In this document: one piece after another, positions 1 through 52,218 of the stretch
Numbering within the stretch: position 1 is the stretch's first letter
How the letters are laid out: each line of letters begins with the position of its first letter
Source of the DNA: a virus
Taxonomy: Duplodnaviria; Caudoviricetes
DNA: 52,218 nt
IMG/VR virus record: IMGVR_UViG_3300025846_000001
Coordinates: 1-52,218 of that record
Direction: 5' to 3' (one strand)
The notes under the pieces: model-generated
What the model was told of the DNA's origin: nothing
Seen by the model: only the letters and a program-made list of their open reading frames with translations
Database searches by the model: none
Made by a program: the position numbers and the translations under genes

Positions 1-127
1 AGAAATAAATTGTCTATGACCTTCAGTTCTTTTGACTTGCTCCCATCCAAGCTCTATAAGCAAGTCATTACCCCTCGACCATCCGCCCCACGAACCACAT
101 GCCCAATCATGCCCCTTATACTCTACT
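1..127. repeat. Direct terminal overlap, identical to 52092-52218 (circular assembly)
   Basis: The first 127 nt (agaaataaat...ctctact) recur exactly at 52092-52218. Confidence 0.97.
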
Positions 128-273
128 GCTGTATCATACTTAATTCTATCTGCATTAGATAATTTATTTCTTTCTTCTTCTGTAAGCTCCCATGTATTTT
201 TAACACTATCATTAGGCAACTGTAATTGATTATTAAGGATGTCCTTAAAAATTGGATGTAAATTATCATTCAT
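1..273 (-). CDS. Hypothetical protein (101 aa) spanning the circular junction, ending at TAA 52059-52061
   Basis: ATG at 273 in an AACCATGAA context; 91 open codons to base 1, then continues in frame from 52091 (LVKPKNIRIK*). Not in the ORF track. Confidence 0.75.
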   Translation of the reverse strand, partial: MNDNLHPIFKDILNNQLQLPNDSVKNTWELTEEERNKLSNADRIKYDTAVEYKGHDWACGSWGGWSRGNDLLIELGWEQVKRTEGHRQFIS

Positions 274-292
274 GGTTAAATTTATTACTGGT

Positions 293-526
293 TTATTTTA
301 AATGCGAAGGCTTGACCATCGCTAAAATTCCGTCAAAATGATGGTTGACTGTTCCTTTTGATTGGTTTAATATTTCTTCTTCCAATTGAGCGTAATAATC
401 ACATTCACACTCCTCAATAAGTTCCATGCATTTCGGACAAAGCTCATCTTCCTTATCTTCTTCCGTATTTCGGAAATCGTAATCGGAATAAGGATCACGC
501 ATTTGGTGTAAATAAATTGTACTCAT
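293..526 (-). CDS. Small acidic hypothetical protein with CxxC...CxC motif
   Basis: CPKC...CEC; start overlaps the upstream stop. Confidence 0.6.
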   Translation of the reverse strand: MSTIYLHQMRDPYSDYDFRNTEEDKEDELCPKCMELIEECECDYYAQLEEEILNQSKGTVNHHFDGILAMVKPSHLK

Positions 527-1065
527 AAGTTAATATTTACCGGCATTATAATACCAACAGCATCTTCATAATCGGAATGCGGTGAAGTCACATAAATAGC
601 ATGACTTCGATCAAAGAAATTCAGATGTAATACTGGAATATCACATCCTAATCCATCTGAAAGTCTGTCGAGTAAATTTGAATTTATTCCTACTTTATCA
701 AGTGGCTTTATATCCTTAATGTCAGGTATTATCTTATTCGCATCAGGATAAGCGCGATCAATATAAAGTTTATAGCTTATAATAGATCCATCCAATCGGT
801 GCAATTGGATTTGTTTTTTATCGTCAGTAAGTGATATTTTTACAGTCGCTTTTTCACAAATTAACTTTACTGCTTTTTTGTGAACCATTATTGAATGGGC
901 GGGTAATGAAGCAATAAAATTCTTTTCAAATATTTCAGATGTCATGTGCCTCACTAAAATATGCCCATCAGAAGCAAATGTAAACTCTTTGTCAATACAG
1001 ATATGTTCCATATTGGGACGTAATTCGTCTGCTGCACAAACTAAATGTAATTTTGGAAATTTCAT
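523..1065 (-). CDS. DNA polymerase III beta-clamp-like protein (partial clamp fold)
   Basis: DELRP...ASDGHIL resembles the clamp central-domain R-P...ATDGHRL motif, followed by YPD..KIIP; only 180 aa. Confidence 0.5.
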   Translation of the reverse strand: MKFPKLHLVCAADELRPNMEHICIDKEFTFASDGHILVRHMTSEIFEKNFIASLPAHSIMVHKKAVKLICEKATVKISLTDDKKQIQLHRLDGSIISYKLYIDRAYPDANKIIPDIKDIKPLDKVGINSNLLDRLSDGLGCDIPVLHLNFFDRSHAIYVTSPHSDYEDAVGIIMPVNINL

Positions 1066-1173
1066 GGTTTTATAGTTTTAGTTTAAGCAAATCATTTTTA
1101 TCAAAGGATGAATTGCATACCCAACGAGGTGTTCATCGTACGGTTCTGTTTGTAATTGAAATACTTCCATGGC

Positions 1174-1884
1174 TTAATTATATTCTTGCGCTTCAAGTTT
1201 CGTAATAAAGGCATGAATGCCATGCGAACACTCAATAAGAGGGGAAGGATCAAAGGAATCAGGAGTGACTACCTCGCCGGTCTTATAAATAAAAACAGAG
1301 TTATAGGTGCCTAATCCTTTTTTTACTTTCTTTTTACCATCATAAATTGCAATTACTTGAGCAAATTCAAATCTACATTTACGGCTTCCGATAGCATTTA
1401 CTCTTTTTGCTTTTGTAGGAATAAGAAGTTTTGCTATTAAATTACCTTGCAGTTTTTTCCATACTATTAAATCACCTTCTGGAGTTATTGAATTTAAGGA
1501 TGCTATTCTTTCTAAATTCGCTCTGGATAAATCCGCTCTGGATAAATCCGCTCTGTATAAATCCGCTCCGTATAAATTCGCTCTGGATAAATTCGCTCCG
1601 GATAAATTCGCTCCGGATAAATCCGCTCCGGATAAATTCGCTCTGGATAAATCCGCTCTGTATAAATCCGCTCCGTATAAATCCGCTCCGGATAAATCCG
1701 CTCTGGATAAATCCGCTCCGGATAAATCCGCTCCGTATAAATTCGCTCTGGATAAATCCGCTCCGGATAAATCCGCTCCGTATTTCAAAGCTTCTAAAAC
1801 AGTTTCTTTTATTGAGTTATCTTCCTTTTCAAACTCAAAAAGAAGTTTGCCGAAAATTGATTTAATTTGAATAGTTGTTTTCAT
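1174..1884 (-). CDS. Pentapeptide-repeat protein with a conserved phage C-terminal domain (DUF5758-like)
   Basis: About 18 A(D/N)L(S/Y)(G/R) repeats; C-terminal RKCR...ECSHGIH motif. Confidence 0.9.
1516..1785. repeat. Coding 15-bp tandem repeat (pentapeptide repeats)
   Basis: Units of aaat(c/t)cgctc(c/t)g(g/t)at. Confidence 0.95.
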
Positions 1885-1904
1885 TTTGGTTTAGTTTATA
1901 TGGC

Positions 1905-2090
1905 TTAATTTTTTGATAACATTTCATATTCGCGGTGCAATCCTACTGAGAATAATTCAGATGCAACCTCTGACTTGGTTTTGTAAACACCTACACTTTC
2001 AAGGTTTATCATGTATTGTTTTAGTAATAAATTATCTTCCATCGAGAAGATTATTACCGTGCTGACTTTCTCTTTTTTCTTTTTTGCCAT
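1905..2090 (-). CDS. Small hypothetical protein, possibly ribbon-helix-helix-like DNA binding
   Basis: 61 aa; basic N-terminus, short strand then helices (TKSEVASELF). Confidence 0.45.
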   Translation of the reverse strand: MAKKKKEKVSTVIIFSMEDNLLLKQYMINLESVGVYKTKSEVASELFSVGLHREYEMLSKN

Positions 2091-2094
2091 GATT

Positions 2095-2187
2095 TTAAAA
2101 TTTAAAGATTGCTTTCAAAAATGAGCGAAGTAATATTATCAGCATCACTGCGACAAAAATTACTGGTATTAAGTATAAATGATTCAT
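2095..2187 (-). CDS. 30-aa single-TM hydrophobic peptide
   Basis: MNHLYLIPVIFVAVMLIILLRSFLKAIFKF; first ORF after the promoter at 2211; AAAAACCATG start context. Confidence 0.55.
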   Translation of the reverse strand: MNHLYLIPVIFVAVMLIILLRSFLKAIFKF

Positions 2188-2210
2188 GGTTTTTGGTTTT
2201 TATTACTCAA

Positions 2211-2218
2211 CAAAGATA
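2211..2218 (-). promoter_or_regulatory. Bacteroidota-type -7 promoter element (TATCTTTG)
   Basis: Matches TAnnTTTG in AT-rich intergenic DNA upstream of the 2187-to-1 operon. Confidence 0.65.
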
Positions 2219-2307
2219 TATAATATTTTTAATATTAATCATATTTTAGTAACTATTTTCACCTCGAACGCTAATTTATATTGATTCTAACTTATATTAC
2301 TCTTTAA

Positions 2308-2495
2308 GATATAGCACCTCTATTCGGTAATTCTTATGAATATCCGCTTTGTTATTTAAACACTCAGGAAAGAAGACAGCCCCATCGTTAAGGGTTGGAT
2401 TGAACTTTTAAAGTATTACCGACCAAATTGTGAGTTTGCGCACGTTGTTTGGATTTGTTTATCGTTACCAAGCCTTCTCATCCTGCTCTGTTTTT
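2308..2495 (-). ncRNA. Putative structured ncRNA, copy A (homologous to 51663-51851)
   Basis: Colinear conserved blocks with copy B plus compensatory helices, e.g. UCGGUAAU/AUUACCGA versus UCGGACAU/AUGUCCGA. Confidence 0.75.
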
Positions 2496-2543
2496 GTTTT
2501 ACATTCGATATAATCAATACCGGCTAAACTGTGTCAAAATAGC

Positions 2544-3074
2544 CTATTTTAAAAACATATCATAAGGATCAAATCTGTAAATATTAACTTTCCTTTTACT
2601 TGTTTGAATCCATGTATTTTTGTGACTTATTCCGAATCTTTGATTTATTTTTACCCATCCCATTGTTTGCCAAAATAAGTTACTTGGTAAATCATCTGCA
2701 CAACCACAGGAAAATGAATGAGTATAGATAGTTTTTGCATATTCAATTACGCTATCCAAAAGTAATTTACCCCTTAACATTAATCTTGCATCTATCTGTA
2801 AGCATATTTGCGCTATTTTGCCATATTTCCAAACCGCATTATATTGACCAAATGAAGCTAAAACAAATCCGACCAAATCACCATTACAATCACAAACCCA
2901 AATCTTATCATTACAAGTATCTGACCACCTATCCCCTTTTTTAATTCCTGTTATAGCAGATTCATAAGCCATTTTGGGAATAAAACCAATTGATTGTGAT
3001 TCCTTTTTTGAAAGACTAACAATATAAGGTAAATCTTTAATTTCAGCAAAACGGACAATTCCGATTTCAATCAT
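2544..3074 (-). CDS. GNAT-family acetyltransferase
   Basis: LVGFVL strand, IAQICLQIDARLMLRGKLLL (motif A-like), SNLFWQTMGW (motif B). Confidence 0.75.
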   Translation of the reverse strand: MIEIGIVRFAEIKDLPYIVSLSKKESQSIGFIPKMAYESAITGIKKGDRWSDTCNDKIWVCDCNGDLVGFVLASFGQYNAVWKYGKIAQICLQIDARLMLRGKLLLDSVIEYAKTIYTHSFSCGCADDLPSNLFWQTMGWVKINQRFGISHKNTWIQTSKRKVNIYRFDPYDMFLK

Positions 3075-3292
3075 TTATTTTGACTTAAATATTCACTAAG
3101 TACATCAAAAAGAAGTAAATGAGGGCTTTTATCTGCAAATTTAACAAATTTCAAAAGTTCCCTCCGATTATCCTGAATAACACATTCTTCCACTATCTTA
3201 TGTGCCATAACTTCAGGGATTGAACCACTATTTATTATTTCACAAATTTGCTTTTCTACCTCTATTGCACTCTCCTGTTTTTTAATTTTCAT
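3071..3292 (-). CDS. Hypothetical protein
   Basis: 73 aa; ATGA overlaps with neighbours. Confidence 0.6.
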   Translation of the reverse strand: MKIKKQESAIEVEKQICEIINSGSIPEVMAHKIVEECVIQDNRRELLKFVKFADKSPHLLLFDVLSEYLSQNK

Positions 3293-3477
3293 AATTTCTC
3301 TTTCTTAAATCTTTTATTTATTTCATTTGTTTTATCTTCCATTACAGATATTAAACTTGAATACATAGCTATTGCTAATATCTCAGGTTTTCCAACCAAG
3401 TATTCATCCTTCCATAGTAATACTGCCTCTGATAATTTTAATTTTATTTCTTCTGATAATTCAATCTTTGTTTTCAT
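3289..3477 (-). CDS. Hypothetical protein
   Basis: 62 aa; coupled to neighbours. Confidence 0.6.
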   Translation of the reverse strand: MKTKIELSEEIKLKLSEAVLLWKDEYLVGKPEILAIAMYSSLISVMEDKTNEINKRFKKEKL

Positions 3478-3611
3478 CTATCTATGTTTTTAATTCTTTT
3501 AATCCTATTATCTCTCCTAATCACAGATATCCATTGTAACACCTGAATAATATCAATCTGTTCGTAACCTTGTTTTTCTAAGTCTTTTAATCTTTTTTCA
3601 AGTTCATTCAT
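3474..3611 (-). CDS. Hypothetical protein (45 aa)
   Basis: MNELEKRLKDLEKQGYEQID...; stop overlaps the ATG at 3477; follows leader L1. Confidence 0.6.
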   Translation of the reverse strand: MNELEKRLKDLEKQGYEQIDIIQVLQWISVIRRDNRIKRIKNIDR

Positions 3612-3625
3612 ATCTATAAAAATTT

Positions 3626-3742
3626 AAAACCCCCGGAAGCCTGGTGAGACTGGAGCGGGGGTCTTAGGTTAACCTTAATATCTTTATGTTTTTGCCTCAC
3701 CAAGCAGATACAAAATTAAAACATATTAATTTAATAAACAAA
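3626..3742 (-). promoter_or_regulatory. Promoter (TTTG-N20-TAATTTTG) plus pseudoknot leader L1
   Basis: -33 at 3739-3742, -7 at 3711-3718. The 5' segment 3694-3705 pairs (12 bp, 2 G-U) with 3639-3650 in the loop of hairpin 3656-3662/3629-3635, which is followed by Us. Confidence 0.75.
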
Positions 3743-3760
3743 TTTATTTTAATAAATAAT

Positions 3761-3790
3761 AAAAAAGCAGGGAGAAACTACGCTCCCTGC
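3761..3790 (-). terminator. Intrinsic terminator after the lysis cassette
   Basis: GCAGGGAG/CTCCCTGC stem followed by U6. Confidence 0.85.
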
Positions 3791-3824
3791 CAAACCTAAC
3801 TACCATGAAAAAAACCAAGAAAAC

Positions 3825-4289
3825 CTATATTTTCGGCTTAAACATCTTATAAACTTTTATCCCGAACCAGGCAAAAGCCCCGGCAAAGATTAAGATACAA
3901 ATCATTAATGCACTTTTATAAATGCCCGGTACAAATTTAACCGGTTGGGTAACGATAACTTCTTTAACCTTTGTCACCGTTTCAGTAACAGTAACTTTTA
4001 CCGTGTCCGGTTTAACGATCGTATTTGAAATAAGTTTCCCCTTAAGGATACTTATCTGCTGTTTTAATTTACTATTTTCAAAACTTGCCACATCCTGATC
4101 GGGACAATTAATAGGTGCTATTATATTGATCGTGTCACCCGGGATATAAATCGGCACTTCTTTGACCTTCTCTATATACACAGAGTCGATTGTCGTTGTC
4201 GGAGGAAATTTAAGTAAGCATTTACGCTGCGTTACACAAGATAGCGCAAATACGCTTAAAAGGGCAAATAAAAGGATTTTAGTTTTCAT
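3825..4289 (-). CDS. Putative unimolecular spanin (lipoprotein with C-terminal TM helix)
   Basis: Lipobox-like FALS|C, C-terminal hydrophobic helix; directly after the endolysin. Confidence 0.7.
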   Translation of the reverse strand: MKTKILLFALLSVFALSCVTQRKCLLKFPPTTTIDSVYIEKVKEVPIYIPGDTINIIAPINCPDQDVASFENSKLKQQISILKGKLISNTIVKPDTVKVTVTETVTKVKEVIVTQPVKFVPGIYKSALMICILIFAGAFAWFGIKVYKMFKPKI

Positions 4290-4291
4290 AA

Positions 4292-4807
4292 TTATGAGAA
4301 TTTAGTATTATCTATTCGATTTAACCACCCGGCCAGAAACACTTCTAAGTTTGGATTTCTTCTTGCAATTGTAAAATAGTATTTCTTTCTTTCCTGCTTG
4401 TATGTATCAACTATTGAAGGAAAGTTATTAATTGCCTTAATAGTTTGTGGTCCTACTATTCCGTCCGCAGTGACATTAATAAGCCTTTGAACCATCTTAA
4501 TAGCTGTTTTTATCCCGGCATTAACCCCCATATCGAATAAGTGAAGTATTAAATCTTCATTATGGATCCCAAGAAGATTCATTTTATTCCAATAATCTTC
4601 GTGATAGATTTCTATTGCATGGTTTTTGGTTAAATTCTTAATATCCAAATCGGGATAGGACTTCTTGGAAATACCAAAATTTGTTTCCTCGCCTGTATCG
4701 TGAGGATGATTTATATATCCGCCTTCATTTTTCAGAATGACGTCGATACACTTCATAAAAATATAAACGGTACTGAATTGGCTCATTTCTTTAAATTTTA
4801 ATCCCAA
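4292..4807 (-). CDS. Endolysin, GH108 with peptidoglycan-binding domain (true start probably at MSQF or later)
   Basis: EGGY.NHP.D.G..TNFGI, FDMGVNAG, DGIVGPQT and GWLNR motifs. Confidence 0.9.
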   Translation of the reverse strand: MGLKFKEMSQFSTVYIFMKCIDVILKNEGGYINHPHDTGEETNFGISKKSYPDLDIKNLTKNHAIEIYHEDYWNKMNLLGIHNEDLILHLFDMGVNAGIKTAIKMVQRLINVTADGIVGPQTIKAINNFPSIVDTYKQERKKYYFTIARRNPNLEVFLAGWLNRIDNTKFS

Positions 4808-5264
4808 ATAAGTGATACAGTATAATCGATAAGAGTATTACCACAATTGATACTCCTACTGTGATTATTGTAGCCTGCCTTGTCTTTGAAGTTTCTAATG
4901 CAAAAATACGGGTTTCGTGATCTGCTATTTTAGCAGAAGTACCGTCTTTAATATCCTTTATATCATCCTTTAACCCTGTCATTTTTGTTTCTAACCGGAT
5001 TAATAGATCGTGATCATTGCCTCCAAGGGCAGTACTTACCTTTAGTGCGGCAGCAGCATTATTAGCCACAACATCAGTTGCCTTTAGTGCATCATTAGCT
5101 ATCTTGTCCGATGCCAGGTCAGCAGCTTTTAAAATCTTAACAATTGCATTATCGGAGGATGCGGTTATCTTTTCGGATGCCCTATCTACTGCAATAGCTA
5201 ATATTTTCATTGCCTTTTCAGCAGGACTTAGATTTTCCTTCGATATATTTGTTTTTAAAGCCAT
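4791..5264 (-). CDS. Coiled-coil protein with C-terminal TM helix (lysis-associated)
   Basis: Ala-rich helices and a C-terminal hydrophobic stretch; lies between the holin candidate and endolysin. Confidence 0.55.
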   Translation of the reverse strand: MALKTNISKENLSPAEKAMKILAIAVDRASEKITASSDNAIVKILKAADLASDKIANDALKATDVVANNAAAALKVSTALGGNDHDLLIRLETKMTGLKDDIKDIKDGTSAKIADHETRIFALETSKTRQATIITVGVSIVVILLSIILYHLFGIKI

Positions 5265-5272
5265 AACCCTAT

Positions 5273-5515
5273 TTATTTTGTTTCGACTGTATTAACTGAA
5301 GAAGTTACATTATTATCAATACTTGTGCTATCCGTTGTTATGGTTGTATTTTTTGTCGGGTTACTACTTCTGATAGTTTCTCCTGTTATGTATATACCGC
5401 AAATTATCGAAATAGCAGTGGCAAGTTCCATAGGTTTATAATCTGTAAGAAATATCCCAGATTCAAACATTCCGACTGCAATTAAAAACGCTAAAAATCT
5501 TTTTGAAGTTATCAT
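5273..5515 (-). CDS. Putative holin
   Basis: 80 aa, two hydrophobic segments; first gene of the lysis cassette. Confidence 0.6.
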   Translation of the reverse strand: MITSKRFLAFLIAVGMFESGIFLTDYKPMELATAISIICGIYITGETIRSSNPTKNTTITTDSTSIDNNVTSSVNTVETK

Positions 5516-5580
5516 ACCTTTATTTTAATCGTTGCGTTACATACAATAGAACTCATTTAGCTATATTGAAATCATATCAA

Positions 5581-7119
5581 CTATTTTGTTGTTACTGTCC
5601 ATAATGCATTTGCACCGTCATTATTAGGAGACCTGTAAGCCGCTAATGCTGCTTTATCTATTATACCCTGTCCTGTTGGTGCCTGTGATTGCCACCATGC
5701 GCCTACATTGATAACTCTTTCGCTTCTTGGTTTTGGATAATCCTTATTTGCCACAAAGTCTGCAAGTATTTGATTTACATTAGCTGATAAGAATTTAGTA
5801 TTGCCACCTAAATAACATAAATCATGTAAATTGGTTACATTTGGGACTGTTATTGTACAGGTACTTGAAACACTAAAATACCGCAATAAGGTTAACCCAG
5901 CGATTGATCCTGAAATTGTAGCAGTGCCTGTAAGACTAACTACTAACAGAGAAGTCAATCCGGCAATAGAACCATATAGTGTATTATTTCCAGTAGGCCT
6001 AAAAACAGTCAATAAAGTAAATTTACTAATATCACCACTGATATTAGGTGCATTAGTAGAACTAATCCACTCATTCCATTCGGATATTGACGACCCTACA
6101 ATACTTAACGTAGAAGAAGATGTACACTTAATATATCTTGTTTTTGAAAGACCCCTTGTCAATACCCATGTTTGAGATTGCCCTAAAGTTCCTGCTGCAT
6201 CAGTATAAAATGATGCCCCTGCACTCAATGTTAAAGTCGTAGTAGTATTACTACGCATATTAATTTTGGCTATACCAGTACCGTCACCAGTTGGCGTAAG
6301 CACAAAATCCGATCTCTCGCCCTCAATAGGCAAATGATCAATTAAGTTTTTAATGCTATAAACTCTTACGTAATCTATATAAAACTTTTGCGGTAAAATA
6401 GCATCATCAATAGTTCCACTCCAAGCATCCTTACCAAGTGATGTCATGAGTAATAAATAAAGCGGATCAACAAATGTTCCTGCATAGGCAACAGCAGGCG
6501 CAGCTAAACTCATATAATAAACATCATCAACAAAAAGACTTATAACATTTCCTTTTCTTTCCAATCCATAAACATGATAATTTGTTGATAAGTCAATAAA
6601 AGGAGGTATTACCAAAGCCTTGTCAGTTATATTTTCCAGTGTGTCTTTCCATATTAAGGTCTGCTGAATTGTATTTGGGGCACTACTCACCCATTCCATT
6701 ATATCAATTTCGCCACACTCAGGCCACCCAACCGTGGGAAAGTCTTCTCCCATCATCCAGATTGATGGCCAGATACCTTGACCTTGAGGAAGTTTTGCTC
6801 TTACCTCAACCCTTATATCACCTGCAAAGGACGCTTTTCCTAATGTAATAATACTTGCAGAAGTATAATGTGAACCTAAATATTCTTCTTTTAGTGTTGT
6901 GATAACAAGGTTTCCATTATCCACTACTACATTTTCAGGGCGATTAGTGGAGTATTGCGTTTGGCCGGGTCTGGTAATTCCAATTTCGTAATCCCATTTA
7001 GTAGGATCAGGAGTTCCGTCTACATCAAACTCATCAGCAAAAATTAATCGTTGCGTCCAGTAACTACTCCCACCTAAATGAAACGGTATTGCTATTCTAC
7101 TTGATGATATACCAGGCAT
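5581..7119 (-). CDS. GH16 (laminarinase-like) glycoside hydrolase with C-terminal LRR-like region, probably virion-associated
   Basis: ADEF start, WPSIWMMG, catalytic GEIDIME (ExDxxE), IDYVRVY; GSIAGLT repeats; N-terminal peptide shared with 17631-18863. Confidence 0.85.
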   Translation of the reverse strand: MPGISSSRIAIPFHLGGSSYWTQRLIFADEFDVDGTPDPTKWDYEIGITRPGQTQYSTNRPENVVVDNGNLVITTLKEEYLGSHYTSASIITLGKASFAGDIRVEVRAKLPQGQGIWPSIWMMGEDFPTVGWPECGEIDIMEWVSSAPNTIQQTLIWKDTLENITDKALVIPPFIDLSTNYHVYGLERKGNVISLFVDDVYYMSLAAPAVAYAGTFVDPLYLLLMTSLGKDAWSGTIDDAILPQKFYIDYVRVYSIKNLIDHLPIEGERSDFVLTPTGDGTGIAKINMRSNTTTTLTLSAGASFYTDAAGTLGQSQTWVLTRGLSKTRYIKCTSSSTLSIVGSSISEWNEWISSTNAPNISGDISKFTLLTVFRPTGNNTLYGSIAGLTSLLVVSLTGTATISGSIAGLTLLRYFSVSSTCTITVPNVTNLHDLCYLGGNTKFLSANVNQILADFVANKDYPKPRSERVINVGAWWQSQAPTGQGIIDKAALAAYRSPNNDGANALWTVTTK

Positions 7120-7137
7120 AATTATTTTTATTAAGTT

Positions 7138-7159
7138 AAAAAGGGAGAATAACTCCCTT
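7138..7159 (-). terminator. Intrinsic terminator
   Basis: AAGGGAG-TTATT-CTCCCTT followed by Ts. Confidence 0.75.
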
Positions 7160-7172
7160 AACGACCTACTGT

Positions 7173-7769
7173 TTAATTTTTATTAATAAGATTAGTGTTT
7201 TTCATCCTTCTCAATTCCCATGCCTTTTTCATATTGTTTATATGATCCTCTGATTTGCATACTCCCTGCATAGTTTTGGATGTTTTATTTTTATGCTCTT
7301 CCGTAAGCGGCCTTAATTTTTTACCAGTTTTGCCAAGACTAATATTTTTAGCGTGTTCTTTAGTTTTACTCTTACCATTAAGAGCTTTACTAATCTTTAA
7401 ATTAGATTCTTTTGAATTAGGATTTTGAAGTTTTATCTCTCTTAATTTTTGTCTGGTTTCCTTAGAAACGCTTCTTCCTAATGAACTGCCGGCTACTTTA
7501 CAAATATTAAAATAGGGATTATAGGAATCAATAAAAAACTGTTCGTTTGCTATCAAATTCTCTTTATCACAACATATTAAAATAGAAAATAGAAGATCAT
7601 TCTTTCCGTATTTATTATAATGATTTTGAAGCCTATTGTTAGCGTGTTTGTTTTTAATCAAATCCTCTAAATGATAATTCCATCTTTTTGATATATTAAC
7701 AGCACTACCAACATAACATCTATTAGGATGTATTTTGCTTTCTATTTTATAGATACCAGTTCTTTTCAC
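7173..7769 (-). mobile_element. Free-standing GIY-YIG homing endonuclease with NUMOD3-like repeats
   Basis: GIYKI...YVGSA..ISKRW..H, EQFFID, FNI; repeats such as SKETRQKL and TEEHKNKTS. Confidence 0.9.
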
Positions 7770-7781
7770 CGTTAATATAAT

Positions 7782-8126
7782 TTATCTTCCAACTGAAAAG
7801 GTACCCAAAGTTCCAGTTTTGTAAACTTTAAGTAATAACGCAGGATACCATTGCCCCAGATATGCAGTAGCCTGTGCCTGTGTTATAGTAAAATCATTAC
7901 CGTCCGCAAGTTTAACTTCAATAGGTGCATCTGTTTCAATATTTATAATAAATGTACCTCCTGCACCTAAATTAGCAGGGATAAAATCACCTGCAAGGCC
8001 ACTCATGGTAACTACCCCTACCGCAGGATCAGTACCAGTAACAAAGAAAGGCACTGCGCTCCCGCCCGCCCCTATAAGACTCAGTGGTGTCGGGACAAGA
8101 TCACCACATCCATATTCGTAAGCCAT
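7782..8126 (-). CDS. Small structural protein (probable virion component)
   Basis: 114 aa, Gly/Thr-rich and beta-rich; in the tail operon. Confidence 0.6.
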   Translation of the reverse strand: MAYEYGCGDLVPTPLSLIGAGGSAVPFFVTGTDPAVGVVTMSGLAGDFIPANLGAGGTFIINIETDAPIEVKLADGNDFTITQAQATAYLGQWYPALLLKVYKTGTLGTFSVGR

Positions 8127-8410
8127 TATAATACTGCAACATTTTCAGCATCAGCAACAACGCAAACTCTTAACTTAAGAGCCAGATTACCGCATGAATC
8201 AACTCCAAAAGCGTTAGCTACAACAAAATTTTCAGGATCAACAAAATCAGCACACTTTACACCTGGTGTCATTGTCGAACATTCCTCGTCATAACATATA
8301 ACATTAAGGAACTTATCCCCGCTTGATCCCGTCACAATGCAACTTGCCAAAGCCTCCATAAACGTTGCTGGCATTATCGCACAATCCAAACTACCTCTTT
8401 CTGCTACCAT
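8126..8410 (-). CDS. Cys-rich small structural protein
   Basis: 7 Cys in 94 aa; tail operon. Confidence 0.6.
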   Translation of the reverse strand: MVAERGSLDCAIMPATFMEALASCIVTGSSGDKFLNVICYDEECSTMTPGVKCADFVDPENFVVANAFGVDSCGNLALKLRVCVVADAENVAVL

Positions 8411-8444
8411 TTTATTTATTTTTAATTGTTAAACATTTTTAAGC

Positions 8445-9005
8445 CTATAAAGGCATTGGTGTTAAAGTTCTCAAAGGATGATTCTTTGATTTCCATTTGA
8501 TAGAAAGCATGAATTTTGCAACTTCTTCACGTCCTTTAGGAATAGGCGCATCCATGTTAAAGATTGCCTCAATACCGTCTTTTCCTCCGTAAAGCATCCC
8601 ATCGCTGGTCTGGTACCAAAACTTGAATTTCAAATTACACTCGGTGCTGAGTAAAAATTCATAGTTGGTATCATTTGTTTCGTCCACTTCAAAAAGAAGA
8701 TTAAATCCTTTTGGTGAATAGATAGTCCTGCCGCCACTTATGAGTATCTCAGTCTTTTCAGATTGTGTCAACTCACCTATCCCGATCATTGTACGAATCT
8801 TATCGATAGTCGTTTCTGTATCAGACAGTCTGGTTGTCCATTCCGCTAAAAGATCAGGATTTGTAAAACTGGCAGCATCAGCCCTTGCAATAAAGAGTTT
8901 TGATATTTCCCCATAATGAATTTCTGGGGCACATTCATTAAAACTCACCGCTTCTAAAGACCCCGCGCAGTCAATTGGACAGACGGGCAACAATAATACG
9001 CTCAT
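8445..9005 (-). CDS. Putative major tail tube protein
   Basis: 186 aa; strand pattern and size typical of siphovirus tube proteins; has its own promoter; no other tube candidate found. Confidence 0.55.
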   Translation of the reverse strand: MSVLLLPVCPIDCAGSLEAVSFNECAPEIHYGEISKLFIARADAASFTNPDLLAEWTTRLSDTETTIDKIRTMIGIGELTQSEKTEILISGGRTIYSPKGFNLLFEVDETNDTNYEFLLSTECNLKFKFWYQTSDGMLYGGKDGIEAIFNMDAPIPKGREEVAKFMLSIKWKSKNHPLRTLTPMPL

Positions 9006-9031
9006 TTTCTTTTCATTTTTAATTTATACTA

Positions 9032-9080
9032 CAAATTTATAAATACTCAATTCCCTATTAAGAAACATTAAGTTATATTA
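9032..9080 (-). promoter_or_regulatory. Putative late promoter: 25-bp box, 16-bp spacer, TAAATTTG
   Basis: Box 9056-9080 is identical to 20360-20384, with the same spacing to a TAnnTTTG element. Confidence 0.7.
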
Positions 9081-10605
9081 TATTCGAACAGCATCCAGCC
9101 AAAACAACTATCTCATCATAATCAAAAGTCAGATCCAGTTTAGCATAATATTTATCATCAAAAAGCCAATCATGTTCTACCTCAAGATTATAAACAGTAT
9201 TTGTATCGCCAACTAAATCAGTTAAAGCGATAGTATCATGTAGTCTTAATCTGTGGAATACATCAACCATATAATCGGGCATATTCTTTGTCCGGACAAG
9301 GTATTTCTTTGTCTGACGGGCAAAAGTCCTTACAAACCGTCCTTCCCCATTTTTCTGTCCTTCTTCTTCCAAAGGAAACGATGGCTCCATAGTTTCGGAT
9401 TCAAACCAAAGAGTTTGAGTGAATCCATCATGGTAAAGAATATCGCCTAAATCACAATTATTATGGAAATTAAGGATAAGATACTTGTCTGAATAAGATC
9501 TGAATACAAAAATCTCTGACACTGAAAAATTTAATGCGGCGGTATTAGTGAACCTAAATACAGCCATTTCGGTTGATGTTACGGTAAACGTAATTACATT
9601 TAACCCGGCAGTTGTTACAACCTGATTAGAAATTACTGCACCCCCTGATTTAGCTATATCAACTATTGGGAGTTCCCCTGAAATTTTAGTAAGATAGAAC
9701 AGAACTTCAATTATATCTCCTTTTGCGACCTGAAATTCATTACTATAATTAACTGCATTGCCGGCGTTATTAATTGCGGAGGTTATTGCCAGTCCTGATA
9801 CGTTTAAAGTATCATAATCATCACCGACATTAGGATTAGTTATCAGATTCTCGTAAATACAATCCACTTTAAACCATTCGGAATAATAAATAAATCCATT
9901 GTCCATTGTTATTTTCAAATAATACTCTCCGACTGGAAGCGAGTAATTAAGCGTATCACCTTTGTATTGAAAATAAACATCACTGGTTATAGCATGAGAA
10001 GCTGGAAGCGCAGAGAAATAACTATTAATATTTGCATAACCAATCTCTACGTTTGTAAATGAAAAATTACAATTTCCTCCTGCTGCTCTAATACTAAAAA
10101 ATATTGTAAGAGCCCCAGTAGAAGTATATGTTATAGTATTTAATCCGGCTGTTAAAGCTACTGTATTAACTACTGCATTATTATAATAAACATCGATAGA
10201 GGGCGCAGCGCCGGAATTTAATGTCAAAAATCCCTTAAAAGTGATTACCGTACCGATAGGACTATGAATATGCGCTTCTGCTCCATTACGCACTCCGGCA
10301 GAATCATTACCCCCATCTGAATTTACTGCACTTATAATATTAAGACCTGATGATGTAAAGGAATCAAATGAACCATTTACCCAGCTATCAAAAAGATTTC
10401 TGTAATAAGTATCCCCGTCTTTATTGATCATCTCTATATTAGATACCGTTGCGGCTCCGTCCGTTCCGTCCTTCCATTGAAAAGAAGGTAATCGGTGCCT
10501 CGGAGTTAAAGTAGGAATTATCCCATTTCCAGAATGTTTTGATCTCTCATAACATTGCTTTTCGATCTTATCGTAAATCGGGAGTGTAGTGATTATTGTT
10601 TTCAT
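9073..10605 (-). CDS. Minor tail protein (start re-called at MKTIITT)
   Basis: ATG at 10605 directly follows the upstream stop; two internal repeats (SGL.I.SA.N..GN); downstream of the tape measure. Confidence 0.7.
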   Translation of the reverse strand: MKTIITTLPIYDKIEKQCYERSKHSGNGIIPTLTPRHRLPSFQWKDGTDGAATVSNIEMINKDGDTYYRNLFDSWVNGSFDSFTSSGLNIISAVNSDGGNDSAGVRNGAEAHIHSPIGTVITFKGFLTLNSGAAPSIDVYYNNAVVNTVALTAGLNTITYTSTGALTIFFSIRAAGGNCNFSFTNVEIGYANINSYFSALPASHAITSDVYFQYKGDTLNYSLPVGEYYLKITMDNGFIYYSEWFKVDCIYENLITNPNVGDDYDTLNVSGLAITSAINNAGNAVNYSNEFQVAKGDIIEVLFYLTKISGELPIVDIAKSGGAVISNQVVTTAGLNVITFTVTSTEMAVFRFTNTAALNFSVSEIFVFRSYSDKYLILNFHNNCDLGDILYHDGFTQTLWFESETMEPSFPLEEEGQKNGEGRFVRTFARQTKKYLVRTKNMPDYMVDVFHRLRLHDTIALTDLVGDTNTVYNLEVEHDWLFDDKYYAKLDLTFDYDEIVVLAGCCSNII

Positions 10606-10606
10606 A

Positions 10607-12379
10607 TTATGGGCATAAACTATTAACAGCAACAGCAGGATCCATATCGTAAACAGGCAACGTCCATCCTGCGGGGAGTGCCGATGTATCAATGATTAAT
10701 CCCATGGACCACATTGCATCAAACGAATGACAAAGGTCTGCAAAAGTAAATGTACCGGTAATCTCTCCGGTGGGAATAGTCCAAGTCTCAGCAACGCCGG
10801 TACAATTCAAGGTGCAAGTTTCATCATATAAAAGTTCCTGCATACCTAATACTAAATCTGCATCGGCAGGTTCTGATAGAACTGCATGAAATGTATTTAC
10901 TCCATCCTGCCATACATAGATTATCTTTGGATCCGGAACAGGCGTAATTGCGGTATCTGGCGGACCATAAAGAAGTGCAAACTTCATCTCTCCTGAGGGG
11001 TTTAACTGAGAACTTTGCACTCTTGCCTGTGTTCCGTGAAAATAATTTATTCCTAATTCCGTTGTGATCTCATCCGAAGGATCATAATCATCCGCAGGAC
11101 AAACAATAGCGAAACAATCTTGCTTTATATTTTTTTGCACTGTATAAAATGTAACATCAGATCCATTTAATTTACCTTCTTTTAATACCCTGTTATGCCG
11201 GAAGTATTTATCATGAAGATTTGCAACTGATAGATGCATGTTTAATTTAGTATCCGCTGAAAGTATTCCAAGTGCAGATTCAACATGATATTCCCAACCC
11301 GCAAATCCCCAGACCTGATAATTACAAAGTATCACAAATCCATCATCACTTATTGCATCCGGATTGTTTACTATATATTCTAAGTCAGTCGTTACCTCAA
11401 TAGGTACATCATTTGTATTACTTTCCGAGTCCTGGTTTACGCATTTCGAATCATACCAAATAGGCACTCCGACAAAATTAACATTATCGGCTTCCATAAA
11501 AGTAATACTCTCATATTTAGGCATCTGCTCTTTTATGTAAGAGAATTTATTAGCCGCTTTAGATATTAATTGCGTTGTCAGATCAAGACCGTCATTATGA
11601 GTGAATGTGCTTATATGTTCTACATTTATCGTATTCGTTGCAGAATTATAGTTCCATTTTACCTGAAACATACCCCAAAGAATATCCATTAACTCATTCC
11701 AGCTCATCATGGCTGTTGTAGATGGAGTGTAAGAAAGTGGTCGTATTATATCAGATTTTTGTGCAATAGTAAGGTAAAGAAGATGGTTAACAACTCCGGT
11801 TGCAGGATTATTCGCAGCGGTGAAAAATGTAGTTGTTACATTCACCCCTGGTTTTATCTTGTCTGCAAGAAAATCAATAACACCAGTAAGCCATCGATTA
11901 CGCGTATATGTTTTACTTATCGATCCTCTCGTTGCAATGGCTTTTATTACCGGGGTAACAGCTAATATATTATATTGAGTCTCTGCATTGTCAAGAAGTG
12001 AATCATAGTCATCATCCATGGACGGAGTAACTTCAAAAGTGCATTTTGTCATATCAAATTCCCCGTCTGCTGTGGCAAAATACCCATTCCAATAAGCCAC
12101 TCCGTCTCGTTCTATCTCATAAATTATCTTAGTGCATAAATCAGTTCCTTCAATAAGAGACAATAGGTCGAAATCATCATCGCCATTAGTATTAACAAAG
12201 GTTAGTTTTCCGCTAAATTTTGTTCTGTAAAATACATTGTCTTTTTCCAGTTCATCACTAAGCGAAGATGATAAGAAGTTCAAAGGGAATACCTCGGTAC
12301 GTGTTGAACCAATAGTCAAATAATGCCTATAAGTAGCCAGATTACCTAATCCCGGATTTGCTATTGTAAATATGCTCAT
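10607..12379 (-). CDS. Minor tail / tail-tip hub protein
   Basis: 590 aa, directly after the tape measure; acidic and beta-rich. Confidence 0.65.
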   Translation of the reverse strand: MSIFTIANPGLGNLATYRHYLTIGSTRTEVFPLNFLSSSLSDELEKDNVFYRTKFSGKLTFVNTNGDDDFDLLSLIEGTDLCTKIIYEIERDGVAYWNGYFATADGEFDMTKCTFEVTPSMDDDYDSLLDNAETQYNILAVTPVIKAIATRGSISKTYTRNRWLTGVIDFLADKIKPGVNVTTTFFTAANNPATGVVNHLLYLTIAQKSDIIRPLSYTPSTTAMMSWNELMDILWGMFQVKWNYNSATNTINVEHISTFTHNDGLDLTTQLISKAANKFSYIKEQMPKYESITFMEADNVNFVGVPIWYDSKCVNQDSESNTNDVPIEVTTDLEYIVNNPDAISDDGFVILCNYQVWGFAGWEYHVESALGILSADTKLNMHLSVANLHDKYFRHNRVLKEGKLNGSDVTFYTVQKNIKQDCFAIVCPADDYDPSDEITTELGINYFHGTQARVQSSQLNPSGEMKFALLYGPPDTAITPVPDPKIIYVWQDGVNTFHAVLSEPADADLVLGMQELLYDETCTLNCTGVAETWTIPTGEITGTFTFADLCHSFDAMWSMGLIIDTSALPAGWTLPVYDMDPAVAVNSLCP

Positions 12380-14520
12380 CTTCTTATTGTTCTTACTGAG
12401 TTACCTTTTTTGATTATAGTTAAGTTACCCATTATCATTATCTCTTCTTTATTATTCATTTTCTTTTGTTCTGCAATTACTTGATCCAATCTTTGATTTG
12501 GCCCGGTATTCTCAACCAATATGTTATTTGTTGATCCTGCCAGTTCAGGAGTTAATCTATTGAATGAATTTAATATCATTCGTTTGTCATCTCTGTTAAT
12601 AGCCTCTAAAACGCTTCTAAACTTATTTGCAGGCCCTTTACGAACAACAAACTCTCTTTCGTGAACTATTCCTGCCATGCGTTCACCAGAACTGTCACGC
12701 TGTTTGCCTTCGCCCGTCCAGCCACCCTTGGCGTATTGAGGAATAGGTTTTGCGGCTATTAATGCAGCCTGAATAAGTCCATTAGCAATGATCCAAGGTA
12801 TTAAAGGAATAGTAATTACTTTACTTGCAGCACTTGCCACTCCCTTTGCGGTATCAATACCTACACTAAATAGCCCCGCTATTTTTTCAGCTATCGATGC
12901 TTTGCGTGCGAGTGCGTTTTTCTTTGCAGCATATTTTTCATCAATTATTTCTTTTTGTCTGGCATTATCACCCGCCGCCTTAATTTCTTTGTTATATTGT
13001 TTGTCAAGATTTGAAAACTGCCTATTAAATAATTCAGCACCCAGCCCTGTGGCATTTGCCATTAAATCACGCTTAGCATTATATAAATCTTCTTCTCTCT
13101 TTTTTTCTTTATCAAAATATTCATTCGTATAACGCTCCGCCCGTTCTTTGTCACTCAAAACTTCCTGTTGTCTTTTTTGCTCTTTTGTAAAATATTCTTC
13201 AGTATATCTTTCCATTAAAGCTTTCATATCTAAATCTTCTTTTTGTCTTTTTTGCTCTTTTGTAAAATATTCTTCAGTATATCTTTCCATTAAAGCTTTC
13301 AATTTTAAATCTTCCTGTTGTTTTTTTTGTTCTTCTTTTGTTAGATTTGCCTGATCAGAACTTAATTTAGTTTGTATTCTTATTGTATTCTGCAACACCT
13401 CTCCTTTTGATTGTATAAGGTCAACTGATTTTCCTACCAATACATTATATTTTTCCTCTGTTGGGATTACCATATTATTAGCTATCTCTCCCCATTTCTT
13501 CTGTTCATCAGTTGTGCTTTTAACAGATTCATTTAATTTATCATATTCTGCAAATTGCTCCTTAGTGATAGCAATAATTCCCATTCCAGAAGATGTAATT
13601 GTTTTTTCTGCAGCATCACGTTTACTTATTAATTGATTATATTCTTTCCCTATTTCAATACCCTTTAAAAATTCTGCATCCCGTTCTACATAAAGTGTGA
13701 TTTGATTTCTCATTTCATCATTTATATCCTTTGTCTTAAATGCCGCTTTGGTAATATTATCAAGTTCATTATCATAAGCTAATTGTGCAATTCCTGTTCT
13801 TATTTTAGCTAAATCTTCTTCTATTTTAATGGCTTCTTTGCCTGCTGCAATTTGCTGAGCCTTTGTACTTAATGCACTTTGTTGTATTTTCCTTTGTTCT
13901 AAAAGTGCATTTGCCGCGTTAGCTTCAGCTATTTTTAAAGCTCTGGTCTTACTGTCAATAAGATCCAATGCTTCTGCATATCTTCTTCCTTCTTGTATTG
14001 CCTCGTTAACTTTTCTATTAAAATCCTTGAAATCCAATGTAGCCACTGCCACTTTTATGGCATCGAACCCAGCCTTAACTCCTGCAATAACAACATTAAG
14101 CTGATTTGCTGTTTTGCCTGTTGATTCAAATGCAGATTTTAAAAGTCCCAAAACAGCAGTAAATCCCGCAACAATACCACCCCATTTAAATATTGAACCG
14201 GAAAGCGAATCCCCAGATTTTTCAACATTTTCAATTACACCACCACCGCCACCAGAAGAAGGTGCTAAGTCGGATAATTTCTTTTTTAAATCATCCATTT
14301 TTTTATTATAGGTATCTATTTGCCCAGTTGAACTAAATCCCTTTTTCTGCTCATTAAATAAATCCCTCATTGACTTAGTAATGCTTTCAGTGGTCGCCTT
14401 TTGTTTCTCGTTACCTTGCACAACAGTATCATTCAACTTTTTTGCTGCACTTTCAACTTCCTTAATTCCCTTAACAGCATCCTTGTTATTTGCCACTAAT
14501 CGAAGTTCCACATCTTCCAT
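12376..14520 (-). CDS. Tail tape measure protein
   Basis: 714-aa helical Ala/Lys/Glu-rich protein; C-terminal YAKGGWTG...AGIVH..EFVV motif; follows the chaperone pair. Confidence 0.88.
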   Translation of the reverse strand: MEDVELRLVANNKDAVKGIKEVESAAKKLNDTVVQGNEKQKATTESITKSMRDLFNEQKKGFSSTGQIDTYNKKMDDLKKKLSDLAPSSGGGGGVIENVEKSGDSLSGSIFKWGGIVAGFTAVLGLLKSAFESTGKTANQLNVVIAGVKAGFDAIKVAVATLDFKDFNRKVNEAIQEGRRYAEALDLIDSKTRALKIAEANAANALLEQRKIQQSALSTKAQQIAAGKEAIKIEEDLAKIRTGIAQLAYDNELDNITKAAFKTKDINDEMRNQITLYVERDAEFLKGIEIGKEYNQLISKRDAAEKTITSSGMGIIAITKEQFAEYDKLNESVKSTTDEQKKWGEIANNMVIPTEEKYNVLVGKSVDLIQSKGEVLQNTIRIQTKLSSDQANLTKEEQKKQQEDLKLKALMERYTEEYFTKEQKRQKEDLDMKALMERYTEEYFTKEQKRQQEVLSDKERAERYTNEYFDKEKKREEDLYNAKRDLMANATGLGAELFNRQFSNLDKQYNKEIKAAGDNARQKEIIDEKYAAKKNALARKASIAEKIAGLFSVGIDTAKGVASAASKVITIPLIPWIIANGLIQAALIAAKPIPQYAKGGWTGEGKQRDSSGERMAGIVHEREFVVRKGPANKFRSVLEAINRDDKRMILNSFNRLTPELAGSTNNILVENTGPNQRLDQVIAEQKKMNNKEEIMIMGNLTIIKKGNSVRTIRR
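13100..13325. repeat. 75-bp (25-aa) tandem repeat x3 within the tape measure
   Basis: 13168-13226 is identical to 13243-13301; a third degenerate ERYTNEYFDKE unit follows. Confidence 0.9.
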
Positions 14521-14521
14521 A

Positions 14522-14722
14522 CTATTTCCCTTTCATATAATTATCAACAAAACCAAAAAAATCGAATATGTCAAACTTAACTACCTCTCTCATTTGTCCC
14601 GGGTCTTTATTACAAATTGAATAAACCAAATCTTTCCAATATTTATCGAGTTCCTTAATATCATCTGATATTGATTTTAACTTTGGTTCTGATTTTCGTC
14701 CTTCTTTATTGAACCATTTGGG
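14522..14722 (-). CDS. Tail assembly chaperone -1 frameshift extension (gpGT-like)
   Basis: -1 frame relative to 14677-15162, entered at slippery C CCA AAT (14716-14722); ends 1 nt before the tape measure ATG. Confidence 0.7.
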   Translation of the reverse strand, partial: PKWFNKEGRKSEPKLKSISDDIKELDKYWKDLVYSICNKDPGQMREVVKFDIFDFFGFVDNYMKGK

Positions 14723-15162
14723 ATAGTCAGTAAGTAGGCGGGCATCCAACTTGGTACAAGACTGGTTGCCAAATAAAAGAAAGGGGATATTTCTAACTCC
14801 CTCCCCCAACTATCTATTTTTGATTTCATCATAGCCGCATTATAAACAGTAGGATCTTCATTCTCTTCATCAATAAATAAAGCGCAAAGTCTTAATGCAG
14901 GATCGTCCTTTTCTTCCAAGTTCTTTATTCCTTCCTGAATCTTATAAAGTACAATAGACATATTAAAATAATCATGCTTATTGTAAGAGTCAACCGCTGT
15001 TTTAAGGTTGTTAAATATGTCCTCAAAGGTTGCTGAAAATCCAAATTCAAGAGTTATCTTTTGCAGTTCCCGATAACGATTAAATGAAAGAGATTCTTTA
15101 ACAAAGAACTTCTTTCCGTCACATTCAAAATACTTCTCTTTTTCAAAATCAATCTTTTTCAT
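14677..15162 (-). CDS. Tail assembly chaperone (gpG-like)
   Basis: Lies just before the tape measure, with an overlapping -1 ORF and an XXXYYYZ heptamer. Confidence 0.7.
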   Translation of the reverse strand: MKKIDFEKEKYFECDGKKFFVKESLSFNRYRELQKITLEFGFSATFEDIFNNLKTAVDSYNKHDYFNMSIVLYKIQEGIKNLEEKDDPALRLCALFIDEENEDPTVYNAAMMKSKIDSWGRELEISPFFYLATSLVPSWMPAYLLTIPNGSIKKDENQNQS

Positions 15163-15427
15163 ATAAATATTGGTAAATGGTGGCTAATAAAATCCCGGCA
15201 GCCGGGTAAAATAATTGATCAATCAAGTGATAATTCTGTAAATGAGTAATCCAGTAGTAATGAAAAAGAACTTGCCCACTCATACACCGTAAACAGCCAC
15301 CGATAGGTTTATTCAACCATGTGGGCAAATTCTCTATCCACCTGAAATAAAAGTTAAATATCTGACCCGATTCTCCTAATGTCCAGAATATAAATACAAT
15401 GATTGATAATTTTAAAATCTCTAACAT
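15149..15427 (-). CDS. Small membrane protein with CxxC (DUF1360-like)
   Basis: Hydrophobic segments flank KPIGGCLRCMSGQV. Confidence 0.6.
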   Translation of the reverse strand: MLEILKLSIIVFIFWTLGESGQIFNFYFRWIENLPTWLNKPIGGCLRCMSGQVLFHYYWITHLQNYHLIDQLFYPAAGILLATIYQYLYEKD

Positions 15428-15993
15428 GGTATTACAAAATGAATTTCTAAATCCAAAGCAAAAAATGAATATGGATGAAGTAAATATTGAGTCGCATTTT
15501 CATTATAAGTATATTTTGAGAATATATCAACAGATCGCTCCGCTTCGGAAATACCCGAAACGAATATGCTTACAAAGTCCGCTGTCTGAATCGGGGTTGT
15601 CGGTAATACCTGAATGACATCTATCACATAATCACCCGCTGTTCCGCAACCTTCAGGATCGCAGTCATTATTTATCAGTTTGAGATTCAACCAGCCGACC
15701 AACCGAAGTGAGGATGTAAACTTTAACCTGGATCCTATACGTTCTACAAACGAAACCCCTTTGTCTTCGAAATAAAGTACGCTCTTCTTTTTTGAATCAG
15801 GTGTTAAGGCCTGATATTCGCCTTTGATACAATCTTCCGCAGTAACATCACAGGAGACCGGGTAACTTTTTTCAACTGCTGAATCATCTTTCTTAACTCT
15901 TATATTAGCAGTCTGAACAAGACCGGCAACTTTATCCGACCATGGAAGAGTTTCTAAGTATGTTTTAAAAAGTCCGGCAATTTTATTATTCAT
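15421..15993 (-). CDS. Putative tail terminator / completion protein
   Basis: Position between neck and chaperone genes; 190 aa; 5 Cys. Confidence 0.5.
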   Translation of the reverse strand: MNNKIAGLFKTYLETLPWSDKVAGLVQTANIRVKKDDSAVEKSYPVSCDVTAEDCIKGEYQALTPDSKKKSVLYFEDKGVSFVERIGSRLKFTSSLRLVGWLNLKLINNDCDPEGCGTAGDYVIDVIQVLPTTPIQTADFVSIFVSGISEAERSVDIFSKYTYNENATQYLLHPYSFFALDLEIHFVIPC

Positions 15994-16454
15994 AATAATT
16001 GATTTTTGCGAAACATATTAAGTATGCCTTGTTCGTATGATTTCACTAAAGACTGTTTTTCCTTTTCATTTAATGCGAGTATATCGCCTTTCTTTTCCGT
16101 GTTCCAGTTTAATTTATTCTGTTCAAAGCTTGTAGTTGCTTTTATTACTGCAATACCTTTATCAAGTTCGTCTTTTGGTGAAATGAGTTTAATCCTCGAC
16201 CACATATCATTTGTAAAAGAAAAATCAACAAAGCCCCTGTACTTACCTTCTTTTTTCTTATATGTTAAATAACCTTTAGAATATTCCGGATACTTTGCTC
16301 CTTCAGGATTTAATCCTTTCTCTTGTACCCTCTGTTTGATTAACACAATAGCATTACTCGCAACCTGAACCATAACCTGCCCATGTGCGCCCTCCTGAAG
16401 GTCTCTAATCACTCCATTGAGTCTTTTGCTATAATCTAAAAGTGTTATACTCAT
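15990..16454 (-). CDS. Virion morphogenesis / neck protein (tail-completion type)
   Basis: Basic 154 aa; G...G..Y..YS..Y...K...G.....VD..FT..M pattern. Confidence 0.6.
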   Translation of the reverse strand: MSITLLDYSKRLNGVIRDLQEGAHGQVMVQVASNAIVLIKQRVQEKGLNPEGAKYPEYSKGYLTYKKKEGKYRGFVDFSFTNDMWSRIKLISPKDELDKGIAVIKATTSFEQNKLNWNTEKKGDILALNEKEKQSLVKSYEQGILNMFRKNQLL

Positions 16455-16501
16455 TTTATTATTTTACTCATGCTTTTTATTCTCGTTTCGTCTGATAGCA
16501 A

Positions 16502-17629
16502 CTAAATTAAGCAGTATTCTTTTATCTTCAATAAATCGTTACCTGTCTTTTTATTGGCATAATTCAGCACTTCTTTAAGTAAATTATTTTCAACTTTGGT
16601 AAATAATCTATCCTGATATGCTCCATTGAAATAAGCATTATAAACTACATAATCAAGCAATTCATCTATTCTCCACTCAAAAGGATTCGCAGCATTATAA
16701 TAAAGCATACTACCTGTTGCTATATGGATAGTTGAATTTGATTTGTCAAAAACGTCAAGTTTTGTTTCTCCTATTAACCCAGCCGGATTAAAATTAAAAA
16801 CTGCGGGTGCTAAATTCCAATAATCTGGACTTGCAGGACTATCATAATCCTTTGTATAAGTACTTAATTCTGCTGGGGATTGCGGTACTCCTGCCTCTGT
16901 GTATGGAACGTATTCATCTAATTCACCAACCTTAATAAACTTGGAATAACCTTTTAAGTTAGCAAGATGAAAAGATGCTGTCTTATCATAGGCTATCTTA
17001 CTTCCTGTTCCTGTATATAAAAGATGACTTGTCCCGATAACGTCATATATATATTTTCCTGTTCCTGTAAGAATCCATTTATTTGTACCATCAACTTCTA
17101 CCCATGCACCACTCCCCACTCCAAAAACATCAGCAAGCCTGTCGTACATTCCGATAGTAATATTGTCTCGTATAGGATTCGTGCACTTGGAAAACCAAGC
17201 ACCGTCATCACTCCCTGCGGACACAGAAATCGTTATTGAAGCGCCATCAATTTTAATATAATATGCTACACCTGTTGATCCAAATTCTATCTCATGCCAT
17301 CCATAAGACATAGCTGTAATATGTTGTATTCTATTCAGAACAGCACCATCCTTATAGACTAAGAACTTCAATACTCCATCAACTGTATTTAATATAAAAT
17401 ATTTTGAACTTGTACCCACATCAGCAGATCCAAATATGACATTTGTTCCCGCAATGACATTCCAGTATGCTTTTATATATCCAGAGGCATTGCCAGAATT
17501 GAAATTAGCTACTGCTTTATATAACTTATCATCTGTCCCATTAAAAGTGGAATATGCCGGTTTTGGCTGTGACCATAAACCAAATTGTCCGTATGGTGTT
17601 TGTTTTTTCTCTTTAAATATAGTTTCCAT
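16502..17629 (-). CDS. Virion appendage protein with a LamG/ConA-like domain
   Basis: FNGTDD...GWHEI...IKIDG...ITIG pattern. Confidence 0.55.
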   Translation of the reverse strand: METIFKEKKQTPYGQFGLWSQPKPAYSTFNGTDDKLYKAVANFNSGNASGYIKAYWNVIAGTNVIFGSADVGTSSKYFILNTVDGVLKFLVYKDGAVLNRIQHITAMSYGWHEIEFGSTGVAYYIKIDGASITISVSAGSDDGAWFSKCTNPIRDNITIGMYDRLADVFGVGSGAWVEVDGTNKWILTGTGKYIYDVIGTSHLLYTGTGSKIAYDKTASFHLANLKGYSKFIKVGELDEYVPYTEAGVPQSPAELSTYTKDYDSPASPDYWNLAPAVFNFNPAGLIGETKLDVFDKSNSTIHIATGSMLYYNAANPFEWRIDELLDYVVYNAYFNGAYQDRLFTKVENNLLKEVLNYANKKTGNDLLKIKEYCLI

Positions 17630-17630
17630 A

Positions 17631-18863
17631 TCATTTAAATTTTACCCACATTGTACCAGTCCCAAAAGGTAATGTACTTATTGAAGCATCCATCCGCCAC
17701 CATCCTTGTGCATTTTTAGTAGACACCCTTAAATAACTCAAATTACCTCCCGGCCCTGTCAGTGTTTTCTCTAAATTAGTAACTCCGCTATCTTTTGATA
17801 GGATTAATTTCCTATAACTATTTCCACCACAACCAGCTATAAACTCACCATTAGAGTTCATTTGGAAACTATTAATAATATCAGCCACATTTGAGTAAAC
17901 ACCTATGTATTCTACTGTATCAAGTAAGCCGGCAATTGGTACTTTGTAAATTGATCTCTTTAATACATCCCCGGTTGCATCGCTTCCCCAAAATATATAA
18001 GTACCGTCATAATACATACCCGTTGTCTTATTATAAGAGTTTTCATCGCTTGATGCTAACGTCAAGGGAGTCCATACGCCACCACTATAAGTTAATTTAA
18101 GCCAATTACACCTATCAACCGTGTCTCCTGTCTGAACTATCCAGTACCCATCAATAAAATTGGTAGCGTGAATATGCCTTGCTGCAAGATTAGGTGCAAT
18201 ACCATCGAACTTATATATAATTCTAATAGTAACTCCTGAATCTAAGGTTGCAAAAACATTAGTTTCATTATCAGAAACACCCACGCTATTACCATAATTA
18301 CCCCAAACATCATATTCAACTCCACCGATAATGACCTGCCTACCAACATTGAGTTCTTTATAACTTTGGCCGTCTGAATTAACAGATGGTGTCCATGCTG
18401 ACCCATCAATATCTTTTACAATTACTTCATTGTAAGTAGAAAGATCATCAGTGCTTAAATATACTTTTGTTTGTGTGCACCATAGAATATTACCGTTTGC
18501 ATATATCTTTGATCTTCTTATTTCATTACAATCAGCAAACGGAATATTTTTAACAAATGAAAATCCAGCATCATAGGATAAATACAGTACACCGTTTGAA
18601 TATGCAAATACCTTATTATCAATAGCGTATTCTCCTTTTATAGAAGTATCCCACCTGAAATAAATATTTGCATCAGAACCAACCACGCCCAAGACAGGAA
18701 TTAAAACATCCTCTTCGCTTACTCCTTGATACCATGTATCTAATCCACTTACAGATTGTGGCGTCCAGTAACTACTCCCAGTATTATGAAGCGGTATTGT
18801 TAATCTTGTTGCTGAAATTCCCGGCATAGCTAATGATGTTTTATTTTTAAACGGTACATTCAT
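17631..18863 (-). CDS. Asp-box/BNR beta-propeller (sialidase-like) virion protein
   Basis: Asp-box-like SYDAGFSF, STDDLSTY, TLDSGVTI, SKDSGVTN; ARHIH motif; N-terminal peptide shared with the GH16 protein. Confidence 0.65.
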   Translation of the reverse strand: MNVPFKNKTSLAMPGISATRLTIPLHNTGSSYWTPQSVSGLDTWYQGVSEEDVLIPVLGVVGSDANIYFRWDTSIKGEYAIDNKVFAYSNGVLYLSYDAGFSFVKNIPFADCNEIRRSKIYANGNILWCTQTKVYLSTDDLSTYNEVIVKDIDGSAWTPSVNSDGQSYKELNVGRQVIIGGVEYDVWGNYGNSVGVSDNETNVFATLDSGVTIRIIYKFDGIAPNLAARHIHATNFIDGYWIVQTGDTVDRCNWLKLTYSGGVWTPLTLASSDENSYNKTTGMYYDGTYIFWGSDATGDVLKRSIYKVPIAGLLDTVEYIGVYSNVADIINSFQMNSNGEFIAGCGGNSYRKLILSKDSGVTNLEKTLTGPGGNLSYLRVSTKNAQGWWRMDASISTLPFGTGTMWVKFK

Positions 18864-19234
18864 TCTTTTATAAGTTTAAATGCCTCTACAATAGAATGCG
18901 TAGTCTTAATTCCCGATGTAAAATTTGTATCTGTTACGGTTGTTATGATCCTTGCAAAATATTTTGTACAGATAGGCCAAAGAGCGTGAATAGAAGGATC
19001 GATATAACAAGCCAATGTCCCGGAAGCAGCAACTAAAGTGATAACTTCTCCGGTTAAAATTGTGCCAGTCCAGTAAACGGTATTATTAGGGATTGCCTTA
19101 TCGGACTTGATGATCTCTACTGAAACATCATCCAGAGTAGTTATATCAATCGGCAATAGAGTATCCGCATCGATCAATGTTAATTCTAATTGAATGCTAT
19201 CAACCCCTCGAATATATGAATCGATTGTTGCCAT
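18860..19234 (-). CDS. Small structural protein (BppU N-terminal-like adaptor)
   Basis: RG.....L.L.D....PIDIT pattern; precedes the appendage genes. Confidence 0.45.
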   Translation of the reverse strand: MATIDSYIRGVDSIQLELTLIDADTLLPIDITTLDDVSVEIIKSDKAIPNNTVYWTGTILTGEVITLVAASGTLACYIDPSIHALWPICTKYFARIITTVTDTNFTSGIKTTHSIVEAFKLIKE

Positions 19235-19235
19235 A

Positions 19236-20303
19236 TTATAGTCTTTGTGATATTTTTCCTACACTAAGGGAAGATTTACATTTGAGACATTCACCCCGCG
19301 ATGGTTCAATATTCTCTGCAATGAAATTTATCAGGGCAGTGTATCTCTCCGAGTAATATGCCATATTTGCGCCTAATACGTCATCATTGCCAATCAACGT
19401 GTAACGGCTTACCTCCCCTGAGTTCTTAATCTCATAAGTCAGAAACTCCGCTGTCTTATAAAGAATAGCATAAGCAATAGCTCTATCGATTTCATTATTT
19501 TCAAAGTCTGAGTGCTCACTGCAAAGCATAGCCACGGCATCGCATTTAAACTCTCCATGAAGCCTTAATCCCTGAGCATAATCAGTAACGGCCCAATGAT
19601 CGCGCTCGTTAGGATCATCGCCATGTATCCCCCCAGCCATTGACCATAATGTCCAGTTCTCTTTTGAAGAGTTAAAGCAAGGCTTAGCGATATTAAAACA
19701 CCAACGATAACCACCGCATCCGCATGTCATCTTATTATTGTACGGAGTTCCGACAGGAGAATAGATAAAATAATAATTCCCATTCAATTCAAGGTCAATA
19801 GGTGTTATCGCTGTGTATTTCGGTTTGCCGGCATCGGACGAAATAGCAACTGTATGTAAAAGCTGAAAATCATCATAAATCAATAGATTGACATTTTCTG
19901 TTGTGTTAAGATTTAAGGTAACTCCCCGCAATATAAACACCCCTCCACGTATATCGGAATAAACACGCATACCGTGATAAATGTCCTTAGTGATTACCTG
20001 AGTAAATCTTCTGTGCCCTATGTCGCCGGAGAACTTTTCTCTTCGATATTCATTATATTTTAAAAGTTCTGTGAATATGTCGGTGCGAAAAGTATTAACC
20101 CCATTTATGCGCGCGCAGGTCATCATATCCCAGATGTTATCCTTACCGCCTACCGCATCAAGAATGCGTAAAGACATCCCTTGAAGTTCATCGACAAATA
20201 ATCCGGAATTGGATACTGAATAGGCGACATCGTAATCAGCGACACATAAGTCTTCGCTACGTGTTAATCCTATGATATTTTCAAAACAAACTGGCAAACT
20301 CAT
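19236..20303 (-). CDS. Putative head-tail connector/adaptor, Cys-rich
   Basis: First gene after the MCP; AIAYAILYKTA helix; 11 Cys. Confidence 0.55.
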   Translation of the reverse strand: MSLPVCFENIIGLTRSEDLCVADYDVAYSVSNSGLFVDELQGMSLRILDAVGGKDNIWDMMTCARINGVNTFRTDIFTELLKYNEYRREKFSGDIGHRRFTQVITKDIYHGMRVYSDIRGGVFILRGVTLNLNTTENVNLLIYDDFQLLHTVAISSDAGKPKYTAITPIDLELNGNYYFIYSPVGTPYNNKMTCGCGGYRWCFNIAKPCFNSSKENWTLWSMAGGIHGDDPNERDHWAVTDYAQGLRLHGEFKCDAVAMLCSEHSDFENNEIDRAIAYAILYKTAEFLTYEIKNSGEVSRYTLIGNDDVLGANMAYYSERYTALINFIAENIEPSRGECLKCKSSLSVGKISQRL

Positions 20304-20320
20304 ATTATATTATTTTAAGT

Positions 20321-20360
20321 AAAAAAGGCCTGATACAAAATTAAATGATCAGACCTTTTT
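20321..20360 (-). terminator. Intrinsic terminator after the MCP, with a TAATTTTG promoter element in its loop
   Basis: AAAAAGGTCTGAT...ATCAGGCCTTTTTT. Confidence 0.7.
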
Positions 20361-20384
20361 ATTAAGAAACATTAAGTTATATTA
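20336..20384 (-). promoter_or_regulatory. Putative late promoter: 25-bp box, 16-bp spacer, TAATTTTG
   Basis: Same box and spacing as 9032-9080. Confidence 0.7.
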
Positions 20385-21392
20385 AGCACATGCAAATGCT
20401 AAAATACCAGAATTGGTTGCAGAGCAAGGAGCAGGATTCAGCGCAAACAGTCCATGAAGCTGAACTTTAAATGCGGTGAAGTAATCGTTATTCAAACAAG
20501 TCCTTTCAGTAAAGATGTCATAAGACACTCCCGGAAGGTTCCTTGAGTTTTCACTCCATGCCATCCTGTCAGCGGTGAGTTGTACGGCATTAGCACCACC
20601 AAGCGGATACCAAGCCTTGCCAACGAAAGCAACAGCGGTTTTATGCAGTAAGAACGTGTAAGCCGGGGCGATAACCTCAACATTTTCAGGGTCAAGATAC
20701 ATCTTCAGCGTATTCATCTTTGCATAATTACCTTTACCATCAGCATTACCAACTTCCAGAGACCGGTTAAAGATCAACTGATAAAGGTTTGTTCCGGTAA
20801 TACCATAAGGAGAAGTAAATTTATTCATCCTTGCAACCAGATCCATATAACCCCAGATATTATCATTCCAGTTACCTGGAGCAATAGTTGTCAGAGCGCC
20901 GGCAACGGTTCCAACACCTCCGGTATATACGTTCGTCCCAGCAGCAGCAAGAATCCCTGTTAAAACAAACTGAGCAATATACTCATCTAATAGTTTTTTA
21001 CGTCTCTCAATGAGGAATGCGATAGACTCTTCTGGGTTTGTAGTTCTCTCCCTATATACACGGTCGGCAACTTTAAAAGACGACTCCTGTAAACAGGTAA
21101 TCTCATATTCCTTACATTCCGGAGTTGCATCATCACCGTCAATAGAGCAATCATCGGTACATGCTTCGGTAGTGGCATCGCAATCAGTGAGCCATTCCAA
21201 AGAAATAACTTTCTTTTTATTCTTATCTTGAAGTTCACCAAACTTAACAGATTGGTTTTCAAGTACAGCCTTTGCAGCATTTACATCAGCTTTCAGATCA
21301 ATGTTTTTTATAGGATCAAGCCAGATCGCATCAGCTTTTGCCTGAATCGTAGCTAAATATCCACAGTCAATTAATGAGTTCGGTTGTGACAT
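20382..21392 (-). CDS. Major capsid protein (HK97 fold likely)
   Basis: 336 aa after the scaffold; spine-helix-like ESIAFLIERRKKLLDEYIAQFVL; followed by a terminator; 9 Cys. Confidence 0.8.
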   Translation of the reverse strand: MSQPNSLIDCGYLATIQAKADAIWLDPIKNIDLKADVNAAKAVLENQSVKFGELQDKNKKKVISLEWLTDCDATTEACTDDCSIDGDDATPECKEYEITCLQESSFKVADRVYRERTTNPEESIAFLIERRKKLLDEYIAQFVLTGILAAAGTNVYTGGVGTVAGALTTIAPGNWNDNIWGYMDLVARMNKFTSPYGITGTNLYQLIFNRSLEVGNADGKGNYAKMNTLKMYLDPENVEVIAPAYTFLLHKTAVAFVGKAWYPLGGANAVQLTADRMAWSENSRNLPGVSYDIFTERTCLNNDYFTAFKVQLHGLFALNPAPCSATNSGILAFACA

Positions 21393-21394
21393 AA

Positions 21395-22267
21395 TTATTT
21401 ATTTTTCGTTTCCCAATTAGTTTGTATTTCAACTCTTTCTTTTGGGGTTAACGTCTGATCTCTCATTATATTGATATAGTCGTCTCTGTCTTTAGGCATC
21501 TTGACTTTACTTCCATTAGGTCCTGCCGCGGGTTTATTCCCGGACGAACTTCTATCTTCAGCTTTTTTAAAATCAAAATATCTTTCGGCGTGTCCTTTTA
21601 CGTGATCCTGAAAATTAACATTATTCGCGTGACCATCCTGAAGTGGGGTTCCATCTTCTTTTAGTACGATGAACCCTGACTCATCTTTCTGGTATTTGTT
21701 CTTTTTCAATTCACTTACAAGAACAGCTTTTAATGCCGCTGCCTTTTTAGCATCTTCCGGTAAAATAGGATTAAGGTTATCAAACTCTGCAAGAGCGGCT
21801 GTCTCGACTTCCTTAAATAGATTTACGCTATTTATCTCATCTTCTTTTGCCTTTAACTTATCTTCCAGTTCTTTATCCTTTGCCTTCAATACCTTTGAAT
21901 GTTGATTAACGAGCTTTATGACTTCTGGATTTTTCATTATATCCTCCGTCCCGGCTCCTTCGACTTCGCCCAACTTTGTCTCTACAATGTGATCAAACAA
22001 ATCAACTCCGATTAAATCAGATTCAACTTCATATTTCTCTTTGAGTTCTTTTTCCAGTTTCAGGGATGCTTCCTTCAATCCTCTGTTATACTGGTTTGTT
22101 TTGTCCGCTGTAAGTTTTGAGATCCTTTCAGTGTCTTTGCGCTCAATTAAAGAAAAGTCTGTTAATTCTCCGGCTTCATTATAAAGGCTGGCCAAGTCCT
22201 CAGCAGTGAGTTTAAAGGCTTTCACTGCAAATGCCTCAAATGCTTCCGCATTAATATTTTTATCCAT
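21395..22267 (-). CDS. Capsid scaffolding protein
   Basis: Lys/Glu-rich coiled coil, Gly/Ser/Pro linker and short C-terminal helix; directly before the MCP. Confidence 0.75.
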   Translation of the reverse strand: MDKNINAEAFEAFAVKAFKLTAEDLASLYNEAGELTDFSLIERKDTERISKLTADKTNQYNRGLKEASLKLEKELKEKYEVESDLIGVDLFDHIVETKLGEVEGAGTEDIMKNPEVIKLVNQHSKVLKAKDKELEDKLKAKEDEINSVNLFKEVETAALAEFDNLNPILPEDAKKAAALKAVLVSELKKNKYQKDESGFIVLKEDGTPLQDGHANNVNFQDHVKGHAERYFDFKKAEDRSSSGNKPAAGPNGSKVKMPKDRDDYINIMRDQTLTPKERVEIQTNWETKNK

Positions 22268-22454
22268 TTTTAGATATTTTCTTTTTAGTTATTTCTATTG
22301 GTTTGTTAATTACTGGTACTTCTCTGAGTTTACGTTCCACGATAGGAGTCATGTCATAAGATTTATCCCATCCACGTCCGACAAGATTATCCCAGACCTC
22401 ATCCGATATGATTTCTACCTTTTTTGTTTTCTTGCCTATAATCTCTTTTGCCAT
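22260..22454 (-). CDS. Hypothetical protein (head operon)
   Basis: 64 aa; coupled to the scaffold gene. Confidence 0.55.
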   Translation of the reverse strand: MAKEIIGKKTKKVEIISDEVWDNLVGRGWDKSYDMTPIVERKLREVPVINKPIEITKKKISKNG

Positions 22455-22852
22455 TACTTTGTAGATTTGGAACGTACACGAGATTTGCGGGTTTTCTTAG
22501 CAGCTTCAGAAAACTTCTCCACAAGGGGAGATTTTGATGATGTAAGATCAGAAATATCAGAAGTATTAACTTCAATTGTTTTTTCAATACTTCCATTTAA
22601 ACCCGGTTCAGGAATCAGGTCAACTTTCTTTTCATCCCCGGGATATTCTGTTGCTATTGGTTTGGTAATTAATGGAGGCGACACCCTTTTAAGAGGCACT
22701 CCCTTATTAAGTTCAACAGGCTTAGGAAGTGGTTGAAACTCCGACCATCCCAGATGCTCCTTAGCTATTTGTGCAGCTCTTGGACTAAAAACTCGTTTTT
22801 GATTGTCTTTTATTAAAGTAATTTTTTCCATAATTGAATAATTAATTGACAA
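22454..22852 (-). CDS. Hypothetical protein with basic C-terminus
   Basis: Probable start at MEKITL; Pro-rich linker and K/R-rich tail. Confidence 0.55.
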   Translation of the reverse strand: MSINYSIMEKITLIKDNQKRVFSPRAAQIAKEHLGWSEFQPLPKPVELNKGVPLKRVSPPLITKPIATEYPGDEKKVDLIPEPGLNGSIEKTIEVNTSDISDLTSSKSPLVEKFSEAAKKTRKSRVRSKSTK

Positions 22853-22934
22853 ATATCAATATAATAAATGACATATATTACTTTTTCTATTGATAATTAT
22901 CAACATTTATTAACAAAATGCAATTATATGAAAT

Positions 22935-22963
22935 AAAAAAGCCCCTAAAATTAATTAGAGGCT
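22935..22963 (-). terminator. Intrinsic terminator
   Basis: AGCCTCTAA...TTAGGGGCT followed by U5. Confidence 0.75.
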
Positions 22964-23018
22964 AATAGTAAAAGTTCGGGGACGATAATTATTCTAAAAA
23001 AATGATCTGGAAACCTAT

Positions 23019-23163
23019 TTATCTTAACATCCTTTCAGTTAATTTATTTATTTTTTCTTTTAATTCTTTTATTTCAGTAGATTGTTTTGCAAGAATAATC
23101 CAAAAGTAAATTATTGAAATTAAAGAAAACACTAAATACAAAAAATCAACTAATTTTTCCATA
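23019..23163 (-). CDS. Small single-TM protein
   Basis: MEKLVDFLYLVFSLISIIYFWIILAK; ATG at 23163 directly follows the upstream stop. Confidence 0.5.
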
Positions 23164-23652
23164 TTATCTATTTTGAGGGTCAGAATAAATGCCGTTAAAA
23201 TTAGGATTAACAGAATACAGTTCATCTCTAAGAGGCTGACCTGTCCCTTTTTTAATTCGTCTATTCATTTCCTTAATATCTCTTTTGTCAGTTATCTGGA
23301 CATTATATTCTATTGTGAATGCTTTAAAATTCCTTTGTTTAATTAATTTCTTTTGAAACTTTAAACACTCTTTTGGAGGTTCTTTAAATTTATATAACTC
23401 ATTAATTAAATCATCATTTGCATTAATTAGCGTAAGTTTCTTGCGTTTATTAAATTGTTTTCTTGATTCCCTTTTCTTAGAAGACACTAATAACTCTTCT
23501 GCAAAAATAGTTCTATTAGCCGATTGTTCTGCTTTATTTTTAAAATGTTCCAATACTTCTTTTGGAAGATTTCCTTTTTTTGCGTTTTTTAACATTTTAT
23601 TTAATTCTAATTCAGTAAAAATACCAACCCCTTCAAAAATATATGTTTTCAT
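23164..23652 (-). CDS. Basic hypothetical protein (moron-like; start re-called at MKTYIF)
   Basis: Has its own promoter/leader L2 upstream and a terminator downstream; Lys-rich. Confidence 0.6.
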   Translation of the reverse strand: MKTYIFEGVGIFTELELNKMLKNAKKGNLPKEVLEHFKNKAEQSANRTIFAEELLVSSKKRESRKQFNKRKKLTLINANDDLINELYKFKEPPKECLKFQKKLIKQRNFKAFTIEYNVQITDKRDIKEMNRRIKKGTGQPLRDELYSVNPNFNGIYSDPQNR

Positions 23653-23659
23653 TTTGACA

Positions 23660-23784
23660 ATTTTAAAATCCCCTTCAAGTTCCGTCAGAAACAAGAAGGG
23701 GATTTGTGGTTTTTAAACCGTATTTCTTATATGTATCTGACGGAATACAATTACAAATATAAACCTTTATTTTTTATAAACAAA
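23660..23784 (-). promoter_or_regulatory. Promoter (TTTG-N19-TATATTTG) plus pseudoknot leader L2
   Basis: -33 at 23781-23784, -7 at 23754-23761. The 5' segment 23736-23745 is perfectly complementary (10 bp) to 23680-23689 in the loop of the 11-bp hairpin 23695-23705/23666-23676. Confidence 0.8.
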
Positions 23785-23790
23785 TTTATT

Positions 23791-24780
23791 TTAGCTTTTC
23801 TTCAAATCTTGACGTAAATCAAAAGCCAGATCATCAGAAATGAAACCTATTGAATGTCTGCAATTATAACCTCCAGCATCGGTTAAAGGTTGATAACCAG
23901 GATAACCAAGATAACTTGGTACTTCATAAGGATTCTTTGACTTAATAACATACCCTGCAGGATATTCACCTATGGAAGGAGTCCATTCACCCCATAGAGC
24001 AGCTTCGTCCCTTGTCCATACTTTATTATTGTGAGCAGCGCAAAAGTCCCGGGAATCATCTATTAATCCACCCTGATAGACAAAATATTTCATATCAAAT
24101 TCATCAGCCAAAGAAGTATTATAAGCTCGATCATACTGTTGGTATATATCATAAGCATACCTTTCGTATTGTTTTTCCAAGGCTCCTGTTTGAAGAATAG
24201 TCTTAACTCCGTCTTTAATTACCTCACGTGGCACACCCTCGACAATATCAGTCAGTCCTTTGATAAATACCTTTGTATCTACTTGTCCTGTTATAGACTT
24301 TGAAACGAAACTCTTTACCTGTGTTGCTAATGTCTTGTCGGTAAAAAAGGATTCAAGAAAGCCACCTCTAACCATTTTACCACCTTCTAATCCGATCCGC
24401 ATATTGATCTTCTTTTCAGTAGCACTAACAATCTTACCGAATCGGGAACCAAGATCACCAATGAGCGCAACGCCTATATAACTATTCTCCAAGGCAACCA
24501 GTCCATAAGTAGTATTTACTATCTGCGGTAATATTGTTAGCTCCTGAATCTTTGCGAACTTCTTATATATATCTTCAACCTGGCTTAACTTTCGGTAATT
24601 AGTCAAAACATCCAAAAGGGATCCTTCTTTAAAGGTCATGTCTGGAAGTAAATCTGCCAGTAACTCATTAAGAAACTGCGATTGTAATTTAACAACAGAC
24701 TTCTCAAGTTCGGTTCTATGAAGATCAATATAATCCTGCTTTTTATTTAACAGATCTATAATCCGTTTTGGAATTTTCAT
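23791..24780 (-). CDS. MuF-like minor head (morphogenesis) protein
   Basis: Y.GG...DSRDFC and GGYNCRH motifs. Confidence 0.8.
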   Translation of the reverse strand: MKIPKRIIDLLNKKQDYIDLHRTELEKSVVKLQSQFLNELLADLLPDMTFKEGSLLDVLTNYRKLSQVEDIYKKFAKIQELTILPQIVNTTYGLVALENSYIGVALIGDLGSRFGKIVSATEKKINMRIGLEGGKMVRGGFLESFFTDKTLATQVKSFVSKSITGQVDTKVFIKGLTDIVEGVPREVIKDGVKTILQTGALEKQYERYAYDIYQQYDRAYNTSLADEFDMKYFVYQGGLIDDSRDFCAAHNNKVWTRDEAALWGEWTPSIGEYPAGYVIKSKNPYEVPSYLGYPGYQPLTDAGGYNCRHSIGFISDDLAFDLRQDLKKS

Positions 24781-24997
24781 ATAATTCTTTTTTTAATCTT
24801 TGGAATGTCGTTAATGCTGATTCAATATTATAATTTTCTTCGTCAACATACTTAAAATAATTATAAAGTGCCTTCTCTACACTTATTGCCGGCATGATCG
24901 ACCGTTGACCCTCAATAAAGAAAAACATCGATAGATCAGAATAGTTCCTTTTGTAAATCTTTGGGATCAGGGACATATATAACTTTTCCTTCGGCAT
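24743..24997 (-). CDS. Hypothetical protein
   Basis: 84 aa; coupled within the operon. Confidence 0.55.
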   Translation of the reverse strand: MPKEKLYMSLIPKIYKRNYSDLSMFFFIEGQRSIMPAISVEKALYNYFKYVDEENYNIESALTTFQRLKKELYENSKTDYRSVK

Positions 24998-25629
24998 TAT
25001 CTAAGGTTTTTTATTTGTCCGGAAGTATAGAGATGCTGAACGCTTCGCGGTAATCGTTGTAATGTAGTGCTTCCTAAATGATCAACTTGAACAGAACAAA
25101 TAACAGCATGTTTGATTTTCTTTGCCCTTAATTGTTCAGCATATACATTGTCAGAAAACCAGAAGCGGTGGCGCTCATTCAATGGTCCTATAATGGGCCA
25201 CAGTTCTTTATAGGTAAAGATGCACCATCCCGCTAACTGGTATCCGATTGTATAACCTTCATACGCTATATTGCCATGCTTATAAGATTTCTGTCTTACA
25301 TCATTTGAAAGTGCCGACGCTGATAGGTAATTATTAAGATTCATTATGTCTCCGATCTTTGACCATCCCTTATGAAAAATAAGATCATTATTAGCAAGGA
25401 TCTGAAATTCTGATTTTGCAAATTTTAATCCCAGATTCAGGGCCCGGTTATAATTGAACTCTCCATTGTAATTAACTATCTTATCAACATCATATATATA
25501 AGGATTCCCGGTCTCCACCACGATAATATTAAGATCCGCATTGTCTCTCCGTGCTGAATCAATACAAGCCTGAGTAATTTGAATCAAATCACCTACGCTT
25601 TTGGATATTATGATAAGATCATAAGTCAT
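24997..25629 (-). CDS. Glycosyltransferase family 2 (GT-A)
   Basis: FNYNRALNLG, ILANND (DxD-like), WFSDN, V.HLGS.T. Confidence 0.85.
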   Translation of the reverse strand: MTYDLIIISKSVGDLIQITQACIDSARRDNADLNIIVVETGNPYIYDVDKIVNYNGEFNYNRALNLGLKFAKSEFQILANNDLIFHKGWSKIGDIMNLNNYLSASALSNDVRQKSYKHGNIAYEGYTIGYQLAGWCIFTYKELWPIIGPLNERHRFWFSDNVYAEQLRAKKIKHAVICSVQVDHLGSTTLQRLPRSVQHLYTSGQIKNLR

Positions 25630-25850
25630 CTATAAAAGAATAATTGTATTTGTACCCAAATCCTATGGAATAGAGTTATTCGTTTTCTTTTATAAGGATA
25701 TAATTGCATTGCATTATAGGGATTGTCACAAATAAATTGACCACTACATGGATTGATATTTTTAGTTACCCACTCGTCCATTGCAAACGATTCTATTCCA
25801 TTTTCAGCCTCTATCGTCAATAATCCATCTTCATTTATTGTTGTTTTCAT
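25626..25850 (-). CDS. Hypothetical protein
   Basis: 74 aa between GT genes. Confidence 0.5.
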   Translation of the reverse strand: MKTTINEDGLLTIEAENGIESFAMDEWVTKNINPCSGQFICDNPYNAMQLYPYKRKRITLFHRIWVQIQLFFYR

Positions 25851-25861
25851 AGTATTTAGTT

Positions 25862-26470
25862 TTAAGTTAAATTATATCCTCCAACTCTCTTAACTGTTCC
25901 TTGCCAGTCGTGGATAATAAATATTTTATTCTTATTGCGAAAGTCATTAGTTACCCATGGCTCATGTTGAAGTAAACTTTTATCAACTACTTTCATGGCT
26001 TCGATCATCGGGGCTCCGTGTTTTATTGGTAATGGGTACCTTAAAGCGACCTTTCGATTGATAAGTGCACATGCCGGATGCAGATAGCTTATCCCATGCG
26101 TGGAGTTAAATCCTTTATCATTAATTATCTGAACGTCACCGATACCATAACTCTCAGGTCTTAATTTACTTTGTAAATCTTCAACGAATCCCGGATGCAG
26201 GACAATAAGATCAGAGTCTAATAAAAGAATCTGTTCAGTCTTTAAATACTTTATTCCATAAGCTAATCCGGGGCCATGATGAATATTGTAATCAAAATGA
26301 TGAATCTCTACATCATATTTTTCTGTAAAAAGTTCTATCTTCTTATAATTCGATTCCCCAGAACCGTCAACAACCAGAAATGGCATATCATAGAACTGAC
26401 GAAATGAAATAAGTAACCGTTCAAGAAAATCGGGTGTATTGTAATTGACCGTTAGTGCTGAAATTTTCAT
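25862..26470 (-). CDS. Glycosyltransferase family 2 (GT-A)
   Basis: VNYNTPDFL, VVDGS, NIHHGPG, LLLDSD. Confidence 0.85.
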   Translation of the reverse strand: MKISALTVNYNTPDFLERLLISFRQFYDMPFLVVDGSGESNYKKIELFTEKYDVEIHHFDYNIHHGPGLAYGIKYLKTEQILLLDSDLIVLHPGFVEDLQSKLRPESYGIGDVQIINDKGFNSTHGISYLHPACALINRKVALRYPLPIKHGAPMIEAMKVVDKSLLQHEPWVTNDFRNKNKIFIIHDWQGTVKRVGGYNLT

Positions 26471-26688
26471 TTATTAAGTATTGATTCAAATATTTCAATG
26501 TTCTTTTGACAATTCCTACAAAGAAAACTTTGTACACCCAAATAAAATGTAAGGGACTCCCCTTCATTACTTATCCAATAACCAATAAAATGCGATTCAG
26601 CAAAACGCAATGGAGTATAAGTAGATTCCTGATCAACTCCTAAGTCTTGAAGTTCTGTATTTACTATTTCAATCTTAACCTCTTTCAT
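26467..26688 (-). CDS. Hypothetical protein
   Basis: Probable start at MKEVK, overlapping the upstream stop. Confidence 0.5.
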   Translation of the reverse strand: MKEVKIEIVNTELQDLGVDQESTYTPLRFAESHFIGYWISNEGESLTFYLGVQSFLCRNCQKNIEIFESILNK

Positions 26689-27290
26689 ATATCCCATCCT
26701 CCTGCTGCTAAAGGTGCATGACAAACATAATATTCCGGTGTTTCGATCTTTGCATTATTCGGAAAATTCCTGAGTTTCTGATTGAAATAGAAATCATGTG
26801 AGTAACCTGGTCTATCCCATTTAAGATTCAACTTACGTGCATGACAGACGTTTGACGTTCCACAACCACCAAGCAATCGAATATTACAAGCCCGCTCAAC
26901 CCAGTCCCCTTTATAAATAAAGTCATTATAATAAACCCAGTCATATTTATTTAGATTTCTATTAATGATCGCTAAGTGATTCGGGCCCCAATAGTCATCC
27001 GCATCAATGTAAATAATGTAATCACCCTTTGCTTCCGTTATCCCGGTATTACGAGGCAAGTTATCGAATGCCTGTCTATGTTCACATTCAAGTAATCGTA
27101 TTCTTTCATCTGTAAACTTTGCAATTATGTCTTTAGTTTGTTGGCATCCATCAGCAATAACTATCAATTCAAAGTCAGTAAAAGATTGATCGAGTACTGA
27201 TTGAACACTTCTGACAAGTTTCTGATCCATAAATTGAGCGCAATTCTGATAAGGAATTAATCTGCTTGGAGTTATTATGCTAAATCTCAT
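26685..27290 (-). CDS. Glycosyltransferase family 2 (GT-A)
   Basis: SVLDQSFTDFELIVIADG, RNTGITEAKGDYIIYIDADD. Confidence 0.92.
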   Translation of the reverse strand: MRFSIITPSRLIPYQNCAQFMDQKLVRSVQSVLDQSFTDFELIVIADGCQQTKDIIAKFTDERIRLLECEHRQAFDNLPRNTGITEAKGDYIIYIDADDYWGPNHLAIINRNLNKYDWVYYNDFIYKGDWVERACNIRLLGGCGTSNVCHARKLNLKWDRPGYSHDFYFNQKLRNFPNNAKIETPEYYVCHAPLAAGGWDI

Positions 27291-28291
27291 CTTATTTCTT
27301 CAATATTACCAACCTGTGCCGTAAATGTTCCACTTGAACAAATCACTGTTAAATTTATATACCAAGTCCCTGATATTGCTATTGCAGGAGTAGTTGGTGC
27401 GGCTATGGTTGTTGGTAGTTGAACTGCCCCGGCATACCCAACTCCTTCAGCTTTAATGGTAGTTGCTGACCGAATAGTTATTAATACGTCAAATCCTGCC
27501 CTTGCATTTGCAGCCTGAGCAGCAGAAGTAACAGCCGTCCAGTCAATAGTATCAGCGATTGTCCCTAAGTTTCCGCATCTTACTTTAAAAATTAATGTAC
27601 CCGTGCTTGATGAATTGCCAATTATCCATACCCGGAATGTTGACCCGACAATAGCCCTCCCTGATGGTATTTGTAACTGAAGTAAAACCTTTTCAGTTGT
27701 ACCAGAAGTAACCACTGGCGCGAGTAAGTTAGTAAATAGTCTAACATCTGGGATGGAGGGTTTATTTGATATATTAGTATTCCAATCAGCTCCGACCGTT
27801 GCGCTTGCAGATGCATGTGCGACCTGAGAATGATCATAAGCAGTCTTGCCCTTGTCGCCATAATACGCATTTGTTGAAAGTTCTCCAAGTGCTAAACTAC
27901 CTCCTCCTGCATGAGTATGCGAGGTTAATTCACCTGTTAATTTCGCTTCAATCTCTGCTTTAGTAATATCTGCATTAATCTGAGCTGTTGCGGGTGCATG
28001 TGTACTTCCTGCATGAGAAACAGCACCATCATAATTTGTCTTTAATGCGGATGTAAGATCATTTGCACTCAATCCCTTGCCAGATTCTTTTGGTTGTAAC
28101 TCGGATAAGTCCTGATTATCGCTACCTGAAGCATGATCTGTAGAATTGGAATGTTTCTTTGTTATCACATCCGCAATAGATGTATCTGCTTTTATTTGAT
28201 CAATTGTCAGTCCTCCTGTTGGCGGATGATCAGTCAGGTAATCAGTAATAGCCACACTTAGATCGAGAGGGTCTTTACTTGCGTAACTCAT
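27287..28291 (-). CDS. Fibre-like virion protein (head or tail fibre)
   Basis: GKGLSANDLT, LGELSTNAYYGDKGKTAYDHSQ and DWNTNISNKP are motifs typical of phage fibres; Ser/Thr-rich. Confidence 0.65.
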   Translation of the reverse strand: MSYASKDPLDLSVAITDYLTDHPPTGGLTIDQIKADTSIADVITKKHSNSTDHASGSDNQDLSELQPKESGKGLSANDLTSALKTNYDGAVSHAGSTHAPATAQINADITKAEIEAKLTGELTSHTHAGGGSLALGELSTNAYYGDKGKTAYDHSQVAHASASATVGADWNTNISNKPSIPDVRLFTNLLAPVVTSGTTEKVLLQLQIPSGRAIVGSTFRVWIIGNSSSTGTLIFKVRCGNLGTIADTIDWTAVTSAAQAANARAGFDVLITIRSATTIKAEGVGYAGAVQLPTTIAAPTTPAIAISGTWYINLTVICSSGTFTAQVGNIEEIR

Positions 28292-30030
28292 TGATTCGGA
28301 TTTTGAAATGGATTAACAACCGGCTCAGGTATTTCCGCTTTCATCAGCTCAATATATTCCTGAGTCTTAAGTTTAACCTTTTCCCTGATTAACTTAAAAT
28401 TCATATTGTAAAGATCAGGCACCTCAAGTTCTATCTCATTAAAGATCGATTCAAGATTAGCCCAGAGAGTGGCATTATATTCTGTTGTTAATCCCTGACT
28501 TATCAAAAGTCTTGTCGTGGCTTCCGGGTAACCTCTAAAGGGATTCATCAAGGATTTAATCTGTATCTTCTTTAAGTCCCCCGGACGGTCCGAGTAAAGG
28601 ATTTCATTTATGTCATCTTCAATAGCTGAAATGGTTGAAGTGGAAGCCCCTGCATCTTTAGCGACCTTCAATTCATTCATCAATTCGACAAGTGATTTGA
28701 ATTTAAAGTCATTAGGGAATTTATGATGAACAATTAATCCCTCGCCTAAATCGGTAAAAGTAGCTATGTCTTGAACTACAAACTCCCAAAGCGAAGAGTA
28801 ATTCCGTGCAAAAGGGTAAAGAGTATCATTCATATTATCCGCTCCGAAATTCTTTTCCGTTGCCGTTACTGCTGTGGCAACTTCTGATCGAGTGGCTATC
28901 TCATTATTGAACATCATAGTATGAACCAAGATACGAAGATCATTGATATAATCTTTATTAAAAGATAGTAACTCAATAGGTGGGGTCTTATAGACTAACA
29001 TCTTTTCAAGGTCAATCATATCAACAGGATTCCTTGGAATGGTAAGCGTGATCACATCCTTTACCCCTGAATGAAGTGGCTGTTGTCCTGTTCCGTTACA
29101 ATTCTTACAAATAGTATGCCCATCAAGAAGAATCCCTGCATTACAGTCTTTATTAGAACACTTATCAACATAGGCAAACCTCTGAGGAAATGCTGTCATT
29201 GCTGTACTTAAATCCAACTCTGAATCAGTTTTCATTAGCTTTTCAAGTAAAAGTATTACCGGATGAAATACTGAAACAAATGTCCGTCCTTTTGTTTCTG
29301 CATCACGAATAAATCCAAACCTTTGAGCTGGCACTTTCTTTGCTCCGGGTTGAAACTCCTGATATTCGTAAAATAGACTATTAATTTCAATCCCCAAAGC
29401 GGCCTGAGTCATCTGGATGGTATCAGGACCTAAGTACATGGTAAACTTAAAACCATCTGTCTTTACTTCGTCACGCATAAACTTAATCGGTAACTTAACG
29501 ATAAGATATTGCAGATTCTCATTCTTAAACTCAAACATTATCGCATCGGTTGACGTTGCAATGAAAGGATAAGGACTGGCCTTCTCTACATTCGGATCAA
29601 AGGAATCAAACTCTGTAATCAAAAAAGCGTTTGGATCAATATAGTTATAATCAATGATAGAATATTCCAGATACTCTTCCAGTGACTTCTCACCCCAGAA
29701 ATGACTAATAAACTCTTCAAGTTCAAGAGTCTTATCACCAGTCTTGTAAATCAATTCTCTCAATAGGGGTGTTTTCCTTAATGCTTTCTGAAACGGAAGC
29801 TGTGTCGAGTTAAGAATCGAAGGAACAACCGACTTTGATATATTCTCACGCTGTTCAAACTCCTCCTTTGTTTCGCGGGTTACTATCTTCTCAAGTAAGT
29901 CGGTTATGTCATCACCGGTTTTCATCTTGTAATATTTATCCGCTAATTCAGTGACTCTTTTATAGTCCTGATGATAAATCTCATCTTTAATTACTTTCTT
30001 CAGTAATTCAAATCCCGTCTCTTTATCCAT
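28288..30030 (-). CDS. Portal protein with a DnaJ-like Zn-finger insertion
   Basis: 580 aa directly after terL; CSNKDCNAG...CKNCNGTG insert. Confidence 0.8.
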   Translation of the reverse strand: MDKETGFELLKKVIKDEIYHQDYKRVTELADKYYKMKTGDDITDLLEKIVTRETKEEFEQRENISKSVVPSILNSTQLPFQKALRKTPLLRELIYKTGDKTLELEEFISHFWGEKSLEEYLEYSIIDYNYIDPNAFLITEFDSFDPNVEKASPYPFIATSTDAIMFEFKNENLQYLIVKLPIKFMRDEVKTDGFKFTMYLGPDTIQMTQAALGIEINSLFYEYQEFQPGAKKVPAQRFGFIRDAETKGRTFVSVFHPVILLLEKLMKTDSELDLSTAMTAFPQRFAYVDKCSNKDCNAGILLDGHTICKNCNGTGQQPLHSGVKDVITLTIPRNPVDMIDLEKMLVYKTPPIELLSFNKDYINDLRILVHTMMFNNEIATRSEVATAVTATEKNFGADNMNDTLYPFARNYSSLWEFVVQDIATFTDLGEGLIVHHKFPNDFKFKSLVELMNELKVAKDAGASTSTISAIEDDINEILYSDRPGDLKKIQIKSLMNPFRGYPEATTRLLISQGLTTEYNATLWANLESIFNEIELEVPDLYNMNFKLIREKVKLKTQEYIELMKAEIPEPVVNPFQNPNQ

Positions 30031-30106
30031 TTCAATTAATATTTATTATTTTCACTCCTATCGTTTTGCATTATCGTAAGTAAGCAAACCTTTTCGCTTA
30101 ATATTA

Positions 30107-32560
30107 TTAACCATTATAATAGTTTTTAAATAATTCGACTAATTGATATTCGCAATTATGTACTAAAATACCATTTGCAAAGTATTCATGTTCTGATTCA
30201 ACTGTAATATCATAGACATTTCTTTTTTCGCCCTCCTTTATTCTCCACACATGCATGAGAACAGAACTTATTTTTACTCCATTTATTAATTGAAAATATA
30301 TTCCCGCATTTTTGACATATTCTATCTTCGTGATATTTCTTCGCAGCTCTGTCTTTTCTTGCTTGATATTTGAGCTGACATTTTCTTGAACAATGTTTTG
30401 GTTTTCTCCTGAGATTAGATTTAAATTCCGTACCGCAATCAATACATTTTGTAATATATTCTTCTGTATATATAAGTTTAGCAGTGTTTTGCTCATGCCA
30501 CTGCTTCCCTGTTTCGGATTTGTGCCACTTAACTGCTTCCGGAATAGCCAATTCGATAAGTTTTTTAGTATTGGCATCTTTATATTCCTTTGATGAGATT
30601 TTGTAATGATGACTGATATGCTTTCCCTGAAGCATAATCTCATAATTTGAAACTTCGTTATTATTAAAATTAGTATCAGAATGATGTACTGAAAAACCCT
30701 TTGGAATAATCCCGACTTCTTTTGTGTATTTGTGAATATGGAGGCTTTTTTTACGCCAGATTCCATTTTCTTTAACCCATCCTTTATAGTAGTTTCTGTC
30801 TGATGCTTTCTTTGCATTTGGGTATCTATGAAACTTAAACCCATCATAAATAATAGTTTGTCTTTCCATGTTTGTTTTTCTTCAAAGATAGCTATAATAT
30901 TCTTATCTATCAATGTTGATACCATAGAAAAACTGCCATTGTCGTATATTTTATGATCAGGCGTGCAAGTTATTTCTTTATCACCTATCCTGTATGTTTC
31001 AACTGCTTTGATACCATTATTTTTTACCGCCGTAATTCGTTTATACCCATTACGTGTTAAAACATTATCACCTACTTTTAAATTCCTGATATATTGAGCG
31101 CCCCTATCAGTACTTATTAAAGTTTCAGCCACGAAACACAAATCCCCAAAATGCCCATATTTCTGATATTTCTCCCCGGAATCTTTATCAGTAACTATAT
31201 GCTTATCTTTACCTCCGTCAAGAGCCTGCTTAGTGTACATCATGTCAGCTATCATCTTTTTACAACTCTCGTCAAAGCAAATCCTGATCGGTAATTTGTT
31301 TTCTAAGATCAGATTAATAAAGTCCCTGCGCTTAACAATAGAAGGATTACTAAATAGCGTTCGATCAGATCCGTTATTTAAGTATCTCCTTAACTTAAAA
31401 TCAATTATCTCATAATGGTGTTTAAAGTCTTTATTCATCGTTGTCCGATTGTGCCCGGAAGCATCACCGTAATAGTAAAGCCCTGAATTATGATTCGGGT
31501 AACGCATCATGAACTCCTCACATACCTCTTCCGTGGAATTACGAGGGTTCTCCAGGGCTATCTCATCAATAAAGATACATTCCCATAAGTCTCCATTACG
31601 TTTAACCTGCGATATGCCACATGAGTTATAAGGTACAGTATTTTGGTCAAAGCTTAAATGAAGCGGAAGTAACGGATCGTATCTGAAATTTCCTACATGA
31701 GTCAATCGATTAAAAGATGAATAAAACTCTCCCCCCGAAACCGCAAAAGGGTTAGCAAATACCAATGCGCGACCTCGTTCCTCTGTATTATTCTGTAAGA
31801 TATTATTAATGTAGTTAATACCTACATTATGAACATTATGATAAGTTGAAGAAATAACAACCTTTTTGTTATTAAACTCCTTTTCAAAAAAGGTTTTATC
31901 GGAATATATTTTAGATGCAATTTCATCTACATGCTGATCTAATTCAAAAAGTAAATTTAGCCAGTCAACGCGGGCCGGCGACGTAAGACAATAAAGCGGA
32001 TTCCATTGCTGGTCTACTCTCCCTGTATGGCTTACCTTGCCATCAACAACGAACATACCGGGTTGACGAAGCCTTGTTATTATAACCTCTTTAACTGCCT
32101 CCTCGCGAGTATCCTTAGTCTCGTCAAGCAGACAAAAACCGAACTCTTTTCCAGAATGACTCATGTAATTTTCAAGTGACCCTGTAAAGATTAATCCCCC
32201 ATTACAGAAGGATATTATATTATTGAATCTATCAAAATTGCGCTTGCATTTAAGCCACTGTGGAGGCGGTTCTTTGCCCGACGCATATGTTCCCGATAGA
32301 TTATCCTTACTCCACTCCGTCACTCCTATACTTGCCCAGTATTCCCGTATCCTAAAGAGCGTGGCTGAGTTAAGTTGATCGAATGTGTTACTAAAGATTG
32401 CACCCCTTACTTCCGGGAACTGGTTGATAAAATTTATCGCAATCATCCCCCCTAAAAATGTTTTTCCGGATCCAGTACCTCCGAGAAATAAGTTATTATT
32501 CGCCGTACTGGAGAGTATAGCCATTTGCGGTTCTGATATTATTTGCTCAATTACTTCCAT
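30107..32560 (-). CDS. terL: Terminase large subunit (intein-containing; 489 aa after splicing)
   Basis: Walker A GGTGSGKT, Walker B LLDE, nuclease SFD and YGDASG; the C-terminal HxxD motif (GHFGDL|CEY) is split by the intein. Confidence 0.93.
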   Translation of the reverse strand: MEVIEQIISEPQMAILSSTANNNLFLGGTGSGKTFLGGMIAINFINQFPEVRGAIFSNTFDQLNSATLFRIREYWASIGVTEWSKDNLSGTYASGKEPPPQWLKCKRNFDRFNNIISFCNGGLIFTGSLENYMSHSGKEFGFCLLDETKDTREEAVKEVIITRLRQPGMFVVDGKVSHTGRVDQQWNPLYCLTSPARVDWLNLLFELDQHVDEIASKIYSDKTFFEKEFNNKKVVISSTYHNVHNVGINYINNILQNNTEERGRALVFANPFAVSGGEFYSSFNRLTHVGNFRYDPLLPLHLSFDQNTVPYNSCGISQVKRNGDLWECIFIDEIALENPRNSTEEVCEEFMMRYPNHNSGLYYYGDASGHNRTTMNKDFKHHYEIIDFKLRRYLNNGSDRTLFSNPSIVKRRDFINLILENKLPIRICFDESCKKMIADMMYTKQALDGGKDKHIVTDKDSGEKYQKYGHFGDLCFVAETLISTDRGAQYIRNLKVGDNVLTRNGYKRITAVKNNGIKAVETYRIGDKEITCTPDHKIYDNGSFSMVSTLIDKNIIAIFEEKQTWKDKLLFMMGLSFIDTQMQRKHQTETTIKDGLKKMESGVKKASIFTNTQKKSGLFQRVFQYIILILILIITKFQIMRLCFRESISVIITKSHQRNIKMPILKNLSNWLFRKQLSGTNPKQGSSGMSKTLLNLYIQKNILQNVLIAVRNLNLISGENQNIVQENVSSNIKQEKTELRRNITKIEYVKNAGIYFQLINGVKISSVLMHVWRIKEGEKRNVYDITVESEHEYFANGILVHNCEYQLVELFKNYYNG
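30155..31138 (-). mobile_element. Class 1 intein, 328 aa (TerL residues 475-802)
   Basis: Block A CFVAETLI, block B TPDH, blocks F/G VYDITVESEHEYFANGILVHN, and a +1 Cys. Confidence 0.95.
30210..30869 (-). CDS. HNH homing endonuclease with two C4 zinc ribbons, encoded in the -1 frame inside the intein
   Basis: VHHSDTNFNNNEVSNY...H motif; CIDCG...CSRKC and CQKCG...CSHAC; A-rich start context. Confidence 0.88.
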   Translation of the reverse strand: MERQTIIYDGFKFHRYPNAKKASDRNYYKGWVKENGIWRKKSLHIHKYTKEVGIIPKGFSVHHSDTNFNNNEVSNYEIMLQGKHISHHYKISSKEYKDANTKKLIELAIPEAVKWHKSETGKQWHEQNTAKLIYTEEYITKCIDCGTEFKSNLRRKPKHCSRKCQLKYQARKDRAAKKYHEDRICQKCGNIFSINKWSKNKFCSHACVENKGGRKKKCL

Positions 32561-33000
32561 TAATCCGCTGCACTTTCTTTAGTCATTATATTTATTGTCG
32601 GTAATTGCTGTATCTTTTCTCCGCCGCTCGTAACATCTAATTGATCGCCATATTTCTTAGGACGCAATTTTGCCAATAGCCATTTACGGGAATCAACTCT
32701 CAATCGATCCCTTTGAACAACTGCATTATCGACTACTTCCCTACCGTCTGGCAGTATTACTAAGTCATGTCCAACATTATCAGATATGCTAAGTATTTCA
32801 TCTGCCATCATATCAGCTCTATCATCAGTCGCGCGCGCGTACCTTTGCAACTTTTTTTCATCCTTCAAGAGATCATAAAAAGTATTTGCAGTCATTTTCC
32901 CTTTAACAGCTTGTAATAAAGATTTCCCATTGATAGCTATTTCATTGATAGCCTCATTAAATAGAATTTCTTTTTTTTCTTTTCCTTTTGGAGCTGCCAT
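32560..33000 (-). CDS. terS: Terminase small subunit (Sf6 gp1-like)
   Basis: YARA......ADEIL.I.D...VQRDRLRVDSRKWLLAKLRPKKYGD. Confidence 0.9.
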   Translation of the reverse strand: MAAPKGKEKKEILFNEAINEIAINGKSLLQAVKGKMTANTFYDLLKDEKKLQRYARATDDRADMMADEILSISDNVGHDLVILPDGREVVDNAVVQRDRLRVDSRKWLLAKLRPKKYGDQLDVTSGGEKIQQLPTINIMTKESAAD

Positions 33001-33278
33001 TATCTTTCCTTCTTCTCCCTGTTTATTCTTTTATACTTCTCCACCTGCTCAAATCGTCTTAATGATTTATCTTTGAACTCTTTAAACTTTGGAAACTTCT
33101 TTTTAGATGCTTTCATTCTGTTGTTATTTCCATATTGTAATAACCTAAATAATCCAGAGGGAATAATCCTTCTTCTATGTCTGCCTGAAAAATAAGTTTA
33201 GAATTTCCATCCCGAAAAAAATACTTATTACCTCGCCTGTAATAATATTGCATTTTTTTTATTATTGTTTCCATACTG

Positions 33279-33311
33279 CAAAATTAAACTATTTTATTCA
33301 ATATAACCAAA
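33279..33311 (-). promoter_or_regulatory. Promoter TTTG-N21-TAATTTTG upstream of the packaging operon
   Basis: Consensus -33 and -7 elements. Confidence 0.65.
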
Positions 33312-33767
33312 TTAAAATACAAACCCTATATTAACAGTCCCTTCACGCTTTATGAAATCTGCTCCAAAACCTACACTGAATCTATTTAATTGCACTCCTG
33401 TACTCAAATCAAATGAATAAGGATTATAAACCCTATCCGGCAGTTCAATAGTCTTTTCACCGTATTTGTGATAGCTTAACCCTATTGAAAAGTAATGAGT
33501 GATATTATCCAAATAGGAACTTGGAATGAATTTACTAATTCCGATAACTCCTTTGATATGGTCCTTTATAGTTTCTCTTTCGTCTAACCGGTAATTACCA
33601 TGACTAATTGAAGTATAGACTCCAAAGGTCTTTATCTGTCTGTCATATCTTAAGCCAAAGCCCAAGTCGGTAGGTTGGTGAATAAGTGAAATAGTATTCT
33701 TTTGACCAAATAAGGCCAATGGCATAAATAACAATATCAGAATTAGGATTTTCATATAGTTATCCAC
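33312..33767 (-). CDS. Small outer-membrane beta-barrel protein
   Basis: Signal peptide (MKILILILLFMPLALFG), alternating amphipathic strands, C-terminal Phe (VNIGFVF). Confidence 0.7.
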   Translation of the reverse strand: MDNYMKILILILLFMPLALFGQKNTISLIHQPTDLGFGLRYDRQIKTFGVYTSISHGNYRLDERETIKDHIKGVIGISKFIPSSYLDNITHYFSIGLSYHKYGEKTIELPDRVYNPYSFDLSTGVQLNRFSVGFGADFIKREGTVNIGFVF

Positions 33768-34474
33768 TCTTTACAATTAACATCATCCGTTTTTACAGGT
33801 AATCCAGGGAACCAATCCGATGGGAACACTGCTTTTGCTTTCGACAACCATGCGCCCCACCATCCAAAAGTGCTATTTGAACCTATAATATATTCAGCTT
33901 TTGTCAGTAAGTAAAAATCTTCTATCGGAGTGTTACTGGTATATTCAAAGTCTGGCCCTAATTTATCATAGGCTTGTTCTATATTATCGGTTACTACAAT
34001 CACTCTCCGGTCAGGCAAATGCTTTAAAGCGTTCATGTAATATTCTCTGGTCATGTTTGTAAATCCCATAGCAAGATATTGAGGTGCATAATTACGGCAA
34101 TGAACCAATATGCAATCCTTATAAGGCTCTACAAGTGGTTTTAAGGTAAAATAATGTCTTATAATATCCTCGCAATGTTCAAAATATTTCTCTGACTGCA
34201 TATAACCAAAAATGGAAGAATTGTCCGGAATATCAAAGCCTAAGAAGTTACCTTCCGGAATATCTACGGTAGTAAACAGCTGCTCTTTTACTTTTGGCAG
34301 GCTATTAACAAAATATTCATGGTTGTTCCACTGAGGGAATCCATACTCATAACCGTTCTTAACAGCTATCCCAATTGTTGATGCAATGAAAAATAGGATA
34401 TTACCAAAACTATTATCTCCTCTGACATCAGCCTTTGGCCTATTATTAAACCATTCACTTCTAAATGTTATCAT
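33752..34474 (-). CDS. GT11 (alpha-1,2-fucosyltransferase-like) glycosyltransferase
   Basis: GNILF, GYMQSEKYF, HCR (variant of HxRRxD), TDN, SNSTFGWWGAWL. Confidence 0.85.
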   Translation of the reverse strand: MITFRSEWFNNRPKADVRGDNSFGNILFFIASTIGIAVKNGYEYGFPQWNNHEYFVNSLPKVKEQLFTTVDIPEGNFLGFDIPDNSSIFGYMQSEKYFEHCEDIIRHYFTLKPLVEPYKDCILVHCRNYAPQYLAMGFTNMTREYYMNALKHLPDRRVIVVTDNIEQAYDKLGPDFEYTSNTPIEDFYLLTKAEYIIGSNSTFGWWGAWLSKAKAVFPSDWFPGLPVKTDDVNCKEWITI

Positions 34475-35007
34475 CTATTTAAGCATTTTGCAACAAGTAT
34501 ATCATTTGGAATAAAACCATCTTCAAGAGTAAAAACATAATCAGGATTGATCTCTAATATTTTCTTCATTAAATCCAGAGTATCAAATCCCCGCAGCTCC
34601 CTTATCCATCCTCTTAAATCATCAATCAGTATCGTATGAGTTTTTATTGGATGTCGTTTTATTGCTTCTAATTCCCGTAATAATGGAGTATTCTCTGGTC
34701 CTATAGCCGTATCCCCGCCTGAATAATGTCCATCAAGCCAGAATGTAATTTGCTCATTTTGCTCTTCCATTACTTCGAATAACTTTTCACCAGAGTCACC
34801 ACAAATACAATGAACAATTTCATTTTTTTCAAATCTATCGCAGCAATGAGTATAAAAGTTTCGGGATAATTCTATTGAATAAATCTTTTTAAATCCAGCA
34901 TCAATGGCCTGTTGTATCCCATCGCCTAAATATGATCCTGTCTCAATAAATACAGGATTTATATATTTTCGGAATAACTCTTTACAATGAATACTACTTG
35001 CCGACAT
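34471..35007 (-). CDS. Class I SAM-dependent methyltransferase-like protein
   Basis: FIETGSYLGDG, SIEL, GDS, FWLDGH, ILIDD. Confidence 0.75.
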   Translation of the reverse strand: MSASSIHCKELFRKYINPVFIETGSYLGDGIQQAIDAGFKKIYSIELSRNFYTHCCDRFEKNEIVHCICGDSGEKLFEVMEEQNEQITFWLDGHYSGGDTAIGPENTPLLRELEAIKRHPIKTHTILIDDLRGWIRELRGFDTLDLMKKILEINPDYVFTLEDGFIPNDILVAKCLNR

Positions 35008-35605
35008 TAGTATAAATATTAAAATGTTCTATTATTTGCGTATAATCAACTTCCCTGTTTTCAATATCTGAATAACCTGATCTTTGTGTTGCCGCAATTG
35101 GATCTGTGATAAAACAGTTAAACTTCTCCTGCACATCATAGGCATAAAATACATCGAGCGTATTTCTTGCCGTTGAGTTTCTGAAAAACTCCTCATAATT
35201 ATCTAAAACATACTGAACCATCCGCCATGAATTATAAATAATTACATGAGCGCAAAATGCATTCTTAAGTCTGAATAGATTCTCTGAATATCGCTCAATA
35301 GGTTGCATTAAAGTTGCGCCCAGATAGAGCGCATCCCAGTCTGGAGGTAATTGTTTTATAGAATTTTCAACTGCATTCCATGTGTGCAACATCAAACAAT
35401 CATCCTCAAATATAATAAATGGAAATTCTTTTTGCTGCTTTAAAATAGTAAGTTGCGAGTTAGTGCAACCCACCCATCCGGGATCTGTTTTAATAGCATT
35501 AAATCTCTCTACTCCAAAAGGAAAAATGTTCTTTTGAAATTCAACCATCCTATCTGGTCTGGATTCCAGATTTATCACGTAGGCTTTCATATTGCACTTG
35601 CCCAT
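34994..35605 (-). CDS. GT25 glycosyltransferase
   Basis: YVINLESRPDR, GC..S, IFEDD, WDALYLG, QRSGYSDIE. Confidence 0.85.
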   Translation of the reverse strand: MGKCNMKAYVINLESRPDRMVEFQKNIFPFGVERFNAIKTDPGWVGCTNSQLTILKQQKEFPFIIFEDDCLMLHTWNAVENSIKQLPPDWDALYLGATLMQPIERYSENLFRLKNAFCAHVIIYNSWRMVQYVLDNYEEFFRNSTARNTLDVFYAYDVQEKFNCFITDPIAATQRSGYSDIENREVDYTQIIEHFNIYTNVGK

Positions 35606-36687
35606 TGGTTTAGTGTTTCGATAGATTGTTCATAACAATAAAAAGGTGTCCCGGATTCTAAATATACATCATCATTCATGCCATATTCCCTTGCCTTCTT
35701 ATAGATGCTTGTTCCTGGAAGGACCCAGCATATATTAGGACCATACTGAGTGATCTTGCTTCTTAATCTATTATACCGGGTTTCTTCAATGTTCTTAATT
35801 GTATCACCAGGAAGCCCAACAAGGAATAAACTCATCGTGCTTATCCCTGATGTTTCAGCAATTTCAATTCCTTTGAGCATCTTTTCAACAGTAGTGTTTT
35901 TACCCATACGATCAAGTGCATCCTGACTTAAAGATTCTATCCCAAAATGAATTTTACGACATCCAGCCCTATATAGTTCTCTGCAAAGTTCTTCATCCAT
36001 TGACTCGGCCCTGCCTACGCATTCCCATTTCAATTCTCCATCAAGTCCTGCACAAATCTCAAATACTCTTTTTTTATTTGCTGTAAAATTATCATCATAA
36101 AATATCCATGTTGTAAACCCTTCTGATATTTTTTGATTAACCTCAGTAAGTACGTCCTGAGCTGATCGCATCTTATATTTATGGTGCCAGAAATCAGACG
36201 ATCCACAAAATATACAATCAAAAGGACATCCGCGTGATGAAATAATCGGAATGCGAGGATCTGAATATCCTAAACCTGAGTAATCCGGATAAGGAATATC
36301 ATTTATACCGTTAAAATATTTACGGTCGCAATCTTTTACTATTTTTGAATCATTACCTTGAATAATATCGATAATGGCATTCTCTCCCTCACCGATAACT
36401 ACCTGATCATAACCTATGCTTAACATCTGTTTTGGCATAGCAGAAGGATGATGACCGCCACAGATTAAATGACCTTTAAACTTATCTCTTATCTGCCTGG
36501 CGTATTTCACTGAGAAGCTATGAAACGAAACAGCTATTAAATCATAATCTTCATTACTATTCATTGCTTCGTTTAAATCTCTTGCCACAACTTCGACTTT
36601 CCAATGATTAAGTGCTGCCTGTAAATAACCAATAGCAGGAGGAGGCATTTGATCTGGTGTCCAAGGATTTATTAATAACACTTTCAT
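35587..36687 (-). CDS. Cobalamin-binding radical SAM enzyme (class B methyltransferase-like)
   Basis: N-terminal B12-binding domain (GGHHPS, GEGE), SRGCPFDCIFC (CxxxCxxC), DDNF, GIES, GLPGDT. Confidence 0.92.
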   Translation of the reverse strand: MKVLLINPWTPDQMPPPAIGYLQAALNHWKVEVVARDLNEAMNSNEDYDLIAVSFHSFSVKYARQIRDKFKGHLICGGHHPSAMPKQMLSIGYDQVVIGEGENAIIDIIQGNDSKIVKDCDRKYFNGINDIPYPDYSGLGYSDPRIPIISSRGCPFDCIFCGSSDFWHHKYKMRSAQDVLTEVNQKISEGFTTWIFYDDNFTANKKRVFEICAGLDGELKWECVGRAESMDEELCRELYRAGCRKIHFGIESLSQDALDRMGKNTTVEKMLKGIEIAETSGISTMSLFLVGLPGDTIKNIEETRYNRLRSKITQYGPNICWVLPGTSIYKKAREYGMNDDVYLESGTPFYCYEQSIETLNQWASAI

Positions 36688-36953
36688 TAGTTATTCAAAA
36701 ATATATTCAATTATTAAGAATTTTCCAGTTTATTACAAATTGAACACAATTTTCAGGACACCTAAAACAGTAAGAATCAAGTTTTGGCTGAACATTTAAT
36801 ATTCTCCGGTGGTCTCTTTTGATCATTAAGACATCAAAACGAAATAACCAGGCTTTTTCAGGGTCTGAATCGTATAATTGCTTAACCATTTCACAAAATT
36901 AACTTATAATCATTCTAAATAAAAATATATCTATTAATAATTACTGACAATTA

Positions 36954-37292
36954 TTAACAGTTTTTAACAGACTTAATCTTATAGTACTCTTCGCTTGTCA
37001 TCATTATCTTCTTTGGCTGGCCATTAGATAAAAATTTATTAAGGCTTTCAGGTGTTTCTTTTGCCAATGAATCATCTAACCGTTTTAAAAGTTCCTTTAA
37101 ATTAGGGTGTTCTTCCTTTAGCTGGTCTTCTAATTCACCTTCAAATGTTTCAACTACTGGAATTGTTCCTGTCCCATGACATACTGGACAAACATTTGTC
37201 ATTCCAGTACCACTATAGTTTTCCATTGGGTATTTTATACCTGTGGCATTACACCAAGTACATCCTGATAAATAAGTTCGTATTGTTTTCAT
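36954..37292 (-). CDS. Small protein with DnaJ-type Zn finger
   Basis: CTWCNATG and CPVCHGTG. Confidence 0.65.
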   Translation of the reverse strand: MKTIRTYLSGCTWCNATGIKYPMENYSGTGMTNVCPVCHGTGTIPVVETFEGELEDQLKEEHPNLKELLKRLDDSLAKETPESLNKFLSNGQPKKIMMTSEEYYKIKSVKNC

Positions 37293-37293
37293 A

Positions 37294-37761
37294 TTATTTA
37301 ATAATATTTAAATTTGCATATTCTCCGTGAAATTTTGATGCTGCCTTATTGTATGCTAACGCAGCATCTTCAATAGTTTTATAACTCCCTAAATAAATCT
37401 GTTTTCCATTCACCTTTATTGCAGATGTAATATATCCAGAAGAAATAAAAACACCTAAATATCCGGATTTGCCAGAACAGCGTTTGTTCATTCCGTTCTG
37501 TGCGTACGTACAAAATCTTAGATTATATTTTTGATTGTTTAGTCCGTTGTGATCAATATGGTCTATTTGTAAATTATTAGGAGGGCTTAAAAGAACACGG
37601 TGCATAAAATATCTATAAGTTACATGCTTTATATTATTTACTCTCCGTGCATAACTATTTCTGCCATCATGAAATGCATGCCACCCCCATTGATTCAGAA
37701 ATTCATAATCTTCATCATCAACTTGTGCGATTTGCCCCTGAGAGAGCTTAATCTCTTTCAT
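37294..37761 (-). CDS. HNH-AP2 endonuclease
   Basis: MHR...IDHIDHNGLNNQKYNLR....QN; AP2-like YLGSY...EDAALAYNKAA..HGEYA. Confidence 0.9.
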   Translation of the reverse strand: MKEIKLSQGQIAQVDDEDYEFLNQWGWHAFHDGRNSYARRVNNIKHVTYRYFMHRVLLSPPNNLQIDHIDHNGLNNQKYNLRFCTYAQNGMNKRCSGKSGYLGVFISSGYITSAIKVNGKQIYLGSYKTIEDAALAYNKAASKFHGEYANLNIIK

Positions 37762-37775
37762 TTTACGAACATTTA

Positions 37776-37886
37776 ATAAGTCCGAACGAAAAGGTATTGG
37801 AAGAGGCGTTCGGTTCCTTTTATCAATCGGTAATTACTCCGACCTATCCAATACCAAAGATAGTAATTATTATTCACTTTTGCAAA
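37776..37886 (-). promoter_or_regulatory. Promoter (TTTG-N20-TATCTTTG) plus pseudoknot leader L3
   Basis: -7 at 37855-37862. Segment 37847-37855 is complementary to 37793-37801 in the loop of hairpin 37807-37813/37782-37788. Confidence 0.7.
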
Positions 37887-40800
37887 ATTTCATCCTTCTT
37901 TTTTTCTAATTCTCTCATCTCTTGATGATAGGCTTCGGCAAACTCCTGCATGGCATCTGTACAAATAGTCCATTCTTCGCAAACCTTAACCAATTTTATA
38001 GCCCGATCCATTGCAATATCATTAGGGAACGCATCCTCCCATTTATCACGATAAGTCAATTCAAGTATTTCTTCTTTTGTTTTCATTTATTACTGTTATT
38101 TTTAATATTATCAATAATGTCTAATGCAATACTTTCTATTATTGCCATAAAGGACAATAAATAATAAAACATGGTTTTTGCAGTCAATGGATTATTCATC
38201 TCTGCTAAGCAAATTAAAACTAATCCAGTTAAGCCTAATATAAATAATATATATCTCATACCTGCCTCCCTGCAACACCAAACCCTCTGTTATAAATAAA
38301 TACAGCTAACTGTTCGGGTGTAGCATCCTTGACTAATATGAAGTATCCAAACCAATCAGATTTCCAAACATTATCATTAGGATTTTCAAATCCCATCTTT
38401 AATAAAATATCCTGTGTCTCTTTCATTGCCTGTCTTTTTGAAATAAATGTTTAATCAATTTGTCATTTTCAAACACGTAAAAATGTAAACCAAGTCCTCC
38501 GAATGGAGAAAATCCATAATCACTAACAATCCTGATTTTATTTTTTGTTTTCATCTGTTACTGTTTTGCGGTTAGCCAATACTGATAAAGTTTCTTAATG
38601 CCTTTAAAGGTTTTATGAGTTTCAATTTCCTGATACACATCCGCTTTATTCCATAATTTCACACAATCAGCAGCCACCCATTCAGCAAATTCCTTTTCGA
38701 CATACTTACTCTCTATAAACACTGCAATGTCTTTTGCATAATCTTCAAACGAACATGATAAATCACGTTTTCCAAATATTGCTAAAATCTGCTTTTCCAT
38801 GATTCCTTATTTATTTAACTCTATCCGAGATTTACTTTGGGTGGTTACCATTTTACTTCAAAAGGCATTTTTGCAATTATCTCTATTGCTGTTTTGTTTG
38901 CCATTATACGCTTTATCATTTCGGGTTTATCAATAGTTTCCTTAACCCAAAATACTGACTTCGTTCCCGGTCTTGTGTCGGTACAACTTCCAGCAATCCC
39001 AATAACAGTATAACCACCACCCTGATAAAATGATACTTCTCCTTTTTGGAGGTTATTAGTTAATTGTTCGGGATTAAACGGAAGGTCATTAAATCTTATT
39101 GAAGTATGATAACTAAAACCGTCATCTATATTTACTCGATAATGTCCTGCAACTTGTAAATCTGTTCCAAAATATTCCATTTTCGTATAATTTAGTTTTA
39201 CTTATTTACTATCCGTTATGGTTGCTTTGACTTGAAAATAATAAATCCCGCTTCTTTTAAATAAAGCAATATCCCGTCTGCTAATTCAGAACATTGATCT
39301 GTTGTAAAAGCATTTGTAGCATAAAGAGCATTTTGAATAGGTTCAGATACATCTTCATCCGTCACGCTTATCTCTGGCTGTTGATTCTGCTTAATTAACT
39401 TATCCAAACATTCAGCACAAATACTATGAGTATCCTTTTCTTTGTCGCAATCAACACAGGTACTCGTCTGTTTTGGCTTAACAGGATAATACCTTTCGCA
39501 TATAAGACATGAAGTTTCTCTTTTACACGTTGCAGGATCAATATGATTTTGACAATTAATGTTTCCCCATAAATCCATTTTTTCATCAATACATCCTATT
39601 TGCATAAAACTTCCATTTTTCATTTTAGCAAACTCTTCTGGTGTCTGTTTTGGCTCGATCTTATCAGTCATAGTAAAGTCTCTCCAGCTCGTAGGGTGTT
39701 TTGGTGTTTCCTCTTGTGGCTCGATGGGATGAACTATTGGTCTCCATTCCATGCCTTGTTTGCATGGATATTCTGAATCACATTTTTTATGGTTTACACA
39801 ATGTAGTCTGCAATTATGGCAACCTCTTTCAGGAATATGTATTACGGTTTCTTTTTTCATGTTATTTGGTTTTAATTTTATATTTTACACAATCTAAATC
39901 ACATAATTTACACCCATTACACAAAATACTACTGATGAAAATATTACATTCTTTCTTTTTCATAGATGCTTAATTCTCTTGTTTAAATGTTCATTTGCTA
40001 TCGTGTTTTTAGTTCTCTTTATAAACAAATGGGTTCTCCATGTATCAAAATAACCTAAATGTTTGTGACATCCATTACAATATACTTCATCACCTATTGT
40101 GTAAAAGTCTGGATGACTGCATTCTTGAGCTTTCTCTTCTGTTAAAGGCTTTTCTTCTTTCTTATATAACGTATCCCTTGCTTTTGCAAACTCCTCGGGT
40201 GATACTTTCGGAAAATTCTTGCTCTCTTTCATTTTTTTTATAGTTTCAGTGCTTTATAAGAAGTTTTATCATCCCAGTTATCCCTGTGCAATATCAAGTC
40301 AATTAAAGCACCTGAAATTTCCTGAGAGGTTGCATTTTTAAGTTTTGTTCTTGAAAGCCAAACACTATTAATTCCATGTTTAATTTCTCCCTTATTTTTT
40401 GTTATATTAAAAAATGAGAACGCATCAGCAGTGGTATTCATTTCAATATTATGTATTTCAAATAATTCAACCAATGTGTAGAAAATACACTCTACCGTTT
40501 TGACTTGATTTATATTATCATTCTGTTCTATTTCTGAAAGTGTATTTATTATTCTATACAACCCGTTGGCATCGGGATGACTCAATGAATCAACACTTAC
40601 TTTGTAATTGTCAATTATAAACTTATTAAATCTCATCTTTCTCTTATTAGTTATTAACTCTAATACACTGGTGATTAACTCGTTTTATAAAGACCACATG
40701 GTTTTGAATTAATAGCCCCTGCTACTCCCATCTCTTTCCCCGCTTTCTTTGATGCAAGTTCAGTAGGTTCTTTTGACAGTTCTGCAAGTGCAGATTTGAT

Positions 40801-41085
40801 ACGTTTAATTTCATGCCATAACCGTAATTTTAAATCTTTACTTTCGTCATCATCCAACTCCTTACTCCACATAATTACAACATGCGTGCTGTATGCTGAT
40901 AATGCTTCAATCAGTCCCGCTTGCTTCTCATTGATCAACTTTAGATTTGCTGTTTGCTGGTCGCTGAACTCCTGCATTGTATGTAAGGATTCAGAAACAG
41001 TTAAGTTAAAACAACCTTCATTTACTGATTCTATACGCCTGCCTGTAATGCGTGCAATGATTTCTTCTTTTGTAAGTGTTTTCAT
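37874..41085 (-). other. Array of small hypothetical early/middle genes (37874-38086, 38558-38800, 38845-39180, 39216-39860, 39960-40232, 40238-40636, 40675-41085 and shorter ORFs)
   Basis: Tightly packed minus-strand ORFs with A-rich starts; 39216-39860 has several CxxC motifs. No family recognised. Confidence 0.6.
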
Positions 41086-41483
41086 AGTTTCGCTTTTACG
41101 AGTTTCCAGTAATCCAATGTCATAGGGCCTGATCCATTCCAGTCCTTCGCTGCCTGGGAGTAATTTTTACCCTGAGCAAATCGCAGAAATACTTTCCGAC
41201 TTAATTCTAAATCAAAACAATCTGCAGTCGTGTAATTTGAACCTACTAACTTGTTATAGTGATTAATTCTGCACGGTCTTATCTGCATCGGCCCGGCTGC
41301 TTGTTCAAGAAAGTTAAAGGCGAATATGTCCCCTTTGCTTTCAACCATTACTATTGCCCTCATTAAAGCATCGTAATAGTTTATTTCTTCTGGAACGGCA
41401 ATATATACCACTTTCGTATCGGGTGCCTTAGCGTTGCTTAAAAATAGGCTTAGCATTAAAATTGTTATTGTCATCATTTTCAT
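41082..41483 (-). CDS. Secreted lysozyme / lytic transglycosylase-like protein
   Basis: Signal peptide; AIVMVES (catalytic Glu), GPMQI, WNG. Confidence 0.75.
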   Translation of the reverse strand: MKMMTITILMLSLFLSNAKAPDTKVVYIAVPEEINYYDALMRAIVMVESKGDIFAFNFLEQAAGPMQIRPCRINHYNKLVGSNYTTADCFDLELSRKVFLRFAQGKNYSQAAKDWNGSGPMTLDYWKLVKAKL

Positions 41484-41503
41484 TACTTTCTTTTTAGTGA
41501 ATA

Positions 41504-42262
41504 CTATCTATTACAAAATACTCCACACTTTGTGGCATCATTAATTATTGGATATATTTCTTCTGGTTTAAAAATCATATTTGAAACACCATCCCTGATC
41601 TGGCTCATTTTAATCTTTGGTATGATACTGAAAAAATCTTCTCTTCTGTCTTGTATATTTTCCTCAACCTGTTCAACTTGTTTAAATTCTTCGGGGTCCA
41701 ATAATGCCATTGCCTCATATTCTTTTTTACTTTTATAATAACACCCTACACATCCACCCCGTTGCATATATACCGGAAATCGAGGAAGTAATCCCGTTTT
41801 GTTTAAAATTATTTTACATCCATCTCTTGTTATATTTGCATCGGCAAGAGGATATGAATAATCCACAAACTTTTTATTACCATGATTTCCTGTCCTTTGA
41901 TCTATTTCATCAGCATTTAATCCAATCATTAACCCCGCGCCCTTCTCTTTAAATTGTTCAAGAAAATCATCAATAGGCTCGATTTTAAACATTCTCGTAC
42001 AGTAACGAGATTTAAAAGAAGGATAAAACTTACTCTGAATTATGTATGATTTCAATGAAATATATTTATCGTTTTTTATCCGATATATCTTAAAATCCTT
42101 TCTATGAAAATTCTGAACCCATTTTTCAACTAAATCCAATCTATCATAAATCTGTCTATGTTCATAACCAGTATCGGCAAATATAGCATCATGTCTGTCT
42201 CCAAATAAGATACACATTGTCGTGCTTTCAACACCCCCAGAAAAAGATATAAAACTTTTCAT
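41504..42262 (-). CDS. PAPS reductase-family protein
   Basis: SFSGG.ES PP-loop, ADTGYEH, RYCT..FK..P, RGGCVGC. Confidence 0.85.
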   Translation of the reverse strand: MKSFISFSGGVESTTMCILFGDRHDAIFADTGYEHRQIYDRLDLVEKWVQNFHRKDFKIYRIKNDKYISLKSYIIQSKFYPSFKSRYCTRMFKIEPIDDFLEQFKEKGAGLMIGLNADEIDQRTGNHGNKKFVDYSYPLADANITRDGCKIILNKTGLLPRFPVYMQRGGCVGCYYKSKKEYEAMALLDPEEFKQVEQVEENIQDRREDFFSIIPKIKMSQIRDGVSNMIFKPEEIYPIINDATKCGVFCNR

Positions 42263-42522
42263 TCTGTTATCTTAAACTTTTCCTCAAACATGTAATAAAG
42301 TTCATACAGCTTGTCCCCTCGATACTCGTTACATAAATTATATTCAGTGAACATTGCTTCAATATTTTTCCGGCTGATAGAATCCGTCTTGCAATTCCTG
42401 ATCAGGAACTCCAGGTAAATGAGATTATCTGATACATTGCGCTCTTTGCCGACCTTTTTAGCATAGTTGAAGCCTAAAATGATCAGGACAAAAACTACGA
42501 GGAAGATTAGTGTTATTATCAT
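42259..42522 (-). CDS. Hypothetical membrane-anchored protein
   Basis: N-terminal TM helix. Confidence 0.5.
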   Translation of the reverse strand: MIITLIFLVVFVLIILGFNYAKKVGKERNVSDNLIYLEFLIRNCKTDSISRKNIEAMFTEYNLCNEYRGDKLYELYYMFEEKFKITE

Positions 42523-42533
42523 GGGGTAAGTTT

Positions 42534-42923
42534 TTAATAAGCCAATTCTTTCGTTGTTTTTTGTTCGTAAATATTATCATATACCTGCCAATCAGTTTCA
42601 TCCCATTCCGCCTCGCCTTCGCCATCAAGAATAAATCTGGCCATCTCGTTATTGTATTTAACAGTAAATAATTCTCTCTCATCCTTGGCGGCAAAAGGAT
42701 CAAATACTCGATCAGATTCATAAATCTCTTTACCGTTCTTATCGAGCAGTCCGGTGAATTGCATTACAGGAGCATTATCATATTTGGTATTAAAAGGACT
42801 CATTGAAGCGGAATCCTTTTCATCAATACCCTGTACATAAAATGCACCTAAAAAGCCTGCCATTACATTATATTCCATTTGCAGACCATTCCAAATTCTG
42901 AATTTAATTTCTCTATTTTTCAT
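42534..42923 (-). CDS. yopX: YopX-family protein
   Basis: REIKFR.W, MQFTGLLDKNGKEIYE.D, NIYE. Confidence 0.9.
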   Translation of the reverse strand: MKNREIKFRIWNGLQMEYNVMAGFLGAFYVQGIDEKDSASMSPFNTKYDNAPVMQFTGLLDKNGKEIYESDRVFDPFAAKDERELFTVKYNNEMARFILDGEGEAEWDETDWQVYDNIYEQKTTKELAY

Positions 42924-43014
42924 TATCTTGATTTTTTAATGATTCCCTCGATCACAAACCATAAAAGGAAGGCGACCAAAACTGATACTGTGAAAAGAAT
43001 TACTATATTCATAA

Positions 43015-43314
43015 CTATACTAATTGTTTTATTGTTTTATAGCAAGCTTTTATTTCAGAAATATGGGCATCCGTATATTTATCAAAACCATTTTCTCCTC
43101 CGAATATTTCATCCAGTCGTGCAGATACCTTCCCGGTAATATCCATCCAAGCATCGTCTTTTACGATTTCTTTTGGCTCATAAAGTGCAATCATGTGACT
43201 GCTTGAGTCGTAGTGAAGACACATAGTCACGTATGCAGTAAGTTTATTTTCAGCCTCACAACTATACCTACTACTCATTACTCCGTATTCAAAAATTATT
43301 AATTCTGTTGCCAT
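43015..43314 (-). CDS. Hypothetical protein
   Basis: 99-aa ORF with an A-rich start. Confidence 0.55.
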   Translation of the reverse strand: MATELIIFEYGVMSSRYSCEAENKLTAYVTMCLHYDSSSHMIALYEPKEIVKDDAWMDITGKVSARLDEIFGGENGFDKYTDAHISEIKACYKTIKQLV

Positions 43315-43325
43315 TTAGTTTAGTT

Positions 43326-43925
43326 TTAAATTTGATGTTCTTTATAAAGTGAATTAATGCGATCGCAACTTCTTGTGACATTTGCGTATGGCCGTACAAA
43401 TGGTTTAAAAGGCTCTTTAATTGTCTTAATAGGCTCAGGAAATTTAATGTGTTCTATCTTTACCGATTCCATTTTAATAGGATTGACAATCCTTTTGATT
43501 ATCGCATATTTTTTATGGAAATAATAAATTGGAGGTAACTGAAAAGGAATAAATACAATATTTTTTATCATTATAAATCTTTCCGATATATGACCACGTC
43601 CTATATATTTCTTTTTTAGATTTAACTTTATGCGTATTTTATCAATCTCAATTTTATCGCATGGATAAATATCTATACTATCGTTAACCTTTTTAATTGA
43701 ATGAAGCACCGTTGAATGATTTTTTGTTTTGCTTTTAGTCGTCCCGCTGTTGAAACACGCTCCAATGCGAGCAAGTGATAATTTGGTATAGTCTTTTATG
43801 AAATACATTGATATACCTCTGGCTTTAACAATTTCCTTTTTTCGACTTGCTGAGATAATACCTTCGATGGGTAAATTGTAAAATTCCGAGACTTTTTGAA
43901 TTATAAACAATGGGATTGATTCCAT
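43326..43925 (-). CDS. DnaA C-terminal (domain IV HTH) protein
   Basis: SRKKEIVKAR.ISMY....T.LSLARIG..F...NHSTVLHS..K. Confidence 0.85.
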   Translation of the reverse strand: MESIPLFIIQKVSEFYNLPIEGIISASRKKEIVKARGISMYFIKDYTKLSLARIGACFNSGTTKSKTKNHSTVLHSIKKVNDSIDIYPCDKIEIDKIRIKLNLKKKYIGRGHISERFIMIKNIVFIPFQLPPIYYFHKKYAIIKRIVNPIKMESVKIEHIKFPEPIKTIKEPFKPFVRPYANVTRSCDRINSLYKEHQI

Positions 43926-44046
43926 AACTTAAAAGATTATCATTATTATTGAAATACAAACTAAAATATCAAAAATGATTGCTATTATTATACCTGTGCA
44001 AATCAATATCTTAAAGGGCTTTTTCATTAGTTCCGTGCTTTTAGTT

Positions 44047-44238
44047 TTATAGTTTTTCATTCATAAACACACATTCAGGAGTTCTGTAAAACAAATTGCC
44101 GAAGCGATCCTGATACATCATCTTCTGAAATCTATAATCGTAATACCTATGACTTTTACACTTGACACATTCGGCGTGTTTCAATAATCCGCTTCCTGTA
44201 ATCTTTGACCATGTATGATGTATGAGTTTCATTTCCAT
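44047..44238 (-). CDS. Small hypothetical protein
   Basis: H.W...CVKC motif. Confidence 0.5.
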   Translation of the reverse strand: MEMKLIHHTWSKITGSGLLKHAECVKCKSHRYYDYRFQKMMYQDRFGNLFYRTPECVFMNEKL

Positions 44239-44663
44239 TTTCTCCTTTCAAATCCGATTGCCTTCATGCTCTGAAAATCTGCCTTTTCGTTTTGTTCCCG
44301 GGGAATCCATCGTATTACTACTTCATTATTCCTTTTTAATTCCGAAAGTAAAGGACTGGCTTTTAATGCATATTCCATATAAGCACCTTTTTTTAATCTC
44401 CATTCTCCATTCATTTGATTCACAACTAACATTGAATCCCCAAAGATTTCTATTTTATCACCTATCTTATTTTTCATCAATCCCAAAATCATAATGAATG
44501 CTGAGTATTCCGCAATGTTATTTGTATTTTCCGGCTTTGCAGCGACAAAGGTATTGCTAGCAAATTCCTTCGTCCCATCTGTAATATAAATACCCATTCC
44601 CATTTTACCCCCGGGATTTTTCGGTTCACAAGCTCCGTCAAAGTAGCATTTGTAAGTTTTCAT
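44229..44663 (-). CDS. rnhA: Ribonuclease HI
   Basis: YFDGAC..NPG, TNNIAEY, GDSMLVVNQM.G.W, WIPREQNEKAD. Confidence 0.92.
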   Translation of the reverse strand: MKTYKCYFDGACEPKNPGGKMGMGIYITDGTKEFASNTFVAAKPENTNNIAEYSAFIMILGLMKNKIGDKIEIFGDSMLVVNQMNGEWRLKKGAYMEYALKASPLLSELKRNNEVVIRWIPREQNEKADFQSMKAIGFERRKWK

Positions 44664-46411
44664 TTGTAAAATTCTGGTTCTTCGTTTAGATTATTTGCCT
44701 CAAATTCTGACTTAATTACAGGGATCCCATTATCATCAATCACAATATTAAACCTATCAAATTCCATTGCGCCCCGGATATAATCACAATTAACTTCACT
44801 CTTTAATGAATCACTTGCATCCTTTGTAACTGAAATAATACATTCAGCTTTTTTCATTATTGAAGATCCCAAATGACCGGTTGCAAAATTGTCGTTCTTA
44901 TTTTGATGTAAAATTACACAAATATGAATATTATATACCTTTGTCCATTTCATCAAAAGAGATACAACCCGAGAGGCCTCTATTTCATCATTGATTGCCA
45001 TTGCCAAATCTGCTATTCCATCAATGACAATAAAACTAATTCCATAACTTCTCTTTTCAATAAATCGGTTAATTATATCACATCGTTCCAATGGTGTAAA
45101 TTCTCTCAGATCAAAAGAGCCAAAACGACTTTTATTTTTACCTGACATATCACAAACCCTCTTGGCCGAAATATAAGCATCGTAATTACTTTGCTCGGTG
45201 TCAAATAAAACCACACCCGGGCGACTGGAAGGTAAATCGGATTCTATTGTGTAATCTAATCGGCCTCCTTTTGTTGCACACGCCATAAATAAAGAAGCTA
45301 AAAATGTTTTCTTTGCTTTTGATTTTCCGATTATTGCGCTGAAGTTTCCTAATGTGAATACCCGAGTAAATATTTCACCAGTTCCATGATTAGCTTTTAT
45401 TCTCATAATTATCGGAGGCTTTGCAACCGGCACTTCGGTATCAATATAAGCCTTCCGTATTATTTCGTCTAACTGATCAACTGTTTTAACTTCTGCTTTT
45501 GGTTCTTCTTTTGGTATTTCTCTTTTTACATTATACCGTACGGCCAGTTCTTTTGCAAACCTGCTAAAGTCCCCATTATAGTCTAACATTGTAACAACCT
45601 GAAAAGCACTATAAGCATGATTATTTTCAAACGGATCTGCACTGGATGAAAAATTATAAAATATCCCGGGTGCAACTTTCCCCATAGTAGCGGAAATTCC
45701 TTTTTTCTTTCCGGGACGTAACCAATAACCCTCTCTTAACTCCGACCAGCCCGCACCCCTTAGAGACTTCTCCATTTCATTTTTTGACTCAGGAGAATGG
45801 TTAAATATATTACCGGGCAAATCTTTATTTTCTTCTTCTTTATGTTTTACTTCTGCAAAGGTATTGAATGACATACATCCAGAAAGTAATATTTCTCTTT
45901 CCTCAGGTGTTATATTGTTGATTTTAAAAACATCATTTCTGACAAATTGATAACCCGGTGTCGGGTCAATGCAGAAATAACCACCCTTCCCCCGCGTTTC
46001 AATAAGGACGTCCTTTTTGTACTTTTTTATATTTGCATCATATTTTGGACGACTGGCGAGTTTCTGATTACCTCCAACTATCGAACAGCGATAAAGCAAA
46101 TGAAAGCCTCCTGATGTAGTACTTTGAATCGGAAGTTTATATTTTGTATAAATATCTTTTACTTCCTCAATTTGAAGGAAATCTGAAAGCACTTGTTTTG
46201 CATCACCAAAATGGTTATCGAAATCAATACACTCCAAACCGCCAGAAGGTTGACCACAAATAACAGCAAGTCCAAAAGACTTTTCATATTCCGCTTCATT
46301 ATTCCAACCCATTAGCCAGCTTTCACCCTTTGGAATAGCAGGTAGTTTATCCTTTGCAGTTGGCAAACATGCAAGTCCTGATAATTTATATTTTCTAAAT
46401 GCGTTTAACAT
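44660..46411 (-). CDS. Bifunctional primase-polymerase fused to an AAA_25/RecA-like helicase
   Basis: CIDFD, TTSGGFHLLY, ETRG.GGY; P-loop GKSKAKKT, FDTEQ, IDGIAD, GHLGS. Confidence 0.85.
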   Translation of the reverse strand: MLNAFRKYKLSGLACLPTAKDKLPAIPKGESWLMGWNNEAEYEKSFGLAVICGQPSGGLECIDFDNHFGDAKQVLSDFLQIEEVKDIYTKYKLPIQSTTSGGFHLLYRCSIVGGNQKLASRPKYDANIKKYKKDVLIETRGKGGYFCIDPTPGYQFVRNDVFKINNITPEEREILLSGCMSFNTFAEVKHKEEENKDLPGNIFNHSPESKNEMEKSLRGAGWSELREGYWLRPGKKKGISATMGKVAPGIFYNFSSSADPFENNHAYSAFQVVTMLDYNGDFSRFAKELAVRYNVKREIPKEEPKAEVKTVDQLDEIIRKAYIDTEVPVAKPPIIMRIKANHGTGEIFTRVFTLGNFSAIIGKSKAKKTFLASLFMACATKGGRLDYTIESDLPSSRPGVVLFDTEQSNYDAYISAKRVCDMSGKNKSRFGSFDLREFTPLERCDIINRFIEKRSYGISFIVIDGIADLAMAINDEIEASRVVSLLMKWTKVYNIHICVILHQNKNDNFATGHLGSSIMKKAECIISVTKDASDSLKSEVNCDYIRGAMEFDRFNIVIDDNGIPVIKSEFEANNLNEEPEFYK

Positions 46412-47103
46412 TGGAGTGTTAATTCTTGTTTTGTGTAATAAACTTTATTTACAGTGATTGAATTTATTATAGTTGATTGCCAGTTTATATCCTTTGATCT
46501 TTTACTCTTTTTGAAATTCCATCCAGCTTCTGTTCCCCAAAAATTTACAAAACCTTTTTCAATTGAAAGTTTAACATTTATCCCCGGGTTTAATCTTTGT
46601 TGTGTTTTTAATAATTCTGGATTCTTCATAAATTTTTCATATCCCAGTTTACATTCGGACAAATAAACATCAAAATCAGATCGCCAATTAGTATTCTTAT
46701 CATTCTTTACTTCTTTAATAGTGGTTAGTTGTTGGTTAGTTGCTGGTTGATTGCTGGTTAGTTGTTGGTTAGTTTGCTGGTTGCTTCCATTTTTACAACC
46801 CTGATAAACTTCATAATTACAAACAGTTATAATACTAAATTTGCTGGTTGATTTGATGGTTATTTCTTTTGTAATTTCTAATTTTTTTAAACAAGTCCTT
46901 AAAGTTTGCTCACTTATTCCGGTTTTTTCATTCAATGATTTTCGACCTGTTACCATTTGCCCTCTTTTGATTTTTACCCCCCTCCATTCACTATCCATAT
47001 TATTTGCATTTAAAAGAAGATGAATGAAGAGATGAACCATTTCAGAAATATTATACCATTCCCATTCATCAAACTTCCGGTATAATTTAATCCAGGTCTC
47101 CAT
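46405..47103 (-). CDS. Phage replication initiator (replisome-organizer-like; start re-called at METWIK)
   Basis: WIKLYRK...W.WY, RGQ..T, HTH region, internal NQQ(L)T repeats. Confidence 0.8.
   Translation of the reverse strand: METWIKLYRKFDEWEWYNISEMVHLFIHLLLNANNMDSEWRGVKIKRGQMVTGRKSLNEKTGISEQTLRTCLKKLEITKEITIKSTSKFSIITVCNYEVYQGCKNGSNQQTNQQLTSNQPATNQQLTTIKEVKNDKNTNWRSDFDVYLSECKLGYEKFMKNPELLKTQQRLNPGINVKLSIEKGFVNFWGTEAGWNFKKSKRSKDINWQSTIINSITVNKVYYTKQELTLQC
46722..46785. repeat. Iteron-like direct repeats (tggttagttg / tgctggttg), probable origin
   Basis: About 5-6 short repeats inside the initiator gene, as in lambdoid origins. Confidence 0.6.
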
Positions 47104-47104
47104 A

Positions 47105-47256
47105 TTAAAAAGTAGCCCCGCTACCAAAAATAAAAACCACCAGCCCCGGGGAGAGTGACCTCCAGCTGATGGTATTATTCCCGATAACGGGGTATTTAAT
47201 TGTCGAGATTAAATCAAATTCATTCATGTCACTCTTAATTTGGTACCTCAAAGATA
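47105..47256 (-). promoter_or_regulatory. Promoter (TATCTTTG) plus pseudoknot leader L4 with a 40-codon uORF
   Basis: -7 at 47249-47256. Segment 47228-47235 is complementary to 47152-47159 in the loop of hairpin 47165-47173/47136-47144 (followed by Us); outer stem 47183-47192/47116-47125. Confidence 0.7.
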
Positions 47257-47305
47257 CATCTTTTATTTAATATCCTAATCATTTTTGATTTATTTTCTGA
47301 TCTGA

Positions 47306-47647
47306 TTAAAAATTATACTGTTCGTTTGTTTCTTTTGTCATTGCCCTAATAGGGATGCCCTCACCTTTACAGATTTCTATTTCTGCCCTCATGCCATGAC
47401 TAATACGATCGCCATATAATCTTAATTCAAATATAACGCCCTTTTTAAACCATGATACATCGTTTTTAATGCCCCTTTGCCGTTCTTCTGGTATATCATC
47501 ATTTAAACAATAACAATCAAAGAAATAGGGCGCAAAGGGTATTACGTCCGGTTCTGATAGATTTATCTCTCTGCCTATTTTTACAATCTTCTGGAGGTTG
47601 CCGGTAATGTCTCCACTTATCGGATGTGCAATATAAATTATTTTCAT
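47306..47647 (-). CDS. Nucleoside 2-deoxyribosyltransferase-like small protein
   Basis: IYIAHPISGD...P.AP...S.GM..EI. Confidence 0.6.
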   Translation of the reverse strand: MKIIYIAHPISGDITGNLQKIVKIGREINLSEPDVIPFAPYFFDCYCLNDDIPEERQRGIKNDVSWFKKGVIFELRLYGDRISHGMRAEIEICKGEGIPIRAMTKETNEQYNF

Positions 47648-47650
47648 ATT

Positions 47651-48304
47651 TTAAAAGTTAAGTTTCAACCGAAGTTTATAATTCTCAAATCTTTTATTAC
47701 CTGCATCGAAATATTCTTTATCCAATTCGCAACCAATAAAATCAAACCCGCCTTCATAACATGCAATGCGGCTGCTTTGGCTTCCCATGTGAGAATCGAA
47801 GATAGTGTCGCCGGGCTTTGCATAGTTCTTTAAAAGCCACTTGTAGAGCTGTACGGGCTTCTGAGTTGGCACAATTGTAATATCTTTCCTATTTGTATCT
47901 CCTTCAATATTTCCGTAATATTGATAATCAAAACAGAGTGCAGGTCTTTGAAATGAAGTCCAAATATATTCCCCATCTGCAAAATTAGGAACAGGATTTC
48001 TTTTATACCAAAAAACAAAACCTTGTGTAGGGGGTAAATTAAAGTAATTGCCTCCGCAAATAATTTGATTTTTAGATACTCTAAACAACTCATTAAAATA
48101 TGATTGATCTGGTGTTTTTGAATCCCATGTTTTCTTTCCGTTTTTCGTGTAGCGTTCTTTAACTTTTATTCCAGAAGATCCCCGCTCATAAGAACTAAAG
48201 CCGATGCCATATTCGGGGTCGCAAATAGCTAAATCAAACTGCTTATCTTTGCAGGTTGCCATGAATGTATTGCAGTCGATATTATATGTTTCTGATATTG
48301 GCAT
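47651..48304 (-). CDS. DNA N6-adenine/N4-cytosine methyltransferase (beta class; start re-called at MPISE)
   Basis: DLAICDPEY (DPPY variant), PTQKPVQLY, FDSHMGSQSS, GCELD. Confidence 0.85.
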   Translation of the reverse strand: MPISETYNIDCNTFMATCKDKQFDLAICDPEYGIGFSSYERGSSGIKVKERYTKNGKKTWDSKTPDQSYFNELFRVSKNQIICGGNYFNLPPTQGFVFWYKRNPVPNFADGEYIWTSFQRPALCFDYQYYGNIEGDTNRKDITIVPTQKPVQLYKWLLKNYAKPGDTIFDSHMGSQSSRIACYEGGFDFIGCELDKEYFDAGNKRFENYKLRLKLNF

Positions 48305-48672
48305 TATTTTAGTCTCCACGCGTAACAAAGCGCCCCGTATTTCCCTTTTCGCTGAACTTTCGGACGGCCGCTTAAACCATCACATTTCTCTAACTTGCCA
48401 AGAGATGTAAGATCAGAAAGAGAGCGCCCTATACTTGTCTCAGGGTTGTTTCGTATTCCTAAAACTTTCCACAGCTCAAATCGAGTATGGTTGTCAAACC
48501 GGTGTGCCTGGAAATACTTAAATATTTTGTCATTTAATTTTCCAGCCCGGAATTTACATCCTTTAAGATCTTCGCCGGATAGATTTGTGGTATTGTGAAA
48601 GCGTTCAATCATCGACCTGTCAAAAGGTCTTACTATTTCTGCTAACTGGTCGAATAAGGTTGGTTGTGTCAT
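48304..48672 (-). CDS. Winged-helix-like hypothetical protein
   Basis: TSIGRSLSDL...G.L pattern followed by a beta hairpin. Confidence 0.5.
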   Translation of the reverse strand: MTQPTLFDQLAEIVRPFDRSMIERFHNTTNLSGEDLKGCKFRAGKLNDKIFKYFQAHRFDNHTRFELWKVLGIRNNPETSIGRSLSDLTSLGKLEKCDGLSGRPKVQRKGKYGALCYAWRLK

Positions 48673-49073
48673 TGGTTTAGTTCTTTAATTTGCTGAGTAA
48701 AAGAAGTTATCATTTCAAGTAAATCTGATCGTCCCCATTTAACTTGAGTATGTCTCCTTAATTCTAATTCAGTTACTTTATTATAACCTATTTCATTTAT
48801 AAGTCTTTCACGAAATTCTATCGTATTACCGTGTAAGTGAACATTGCACCGATAGCACTGCGGGCGCGAATTATCAGAATGGAATGTTAATCCAGGATAA
48901 GCACCTCTGCTTAAATAATGTCCCAGCTGACAATTACAGGTCTTTAAAGTAAGTTCGTGATCACATGTATAGCATCTTAATTTACCTTCATTGTGAGCTT
49001 TAATCTTTACCAGTTCAGAGTAAAGATCGAGGGCTTTCTTCTTAAGTTTCGGAAGTGTCGGAGGTTTTTTCAT
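48669..49073 (-). CDS. ninG: NinG/Rap-family recombination endonuclease
   Basis: CYTC, GHYLSRG, N..PQC..CN, L...IG...V..LE. Confidence 0.85.
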   Translation of the reverse strand: MKKPPTLPKLKKKALDLYSELVKIKAHNEGKLRCYTCDHELTLKTCNCQLGHYLSRGAYPGLTFHSDNSRPQCYRCNVHLHGNTIEFRERLINEIGYNKVTELELRRHTQVKWGRSDLLEMITSFTQQIKELNQ

Positions 49074-49276
49074 CTTTCCCGTCTGCTTGTTTTACGCATG
49101 TAGCCTTTGAACTTTCCACGATGGGGAATATGGATAGGAGAACCACCTCCGACATATCCATTAGGCGACCCAGTATTACCACCGGAACCGCCATTTTTCA
49201 TAGCATTAAACCCGGCACTTAAAGCCAGTATCATTGTCATTAAGAATGACTTCTTTGATAGATTGTTTGTTTTCAT
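49070..49276 (-). CDS. Small Gly-rich basic protein
   Basis: 68 aa; coupled to ninG. Confidence 0.5.
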   Translation of the reverse strand: MKTNNLSKKSFLMTMILALSAGFNAMKNGGSGGNTGSPNGYVGGGSPIHIPHRGKFKGYMRKTSRRER

Positions 49277-49710
49277 TTGGTTATATAATAAGCATGTTTA
49301 AGAATTGTGATTACATTCATACTCTTTTTAAAGAGTCCTGTTTTTTTATAAAAATTAACCTCTAAGTGATTTACTACAATCAAAGCGTAATCATCACATG
49401 GCAGAACATAATGTCTTTTACCTCCACCTACCTTATTTATCTTGCTTATACTTGCCCTCTTATCAGCGTATTTTTTAGCAAACCACCAGTGACCATATCC
49501 TCTAAATACACGAGGCTGTGATTTAGTTGTTAAGTATAGAAAACATAGATTTTTAAACCAGTGCCAGATCATGTGTGATTGACCAGCGATCCATTGCCAT
49601 AATAGGCGTAATTTGTTTTTAATTTTAATCATCTCGTTAATTTTTCTTTTATCCAGTTCAGAATTTTCACAGGACGATCTTCTCTTAAATGGAACTTCCG
49701 TCTTATCCAT
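49273..49710 (-). CDS. Hypothetical protein
   Basis: ORF coupled to the downstream gene; start uncertain. Confidence 0.5.
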   Translation of the reverse strand: MDKTEVPFKRRSSCENSELDKRKINEMIKIKNKLRLLWQWIAGQSHMIWHWFKNLCFLYLTTKSQPRVFRGYGHWWFAKKYADKRASISKINKVGGGKRHYVLPCDDYALIVVNHLEVNFYKKTGLFKKSMNVITILKHAYYITK

Positions 49711-50070
49711 CTTCTAAATATCTTCCAGATTAGGCGTGTCATAGCGATATGAATATCTTGTTTATTATTTCAGTCAGATCACCGTTTTTAACCTCTTTAA
49801 GCGCATCGACTACTCTTTGATTGAATAGTATTATTATCTGGCTTGCTTTCATTTCTGCACACTCTGGCTCCATTTGGAAGCCTATTATTTCAATAATCTT
49901 TTCTTTCATATCTCGTCCTCCAAATCAGATACCTCTTCGTCTAATCCAAATATTGACTCGGGTGAACTCTCTTCAAGGTCTCTGTCATCGGTTGAAATTC
50001 TGCTTTCATTAAGTACAAAAGCACTTAAATCGTCATCGTCATAATTGTTAGTTTTCATAATAGTTTACTT

Positions 50071-50436
50071 TTAAGGTTGAAATCTCATTTGTTCCTTCTC
50101 ATAACTAAGGAGGGAACGTAAAGAATCAAGTTGATGCGTGCATGCCCTATTAATTCTATCAAGCCAATCCACCATAAAAGCCTCGTCCCCACAGATAGAA
50201 TCTAATAAGGCATTCTGCACGCTGGCCGATAAGCATTGTTCTTTAGCGATTGTAAGAATTGTTTTACTTATTTCGGTTGTTTTCTTTGCTCGTAGAATTT
50301 GCTTAGCCCGTGCAAACATCTCACCTGATCGTGACATATAAGCCATGAGAGTACCTATTCTATTGATAATCTCTGCCGGATCAGTAGATACAGTAATGTC
50401 AAGATATTCCTGTATTTTTTGAGCTTCTTCTTTCAT
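50071..50436 (-). CDS. Helical hypothetical protein (recombination module)
   Basis: 121 aa; ends QLDSLRSLLSYEK. Confidence 0.6.
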   Translation of the reverse strand: MKEEAQKIQEYLDITVSTDPAEIINRIGTLMAYMSRSGEMFARAKQILRAKKTTEISKTILTIAKEQCLSASVQNALLDSICGDEAFMVDWLDRINRACTHQLDSLRSLLSYEKEQMRFQP

Positions 50437-50897
50437 AACCTTACAGTTACTTTAGTCTTACCTGTTTTTGGAGGACGTGTTAAGAAGTTCCCATATACAG
50501 GGCAAACAGTTCCCTCCTCAGGAATTGATTTTAAATAGGTTTCACGAGCCTTAATCTTCTCTTTAAGGGTTTCTACTTCTTTAGTAAGATCAAGCCAAAT
50601 AGCATCGCCGGAATCGTTGTACAAATATTTCGTACCTACTTCCTGAACGGTGAATTTTATTCCCAGATGATCAAAGGTCTTTTCCTTGTACTTTTCAGCT
50701 TCAGTAAGAAAATGCTCTTCAATATCTTTATCGGTTAAAATATCTGCAAACACCTTTTCAATAAATTTCAACCTTTTGAGTATCTCTAAAGGGTCGCGGT
50801 CGTCTGCCAGAATCTCTGATTTAAGCATCCTGGTAAATTGTGCCACCTCCAGTTTTTCTGAAGGCAGCACGCTGATTGTTGATAATGCAGTTTCCAT
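50433..50897 (-). CDS. Hypothetical protein (recombination module)
   Basis: 154 aa; coupled to neighbours. Confidence 0.6.
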   Translation of the reverse strand: METALSTISVLPSEKLEVAQFTRMLKSEILADDRDPLEILKRLKFIEKVFADILTDKDIEEHFLTEAEKYKEKTFDHLGIKFTVQEVGTKYLYNDSGDAIWLDLTKEVETLKEKIKARETYLKSIPEEGTVCPVYGNFLTRPPKTGKTKVTVRL

Positions 50898-51634
50898 TAG
50901 AAGGGTAAATCTGAAAGTTCATCACTCTGATCTGCTTTTGACTTATTAACCAAGTCTTGTTTTGCGGAACCTTTTTGCCAATCCGGATTAGCAACAAACT
51001 CTTCGGTTGCTTCAGCTTTAGCAATTTCCTTTTCTGGTTGTTGGTTTTTATATTCATCCAAATAACCTTGAAGTATCTCATCCAATAAAATTGCTTCCTG
51101 TCTTATCTCATCAGTCATTTTAAAAGCCTTGAAAACAGGAACATTATAAACAGTATTCCCATTTGTTTCTTCTGTTAGATCAACAATTCCGACAACTGAA
51201 TTGTTTGTATTGAATTTCTTTTCAAGCCAGCCGGAAAATGAAGATCCTTTGAATTTAAAGTTTACCAGCTCATTTGTTCCATCTTTTTGAACAAGCAAAG
51301 CATAAACAGACTTTGTGTATTTGCCTCCAATAGCCTTTATAGAGTCTTTAACATCATTATAAAGTCCGATAATACTTTCCCCGCCTTTAAAGGTCTTGAC
51401 CCTTAAAATCTCTTTAACGGTTGAATGCACTTCATTTGAATACACACCGCAGTCATTTTTCTTATTGTAGCCGGAAATTGTTGAAAGCTCATCCAGTACT
51501 ACAAAATAAATAGGCATAGGAATTTCAATCTGAACTTCTTTTTCTTTATCATAATAGAAAAATTGTCCTTTGTCCCCTTTAAAGTCAATAAACTTCTTGC
51601 AGGGATTCTCTAATTTTGGTTTTGAAATACTCAT
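50897..51634 (-). CDS. Putative ssDNA-binding protein
   Basis: Beta-rich core and an acidic tail ending DLPF (SSB-type C-terminus). Confidence 0.6.
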   Translation of the reverse strand: MSISKPKLENPCKKFIDFKGDKGQFFYYDKEKEVQIEIPMPIYFVVLDELSTISGYNKKNDCGVYSNEVHSTVKEILRVKTFKGGESIIGLYNDVKDSIKAIGGKYTKSVYALLVQKDGTNELVNFKFKGSSFSGWLEKKFNTNNSVVGIVDLTEETNGNTVYNVPVFKAFKMTDEIRQEAILLDEILQGYLDEYKNQQPEKEIAKAEATEEFVANPDWQKGSAKQDLVNKSKADQSDELSDLPF

Positions 51635-51662
51635 TTTTTAAGGTTTAATTATTTAACATTTA

Positions 51663-51851
51663 ACATATCACTTTTATTCGGACATTATTATTAATATCCA
51701 TTTAACTTTATTTAAAGTTCTCAGGTCAAAAGATGCCCGCATTCGGTAACGGCTGAGTTTGAATCTTTATTCATGTCCGACCAAGTTGAGAAGTTGACTC
51801 AGAGCCTGGATTTTGTTATCTAACTCAGATCTTTATATCCTGCTTTGTTTT
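51663..51851 (-). ncRNA. Putative structured ncRNA, copy B (homologous to 2308-2495)
   Basis: Same conserved blocks as copy A; helices 51773-51780/51678-51685, CAGG..AAAGAU/AUCUUU..CCUG, CUGAGUU/AACUCAG. Confidence 0.75.
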
Positions 51852-51882
51852 GGATTACCCTATTTCGGGATGGGAAAAACTG

Positions 51883-52023
51883 TATCAAAAACCCTATGTC
51901 TGGCGTTACATGGGCTGTAAACGACTGCATCACTGCGGGCGGTTTTTCGCCAGAGCATAGAGCAATTTTTGATAAGTCTTTAATTTGTATCATTTACACC
52001 CATGTAAATCCAATACAAATATA
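51883..52023 (-). promoter_or_regulatory. Promoter (TATATTTG) plus pseudoknot leader L5
   Basis: -7 at 52016-52023. Segment 51990-52007 pairs (~18 bp, one bulge) with 51906-51924 in the loop of the long hairpin 51948-51974/51883-51905. Confidence 0.78.
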
Positions 52024-52091
52024 AACATTAATTCAATTCAAAGAACTTTTTTTGATATTTATTTTATTCTGATATTTTTCGGCTTAACAAG

Positions 52092-52218
52092 AGAAATAAA
52101 TTGTCTATGACCTTCAGTTCTTTTGACTTGCTCCCATCCAAGCTCTATAAGCAAGTCATTACCCCTCGACCATCCGCCCCACGAACCACATGCCCAATCA
52201 TGCCCCTTATACTCTACT
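52092..52218. repeat. Direct terminal overlap, identical to 1-127
   Basis: Exact copy of the first 127 nt. Confidence 0.97.

What the first reader, a model, noticed from the sequence alone, without database searches (positions are those of the whole stretch)
2308..2495. Two diverged copies of an unrecognised ~190-nt pseudoknotted ncRNA with compensatory base changes (second copy at 51663-51851)
Seen: the non-coding stretches 2308-2495 and 51663-51851 lie ~2.7 kb apart on the circle and share colinear minus-strand blocks: AAAACA.AGCAGGAU, GAUAA..AAAUCCA, CAA.UUGGUCGG, UUCAA, UUA.CGA, CCUGAG, UUUAAAUAA, GGAUAUU.AUAA.AAU and CCGAAUA...GUG. Differences preserve pairing. UCGGUAAU/AUUACCGA (2415-2422 with 2324-2331) becomes UCGGACAU/AUGUCCGA (51773-51780 with 51678-51685). 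CAGGA..AGAAGGC/GUCUUCU.UCCUG becomes CAGG..AAAGAU/AUCUUU..CCUG. UUGG/CCAA becomes CUGAGUU/AACUCAG, and CCC/GGG becomes CCGU/GCGG around a conserved UUA.CGA loop. AUCC/GGAU is retained, and ACUCA/UGAGU versus UUCUCA/UGAGAA is a possible competing helix. The long-range helices cross each other, giving several pseudoknots, and the G-U pairs favour the minus strand. Inference: a compact tertiary-folded RNA (ribozyme-like, protein sponge/anti-defence RNA, or regulatory element) sitting upstream of two early operons. I cannot match it to a family I know.
Basis: partly seen in the sequence, partly recalled or inferred. Interest (0 to 1): 0.85.

Follow-up and report, generated by a model that had tools for sequence, protein, structure and literature searches.

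The report
New multi-pseudoknot RNA family in phages
The two stretches are real, diverged copies of a large, intricately folded RNA that matches no catalogued RNA family, recurs in uncultured phages at operon boundaries, and appears to contain a built-in structural switch of unknown function.

Summary
Observation confirmed. Both stretches (cores 2311-2494 and 51665-51851, minus strand) belong to one RNA family. I found it on about 20 other uncultured-phage or metagenome contigs, giving 22 distinct core sequences. Rfam 15 gives no match.

On the 22 sequences, 42 proposed pairs are 94.5% paired, against 34-45% when partners are slid. G-U cells outnumber A-C cells 40 to 2, which puts the RNA on the gene strand. 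No forward frame is open in any core.

The unit is larger than reported:
- Two 5' hairpins precede every core.
- Copy B and its relatives add a ~120-nt 5' domain: a 19-bp long-range duplex, a 13-bp helix and a GNRA hairpin.
- That domain sits behind a conserved TAnnTTTG box, the Bacteroidota -7 promoter motif.

The 5' strand of the pseudoknot also covaries with a hairpin loop, which implies two exclusive pairings. Copies occur 1-3 per genome: as 5' leaders (8 of 11 B-type copies end 17-31 nt before an ORF), between operons, or alone. No reverse transcriptase or co-occurring protein was found.

Best guess (about 0.4): a cis-acting operon-leader switch. A trans-acting RNA or a ribozyme remains open.

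The parts
2311..2494 (-). Copy A core (about 184 nt): helices H1a/H1b, H2, H3/H3b, H5, H6, pseudoknot H4, and the conserved 3' tail
   Evidence: Match to model R1 at 187 bits. Pair counts.
2522..2544 (-). Copy A hairpin H0 (GGCUA/UAGCC) with the conserved 13-nt loop UUUUGACACAGUU. The stop codon of ORF 2544-3074 overlaps its first base.
   Evidence: The stem changes to GGGAA/UUCCC in L010 and L051.
2501..2520 (-). Copy A hairpin H0b (GUAU/AUGU) with the conserved loop UGAUUAUAUCGA
   Evidence: The stem covaries (ACAU/AUGU, AACC/GGUU, GCUG/CAGC). helix 5: 3 of 4 pairs change on both sides.
2415..2422 (-). Copy A pseudoknot H4, 5' strand (UCGGUAAU)
2324..2331 (-). Copy A pseudoknot H4, 3' strand (AUUACCGA)
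2384..2390 (-). Copy A loop of H5 (UAACGAU), the alternative partner of the H4 5' strand
2211..2218 (-). TATCTTTG, a promoter-like -7 box between copy A and the next genes
2544..3074 (-). Upstream ORF (176 aa, acetyltransferase-like) that ends at the first base of H0
   Evidence: phrog_1249, E 1e-06
51665..51851 (-). Copy B core (187 nt), same architecture as copy A
   Evidence: Match to model R1 at 188 bits. Pair counts.
51773..51780 (-). Copy B pseudoknot H4, 5' strand (UCGGACAU)
51678..51685 (-). Copy B pseudoknot H4, 3' strand (AUGUCCGA)
51858..51869 (-). Copy B H0b (CCC/GGG), here with a shortened loop GAAAUA
51872..51894 (-). Copy B H0 (GGG/CCC) with the loop containing UUUUGAUACAGUU. 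Its GGG can instead pair upstream in helix Pf.
51989..52008 (-). Copy B 5' domain, strand X of the 19-bp long-range duplex. It contains the AUG of the spurious small ORF.
51906..51925 (-). Copy B 5' domain, strand Y of the long-range duplex
51948..51962 (-). Copy B 5' strands of helices Pf (CUCUAUG) and Pb (CUGGCG)
   Evidence: helix 2: 99.3% paired
51892..51905 (-). Copy B 3' strands of Pb (CGCCAG) and Pf (CAUAGGG)
51927..51936 (-). Copy B hairpin Pd (GCA/UGC) capped by the GNRA tetraloop GUGA
   Evidence: 100% paired, 2 of 3 pairs change on both sides (GCC/GGC, GUC/GAC)
52016..52023 (-). TATATTTG, a conserved Bacteroidota-type -7 promoter box about 8 nt before the 5' domain
   Evidence: 11 of 11 B-type copies. 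Consensus taken from a passage of PMC7366714.
51820..51993 (-). 57-codon open frame over the 5' domain, judged not to be coding
50897..51634 (-). Downstream ORF (245 aa, phrog_6706, acidic DLPF tail, SSB-like). It starts 31 nt after the end of the RNA.

Best explanation
SHOWN
- Both stretches are copies of a previously uncatalogued family of large structured RNAs carried by uncultured tailed phages, probably of Bacteroidota.
- Each unit is read from the gene strand. It consists of two 5' hairpins with conserved loops (H0, H0b) and a ~185-nt core.
- In the core, a long closing helix (H1) encloses a multi-helix junction (H2, H3/H3b, H5). The 3' tail folds back as an 8-bp pseudoknot (H4) onto the strand next to H3.
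- 'B-type' units such as copy B add a ~120-nt 5' domain that is itself pseudoknotted: a 19-bp long-range duplex crossing a 13-bp helix, plus a GNRA hairpin. This domain starts about 8 nt after a conserved TAnnTTTG -7 promoter box.
- The 5' strand of H4 is also complementary to the loop of H5. The same column covaries with both partners, so the RNA can adopt two mutually exclusive pseudoknots.

INFERRED (my commitment, about 0.4)
- The element acts in cis on its own transcript as an operon-leader switch.
- While it is being transcribed, the H4 5' strand is held by the H5 loop. Once the 3' strand emerges, H4 can form and tie the tail into the compact fold. The tail ends only 17-31 nt before the start codon in most B-type copies.
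- An unknown effector (a metabolite, a host protein or the transcription/translation machinery) shifts this balance. That would set translation initiation or the fate of the downstream mRNA.
- No phage protein co-occurs with the RNA, so the effector is probably host-derived or a small molecule.
For: Family
- Pattern scans found true relatives in IMG/VR: 3 of 3 stretches, 7 of 10, 7 of 7, 8 of 9.
- They also found relatives in metagenomes: 13 of 43 stretches.
- Model R1 then found unseeded copies at E 1e-21 to 1e-43.

Core structure (22 distinct sequences, 42 pairs)
- 94.5% of cells are paired, against 34.5-44.9% with partners slid.
- 30 pairs change on both sides.
- Covariation score 0.513 against at most 0.102 for slid partners; 0 of 500 shuffles reach it.
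- H4 was not part of the model, yet it is 97.7% paired with 6 of 8 pairs changed on both sides.

5' domain (unfitted MAFFT alignment, 11 sequences, 35 pairs)
- 96.1% paired against 31-41% slid.
- 18 pairs change on both sides.

Strand
- 40 G-U/U-G cells against 2 A-C/C-A cells.

Switch
- H4 5' strand with the H5 loop: 86% paired against 11-67% slid, 3 of 5 pairs changed on both sides.
- Column 78 pairs with loop column 116 (GC 16, AU 6, none broken) and with distal column 189 (GC 15, AU 6, GU 1).

Leader position
- 11 of 11 B-type copies carry a TAnnTTTG box at -169 to -182 from the core. The background rate is 0.76 per kb.
- In 8 of 11 the next ORF starts 17-31 nt after the tail, with no second box in between.
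- In the window, 16 of 39 gene-strand boxes lie in the 9.7% of sequence that is intergenic.

Not coding
- The three forward frames carry stops in 22 of 22 cores.
- The 57-codon frame over the 5' domain shows no third-position bias: 16, 20 and 17 variable columns at codon positions 1, 2 and 3.
- That frame is shifted by indels that are not multiples of three (L027, L031) and cut short in L060.
Against: - No expression platform of a known type is visible. There is no terminator after the element in the window, and the start codon itself is not paired.
- Downstream genes are unrelated to each other: SSB-like, small terminase, sugar-modifying enzymes, unknowns. A classical metabolite riboswitch would not show this.
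- Several copies do not look like leaders:
  - Copy A and four relatives abut the stop codon of the upstream ORF.
  - Copy A, G004 copy 1 and G004 copy 2 are followed by a further promoter-like box before the next gene.
  - G004 copy 3 is followed by a hairpin plus U6, like a stand-alone gene.
- The alternative H5-loop pairing rests on 5 pairs and a few lineages. It could be a folding intermediate rather than a regulatory state.
- Pair counts on A7 and A9 come from alignments fitted to the nested helices, which favours them. H4 and the 5' domain are free of this bias.
Confidence: 0.4

Rival explanations
1. A stand-alone, trans-acting structured non-coding RNA, such as a scaffold or sponge for a host protein, or an RNP component. 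It would be made from its own promoter or processed out of longer transcripts. The diverged copies in one genome would be specialised paralogues.
For: - Contexts vary: 5' leader, between operons, and after the last gene of a short operon.
- G004 copy 2 has a TATTTTTG box 68 nt before its core, directly before H0. A second box (TAAATTTG) lies between it and the next gene.
- G004 copy 3 is followed about 35 nt later by a hairpin plus U6.
- L104 is flanked on both sides by the same ~25-nt box.
- Genomes hold 2-3 diverged copies of different types: window A+B, G004 three, L090 two.
- The many invariant single-stranded blocks and a GNRA loop suit a tertiary fold or a protein-binding surface.
Against: - 8 of 11 B-type copies run straight into an ORF 17-31 nt later, with no terminator or second promoter.
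- No protein co-occurs with the RNA among the genomes compared.
- The complete genomes G001 and G002 carry only one copy.
Confidence: 0.3
2. A new, large self-cleaving or self-processing ribozyme. It would cut polycistronic phage transcripts at operon boundaries, either insulating operons from each other or maturing mRNA ends.
For: - The element is independent of its gene context and sits at operon boundaries.
- It has a compact pseudoknotted core with strictly conserved junction nucleotides: the AAAACARAG 5' block (invariant in 18 of 22 cores, diverged in 4), GAUAA in the junction before H3, and the YCUGAG block after H1.
- There are several copies per genome.
- From recall, not tested here: small ribozymes are common in phage genomes.
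Against: - No match to any ribozyme model in Rfam.
- At 185-370 nt it is much larger than most self-cleaving classes.
- Two covarying alternative pairings suggest a switch rather than one catalytic fold.
- No cleavage site can be inferred from sequence.
Confidence: 0.15
3. A processive-antitermination RNA working like the put sites of phage HK022. The nascent leader RNA would bind the RNA polymerase that made it and carry it through downstream terminators of long one-directional operons.
For: - B-type copies lie directly behind a promoter-like box at the head of long co-directional gene strings.
- There is more than one copy per genome.
- No phage protein partner is needed.
- All ORFs of 250 aa or more in the window are on one strand, and intrinsic terminators exist in the window, for example at 3766-3791.
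Against: - The architecture is unlike the two-stem, ~70-nt put RNAs (recalled, not tested).
- A-type copies have no promoter directly before them.
- Some copies are followed at once by another promoter-like box.
- I did not map terminators downstream of the copies.
Confidence: 0.1
4. The conservation reflects a hidden peptide gene or a DNA-level site (origin, packaging or recombination site) rather than an RNA.
For: - A 54-58-codon frame starting MIQ/MVQ at the conserved AUG is open over the 5' domain in several B-type copies; a shorter one is open in L060 (40 codons).
- On DNA, inverted repeats would also give 'pairs'.
Against: - No codon-position bias: 16, 20 and 17 variable columns.
- The frame is shifted in L027 and L031 and cut short in L060.
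- Its AUG lies inside the 19-bp duplex.
- A-type copies lack the frame.
- Core forward frames are closed in 22 of 22 sequences.
- 40 G-U cells against 2 A-C cells cannot be explained by double-stranded or opposite-strand DNA.
Confidence: 0.03

Closest known systems
Pseudoknot-type riboswitch and leader switches (for example preQ1-II, SAM-II and fluoride classes, in which a 3' tail pairs into a loop); recalled, not compared by structure
   Same: - A conserved, covarying aptamer-like fold in a 5' leader.
- A 3' strand that folds back as a pseudoknot.
- An internal competitor for the same strand.
   Different: - No Rfam match.
- Three to seven times larger.
- Downstream genes share no pathway.
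- No terminator and no start-site sequestration is visible.
- Some copies are not leaders at all.
- The ligand is unknown.
HK022 putL/putR antitermination RNAs (recalled)
   Same: - A cis RNA behind promoters at the head of phage operons.
- More than one copy per genome.
- No phage protein partner.
   Different: - put RNAs are two simple stem-loops of about 70 nt in an enterobacterial phage.
- This RNA has at least 8 helices plus pseudoknots.
- Its A-type copies lack a promoter.
UG27 reverse-transcriptase ncRNA arrays of Bacteroidota and Bacillota phages (bioRxiv 10.64898/2026.09.22.753630; passages and section 9 read)
   Same: - Phage-borne and multi-copy.
- Units are diverged in sequence but conserved in structure.
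- Units carry a pseudoknot.
   Different: - No RVT_1 reverse transcriptase in 0 of 4 genomes searched.
- Copies are 1.5-20 kb apart rather than in a tandem array.
- UG27 units are built on one main hairpin with an asymmetric internal loop. Here the unit is a multi-helix junction.
Large orphan structured RNAs found in phages and prophages (GOLLD, ROOL) and HEARO/OLE
   Same: - Large, ornate and highly conserved RNAs of unknown biochemical role.
- Partly phage-borne.
   Different: - Their Rfam models do not match.
- This RNA is smaller (250-370 nt).
- It is tied to promoters and operon starts.
T4 gene 32 autoregulatory leader pseudoknot, and the candidate RNAs upstream of GP32 in Fremin et al. 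2023 (PMC10690425; abstract and sections 2.4 and 2.6 read)
   Same: - Copy B is a pseudoknotted leader directly upstream of an SSB-like gene.
   Different: - Other copies precede unrelated genes.
- Three relatives of the SSB-like gene (62-71% identical) lack the element.
- I could not check whether the family is among that paper's 8,495 unnamed IMG/VR candidates, because supplements were closed.

Membership tests
Any Rfam 15 family (4,227 models, including riboswitches, ribozymes, GOLLD, ROOL, OLE, HEARO, 6S, RNase P, tmRNA, group I/II introns) | A match at or above the family's gathering score | tested here: not met
   - 0 matches in the whole window.
- (E-value mode on both copies): only snR54 (E 1.6, outside the element) and drum (13 bits against a threshold of 43, E 6.9).
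- (10 member loci): nothing on the element.
Riboswitch | Conserved ligand-binding fold supported by covariation | tested here: inconclusive
   The fold and its covariation are strong, but nothing identifies a ligand pocket.
Riboswitch | Expression platform: alternative pairing that controls a terminator or the start site | tested here: inconclusive
   - Alternative partners for the H4 5' strand were found.
- No terminator follows the element in the window.
- The start codon is 17-31 nt beyond the tail and is unpaired.
Riboswitch | Association with genes of one pathway | tested here: not met
   Downstream genes are SSB-like, small terminase, epimerase/methyltransferase/glycosyltransferase, HNH and unknowns.
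HK022 put-type antitermination RNA | Lies in the transcribed leader just downstream of a promoter | tested here: inconclusive
   - A promoter-like box is present in 11 of 11 B-type copies.
- The five ORF-abutting A-type copies (copy A, L008, L010, L051, L072) have no such box within 260 nt upstream.
- The promoters are inferred from a motif only.
HK022 put-type antitermination RNA | Terminator read-through by the polymerase that transcribed it | not testable with these tools
   Needs transcription assays.
UG27 RT-associated ncRNA array | Adjacent UG27 reverse transcriptase and accessory genes | tested here: not met
   RVT_1 found in 0 of 4 genomes (G000, G001, G002, G004). The control genomes gave matches.
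UG27 RT-associated ncRNA array | Tandem array of ~150-nt units in one intergenic region | tested here: not met
   Copies are 2.7 kb apart in the window, about 19 and 17.5 kb apart in G004, and 1.5 kb apart in L090.
Self-cleaving ribozyme | Site-specific self-scission | not testable with these tools
   No known ribozyme model matches. Cleavage needs a bench assay.
Gene 32-type autoregulatory SSB leader | Consistently upstream of the SSB gene | tested here: not met
   - Of the copies examined, only the window's copy B precedes an SSB-like ORF.
- The SSB-like genes in L023, L024 and L025 have no element upstream.
Small protein gene | Open frame under coding constraint | tested here: not met
   - no third-position bias, and frame shifts among homologues.
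- All forward frames of the core are closed in 22 of 22 sequences.

The most novel reading that the evidence does not exclude
This is a new class of autonomous, promoter-equipped phage RNA machine of about 250-370 nt and at least 14 helices.
- It has three crossing interactions and a hard-wired two-state pseudoknot.
- It is kept as 2-3 specialised paralogues per genome.
- It would work without any phage protein, either as a novel ribozyme that processes operon boundaries or by directly reprogramming the host polymerase or ribosome in a phylum (Bacteroidota) whose transcription and translation signals are atypical.
Probability: 0.25. Interest if true: 0.9.

Novelty: categorically new. Interest (0 to 1): 0.72.

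Why it matters
Large, intricately folded RNA classes are rare, and those whose function is known have nearly all turned out to do demanding biochemistry such as catalysis, ligand sensing or scaffolding. This one has unusually clean comparative support for its size. That includes a pseudoknot, and a three-way covariation that points to a conformational switch.

It sits at operon boundaries of phages that appear to infect Bacteroidota, a phylum in which phage gene regulation is almost unexplored. No protein partner is apparent, so the RNA can be tested directly in vitro for cleavage, by structure probing and by ligand screens.

The novelty claim is at the level of the family. No catalogued family fits, but the mechanism may still prove to be of a known kind. 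An unnamed entry in the IMG/VR candidate-RNA catalogue (PMC10690425) cannot be excluded.

Tried and rejected
REJECTED READINGS
- Known RNA family: no Rfam match and no tRNA or tmRNA.
- Peptide gene.
- DNA-level element: the G-U to A-C asymmetry argues against it.
- UG27/retron-like template RNA: no reverse transcriptase.
- SSB-specific leader.
- Sigma-70 promoter reading of the TTGACA inside the H0 loop. The scan lists it, but the loop sits in a covarying hairpin, B-type copies have a separate upstream box, and diverged copies lose the TTGACA.
- Local-hairpin model of the 5' domain: 74% and 80% paired, weaker than the long-range duplex at 93%.

SEARCHES THAT LED NOWHERE
- Nucleotide BLAST against cultured phages: no match.
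- BLAST of copy B against G001-G003: none.
- Single-sequence folding: z-scores of only -0.8 and -0.9, because the pseudoknots are invisible to it.
- Pattern scan of one genome per prokaryotic species: 14 stretches, 0 true. No prophage or host copy was found with that strict pattern.
- Chance hits discarded after inspection:
  - L005-L007.
  - L011-L022.
  - L028, L030, L032.
  - 30 of 43 metagenome stretches. That output was cut in the middle; L050 and L051 were classed.
  - L105.
  - L117, L118.
- Partner-protein search: of the window ORFs with any hit in the four other phage genomes, none is shared only by the RNA-bearing genomes. ORF 41082-41483 is shared by all four, including G005, which lacks the RNA.

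ROWS AND LIMITS
- L067 is kept in all counts although its 3' part, including the H4 3' strand, is not homologous.
- L073 looks error-prone (single-base deletions relative to L060) and is also kept.
- Duplicates dropped before alignment: L009 and L037 (same as L008), L040 (L027), L054 (L031), L074 (L010), L029 (a truncated copy of L026).
- Host assignment rests only on the promoter motif and on a 22%-identity portal match to Bacteroides/Parabacteroides phages.
- Literature: three word searches turned up no description of this RNA. That is not proof of absence. I did not request the supplements of PMC10690425, which were announced as closed.
Full report
WHAT IS THERE

The window is a complete phage record of 52,218 bases with a 127-bp terminal repeat and 35% G+C. 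All 16 ORFs of 250 aa or more are on the minus strand. They include the terminase, portal, tail, endolysin and primase/polymerase genes.

The two stretches read as the finder said, and the helix strands are at the stated coordinates. They align colinearly.

NOT A KNOWN FAMILY

- Rfam 15 gives nothing at gathering thresholds over the whole window.
- In E-value mode over both copies it gives only noise.
- It gives nothing on the element in ten related loci.
- There are no tRNA or tmRNA genes.
- Nucleotide BLAST against cultured phages finds nothing.

RELATIVES

Exact-pattern scans built from the shared blocks recovered true relatives among chance hits, which I inspected and discarded.

| Collection | Stretches | True |
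|---|---|---|
| IMG/VR | 3 | 3 |
| IMG/VR | 5 | 2 |
| IMG/VR | 15 | 3 |
| IMG/VR | 10 | 7 |
| IMG/VR | 7 | 7 |
| IMG/VR | 9 | 8 |
| metagenomes | 43 | 13 |
| one genome per prokaryotic species | 14 | 0 |

A covariance model of the ~185-nt core (R1) found exactly two copies in the window at E up to 1. It also found copies that were not in its seed:
- three in the complete 38.9-kb genome G004;
- two on contig L090;
- one each on L102 and L104.

These scored E 1e-21 to 1e-43. In all there are 22 distinct core sequences.
- The complete genomes G001 and G002 carry one copy each.
- G005 is the window's closest relative in structural genes (about 50-65% amino-acid identity). It has none (best E 0.45).

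CORE STRUCTURE

On the 22-sequence alignment (A9) I counted 42 pairs in seven helices.
- 94.5% of cells are paired, against 34.5-44.9% when every 3' partner is slid by 1-3 columns.
- 30 pairs change on both sides.
- The covariation score is 0.513, against at most 0.102 for slid partners. No shuffle out of 500 reaches it.

The helices are:
- H1a/H1b, the closing helix.
- H2.
- H3/H3b, a hairpin the finder missed. It is 100% and 98.9% paired, and all four H3b pairs covary.
- H5.
- H6.
- H4, the long-range pseudoknot.

The alignment was fitted to the nested helices, which flatters them. H4 was not in the model. It is nevertheless 97.7% paired, with 6 of 8 pairs changed on both sides and eight sequence variants.

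G-U/U-G cells number 40 against 2 A-C/C-A cells. The structure is therefore read from the gene strand as RNA. No forward reading frame is open in any of the 22 cores.

A BUILT-IN ALTERNATIVE

The first five bases of the H4 5' strand are also complementary to the loop of H5.
- This pairing is 86% paired, against 11-67% slid.
- 3 of 5 pairs change on both sides.
- Column 78 switches G to A in six sequences. In all six, both its loop partner (C to U, no exceptions) and its distal partner (C to U, one G-U) switch with it.

One strand cannot pair with both partners at once, so the family preserves two mutually exclusive pseudoknots.

THE UNIT IS LARGER THAN REPORTED

Every copy is preceded by two hairpins.
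- H0 usually carries the loop UUUUGAYACAGUU. That motif occurs in the window only at the two copies. The stem covaries. The loop is replaced in diverged copies.
- H0b usually carries the loop UGAUUAUAUCGA, and its stem covaries.

Copy B and 12 other 'B-type' copies add a ~120-nt 5' domain. On an unfitted MAFFT alignment of 11 sequences, 35 pairs are 96.1% paired against 31-41% slid, and 18 pairs change on both sides. The domain contains:
- a 19-bp long-range duplex X:Y, with 12 of 19 pairs changed on both sides;
- a 13-bp helix (Pf+Pb) that crosses X:Y;
- a 3-bp hairpin with a GNRA loop (GCA/UGC, GCC/GGC, GUC/GAC).

Pf uses the GGG that otherwise forms H0, which gives a second possible alternative pairing.

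A 57-codon frame (51820-51993) lies over this domain. I judge it not to be coding for four reasons:
- variable columns fall 16, 20 and 17 on codon positions 1, 2 and 3;
- the frame is shifted or cut short in several homologues;
- its AUG lies inside the X:Y duplex;
- A-type copies lack it.

GENOMIC SETTING

All 11 B-type copies examined carry a TAnnTTTG box at a fixed place, -169 to -182 from the core and about 8 nt before the X strand. The background rate is 0.76 per kb.
- TAnnTTTG is the -7 consensus of the primary sigma factor of Bacteroidota (passage of PMC7366714).
- In the window, 16 of 39 gene-strand boxes fall in the 9.7% of sequence that is intergenic.
- The portal protein has a distant (22%) match only to Bacteroides/Parabacteroides phages.

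A Bacteroidota host is therefore likely but not shown.

In 8 of 11 B-type copies the next ORF starts 17-31 nt after the conserved tail, with no further box. These RNAs are 5' leaders. In the window the ORF is the 245-aa SSB-like gene.

Other copies behave differently.
- Copy A and four relatives begin at the end of the upstream ORF. Its stop is the UAG just before H0 in three of them and a UGA inside the H0 loop in two.
- Copy A is followed by about 125 nt containing a TATCTTTG box before the next small ORF.
- G004 copy 1 precedes the small terminase gene, with two boxes in between.
- G004 copy 2 has its own box directly before H0 and another after it.
- G004 copy 3 is followed by a hairpin plus U6.

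Downstream genes share no function. No reverse transcriptase is present in four genomes. No window protein is shared only by the RNA-bearing genomes.

HOW IT MOST LIKELY WORKS

Shown: a real, modular, multi-pseudoknotted RNA on the gene strand, with two alternative partners for one strand, placed at operon boundaries.

Inferred, about 0.4: it acts in cis as an operon-leader switch. The H5 loop holds the H4 5' strand until the 3' strand is transcribed. Formation of H4 then ties the tail, and with it the nearby start region, to the folded core. An unknown effector, probably host-derived or a small molecule, biases the choice.

Rivals:
- a stand-alone trans-acting RNA (0.3), favoured by the copies with their own promoter and terminator and by the A/B paralogue pairs;
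- a new self-processing ribozyme at operon boundaries (0.15);
- put-like processive antitermination (0.1);
- a peptide gene or DNA site (0.03).

COMPARISON WITH WHAT IS KNOWN

It works most like pseudoknot-type leader switches or put RNAs, but it is a member of neither. It fails the Rfam test. It lacks a recognisable expression platform and a common downstream pathway. Its architecture is far larger.

It is not a UG27 ncRNA array (bioRxiv 10.64898/2026.09.22.753630; passages and section 9 read). There is no reverse transcriptase and no tandem array, and the unit is built differently.

Fremin et al. 2023 (PMC10690425; abstract and sections 2.4 and 2.6 read) predicted 8,495 unnamed candidate RNAs in IMG/VR. 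This family may be among them, but the supplements were closed, so I cannot tell. Three full-text searches found no description of it.

VERDICT

I rate the family as categorically new at the level of RNA families. The mechanism is unproven. Interest 0.72.

Noticed in passing
L116:9910-10400 (+): A contig carries the B-type promoter box, 5' domain, H0 and H0b, followed by the AAAACAGAG block. A different downstream sequence then follows, which model R1 does not match. The 5' modules may therefore be joined to more than one kind of core.
   Followed up: partly
G004 (L100+L101): 931-1106, 20309-20494, 37912-38096: A complete 38.9-kb phage genome holds three diverged copies: before the small terminase gene, after the tail genes, and near the genome end. 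The third copy changes the invariant CAGG/CCUG of H1a to CAGA/UCUG and uses a new H4 variant.
   Followed up: partly
L104 (minus strand), both sides of the element: The same ~25-nt box (ACACTGTTTTA, a 7-8-nt spacer, then CTAATTT) lies about 60 nt upstream of the RNA and again about 30 nt downstream of it. It may be a phage-specific promoter, repeated for the RNA and for the next gene.
   Followed up: no
window 30107-32560 (-): The large terminase ORF is unusually long at 817 aa. It matches terminase profiles only at its two ends. The homologue in G005 is equally long (61% identity over 815 aa).
   Followed up: no
window 1174-1884 (-): A pentapeptide-repeat protein fused to DUF5758 lies in the small-gene cluster between the two RNA copies. 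It is a possible DNA-mimic or anti-defence candidate.
   Followed up: no
window 50897-51634 (-): The SSB-like protein downstream of copy B (phrog_6706, C-terminal DLPF) has its only cultured-phage relatives in 55 Mycobacterium phage records (37.6-38.7% identity among those listed). This is an odd distribution for a putative Bacteroidota phage.
   Followed up: no
window 3766-3791 (-) and 3718-3798: A strong intrinsic terminator (9-bp stem, 6 G-C pairs, then a U-run) is flanked by three TAnnTTTG-like boxes, one just upstream and two just downstream. This marks the boundary between the lysis genes and the short operon that ends in copy A.
   Followed up: no
L069:153-410, L099:2138-2392, L025:2500-2760: ORFs downstream of some copies contain long GCT/GAT-rich repeats (Ala/Asp-rich or Leu/Met-rich, depending on frame). 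In L069 and L099 these give spurious weak Rfam isrG matches.
   Followed up: no

What the first reader, a model, noticed from the sequence alone, without database searches (positions are those of the whole stretch)
23660..23784. Five promoter leaders with unrelated sequence but one fold: the transcript 5' end pairs into the loop of a terminator-like hairpin
Seen at five TAnnTTTG promoters. L1 (3626-3718) has a 12-bp pairing, L2 (23660-23761) a perfect 10-bp pairing, L3 (37776-37862) 9 bp, L4 (47105-47256) 8 bp and L5 (51883-52023) ~18 bp. The layout is: -7 element, then a segment within 0-13 nt, an AT-rich spacer, a GC-rich hairpin whose large (>=18 nt) loop holds the reverse complement of that segment, a U-rich run (weak in L3), and the downstream gene. 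Primary sequences differ completely, so each pair is orthogonal to the others. The other promoters (2211, 9032, 33279) lack this layout. Inference: a ligand-independent attenuator family in which 5'-end/loop pairing competes with or stabilises termination, possibly switched by a phage antiterminator or by the short terminated RNA acting in trans (conceptually like P4 CI or P1 C4 RNA control). It gates the initiator, the SSB operon, an HNH-AP2 gene and two accessory operons.
Basis: partly seen in the sequence, partly recalled or inferred. Interest (0 to 1): 0.8.

Follow-up and report, generated by a model that had tools for sequence, protein, structure and literature searches.

The report
Phage leaders with self-clamped terminator hairpins
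Several operons of this uncultured Bacteroidota-type phage begin with a roughly 100-base RNA leader whose first bases pair with the loop of a terminator-like hairpin; this conserved fold matched no Rfam family and probably sets how much of each transcript reaches and expresses the genes.

Summary
The layout is real for L1, L2, L4 and L5. L3 is doubtful. In a genome-wide scan for interleaved helices, L1, L4 and L2 are the three best hits (-37.5, -33.8, -31.1 kcal/mol). Only 1 hit at or below -31.1 appeared in 25 shuffled genomes.

Relatives prove the pairing. An L2 homologue (L212) carries two adjacent compensatory pair changes. Five L4 homologues found through the downstream protein each have a different but complementary pair.

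The layout follows TAnnTTTG boxes in other viral contigs: 21 of 3134 sites against 7 of 2657 control sites, and 18 of the 21 have a T run. No Rfam family matches.

New points:
- In L1, L2 and L5 the 5' segment sits in a hairpin that starts at the inferred +1 to +3, so the contact is a kissing loop or pseudoknot.
- The contact never overlaps the terminator stem.
- L4 and L5 carry a leader ORF that starts at the 5' segment and reads through the hairpin (10 of 10 leaders).
- L1 and L2 are paralogues, not unrelated sequences.

Best reading (0.4): a self-clamped premature terminator, coupled to translation in L4 and L5. Main rival: a 5' mRNA stabiliser. No RNA data exist.

The parts
23754..23784 (-). 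L2 promoter: -33 TTTG and -7 box TATATTTG (23754-23761). The inferred +1 is about 23749.
   Evidence: Box position -12..-5 comes from a PMC9723704 passage. The TSS is inferred, not measured.
23732..23749 (-). L2 5'-terminal hairpin H1 (6-bp stem, 6-nt loop). It carries segment A (23736-23745).
23708..23719 (-). L2 small spacer hairpin (GGTT..AACC). It is part of the scaffold shared with L1, L212 and L213.
23666..23705 (-). L2 terminator-like hairpin H2. B is 23695-23705 and B' is 23666-23676. The 18-nt loop holds A' (23680-23689), 5 nt after B and 3 nt before B'.
   Evidence: -22.2 kcal/mol. In homologue L212, two compensatory pair changes fall in A/A'.
23653..23669 (-). L2 U run and A/U-rich linker up to the start codon at 23650-23652 of the 162-aa gene (23164-23652).
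3711..3742 (-). L1 promoter, a paralogue of the L2 promoter. The -7 box is 3711-3718.
3625..3706 (-). L1 leader fold. H1/A is 3693-3706, B is 3656-3666, A' is 3639-3650 and B' is 3625-3635. The U run is 3618-3629 and the start codon is 3609-3611.
   Evidence: z -5.1; rank 1.
47249..47256 (-). L4 -7 box.
47105..47235 (-). L4 leader. A is 47228-47235. The leader ORF is 47105-47227 (40 codons) and starts directly after A. The outer helix is O 47188-47192 with O' within 47112-47120. B is 47165-47173, A' is 47152-47159 and B' is 47136-47144. The U run is 47126-47136. The ORF's stop lies 1 nt before the DnaD-like gene's start at 47101-47103.
51886..52023 (-). L5 leader. The -7 box is 52016-52023. 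A (itself a hairpin) is 51993-52008. A 57-codon ORF starts at 51993 and ends at 51820. B is 51948-51960, A' is 51906-51921 and abuts B' at 51894-51905. The U run is 51886-51893.
   Evidence: (z -5.8). No homologous leader was found.
37782..37862 (-). L3, a doubtful member. The -7 box is 37855-37862. Segment 37847-37855 overlaps the box. The hairpin is weak (37782-37813) with A' at 37793-37801, and there is no U run.
   Evidence: P 0.06; rank 9; -18.2; -7.0. The orthologous HNH gene in L213 has a well-formed leader.

Best explanation
These are cis-acting leader RNAs of one family, which I call self-clamped premature terminators.

A host-type (sigma-A, TAnnTTTG) promoter starts a transcript. Its first ~20 nt are a small hairpin beginning at about +1 to +3 in L1, L2 and L5, or a plain segment at about +10 in L4. 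These bases pair with the apical loop of a strong hairpin. That hairpin is followed at once by a U run, and the first gene starts 10-25 nt after the U run.

The contact is a kissing-loop or pseudoknot tertiary contact. It coexists with the terminator stem and does not compete with it.

Inferred working:
- The hairpin plus U run terminates part of the transcripts, which attenuates expression.
- The clamp forms as soon as the loop is transcribed. It ties the 5' end down, pre-organises the large-loop hairpin, and leaves a compact, nuclease-resistant leader on both the short and the read-through RNA.
- In L4 and L5 the 5' segment is also the ribosome-loading region of a 31-57-codon leader ORF that reads through the hairpin and, in the L4 family, ends within about 17 nt of the gene's start codon.
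- If a ribosome loads before the loop is made, it blocks the clamp and follows the polymerase through the terminator. That gives read-through and coupled translation, as in pyrBI.
- If no ribosome loads, the clamp closes the leader ORF's start site and termination follows.

Shown: the helices, their covariation, the link to the promoter, the U run and the open frame.
Inferred: the start sites, termination itself, and every functional consequence.
For: Non-random occurrence.

Covariation of the 5'/loop helix:
- L212 against L2 shows two adjacent compensatory changes, in a homologue found with a pattern that excluded A and A'.
- L213 has the same scaffold and a different 8-bp pair.
- In 5 of the 6 loci fetched through the DnaD-like protein, the leader is present with a different complementary pair. 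The sixth has no intergenic space.
- In the cross matrix, cognate pairs average -13.8 and non-cognate pairs -6.8 +/- 2.5. The cognate pair is the best in 8 of 9 rows.
- In a second subfamily, aligned by a covariance model that did not contain this helix, 7 of 7 kissing pairs are 100% paired and 3 changed on both sides. The whole structure is 98.7% paired against 73.2% in shuffles, with 0 of 500 shuffles as high.
- The outer and main stems of the L4 family are 98.2% paired, and 7 of 14 pairs changed on both sides.

Promoter link and U run: 20 of 3134 TAnnTTTG sites against 2 of 2657 control-motif sites. Without the tail rule the counts are 21 against 7, and 18 of the 21 have at least 5 T in 9 against a 17.6% background.

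Terminator likeness:
- Stabilities of -19.6 to -22.2 against -12.5 to -17.1 for operon-end terminators of the same genome, which have similar T-rich tails.
- A canonical terminator already closes the operon upstream of L1, so the L1 hairpin must act on its own transcript.

Leader ORF: it is open in 10 of 10 leaders, with the ATG at the inferred +17..+22 in 9 and at +13 in L016, where the -7 box was not identified. The ATG is invariant in the 7-row alignment, and the other frames hold 0-13 stops. The peptides are not conserved.

Geometry: 4 or more nt lie 5' of A' and 0-9 nt lie 3' of it, which allows both helices at once.
Against: - No transcript ends were measured and no RNA data exist.
- The 5'/loop helix does not touch the terminator stem, so there is no obvious switch in L1 and L2, which also lack a leader ORF.
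- In the subfamily with an inner stem, the hairpin folds well without the clamp. 'Pre-organising' is therefore not needed there.
- The open frame is only weakly improbable in each leader (P 0.03-0.17 for nine leaders and 0.000 for L167), and the leaders are related.
- The U run could be partly the A/U-rich initiation region.
- L3 fails.
- Relatives of the L5 gene have no leader.
- The first 50 kb of the cultured Cellulophaga phage phi38:1 has no such layout at 58 sites.
Confidence: 0.4

Rival explanations
1. The fold is a pure 5' mRNA stabiliser and insulator. The 5'-terminal hairpin, locked by the kissing contact, shields the 5' end from 5'-end-dependent RNases. It leaves a normal-length open initiation region. 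The hairpin does not terminate to any useful extent.
For: - H1 starts at the inferred +1/+2 in most hairpin-type leaders.
- The gap from the hairpin to the ATG is 10-25 nt (median 17) in 16 external leaders and 13 nt in L1 and L2. The usual Bacteroidota 5' UTR is about 23-24 nt (passages).
- No part of the fold competes with the stem.
Against: - The T run directly after the stem is far above background (18 of 21 against 17.6%). A stabiliser does not need it.
- In L4-type leaders A starts at about +10 to +16, and several leaders leave 5-8 unpaired 5' nt.
- The idea does not explain the leader ORF.
Confidence: 0.25
2. The kissing complex is a sequence-independent docking shape for a phage or host protein, in the way Rom binds RNA I/RNA II kissing loops or N binds boxB. 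That protein makes the polymerase read through the terminator, which would time early and middle operons.
For: - Strong terminator-like hairpins sit directly before replication and accessory operons. The structural operons (promoters 9039 and 20343) lack them.
- The geometry is conserved although the sequence is free.
Against: - No candidate protein was identified.
- No conserved DNA or RNA sequence element lies near the leaders beyond the promoter.
- The Rom and N analogies are recalled, not tested.
Confidence: 0.12
3. The leaders are small-RNA genes. The terminated RNAs of about 95-110 nt act in trans, on nascent sibling leaders or on other targets, as in P4 CI or P1 C4 immunity. Distinct A/A' pairs keep the circuits orthogonal.
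For: - Leaders within one genome always carry different A/A' pairs.
- L1 and L2 keep the scaffold but differ most in A/A': 25-40% identity there against 58% elsewhere.
Against: - A cis partner on the same molecule should outcompete any trans partner.
- By duplex energy L4 is not orthogonal to the loops of L2 and L5.
- Gradual compensatory drift explains the diversity.
- The Rfam scans, which compare with every Rfam family, gave no match at any leader.
Confidence: 0.1
4. The complementarity is chance or a DNA-level inverted repeat with no RNA role.
For: - L3 and L4 are not significant by themselves.
- A loose first descriptor gave as many hits on the plus strand as on the minus strand.
Against: The shuffles, the promoter-anchored controls and the compensatory changes in independently retrieved homologues.
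Confidence: 0.03

Closest known systems
pyrBI-type attenuation in E. coli: a leader ORF reads through an intrinsic terminator (recalled, not read here)
   Same: In L4 and L5 a leader ORF of 31-57 codons starts near the 5' end and runs through the terminator-like hairpin and its U run. It ends close to the gene start, so a closely following ribosome could prevent termination.
   Different: There is an extra long-range pairing of the leader ORF's loading region with the terminator loop. No evidence for UTP-sensitive pausing. L1 and L2 have no leader ORF. The host is Bacteroidota-type, which does not use Shine-Dalgarno sequences.
Phage P4 CI RNA (seqA/seqB/seqC) and P1 C4 antisense control (recalled)
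   Same: Complementary segments within a phage operon leader are associated with premature termination.
   Different: Those act in trans from a processed RNA and belong to immunity circuits at a single locus. Here there are 4-5 loci per genome, the partner is on the same molecule, there is no sign of processing, and no Rfam family matched.
5'-terminal stem-loop stabilisers such as the ompA and aprE leaders (recalled)
   Same: A hairpin begins at or next to the first transcribed base (TSS inferred).
   Different: Here the hairpin loop is additionally locked to a downstream terminator-like hairpin, and a U run follows.
MS2 maturation-gene leader and the hok mRNA fold-back: a start region closed by long-range pairing, so that only nascent RNA is translated (recalled)
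   Same: In L4 and L5 the pairing covers the 8-16 nt just before the leader ORF's ATG. It would close that start once the loop is transcribed.
   Different: The partner is a terminator loop inside the same ORF. No toxin is involved, and the pairing spans only 50-90 nt.
Kissing-loop antisense attenuation in plasmids pT181 and pIP501 (recalled)
   Same: A loop-loop contact on a nascent leader lies next to an intrinsic terminator.
   Different: There the antisense RNA comes in trans and works by displacing a pre-emptor helix. Here both loops are in cis and no alternative helix is seen.
B. subtilis pyrG leader: the 5' end pairs with the terminator (recalled)
   Same: The transcript's extreme 5' end pairs with a downstream terminator hairpin.
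   Different: In pyrG, extra 5' G residues pair with the terminator stem and abolish it. Here the loop is the partner. The only Rfam PyrG_leader match is a chance-level one on the opposite strand (20.7 bits against a gathering score of 65, E 0.97).

Membership tests
Intrinsic (Rho-independent) terminator | A stable G+C-containing stem followed directly by a U run | tested here: met
   L1, L2, L4 and L5 have stems of -19.6 to -22.2 kcal/mol with U runs. 18 of 21 layouts elsewhere have a T-rich tail. L3 does not meet this.
Intrinsic (Rho-independent) terminator | RNA 3' ends form at the U run | not testable with these tools
   No RNA run is available.
Classical terminator/antiterminator attenuator or riboswitch expression platform | An alternative helix that shares bases with the terminator stem | tested here: not met
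   A' lies wholly in the loop, and 4 or more and 0-9 nt of linker separate it from the stem arms.
Leader-ORF attenuator (pyrBI type) | A translated leader ORF runs through the terminator | tested here: inconclusive
   The open frame and a conserved ATG are present in 10 of 10 L4/L5-type leaders and absent in L1-L3. Translation was not shown.
Pseudoknot riboswitches (preQ1, SAM-II, fluoride, ZTP) | A conserved ligand-binding core sequence | tested here: not met
   The paired segments share no sequence. Rfam gave no hit at gathering score, and nothing above chance at E<=1.
P1 C4 / P4 CI antisense RNAs | A match to the curated RNA family, and a trans-acting processed RNA | tested here: not met
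   The Rfam scans gave no match. Processing is not testable here.
5'-terminal stem-loop stabiliser | The hairpin lies within a few nt of the RNA 5' end | tested here: inconclusive
   H1 starts at the inferred +1 to +3 in L1, L2, L5 and most hairpin-type relatives. The TSS is only inferred from the box position.
New leader family defined here | TAnnTTTG box; 5' segment within about 20 nt of +1 complementary to the apical loop of a hairpin; U run; leader 85-114 nt, or longer when a leader ORF is present | tested here: met
   L1 (95 nt), L2 (97 nt), L4 and L5 meet it. L3 (89 nt) fits in size only.

The most novel reading that the evidence does not exclude
The clamp makes termination depend on where the RNA started. 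Only a transcript whose own 5'-terminal hairpin is free to kiss the terminator loop is terminated (or spared). Each operon of a genome transcribed entirely in one direction would then own a privately addressed terminator. The distinct A/A' pairs would be orthogonal addresses that can also be read in trans by accumulated leader RNA or by a shape-specific protein. That would be a set of programmable, ligand-free, sequence-addressed attenuators.
Probability: 0.12. Interest if true: 0.85.

Novelty: new variant of a known kind. Interest (0 to 1): 0.66.

Why it matters
Regulatory RNAs of Bacteroidota phages, and of their hosts, are poorly charted, and translation there does not use Shine-Dalgarno sequences.

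This is a covariation-supported leader fold with no Rfam match that recurs in uncultured phages. It sits in front of replication genes, accessory genes and homing-endonuclease genes, several times per genome, and each copy has its own complementary pair.

If the clamp tunes termination or mRNA life, it would be a compact, ligand-free control part whose address can be changed at will. That would be useful for Bacteroides and Flavobacterium engineering.

The L4/L5 form would also show how coupling of translation and transcription is exploited in a phylum where this is barely studied.

Tried and rejected
- A first loose descriptor (a run of 8 bp or more including G-U pairs anywhere within 110 nt upstream, plus a strict T tail) gave 8 hits on the minus strand and 9 on the plus strand, and missed L2, L4 and L5. 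I dropped it for an energy-based scan of interleaved helices. Plus-strand top hits of that scan are mirror images of the same loci, so they are not an independent control.
- DNA search of the L2 region against cultured phages found no match. The same was true for the leader region of L152.
- Neighbours of L2 gave no useful relatives in viral contigs.
- Relatives of the gene after L5 (L004-L006) have a gene directly upstream and no leader.
- L003 and L020 have no leader.
- The first 50 kb of Cellulophaga phage phi38:1 has 0 layouts at 58 box sites.
- MAFFT alignments A2, A4, A6 and A7 were not consistent with the structure. The covariance-model alignment A13 put the loops of L018 and G001 into insert columns, so the 5'/loop helix of the L4 family was judged from the per-sequence table and the cross matrix rather than by column counts. 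In one search the automatic parser chose a wrong hairpin for L016. The 9-bp pair of L016 was read by eye.
- Model R1 did not find L061, L155 or the window's L1 and L2. Model R2 did not find L017, L016, L167 or L181. The subfamilies are therefore linked by architecture, not by a single model.
- Sequencing runs: no RNA holder is listed (two peat-metagenome DNA holders).
- Literature searches found no description of such a leader. Only search listings were seen for those. Passages were read in PMC9723704, PMC7366714 and PMC10234816. Supplements are closed; the TSS tables of PMC9723704 and PMC7366714 could refine the distance from box to +1.
- Readings considered and dropped: small self-cleaving ribozymes and group I introns (no Rfam hit), retron ncRNA (no RT gene), and an operator palindrome for GGTT..AACC (the spacing varies by 0, 2 or 4 nt).

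Full report
**What the window is.** The window is a complete 52,218-nt virus record. Practically all genes lie on the minus strand. There are no tRNAs and no Rfam family at gathering score. Its primase-helicase is most similar (31-35% identity) to proteins of Cellulophaga and Flavobacterium phages. Its intergenic regions carry the Bacteroidota sigma-A box TAnnTTTG. The box alone means little here: it occurs 39 times on the minus strand and 35 times on the plus strand.

**The observation.** After the box comes a 5' segment A, then an A-rich spacer, then a hairpin B/B' whose large loop holds the reverse complement A', then (except in L3) a U run and the gene. Exact coordinates are in 'parts'. 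The pairings are:
- L1: 12 bp, including 2 G-U pairs.
- L2: 10 perfect bp.
- L3: 9 bp, including the last G of the box.
- L4: 8 bp.
- L5: 9 bp, a bulge, then 6 bp.

**Is it more than chance?** Against 2000 shuffles of each loop, the duplex energies of L1, L2 and L5 lie 5-6 standard deviations out. L3 (P 0.06) and L4 (P 0.13) do not stand out. A first loose descriptor showed no strand bias and was abandoned.
- A scan of the whole genome for any pair of interleaved helices put L1 (-37.5), L4 (-33.8, using an 18-bp outer helix) and L2 (-31.1) in ranks 1-3. L5 ranked 6 and L3 ranked 9, within the background.
- Twenty-five dinucleotide shuffles of the genome gave one hit at or below -31.1 in all; the best hit of a shuffled genome was -28.6 or weaker in 23 of the 25.

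**Relatives of L4.** A search with the DnaD-like protein that follows L4 returned six metagenome loci.
- Five have a leader of the same build upstream of the gene. The sixth has no intergenic space.
- A 53-kb related phage (G001) has the same leader before a methylase gene.
- Each leader has a different A and a matching A'. Examples are AGAGTGAC/GTCACTCT in the window, AGTGTACG/CGTACACT in L019, and GCGAGCAA/TTGCTCGC in L017.
- In a cross matrix, cognate pairs average -13.8 and non-cognate pairs -6.8 +/- 2.5. The cognate loop is the best partner in 8 of 9 rows. The exception, L016, was mis-parsed by the script.
- A covariance model built from the window's L4 and L019 finds L018 and G001 at E of about 1e-5. 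On that alignment the main and outer stems are 98.2% paired, and 7 of 14 pairs changed on both sides (the alignment is fitted to those stems).

**Relatives of L2, the finding's own coordinates.** L1 and L2 turned out to be paralogues. They share an 18-nt identical promoter block and a spacer scaffold (ACATA.., GGTT..AACC, CCCC). A pattern made only of that scaffold, which excludes A and A', found 7 viral stretches. Two of them have a promoter box and the full layout.
- L212 is nearly identical to L2 through the leader. Its A is TTCCGCGAGA and its A' is TCTCGCGGAA. Compared with L2 (TTCCGTCAGA/TCTGACGGAA), that is two adjacent base pairs exchanged on both strands.
- L213 has the scaffold with yet another pair (ATACGAGG/CCTCGTAT). 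It precedes a gene 47% identical to the window's HNH gene, the gene behind L3. L3 is therefore best seen as a decayed copy.
- L3's weaknesses: its segment overlaps the box, so only about 4 nt would be transcribed. Its hairpin is weak (-7.0). It has no U run.

**Spread beyond this phage.** Two promoter-pattern scans gave 189 viral loci totalling 1.68 Mb.
- With the T-tail rule, the layout follows 20 of 3134 TAnnTTTG sites against 2 of 2657 sites of the composition-matched control motif GTTTnnAT.
- Without any tail rule the counts are 21 against 7. Of the 21, 18 have at least 5 T in the 9 nt at the stem end, against a 17.6% background. Only 1 of the 7 control hits does, and that one is a true leader hit by accident.
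- These leaders are 85-114 nt long (median 97.5), with 10-25 nt between hairpin and ATG. L1, L2 and L3 measure 95, 97 and 89 nt.
- No Rfam family covers them.

- Position of the 5' segment. With the box at -12..-5 (passage in PMC9723704), most leaders begin with a small hairpin H1 at +1/+2 that carries A in its loop. In many relatives the big hairpin H2 has an inner 3-4-bp stem that presents A' as an 8-10-nt apical loop. The contact is thus a kissing-loop complex.
- In the window's L1, L2 and L5 the complementarity runs on into the stems of H1 and of the inner part of H2, giving 10-16 bp.
- Independent covariation of the kissing helix. On a model-based alignment of 8 such leaders (7 distinct), where the model did not contain the kissing helix, that helix is 100% paired and 3 of its 7 pairs changed on both sides. 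The whole structure is 98.7% paired against 73.2% in shuffles, with 0 of 500 shuffles as high.
- A' never shares bases with B or B'. The linkers (4 or more nt on the 5' side, 0-9 nt on the 3' side) allow both helices together. The pairing is a clamp, not an antiterminator.
- Leader ORF. L4-type leaders and L5 have an ATG 0-3 nt after A, at the inferred +17..+22 (+13 in L016, whose -7 box was not identified). That is the usual 5'-UTR length in this phylum (passages). The ATG opens a frame of 31-57 codons (100 in L167) that runs through hairpin and U run.
- In the L4 family the ORF ends between 17 nt before and 15 nt after the gene's start codon. The arrangements include TAA-n-ATG and the overlaps TGATG and ATGA.
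- The frame is open in 10 of 10 leaders. The ATG is invariant in the 7-row alignment. P(open) is 0.03-0.17 for nine leaders and 0.000 for L167. The other frames hold 0-13 stops. The peptides are not conserved.
- L1-L3 have no such ORF.

**How it most likely works.** The hairpin with its U run is built like the genome's own terminators and is at least as stable as them. It sits between a promoter and the first gene. At L1 a canonical terminator already closes the upstream operon, so the leader hairpin must act on its own transcript.
- I read the leaders as premature terminators whose loop is clamped by the transcript's 5' end.
- In L4 and L5 the clamp covers the ribosome-loading region of a leader ORF whose translation would melt the terminator. 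Early ribosome loading would therefore give read-through and coupled translation. Late or absent loading would give a closed start site and termination. This logic resembles pyrBI attenuation and the MS2 maturation-gene kinetic trap (both recalled).
- In L1 and L2 there is no ORF and no competing helix. The clamp's effect there is open: on termination efficiency, on RNA stability, or as a docking shape.
- The main rival is a pure 5' stabiliser. It fits H1 at +1 and the RNase E/G plus RNase Y, RNase J-less make-up of the Bacteroidota studied (passages in PMC10234816). It does not explain the U run or the leader ORF.
- All functional steps are inferred. No RNA data could be found.

**Novelty.** No Rfam family and no paper in three full-text searches (listings only) describes a leader in which the 5' end or a 5' hairpin kisses the loop of a promoter-proximal terminator. 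The kind (structured leader or attenuator) is known. This architecture, its recurrence within genomes with different 'addresses', and the ORF-bearing form are new variants.

**Verdict.**
- Observation: partly confirmed. Four of five leaders hold, and 'unrelated sequences' is overstated.
- Interpretation: partly supported.
- Interest: 0.66.

Noticed in passing
window 2260-2540 (- strand): About 280 nt with no ORF of 60 codons or more lie between the end of the acetyltransferase-like gene (2544) and the promoter box at 2218. It could be an RNA gene or an attachment/origin region.
   Followed up: no
window 9039-9085 and 20343-20390 (- strand): The two promoters before the structural-gene blocks share a 24-nt upstream block (aatataacttaatgtttcttaata). 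It may be a site for a late-gene activator. At 20343 the -7 box sits in the loop of the upstream operon's terminator hairpin.
   Followed up: partly
window 1-273 and 52059-52218: An ORF runs off the low end (273 to 1), and another open frame enters at the high end (52217 to 52059). This fits a circularly permuted genome, but the frames are offset by one base.
   Followed up: no
window 51635-51885 (- strand): About 250 nt lie between the L5 hairpin and the next long gene (start 51634). Part is covered by the 57-codon ORF and the rest is non-coding. L5 may therefore make a separate small RNA or small protein rather than lead that gene.
   Followed up: partly
L203:3472-3571, L063:8783-8882, L181:4011-4139, L213:7336-7449; window L3: Several leaders precede homing-endonuclease genes. 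The GIY-YIG assignment was read by eye from the N-termini. The HNH assignment rests. The same leader (A = CCTCTTAC) stands before different genes in L155 and L206. Promoter plus leader looks like a portable cassette.
   Followed up: partly
L183:8475-8510, L063, L203, L179:436-519, L061: The big hairpin of one subfamily has a conserved symmetric 4x4 internal loop (UGAU/UGAU or a close variant) between the lower stem and the 4-bp inner stem. It may be a tandem G-A motif.
   Followed up: no
L183:2293-2325: The Rfam DUF805b RNA motif matches above its gathering score (38.8 bits). It is unrelated to the leaders.
   Followed up: no
L006:2500-2760: A long run of GCT/GAT-rich triplet repeats (Ala/Asp-rich coding) lies in a related 53-kb phage, upstream of the phrog_6706 homologue.
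   Followed up: no
window 50897-51634: The phrog_6706 protein of unknown function ends in ..SDELSDLPF. This acidic tail ending in PF recalls the C-terminal tip of bacterial SSB (recalled).
   Followed up: no

Follow-up and report, generated by a model that had tools for sequence, protein, structure and literature searches.

In the textbook view, an intein is a splicing domain fused in frame to an endonuclease. The large terminase (TerL) gene of a roughly 52-kb peat-metagenome phage, whose 52,218 nt are called the window below, raises the question of what an intein becomes when the endonuclease is written in another frame. About 220 codons between its splicing lobes appear to be read in two frames, and the locus is probably a composite selfish element that combines a splicing intein with an independently made, out-of-frame homing endonuclease of the HNH type. 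All features described here lie on the minus strand.

The TerL ORF (30107..32560) is one continuous frame of 817 codons including the intein. Its product matches Terminase_6N, Intein_splicing and Hint_2, and phage terminase large subunits in tblastn searches. Intein-less relatives read ...KYGHFGDL-IEY... uninterrupted at the insertion site. The N-extein is TerL aa 1–473 (31139..32560), which ends in KYGHFGDL, a motif of the nuclease domain. The insertion falls in the conserved C-terminal nuclease motif. The intein covers TerL aa 474–801 (30155..31138, 328 aa; C1 ... TPDH ... VYDITVESEHEYFANGILVHN). Its C1 codon is located at 31136–31138, block B is TPDH and the end reads VYD...VHN. The C-extein of 15 aa begins with the +1 Cys (CEYQLVELFKNYYNG) and is followed by the TerL stop codon (30107..30154).

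When searched in isolation, the intein scored slightly above the Pfam cut-offs for Intein_splicing (38.3 bits, cut-off 35.8) and Hint_2 (28.8 bits, cut-off 28.4). In the intein alignment C1, T59, H62 and N328 are invariant in 10/10 rows and H327 is found in 9/10; C1 is also present at loci L001, L002, L013 and L014, and the +1 residue is Cys at all 14 loci compared. The AF2 model is confident in both lobes. The N-terminal splicing lobe (intein aa 1–90; 30870..31138), which is single-coded, has a pLDDT of 77–96 and TerL codon position 3 as its most variable position, while the C-terminal lobe with blocks F and G (intein aa 295–328; 30155..30256), delimited by codon variability as well, has a pLDDT of 84–93. 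Its first ∼16 codons are shared with the poorly conserved tail and the stop codon of the HNH ORF. Foldseek matched the intein model to the mini-inteins gp41-1, DnaX and DnaB (E 4e-5 to 8e-4; 6qaz, E 4e-5). The insert is therefore, judging from sequence motifs and models, a class 1 intein with a HINT splicing domain that is predicted to splice.

The second ORF (30210..30869) encodes 219 aa in the -1 frame of TerL, making intein codons 91–310 a dual-coded stretch. This frame is open from 4 codons ahead of the ATG at 30869 to the TGA at 30210–30212, which is built from bases of the block F codons TAT and GAT. Over the same stretch the intein frame has no stops and the third frame has 26. The product matches Pfam HNH_3 with an E value of 4.8e-5 (23.3 bits, slightly below the cut-off of 24.8), and PF13392 is precomputed on 4/5 of its database homologues. 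Residues H62, H63, N71, N75, H84 and H88 as well as C142, C145, C160 and C164 are invariant in the alignment, so that the catalytic His/Asn set and the first zinc ribbon are found in 14/14 rows; the individual catalytic roles of these His and Asn residues are presumed. Two zinc ribbons (CxxC...CxxxC) follow the HNH_3 domain. The AF2 model has a pLDDT of 88, and its top PDB match in both structure searches is the homing endonuclease I-HmuI (1u3e; Foldseek E 5.3e-3, probability 0.97). VIA superimposed 79 residues (Z 6.5, rmsd 3.0), a modest match with low global TM-scores; next in rank are I-PpoI (Z 4.7) and Cas8-HNH domains. The -1 frame thus encodes a predicted I-HmuI-like HNH (HNH_3) endonuclease with two zinc ribbons. 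Hence the original prediction, a canonical class 1 intein double-coded with a 219-aa, two-ribbon HNH protein whose TGA lies inside block F, is confirmed by the analysis in each of these details.

Chance is a poor explanation for the second open frame. In the 29 long ORFs of the window, stops occur in the +1 off-frame at a density of 0.0727 per codon, at which 219 codons would remain open with a probability of ∼7e-8. When the HNH ORF was resampled synonymously with the codon usage of the window, 7.7 stops were obtained on average and no stop-free sequence in 20000 trials (0/20000), and permutation of its codon order gave P = 0.00085.

In order to assess conservation, viral contigs were searched with the HNH protein, which identified 15 loci with 11 distinct sequences at 38–65% amino acid identity. 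As the original prediction had proposed, TerL homologues could then be compared. At 15/15 loci the HNH frame and the TerL (+1) frame are both open in one fixed register, and the third frame contains 19–32 stops (5 in the truncated L016). The same register is found in four GenBank phages: Acinetobacter phage Highwayman, Tetrasphaera phage TJE1, Clostridium phage phiCDHM19 and Rhodobacteraceae phage LS06-2018-MD07. The annotation of four GenBank records was inspected, and over the nested HNH ORF it names nothing but the terminase large subunit. Six free-standing homologues of the HNH gene serve as a natural control, having 4–12 stops in the +1 frame as against 0 in the four nested GenBank copies. 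The free-standing gene of BP10 is sister to the nested gene of Highwayman. A scan of prokaryotic genome contigs for prophage copies with the HNH alignment produced 52 pattern matches, none of which was confirmed at that sensitivity. In the related phage L007, a second case was observed in terL, where NUMOD4 and HNH_3 are encoded in the +1 frame of an intein at the Walker-A site.

To determine which frame is under selection we calculated dN/dS (NG86, 55 pairs). Where computable, the HNH frame gave 0.08–0.43 for pairs that share between about 50% and 98% of their nucleotides, with 0.08–0.22 for the closest pairs. The intein frame over the same bases gave 0.58–3.67, about 1. The most variable TerL codon position changes from 3 to 2 across intein aa 85–294 and returns to 3 from aa 295; the one exception among fourteen 15-codon windows is aa 160–174, where position 3 is marginally highest. 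It is the HNH frame that is constrained at the protein level, the intein frame being merely kept free of stops, and this is the pattern that had been predicted. 'MGLNFIDTQ' looks conserved in the intein frame, which is a shadow of the conserved 'DGFKFHRYP' of the HNH frame. A functional in-frame linker domain was rejected on the same dN/dS of about 1 and on the pLDDT of 24–64 over intein aa 94–279. The overlap is a clean case of frame-specific selection, with protein constraint in one frame and a ban on stops in the other.

These values also bear on the possibility that the HNH ORF is a relic that is no longer expressed, the element being a mini-intein with a long stop-free spacer that is inherited vertically. 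L014 differs from L013 by one change that is synonymous in the intein frame and creates a nonsense codon in the HNH frame, so that the HNH protein was lost while TerL stayed open, and the second zinc ribbon is missing from the HNH proteins of L011–L013 and P0005. Such decay would be difficult to reconcile with the low dN/dS that extends to the closest pairs, with the invariant catalytic residues and first ribbon, and with the intact copy in the window. We therefore regard a relic as unlikely.

The distribution of the intein was examined in 27 TerL relatives that are 61–82% identical and have the 3′ end present. The intein is missing from 26/27, and at the position of the +1 Cys these have Ile, Phe, Met, Ala or Leu. 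No HNH gene was found at any of these 26 loci within ±3 kb around terL; because the search had this span, a copy elsewhere in the intein-less genomes is excluded only by a pattern scan. In a 191-nt contig from run X1 the two exteins are contiguous, with their junction exactly at the insertion site; this contig represents an intein-less allele in the same metagenome. Besides gain, loss of the intein could account for such a scattered pattern.

It has to be considered whether the HNH protein is a packaging cofactor of the terminase that happens to be nested in terL, and not a homing enzyme. HNH proteins encoded next to terminase genes in cos phages are reportedly packaging cofactors, in work attributed to Kala and colleagues from 2014. 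The free-standing homologues of the present HNH gene always adjoin terS, terL or a portal gene, and aiding terminases is listed among phage HNH functions in the consulted part of PMC11855218. Against this, both the intein and, near terL, this HNH gene are missing from 26/27 of the close TerL relatives, L014 tolerates the nonsense codon, and the HNH_3 domain and I-HmuI-like fold are typical of homing nickases. The same absence and the same allele do not fit a terminase-associated packaging factor that is present throughout a phage group as an essential partner, and a cofactor role in general appears quite improbable.

We looked for signals from which the HNH protein could be made separately. 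In the stretch upstream of its start (intein aa 60–89; 30872..30961), synonymous variation is suppressed: TerL third-position diversity is 0.28–0.35, as low in 0/110 background windows (mean 0.589, minimum 0.413), which makes this stretch a candidate expression signal of the HNH gene. Located within it, 21 nt upstream of the ATG, is TATCTTTG (30883..30890), and a TTG is found 20 nt further upstream (30911–30913). TATCTTTG matches the -7 promoter box TAnnTTTG, which is named as conserved in Flavobacterium and Bacteroides in the part of PMC7641319 consulted. The box is present at -21 in 7/7 members of the closest clade of the window and missing in the L011–L013 and L017 lineages. In Bacteroidota promoters the -33 and -7 elements are spaced by 19–21 nt. 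TAnnTTTG may thus be a promoter element of the HNH gene; since its bases fall in codons for a conserved Ile-Phe of the intein, selection on the protein may have preserved it instead.

Other lineages have other signals. The HNH starts of L017, L022 and L023 are preceded by AAGGAG or GGAGG at 7–8 nt and that of L001 by AAGGTG. In the window an SD-like core was found at 2/55 ORF starts. The host is probably a Bacteroidota bacterium, as suggested by a weak TerL similarity and the lack of SD motifs. Host-appropriate start signals therefore precede the HNH ORF, and its expression from them is putative. None of the sequencing runs listed for 30000–31300 was from RNA, a result that carries no information on expression. 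The overlap may also carry a regulatory signal written inside coding sequence.

Separate initiation from such signals competes with a model in which two frameshifts, -1 close to the start of the HNH ORF and +1 close to its end, would place the HNH protein in frame as an ordinary endonuclease domain of the intein. A-runs do occur at both junctions, with GAAAAAC before the ATG and CGAAAAAAG before the stop. However, the 5′ junction lacks an in-register X XXY YYZ heptamer, the HNH frame stays open for no more than 4 codons before its ATG, and distant lineages have host-appropriate SD motifs and start codons ahead of the ORF. Two shifts would be required, and the TerL frame would then be free to close, yet it is open in every copy. 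Programmed frameshifting was rejected on the missing slippery heptamer and the start signals present instead, and we consider this model very improbable.

That two compensating assembly indels conceal an ordinary in-frame HNH intein can be virtually dismissed: the homopolymer A-runs at the junctions would favour such errors, but the wrong frame would be expected to hold about 8–16 stops, and the recurrence of the layout in 15/15 independent contigs and four GenBank lineages already refutes the idea. The check for compensating indels proposed with the original prediction was also carried out on Logan contigs from two runs, which span 30000–31300 with 0 differences and 0 gaps; this agreement provides weak independent support since both runs may be of the source sample. 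A sequencing or assembly artefact is rejected on the recurrence and on these two other assemblies with 0 indels.

Taken together, we favour the composite element of a splicing intein and a homing HNH enzyme. The TerL frame of the dual-coded stretch would serve as an unconstrained, stop-free spacer. It would form part of the TerL precursor and leave it when the intein splices out, and its frame would have to be open since any stop would cut short an essential protein. The -1 frame would yield a homing endonuclease of the free-standing type as a protein in its own right, with translation starting internally at the ATG of the HNH ORF, probably under the control of signals within the codons for the N-terminal lobe of the intein. 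The presumptive target of this enzyme is the intein-less terL allele of a co-infecting relative, which it would nick or cut; the intein-bearing copy would then serve as the repair template, so that intein and endonuclease would spread as one.

The proposal that a free-standing HNH gene colonised a mini-intein fits the presence of free-standing relatives beside terL in other phages. How inteins acquire endonucleases is an old question, and this element would be a well-populated natural intermediate on the route by which a free-standing endonuclease invades a mini-intein. With 11 distinct metagenomic sequences and four cultured-phage lineages, the invasion model can be tested comparatively and at the bench. 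A broader reading, possible but in our view doubtful, is that intein and -1-frame HNH gene together form one mobile unit of ancient origin, which kept its register as it spread among the terminase genes of phages infecting at least four or five bacterial phyla, with the sequence of the N-terminal lobe recruited as promoter and translation-initiation region of the HNH gene and with exchange between nested and free-standing terL-adjacent copies. If so, the timing or level of the endonuclease could differ from that of the late terminase gene, and hidden out-of-frame endonucleases would be common, not rare, among long 'endonuclease-less' inteins, a view that the L007 intein supports. Translation in all frames is advisable before a long intein without a recognisable endonuclease domain is called degenerate.

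The original prediction also held that such a composite element was undescribed, and this part fails. In 2025–26 the Gogarten laboratory reported out-of-frame homing endonucleases in inteins, of the endonuclease VII-like type (10.1101/2025.01.02.630785) and of the LAGLIDADG type (10.64898/2026.09.14.751524); both preprints, in their main texts, cite Gorbalenya 1998 for earlier non-canonical inteins. In the actinobacteriophage inteins of Gosselin, Arsenault and Gogarten (10.1101/2025.01.02.630785), the endonuclease is in 'reading frame 3 relative to the intein', on the same strand and between the splicing blocks, like the -1 frame here. According to that main text, the intein frame is likewise stop-free without a recognisable fold, the terminase large subunit is among the hosts, and invasion of an intein by a free-standing endonuclease gene is the proposed origin. 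The enzymes differ, being IPR004211 endonuclease VII-like there and HNH_3/I-HmuI-like with two zinc ribbons here. The hosts found here lie outside the actinophages except for TJE1, which goes unmentioned in the main text of that preprint, whose supplementary clusters may overlap with ours; we found no literature on an intein in TJE1. In the cyanobacterial dnaX intein of Phillips, DeSimone and Gogarten (10.64898/2026.09.14.751524), an out-of-frame LAGLIDADG enzyme is encoded in a +2 ORF. As here, omega is low for the endonuclease and raised for the host frame according to its main text, and the distribution is sporadic with co-existing intein-free alleles; a cellular gene with LAGLIDADG there contrasts with phage terL with HNH here.

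Another report from the Gogarten laboratory (PMC11855218) describes, in the part consulted, an out-of-frame HNH protein of about 195 aa that has zinc fingers on its flanks and is encoded in the third frame of a stop-free phage methylase gene. It resembles the HNH protein of the window and shares its disjunct distribution and the question of its translation. A splicing domain could not be recognised in that case, so the in-frame product remains part of the methylase; the spacer of the window, by contrast, has a complete intein around it by which it should be excised.

I-HmuI, the HNH homing nickase of Bacillus phage SPO1 to which residues 7–92 of the HNH model are matched, has an N-terminal beta-sheet and HNH core followed by DNA-binding modules, as in the HNH protein of the window. 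The C-terminal DNA-binding modules of I-HmuI are not known to be zinc ribbons. It is encoded in a group I intron, unlike the window enzyme, and the sequence identity is 16%.

The fractured genes with split inteins of Dassa et al. (2009; PMC2677866), so far as consulted, resemble the present case in that a free-standing endonuclease gene with its own expression signals invaded an intein. There the host gene is in two ORFs and the product is trans-spliced, whereas TerL is a single ORF here and at all related loci, which rules out a fractured gene.

A search of the main texts of openly accessible papers yielded no description of a terminase intein with an HNH_3-type endonuclease out of frame. As in the out-of-frame-endonuclease inteins, the endonuclease ORF is on the same strand between the splicing blocks in another frame, the intein frame is unbroken, and selection is purifying in the endonuclease frame and relaxed in the host frame. 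The window element is thus a further, widespread case of these inteins and, its enzyme being HNH_3/I-HmuI-like and not endonuclease VII-like or LAGLIDADG, a member distinct from those in the main texts of the preprints.

The large terminase (TerL) gene of the window carries a real and conserved element, in which an intein and a homing endonuclease are dual-coded. The TerL ORF (30107..32560, minus strand) encodes 817 aa with Pfam matches to Terminase_6N, Intein_splicing and Hint_2. The 328-aa class 1 intein extends from a Cys codon at 31136-31138 to His-Asn at 30155-30160 and is followed by Cys and 14 further residues; its block B is TPDH and its C-terminal blocks are VYDITVESEHEYFANGILVHN. The HNH ORF, in the -1 frame relative to TerL, starts with an ATG at 30869 and has 219 open codons before a TGA at 30210-30212. 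The frame one base before the TerL frame is closed up to 4 codons ahead of this ATG, and the third frame contains 26 stops across the bases of the HNH ORF. The 219-aa product matches Pfam HNH_3 slightly below the cut-off (E 4.8e-5). On re-reading the window sequence, all coordinates and motifs of the original prediction of a double-coded intein were correct.

Directly downstream of terL, a 580-aa ORF (28288-30030, minus strand) with a CxxxxC...CxxC cysteine cluster is, judged from its position only, probably the portal gene. The first 127 bases of the window (1-127) are identical to the last (52092-52218). At ~52.1 kb, the window resembles a complete phage genome, either circular or terminally redundant; contigs related to it measure 50-53 kb.

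Five database proteins are related to the HNH at 51-82% identity, and a pattern scan of IMG/VR yielded 15 confirmed loci, representing 11 distinct sequences (L007, L008 and L015 share one sequence here, L009 and L010 another, and L016 is a partial copy). Each of the 15 has both the HNH frame and the +1 frame (the TerL frame as counted from the HNH ORF) open across the match, and the latter is part of a TerL-length ORF; stops in the third frame number 19-32, except for the truncated L016 with 5. HNH-frame stops counted in L003 and L006 are the terminators of the ORF itself, while that in L014 is premature. When TerL was searched against GenBank phages with tblastn, the entire intein, including its “motif-less” middle, aligned to the TerL of Acinetobacter phage Highwayman and Tetrasphaera phage TJE1. 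A homologous HNH ORF is concealed in both, again in the -1 register, and the same is true of Clostridium phage phiCDHM19 and Rhodobacteraceae phage LS06-2018-MD07. In the four GenBank records with a nested HNH (OZ038341, L001; HQ225832, L002; NC_028996, L022; OP947163, L023) the terminase large subunit is the sole feature annotated there.

Some loci vary in layout. L011, L012, L013 and L014 have a 299-aa intein that is inserted at KYGH|C-TD..., three residues ahead of the GHFGDL|C site used in the window; their HNH is without the second zinc ribbon, and a further insertion in their TerL weakly matches LAGLIDADG_3 in frame (E 0.0069). L007, and likewise L008 and L015, has a second TerL intein at the Walker A site (GGVG|C; L007:2443-3324). 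It holds an out-of-frame endonuclease ORF of 196 codons (L007:2699-3286) matching NUMOD4 (E 1.7e-6) and, above the cut-off, HNH_3 (E 1.3e-9). This ORF lies in the +1 frame relative to TerL and differs from the window's HNH in register and subfamily.

Assembly or sequencing error was rejected, as the layout recurs in the 15 IMG/VR loci and Logan contigs from two peat-metagenome runs match window 30000-31300 with 0 differences and 0 gaps, and hence without compensating indels; both runs are possibly the source sample, so the weight rests on the comparative evidence. As for chance, the off-frame (+1) stop density in 29 long ORFs of the window is 0.0727 per codon. When synonymous codons of the HNH ORF were redrawn according to the codon usage of the window, the TerL frame acquired 7.7 stops on average and none of 20000 such sequences was stop-free; permuting the actual HNH codons gave P = 0.00085.

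The same bases are under different selection in the two frames. Across 55 pairs of 11 nested copies, dN/dS was 0.08-0.43 in the HNH frame where synonymous sites were unsaturated, and 0.58-3.67 in the TerL frame; for the closest pairs the values were 0.08-0.22 versus 2.5-3.7. In the extein and both splicing lobes the third TerL codon position is the most variable. Over intein residues 85-294 this shifts to TerL position 2, which is HNH position 3, in 13 of 14 windows (the exception being aa 160-174, where TerL position 3 is marginally highest), and from residue 295 on it is again the third. None of the 14 aligned rows departs from the catalytic His/Asn of the HNH or from its first CxxC...CxxxC ribbon. 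Both dN/dS and codon-position variability thus bear out the prediction of constraint in the HNH frame with mere stop avoidance in the intein frame. From the genetic code, such avoidance is cheap in this register, because TerL-frame stops arise only where an HNH codon ending in TA or TG precedes one starting with A or G, and these junctions can mostly be dodged by synonymous choices.

The HNH model (pLDDT 88) best matches the homing nickase I-HmuI, modestly (Foldseek E 5.3e-3, probability 0.97; VIA Z 6.5, rmsd 3.0, 79 residues), and its zinc ribbons show modest similarity to YacG and FCS zinc fingers (Z 3.4-4.1). For the intein, both splicing lobes (N-lobe, residues 1-90; C-lobe, ~280-328) are modelled with confidence and match mini-inteins, gp41-1 among them (E 4e-5); pLDDT over residues 94-279 is 24-64.

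Twenty-nine TerL relatives with 61-82% identity were collected, 27 of which include the 3′ end. The intein site is uninterrupted in 26 (e.g. ...GHFGDL-IEY...), with a non-nucleophilic residue replacing the window's Cys, and the single carrier is a contig already found through its HNH. The HNH was not found within 3 kb on either side of terL in the 26 intein-less loci. Run X1, one of the two peat metagenomes, contains a 191-nt contig (depth 3.2, versus 11.2 for the intein-bearing contig) that departs from the window exactly at the first intein codon (window 31140) and, translated by hand, continues L-IEYQLVELF. It is an intein-less terL allele from the same community, and its 4 differences in 51 aligned bases indicate a related phage rather than the same strain. 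L014:3104-4000 differs from L013:4735-5631 by two substitutions in 897 nt, one of which leaves Arg unchanged in the intein frame but turns a Ser codon of the HNH frame into a stop. The endonuclease can thus be lost with the terminase intact, and L014, with TerL still open, represents a natural endonuclease knock-out.

Free-standing HNH genes of the same family lie beside the packaging genes of six phages: downstream of terL in Exiguobacterium phage EauM-23, Pseudomonas phage PAE1 and Lactobacillus phage CL2, between terL and portal genes on the opposite strand in Salmonella phage Shemara, in the terL-portal gap with no annotated feature in Brevundimonas phage Poludnitsa (ON529862, L024), and upstream of terS in Acinetobacter phage BP10. 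These six have 4-12 stops in the +1 frame versus 0 in nested copies, and serve as a natural control for the stop-free state of the latter. A maximum-likelihood tree of 20 HNH proteins requires two changes between nested and free-standing states; it places five free-standing copies on one side (support 80/91) and the BP10 gene as sister to the nested Highwayman gene (97/92; 51% identity). As the tree is unrooted, the two changes are compatible with either capture or escape. In EauM-23 (L018:2288-3261) the annotated TerL is short (404 aa), and the HNH is flanked by unannotated gaps of 213 and 143 nt, ahead of the portal gene.

The HNH would be made separately from its own start, through signals embedded in the intein coding sequence, and the signals preceding the start codons match those expected of the likely hosts. 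In L017, phiCDHM19 and LS06-2018-MD07 the start is preceded by AAGGAG or GGAGG at a distance of 7-8 nt, and in Highwayman by AAGGTG. The window's clade has an A-rich leader without a Shine-Dalgarno (SD) sequence, and all 7 copies have TAnnTTTG at exactly 21 nt before the start codon; an SD-like core occurs at only 2 of 55 ORF starts in the window. Promoters of Flavobacterium and Bacteroides are described as having TAnnTTTG as their -7 box (PMC7641319). TerL third-position diversity drops to 0.28-0.35 over the 30 codons that precede the HNH ATG, below all 110 background windows; since neither the window nor L005 has an open HNH frame in this stretch, some non-coding constraint is likely. Because TAnnTTTG overlaps a conserved intein Ile-Phe, its role as a promoter element of the HNH gene is hypothetical. 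Overall, the comparative data appear to support the originally proposed mechanism well.

The claim that this architecture was undescribed is superseded by reports from the Gogarten laboratory that describe, in actinophage inteins, antisense LAGLIDADG or VSR-like endonucleases and, with terminase among the hosts, an endonuclease VII-like enzyme “in reading frame 3 relative to the intein”; invasion of inteins by free-standing endonuclease genes was proposed there as well (10.1101/2025.01.02.630785). The layout of the window's element was thus already known. The same laboratory described an out-of-frame HNH with zinc fingers inside a methylase with no intein (PMC11855218), and a related split-intein outcome was described by Dassa et al. 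(2009; PMC2677866). The Gogarten laboratory also reported an out-of-frame LAGLIDADG enzyme in a dnaX intein of cyanobacteria, with a frame-specific omega pattern like that of the window's intein and HNH (10.64898/2026.09.14.751524). Judged against the main text of the preprints, what is new here is the enzyme family and its spread well beyond actinophages, together with the candidate start signals embedded in the intein and the ties to free-standing copies next to terL.
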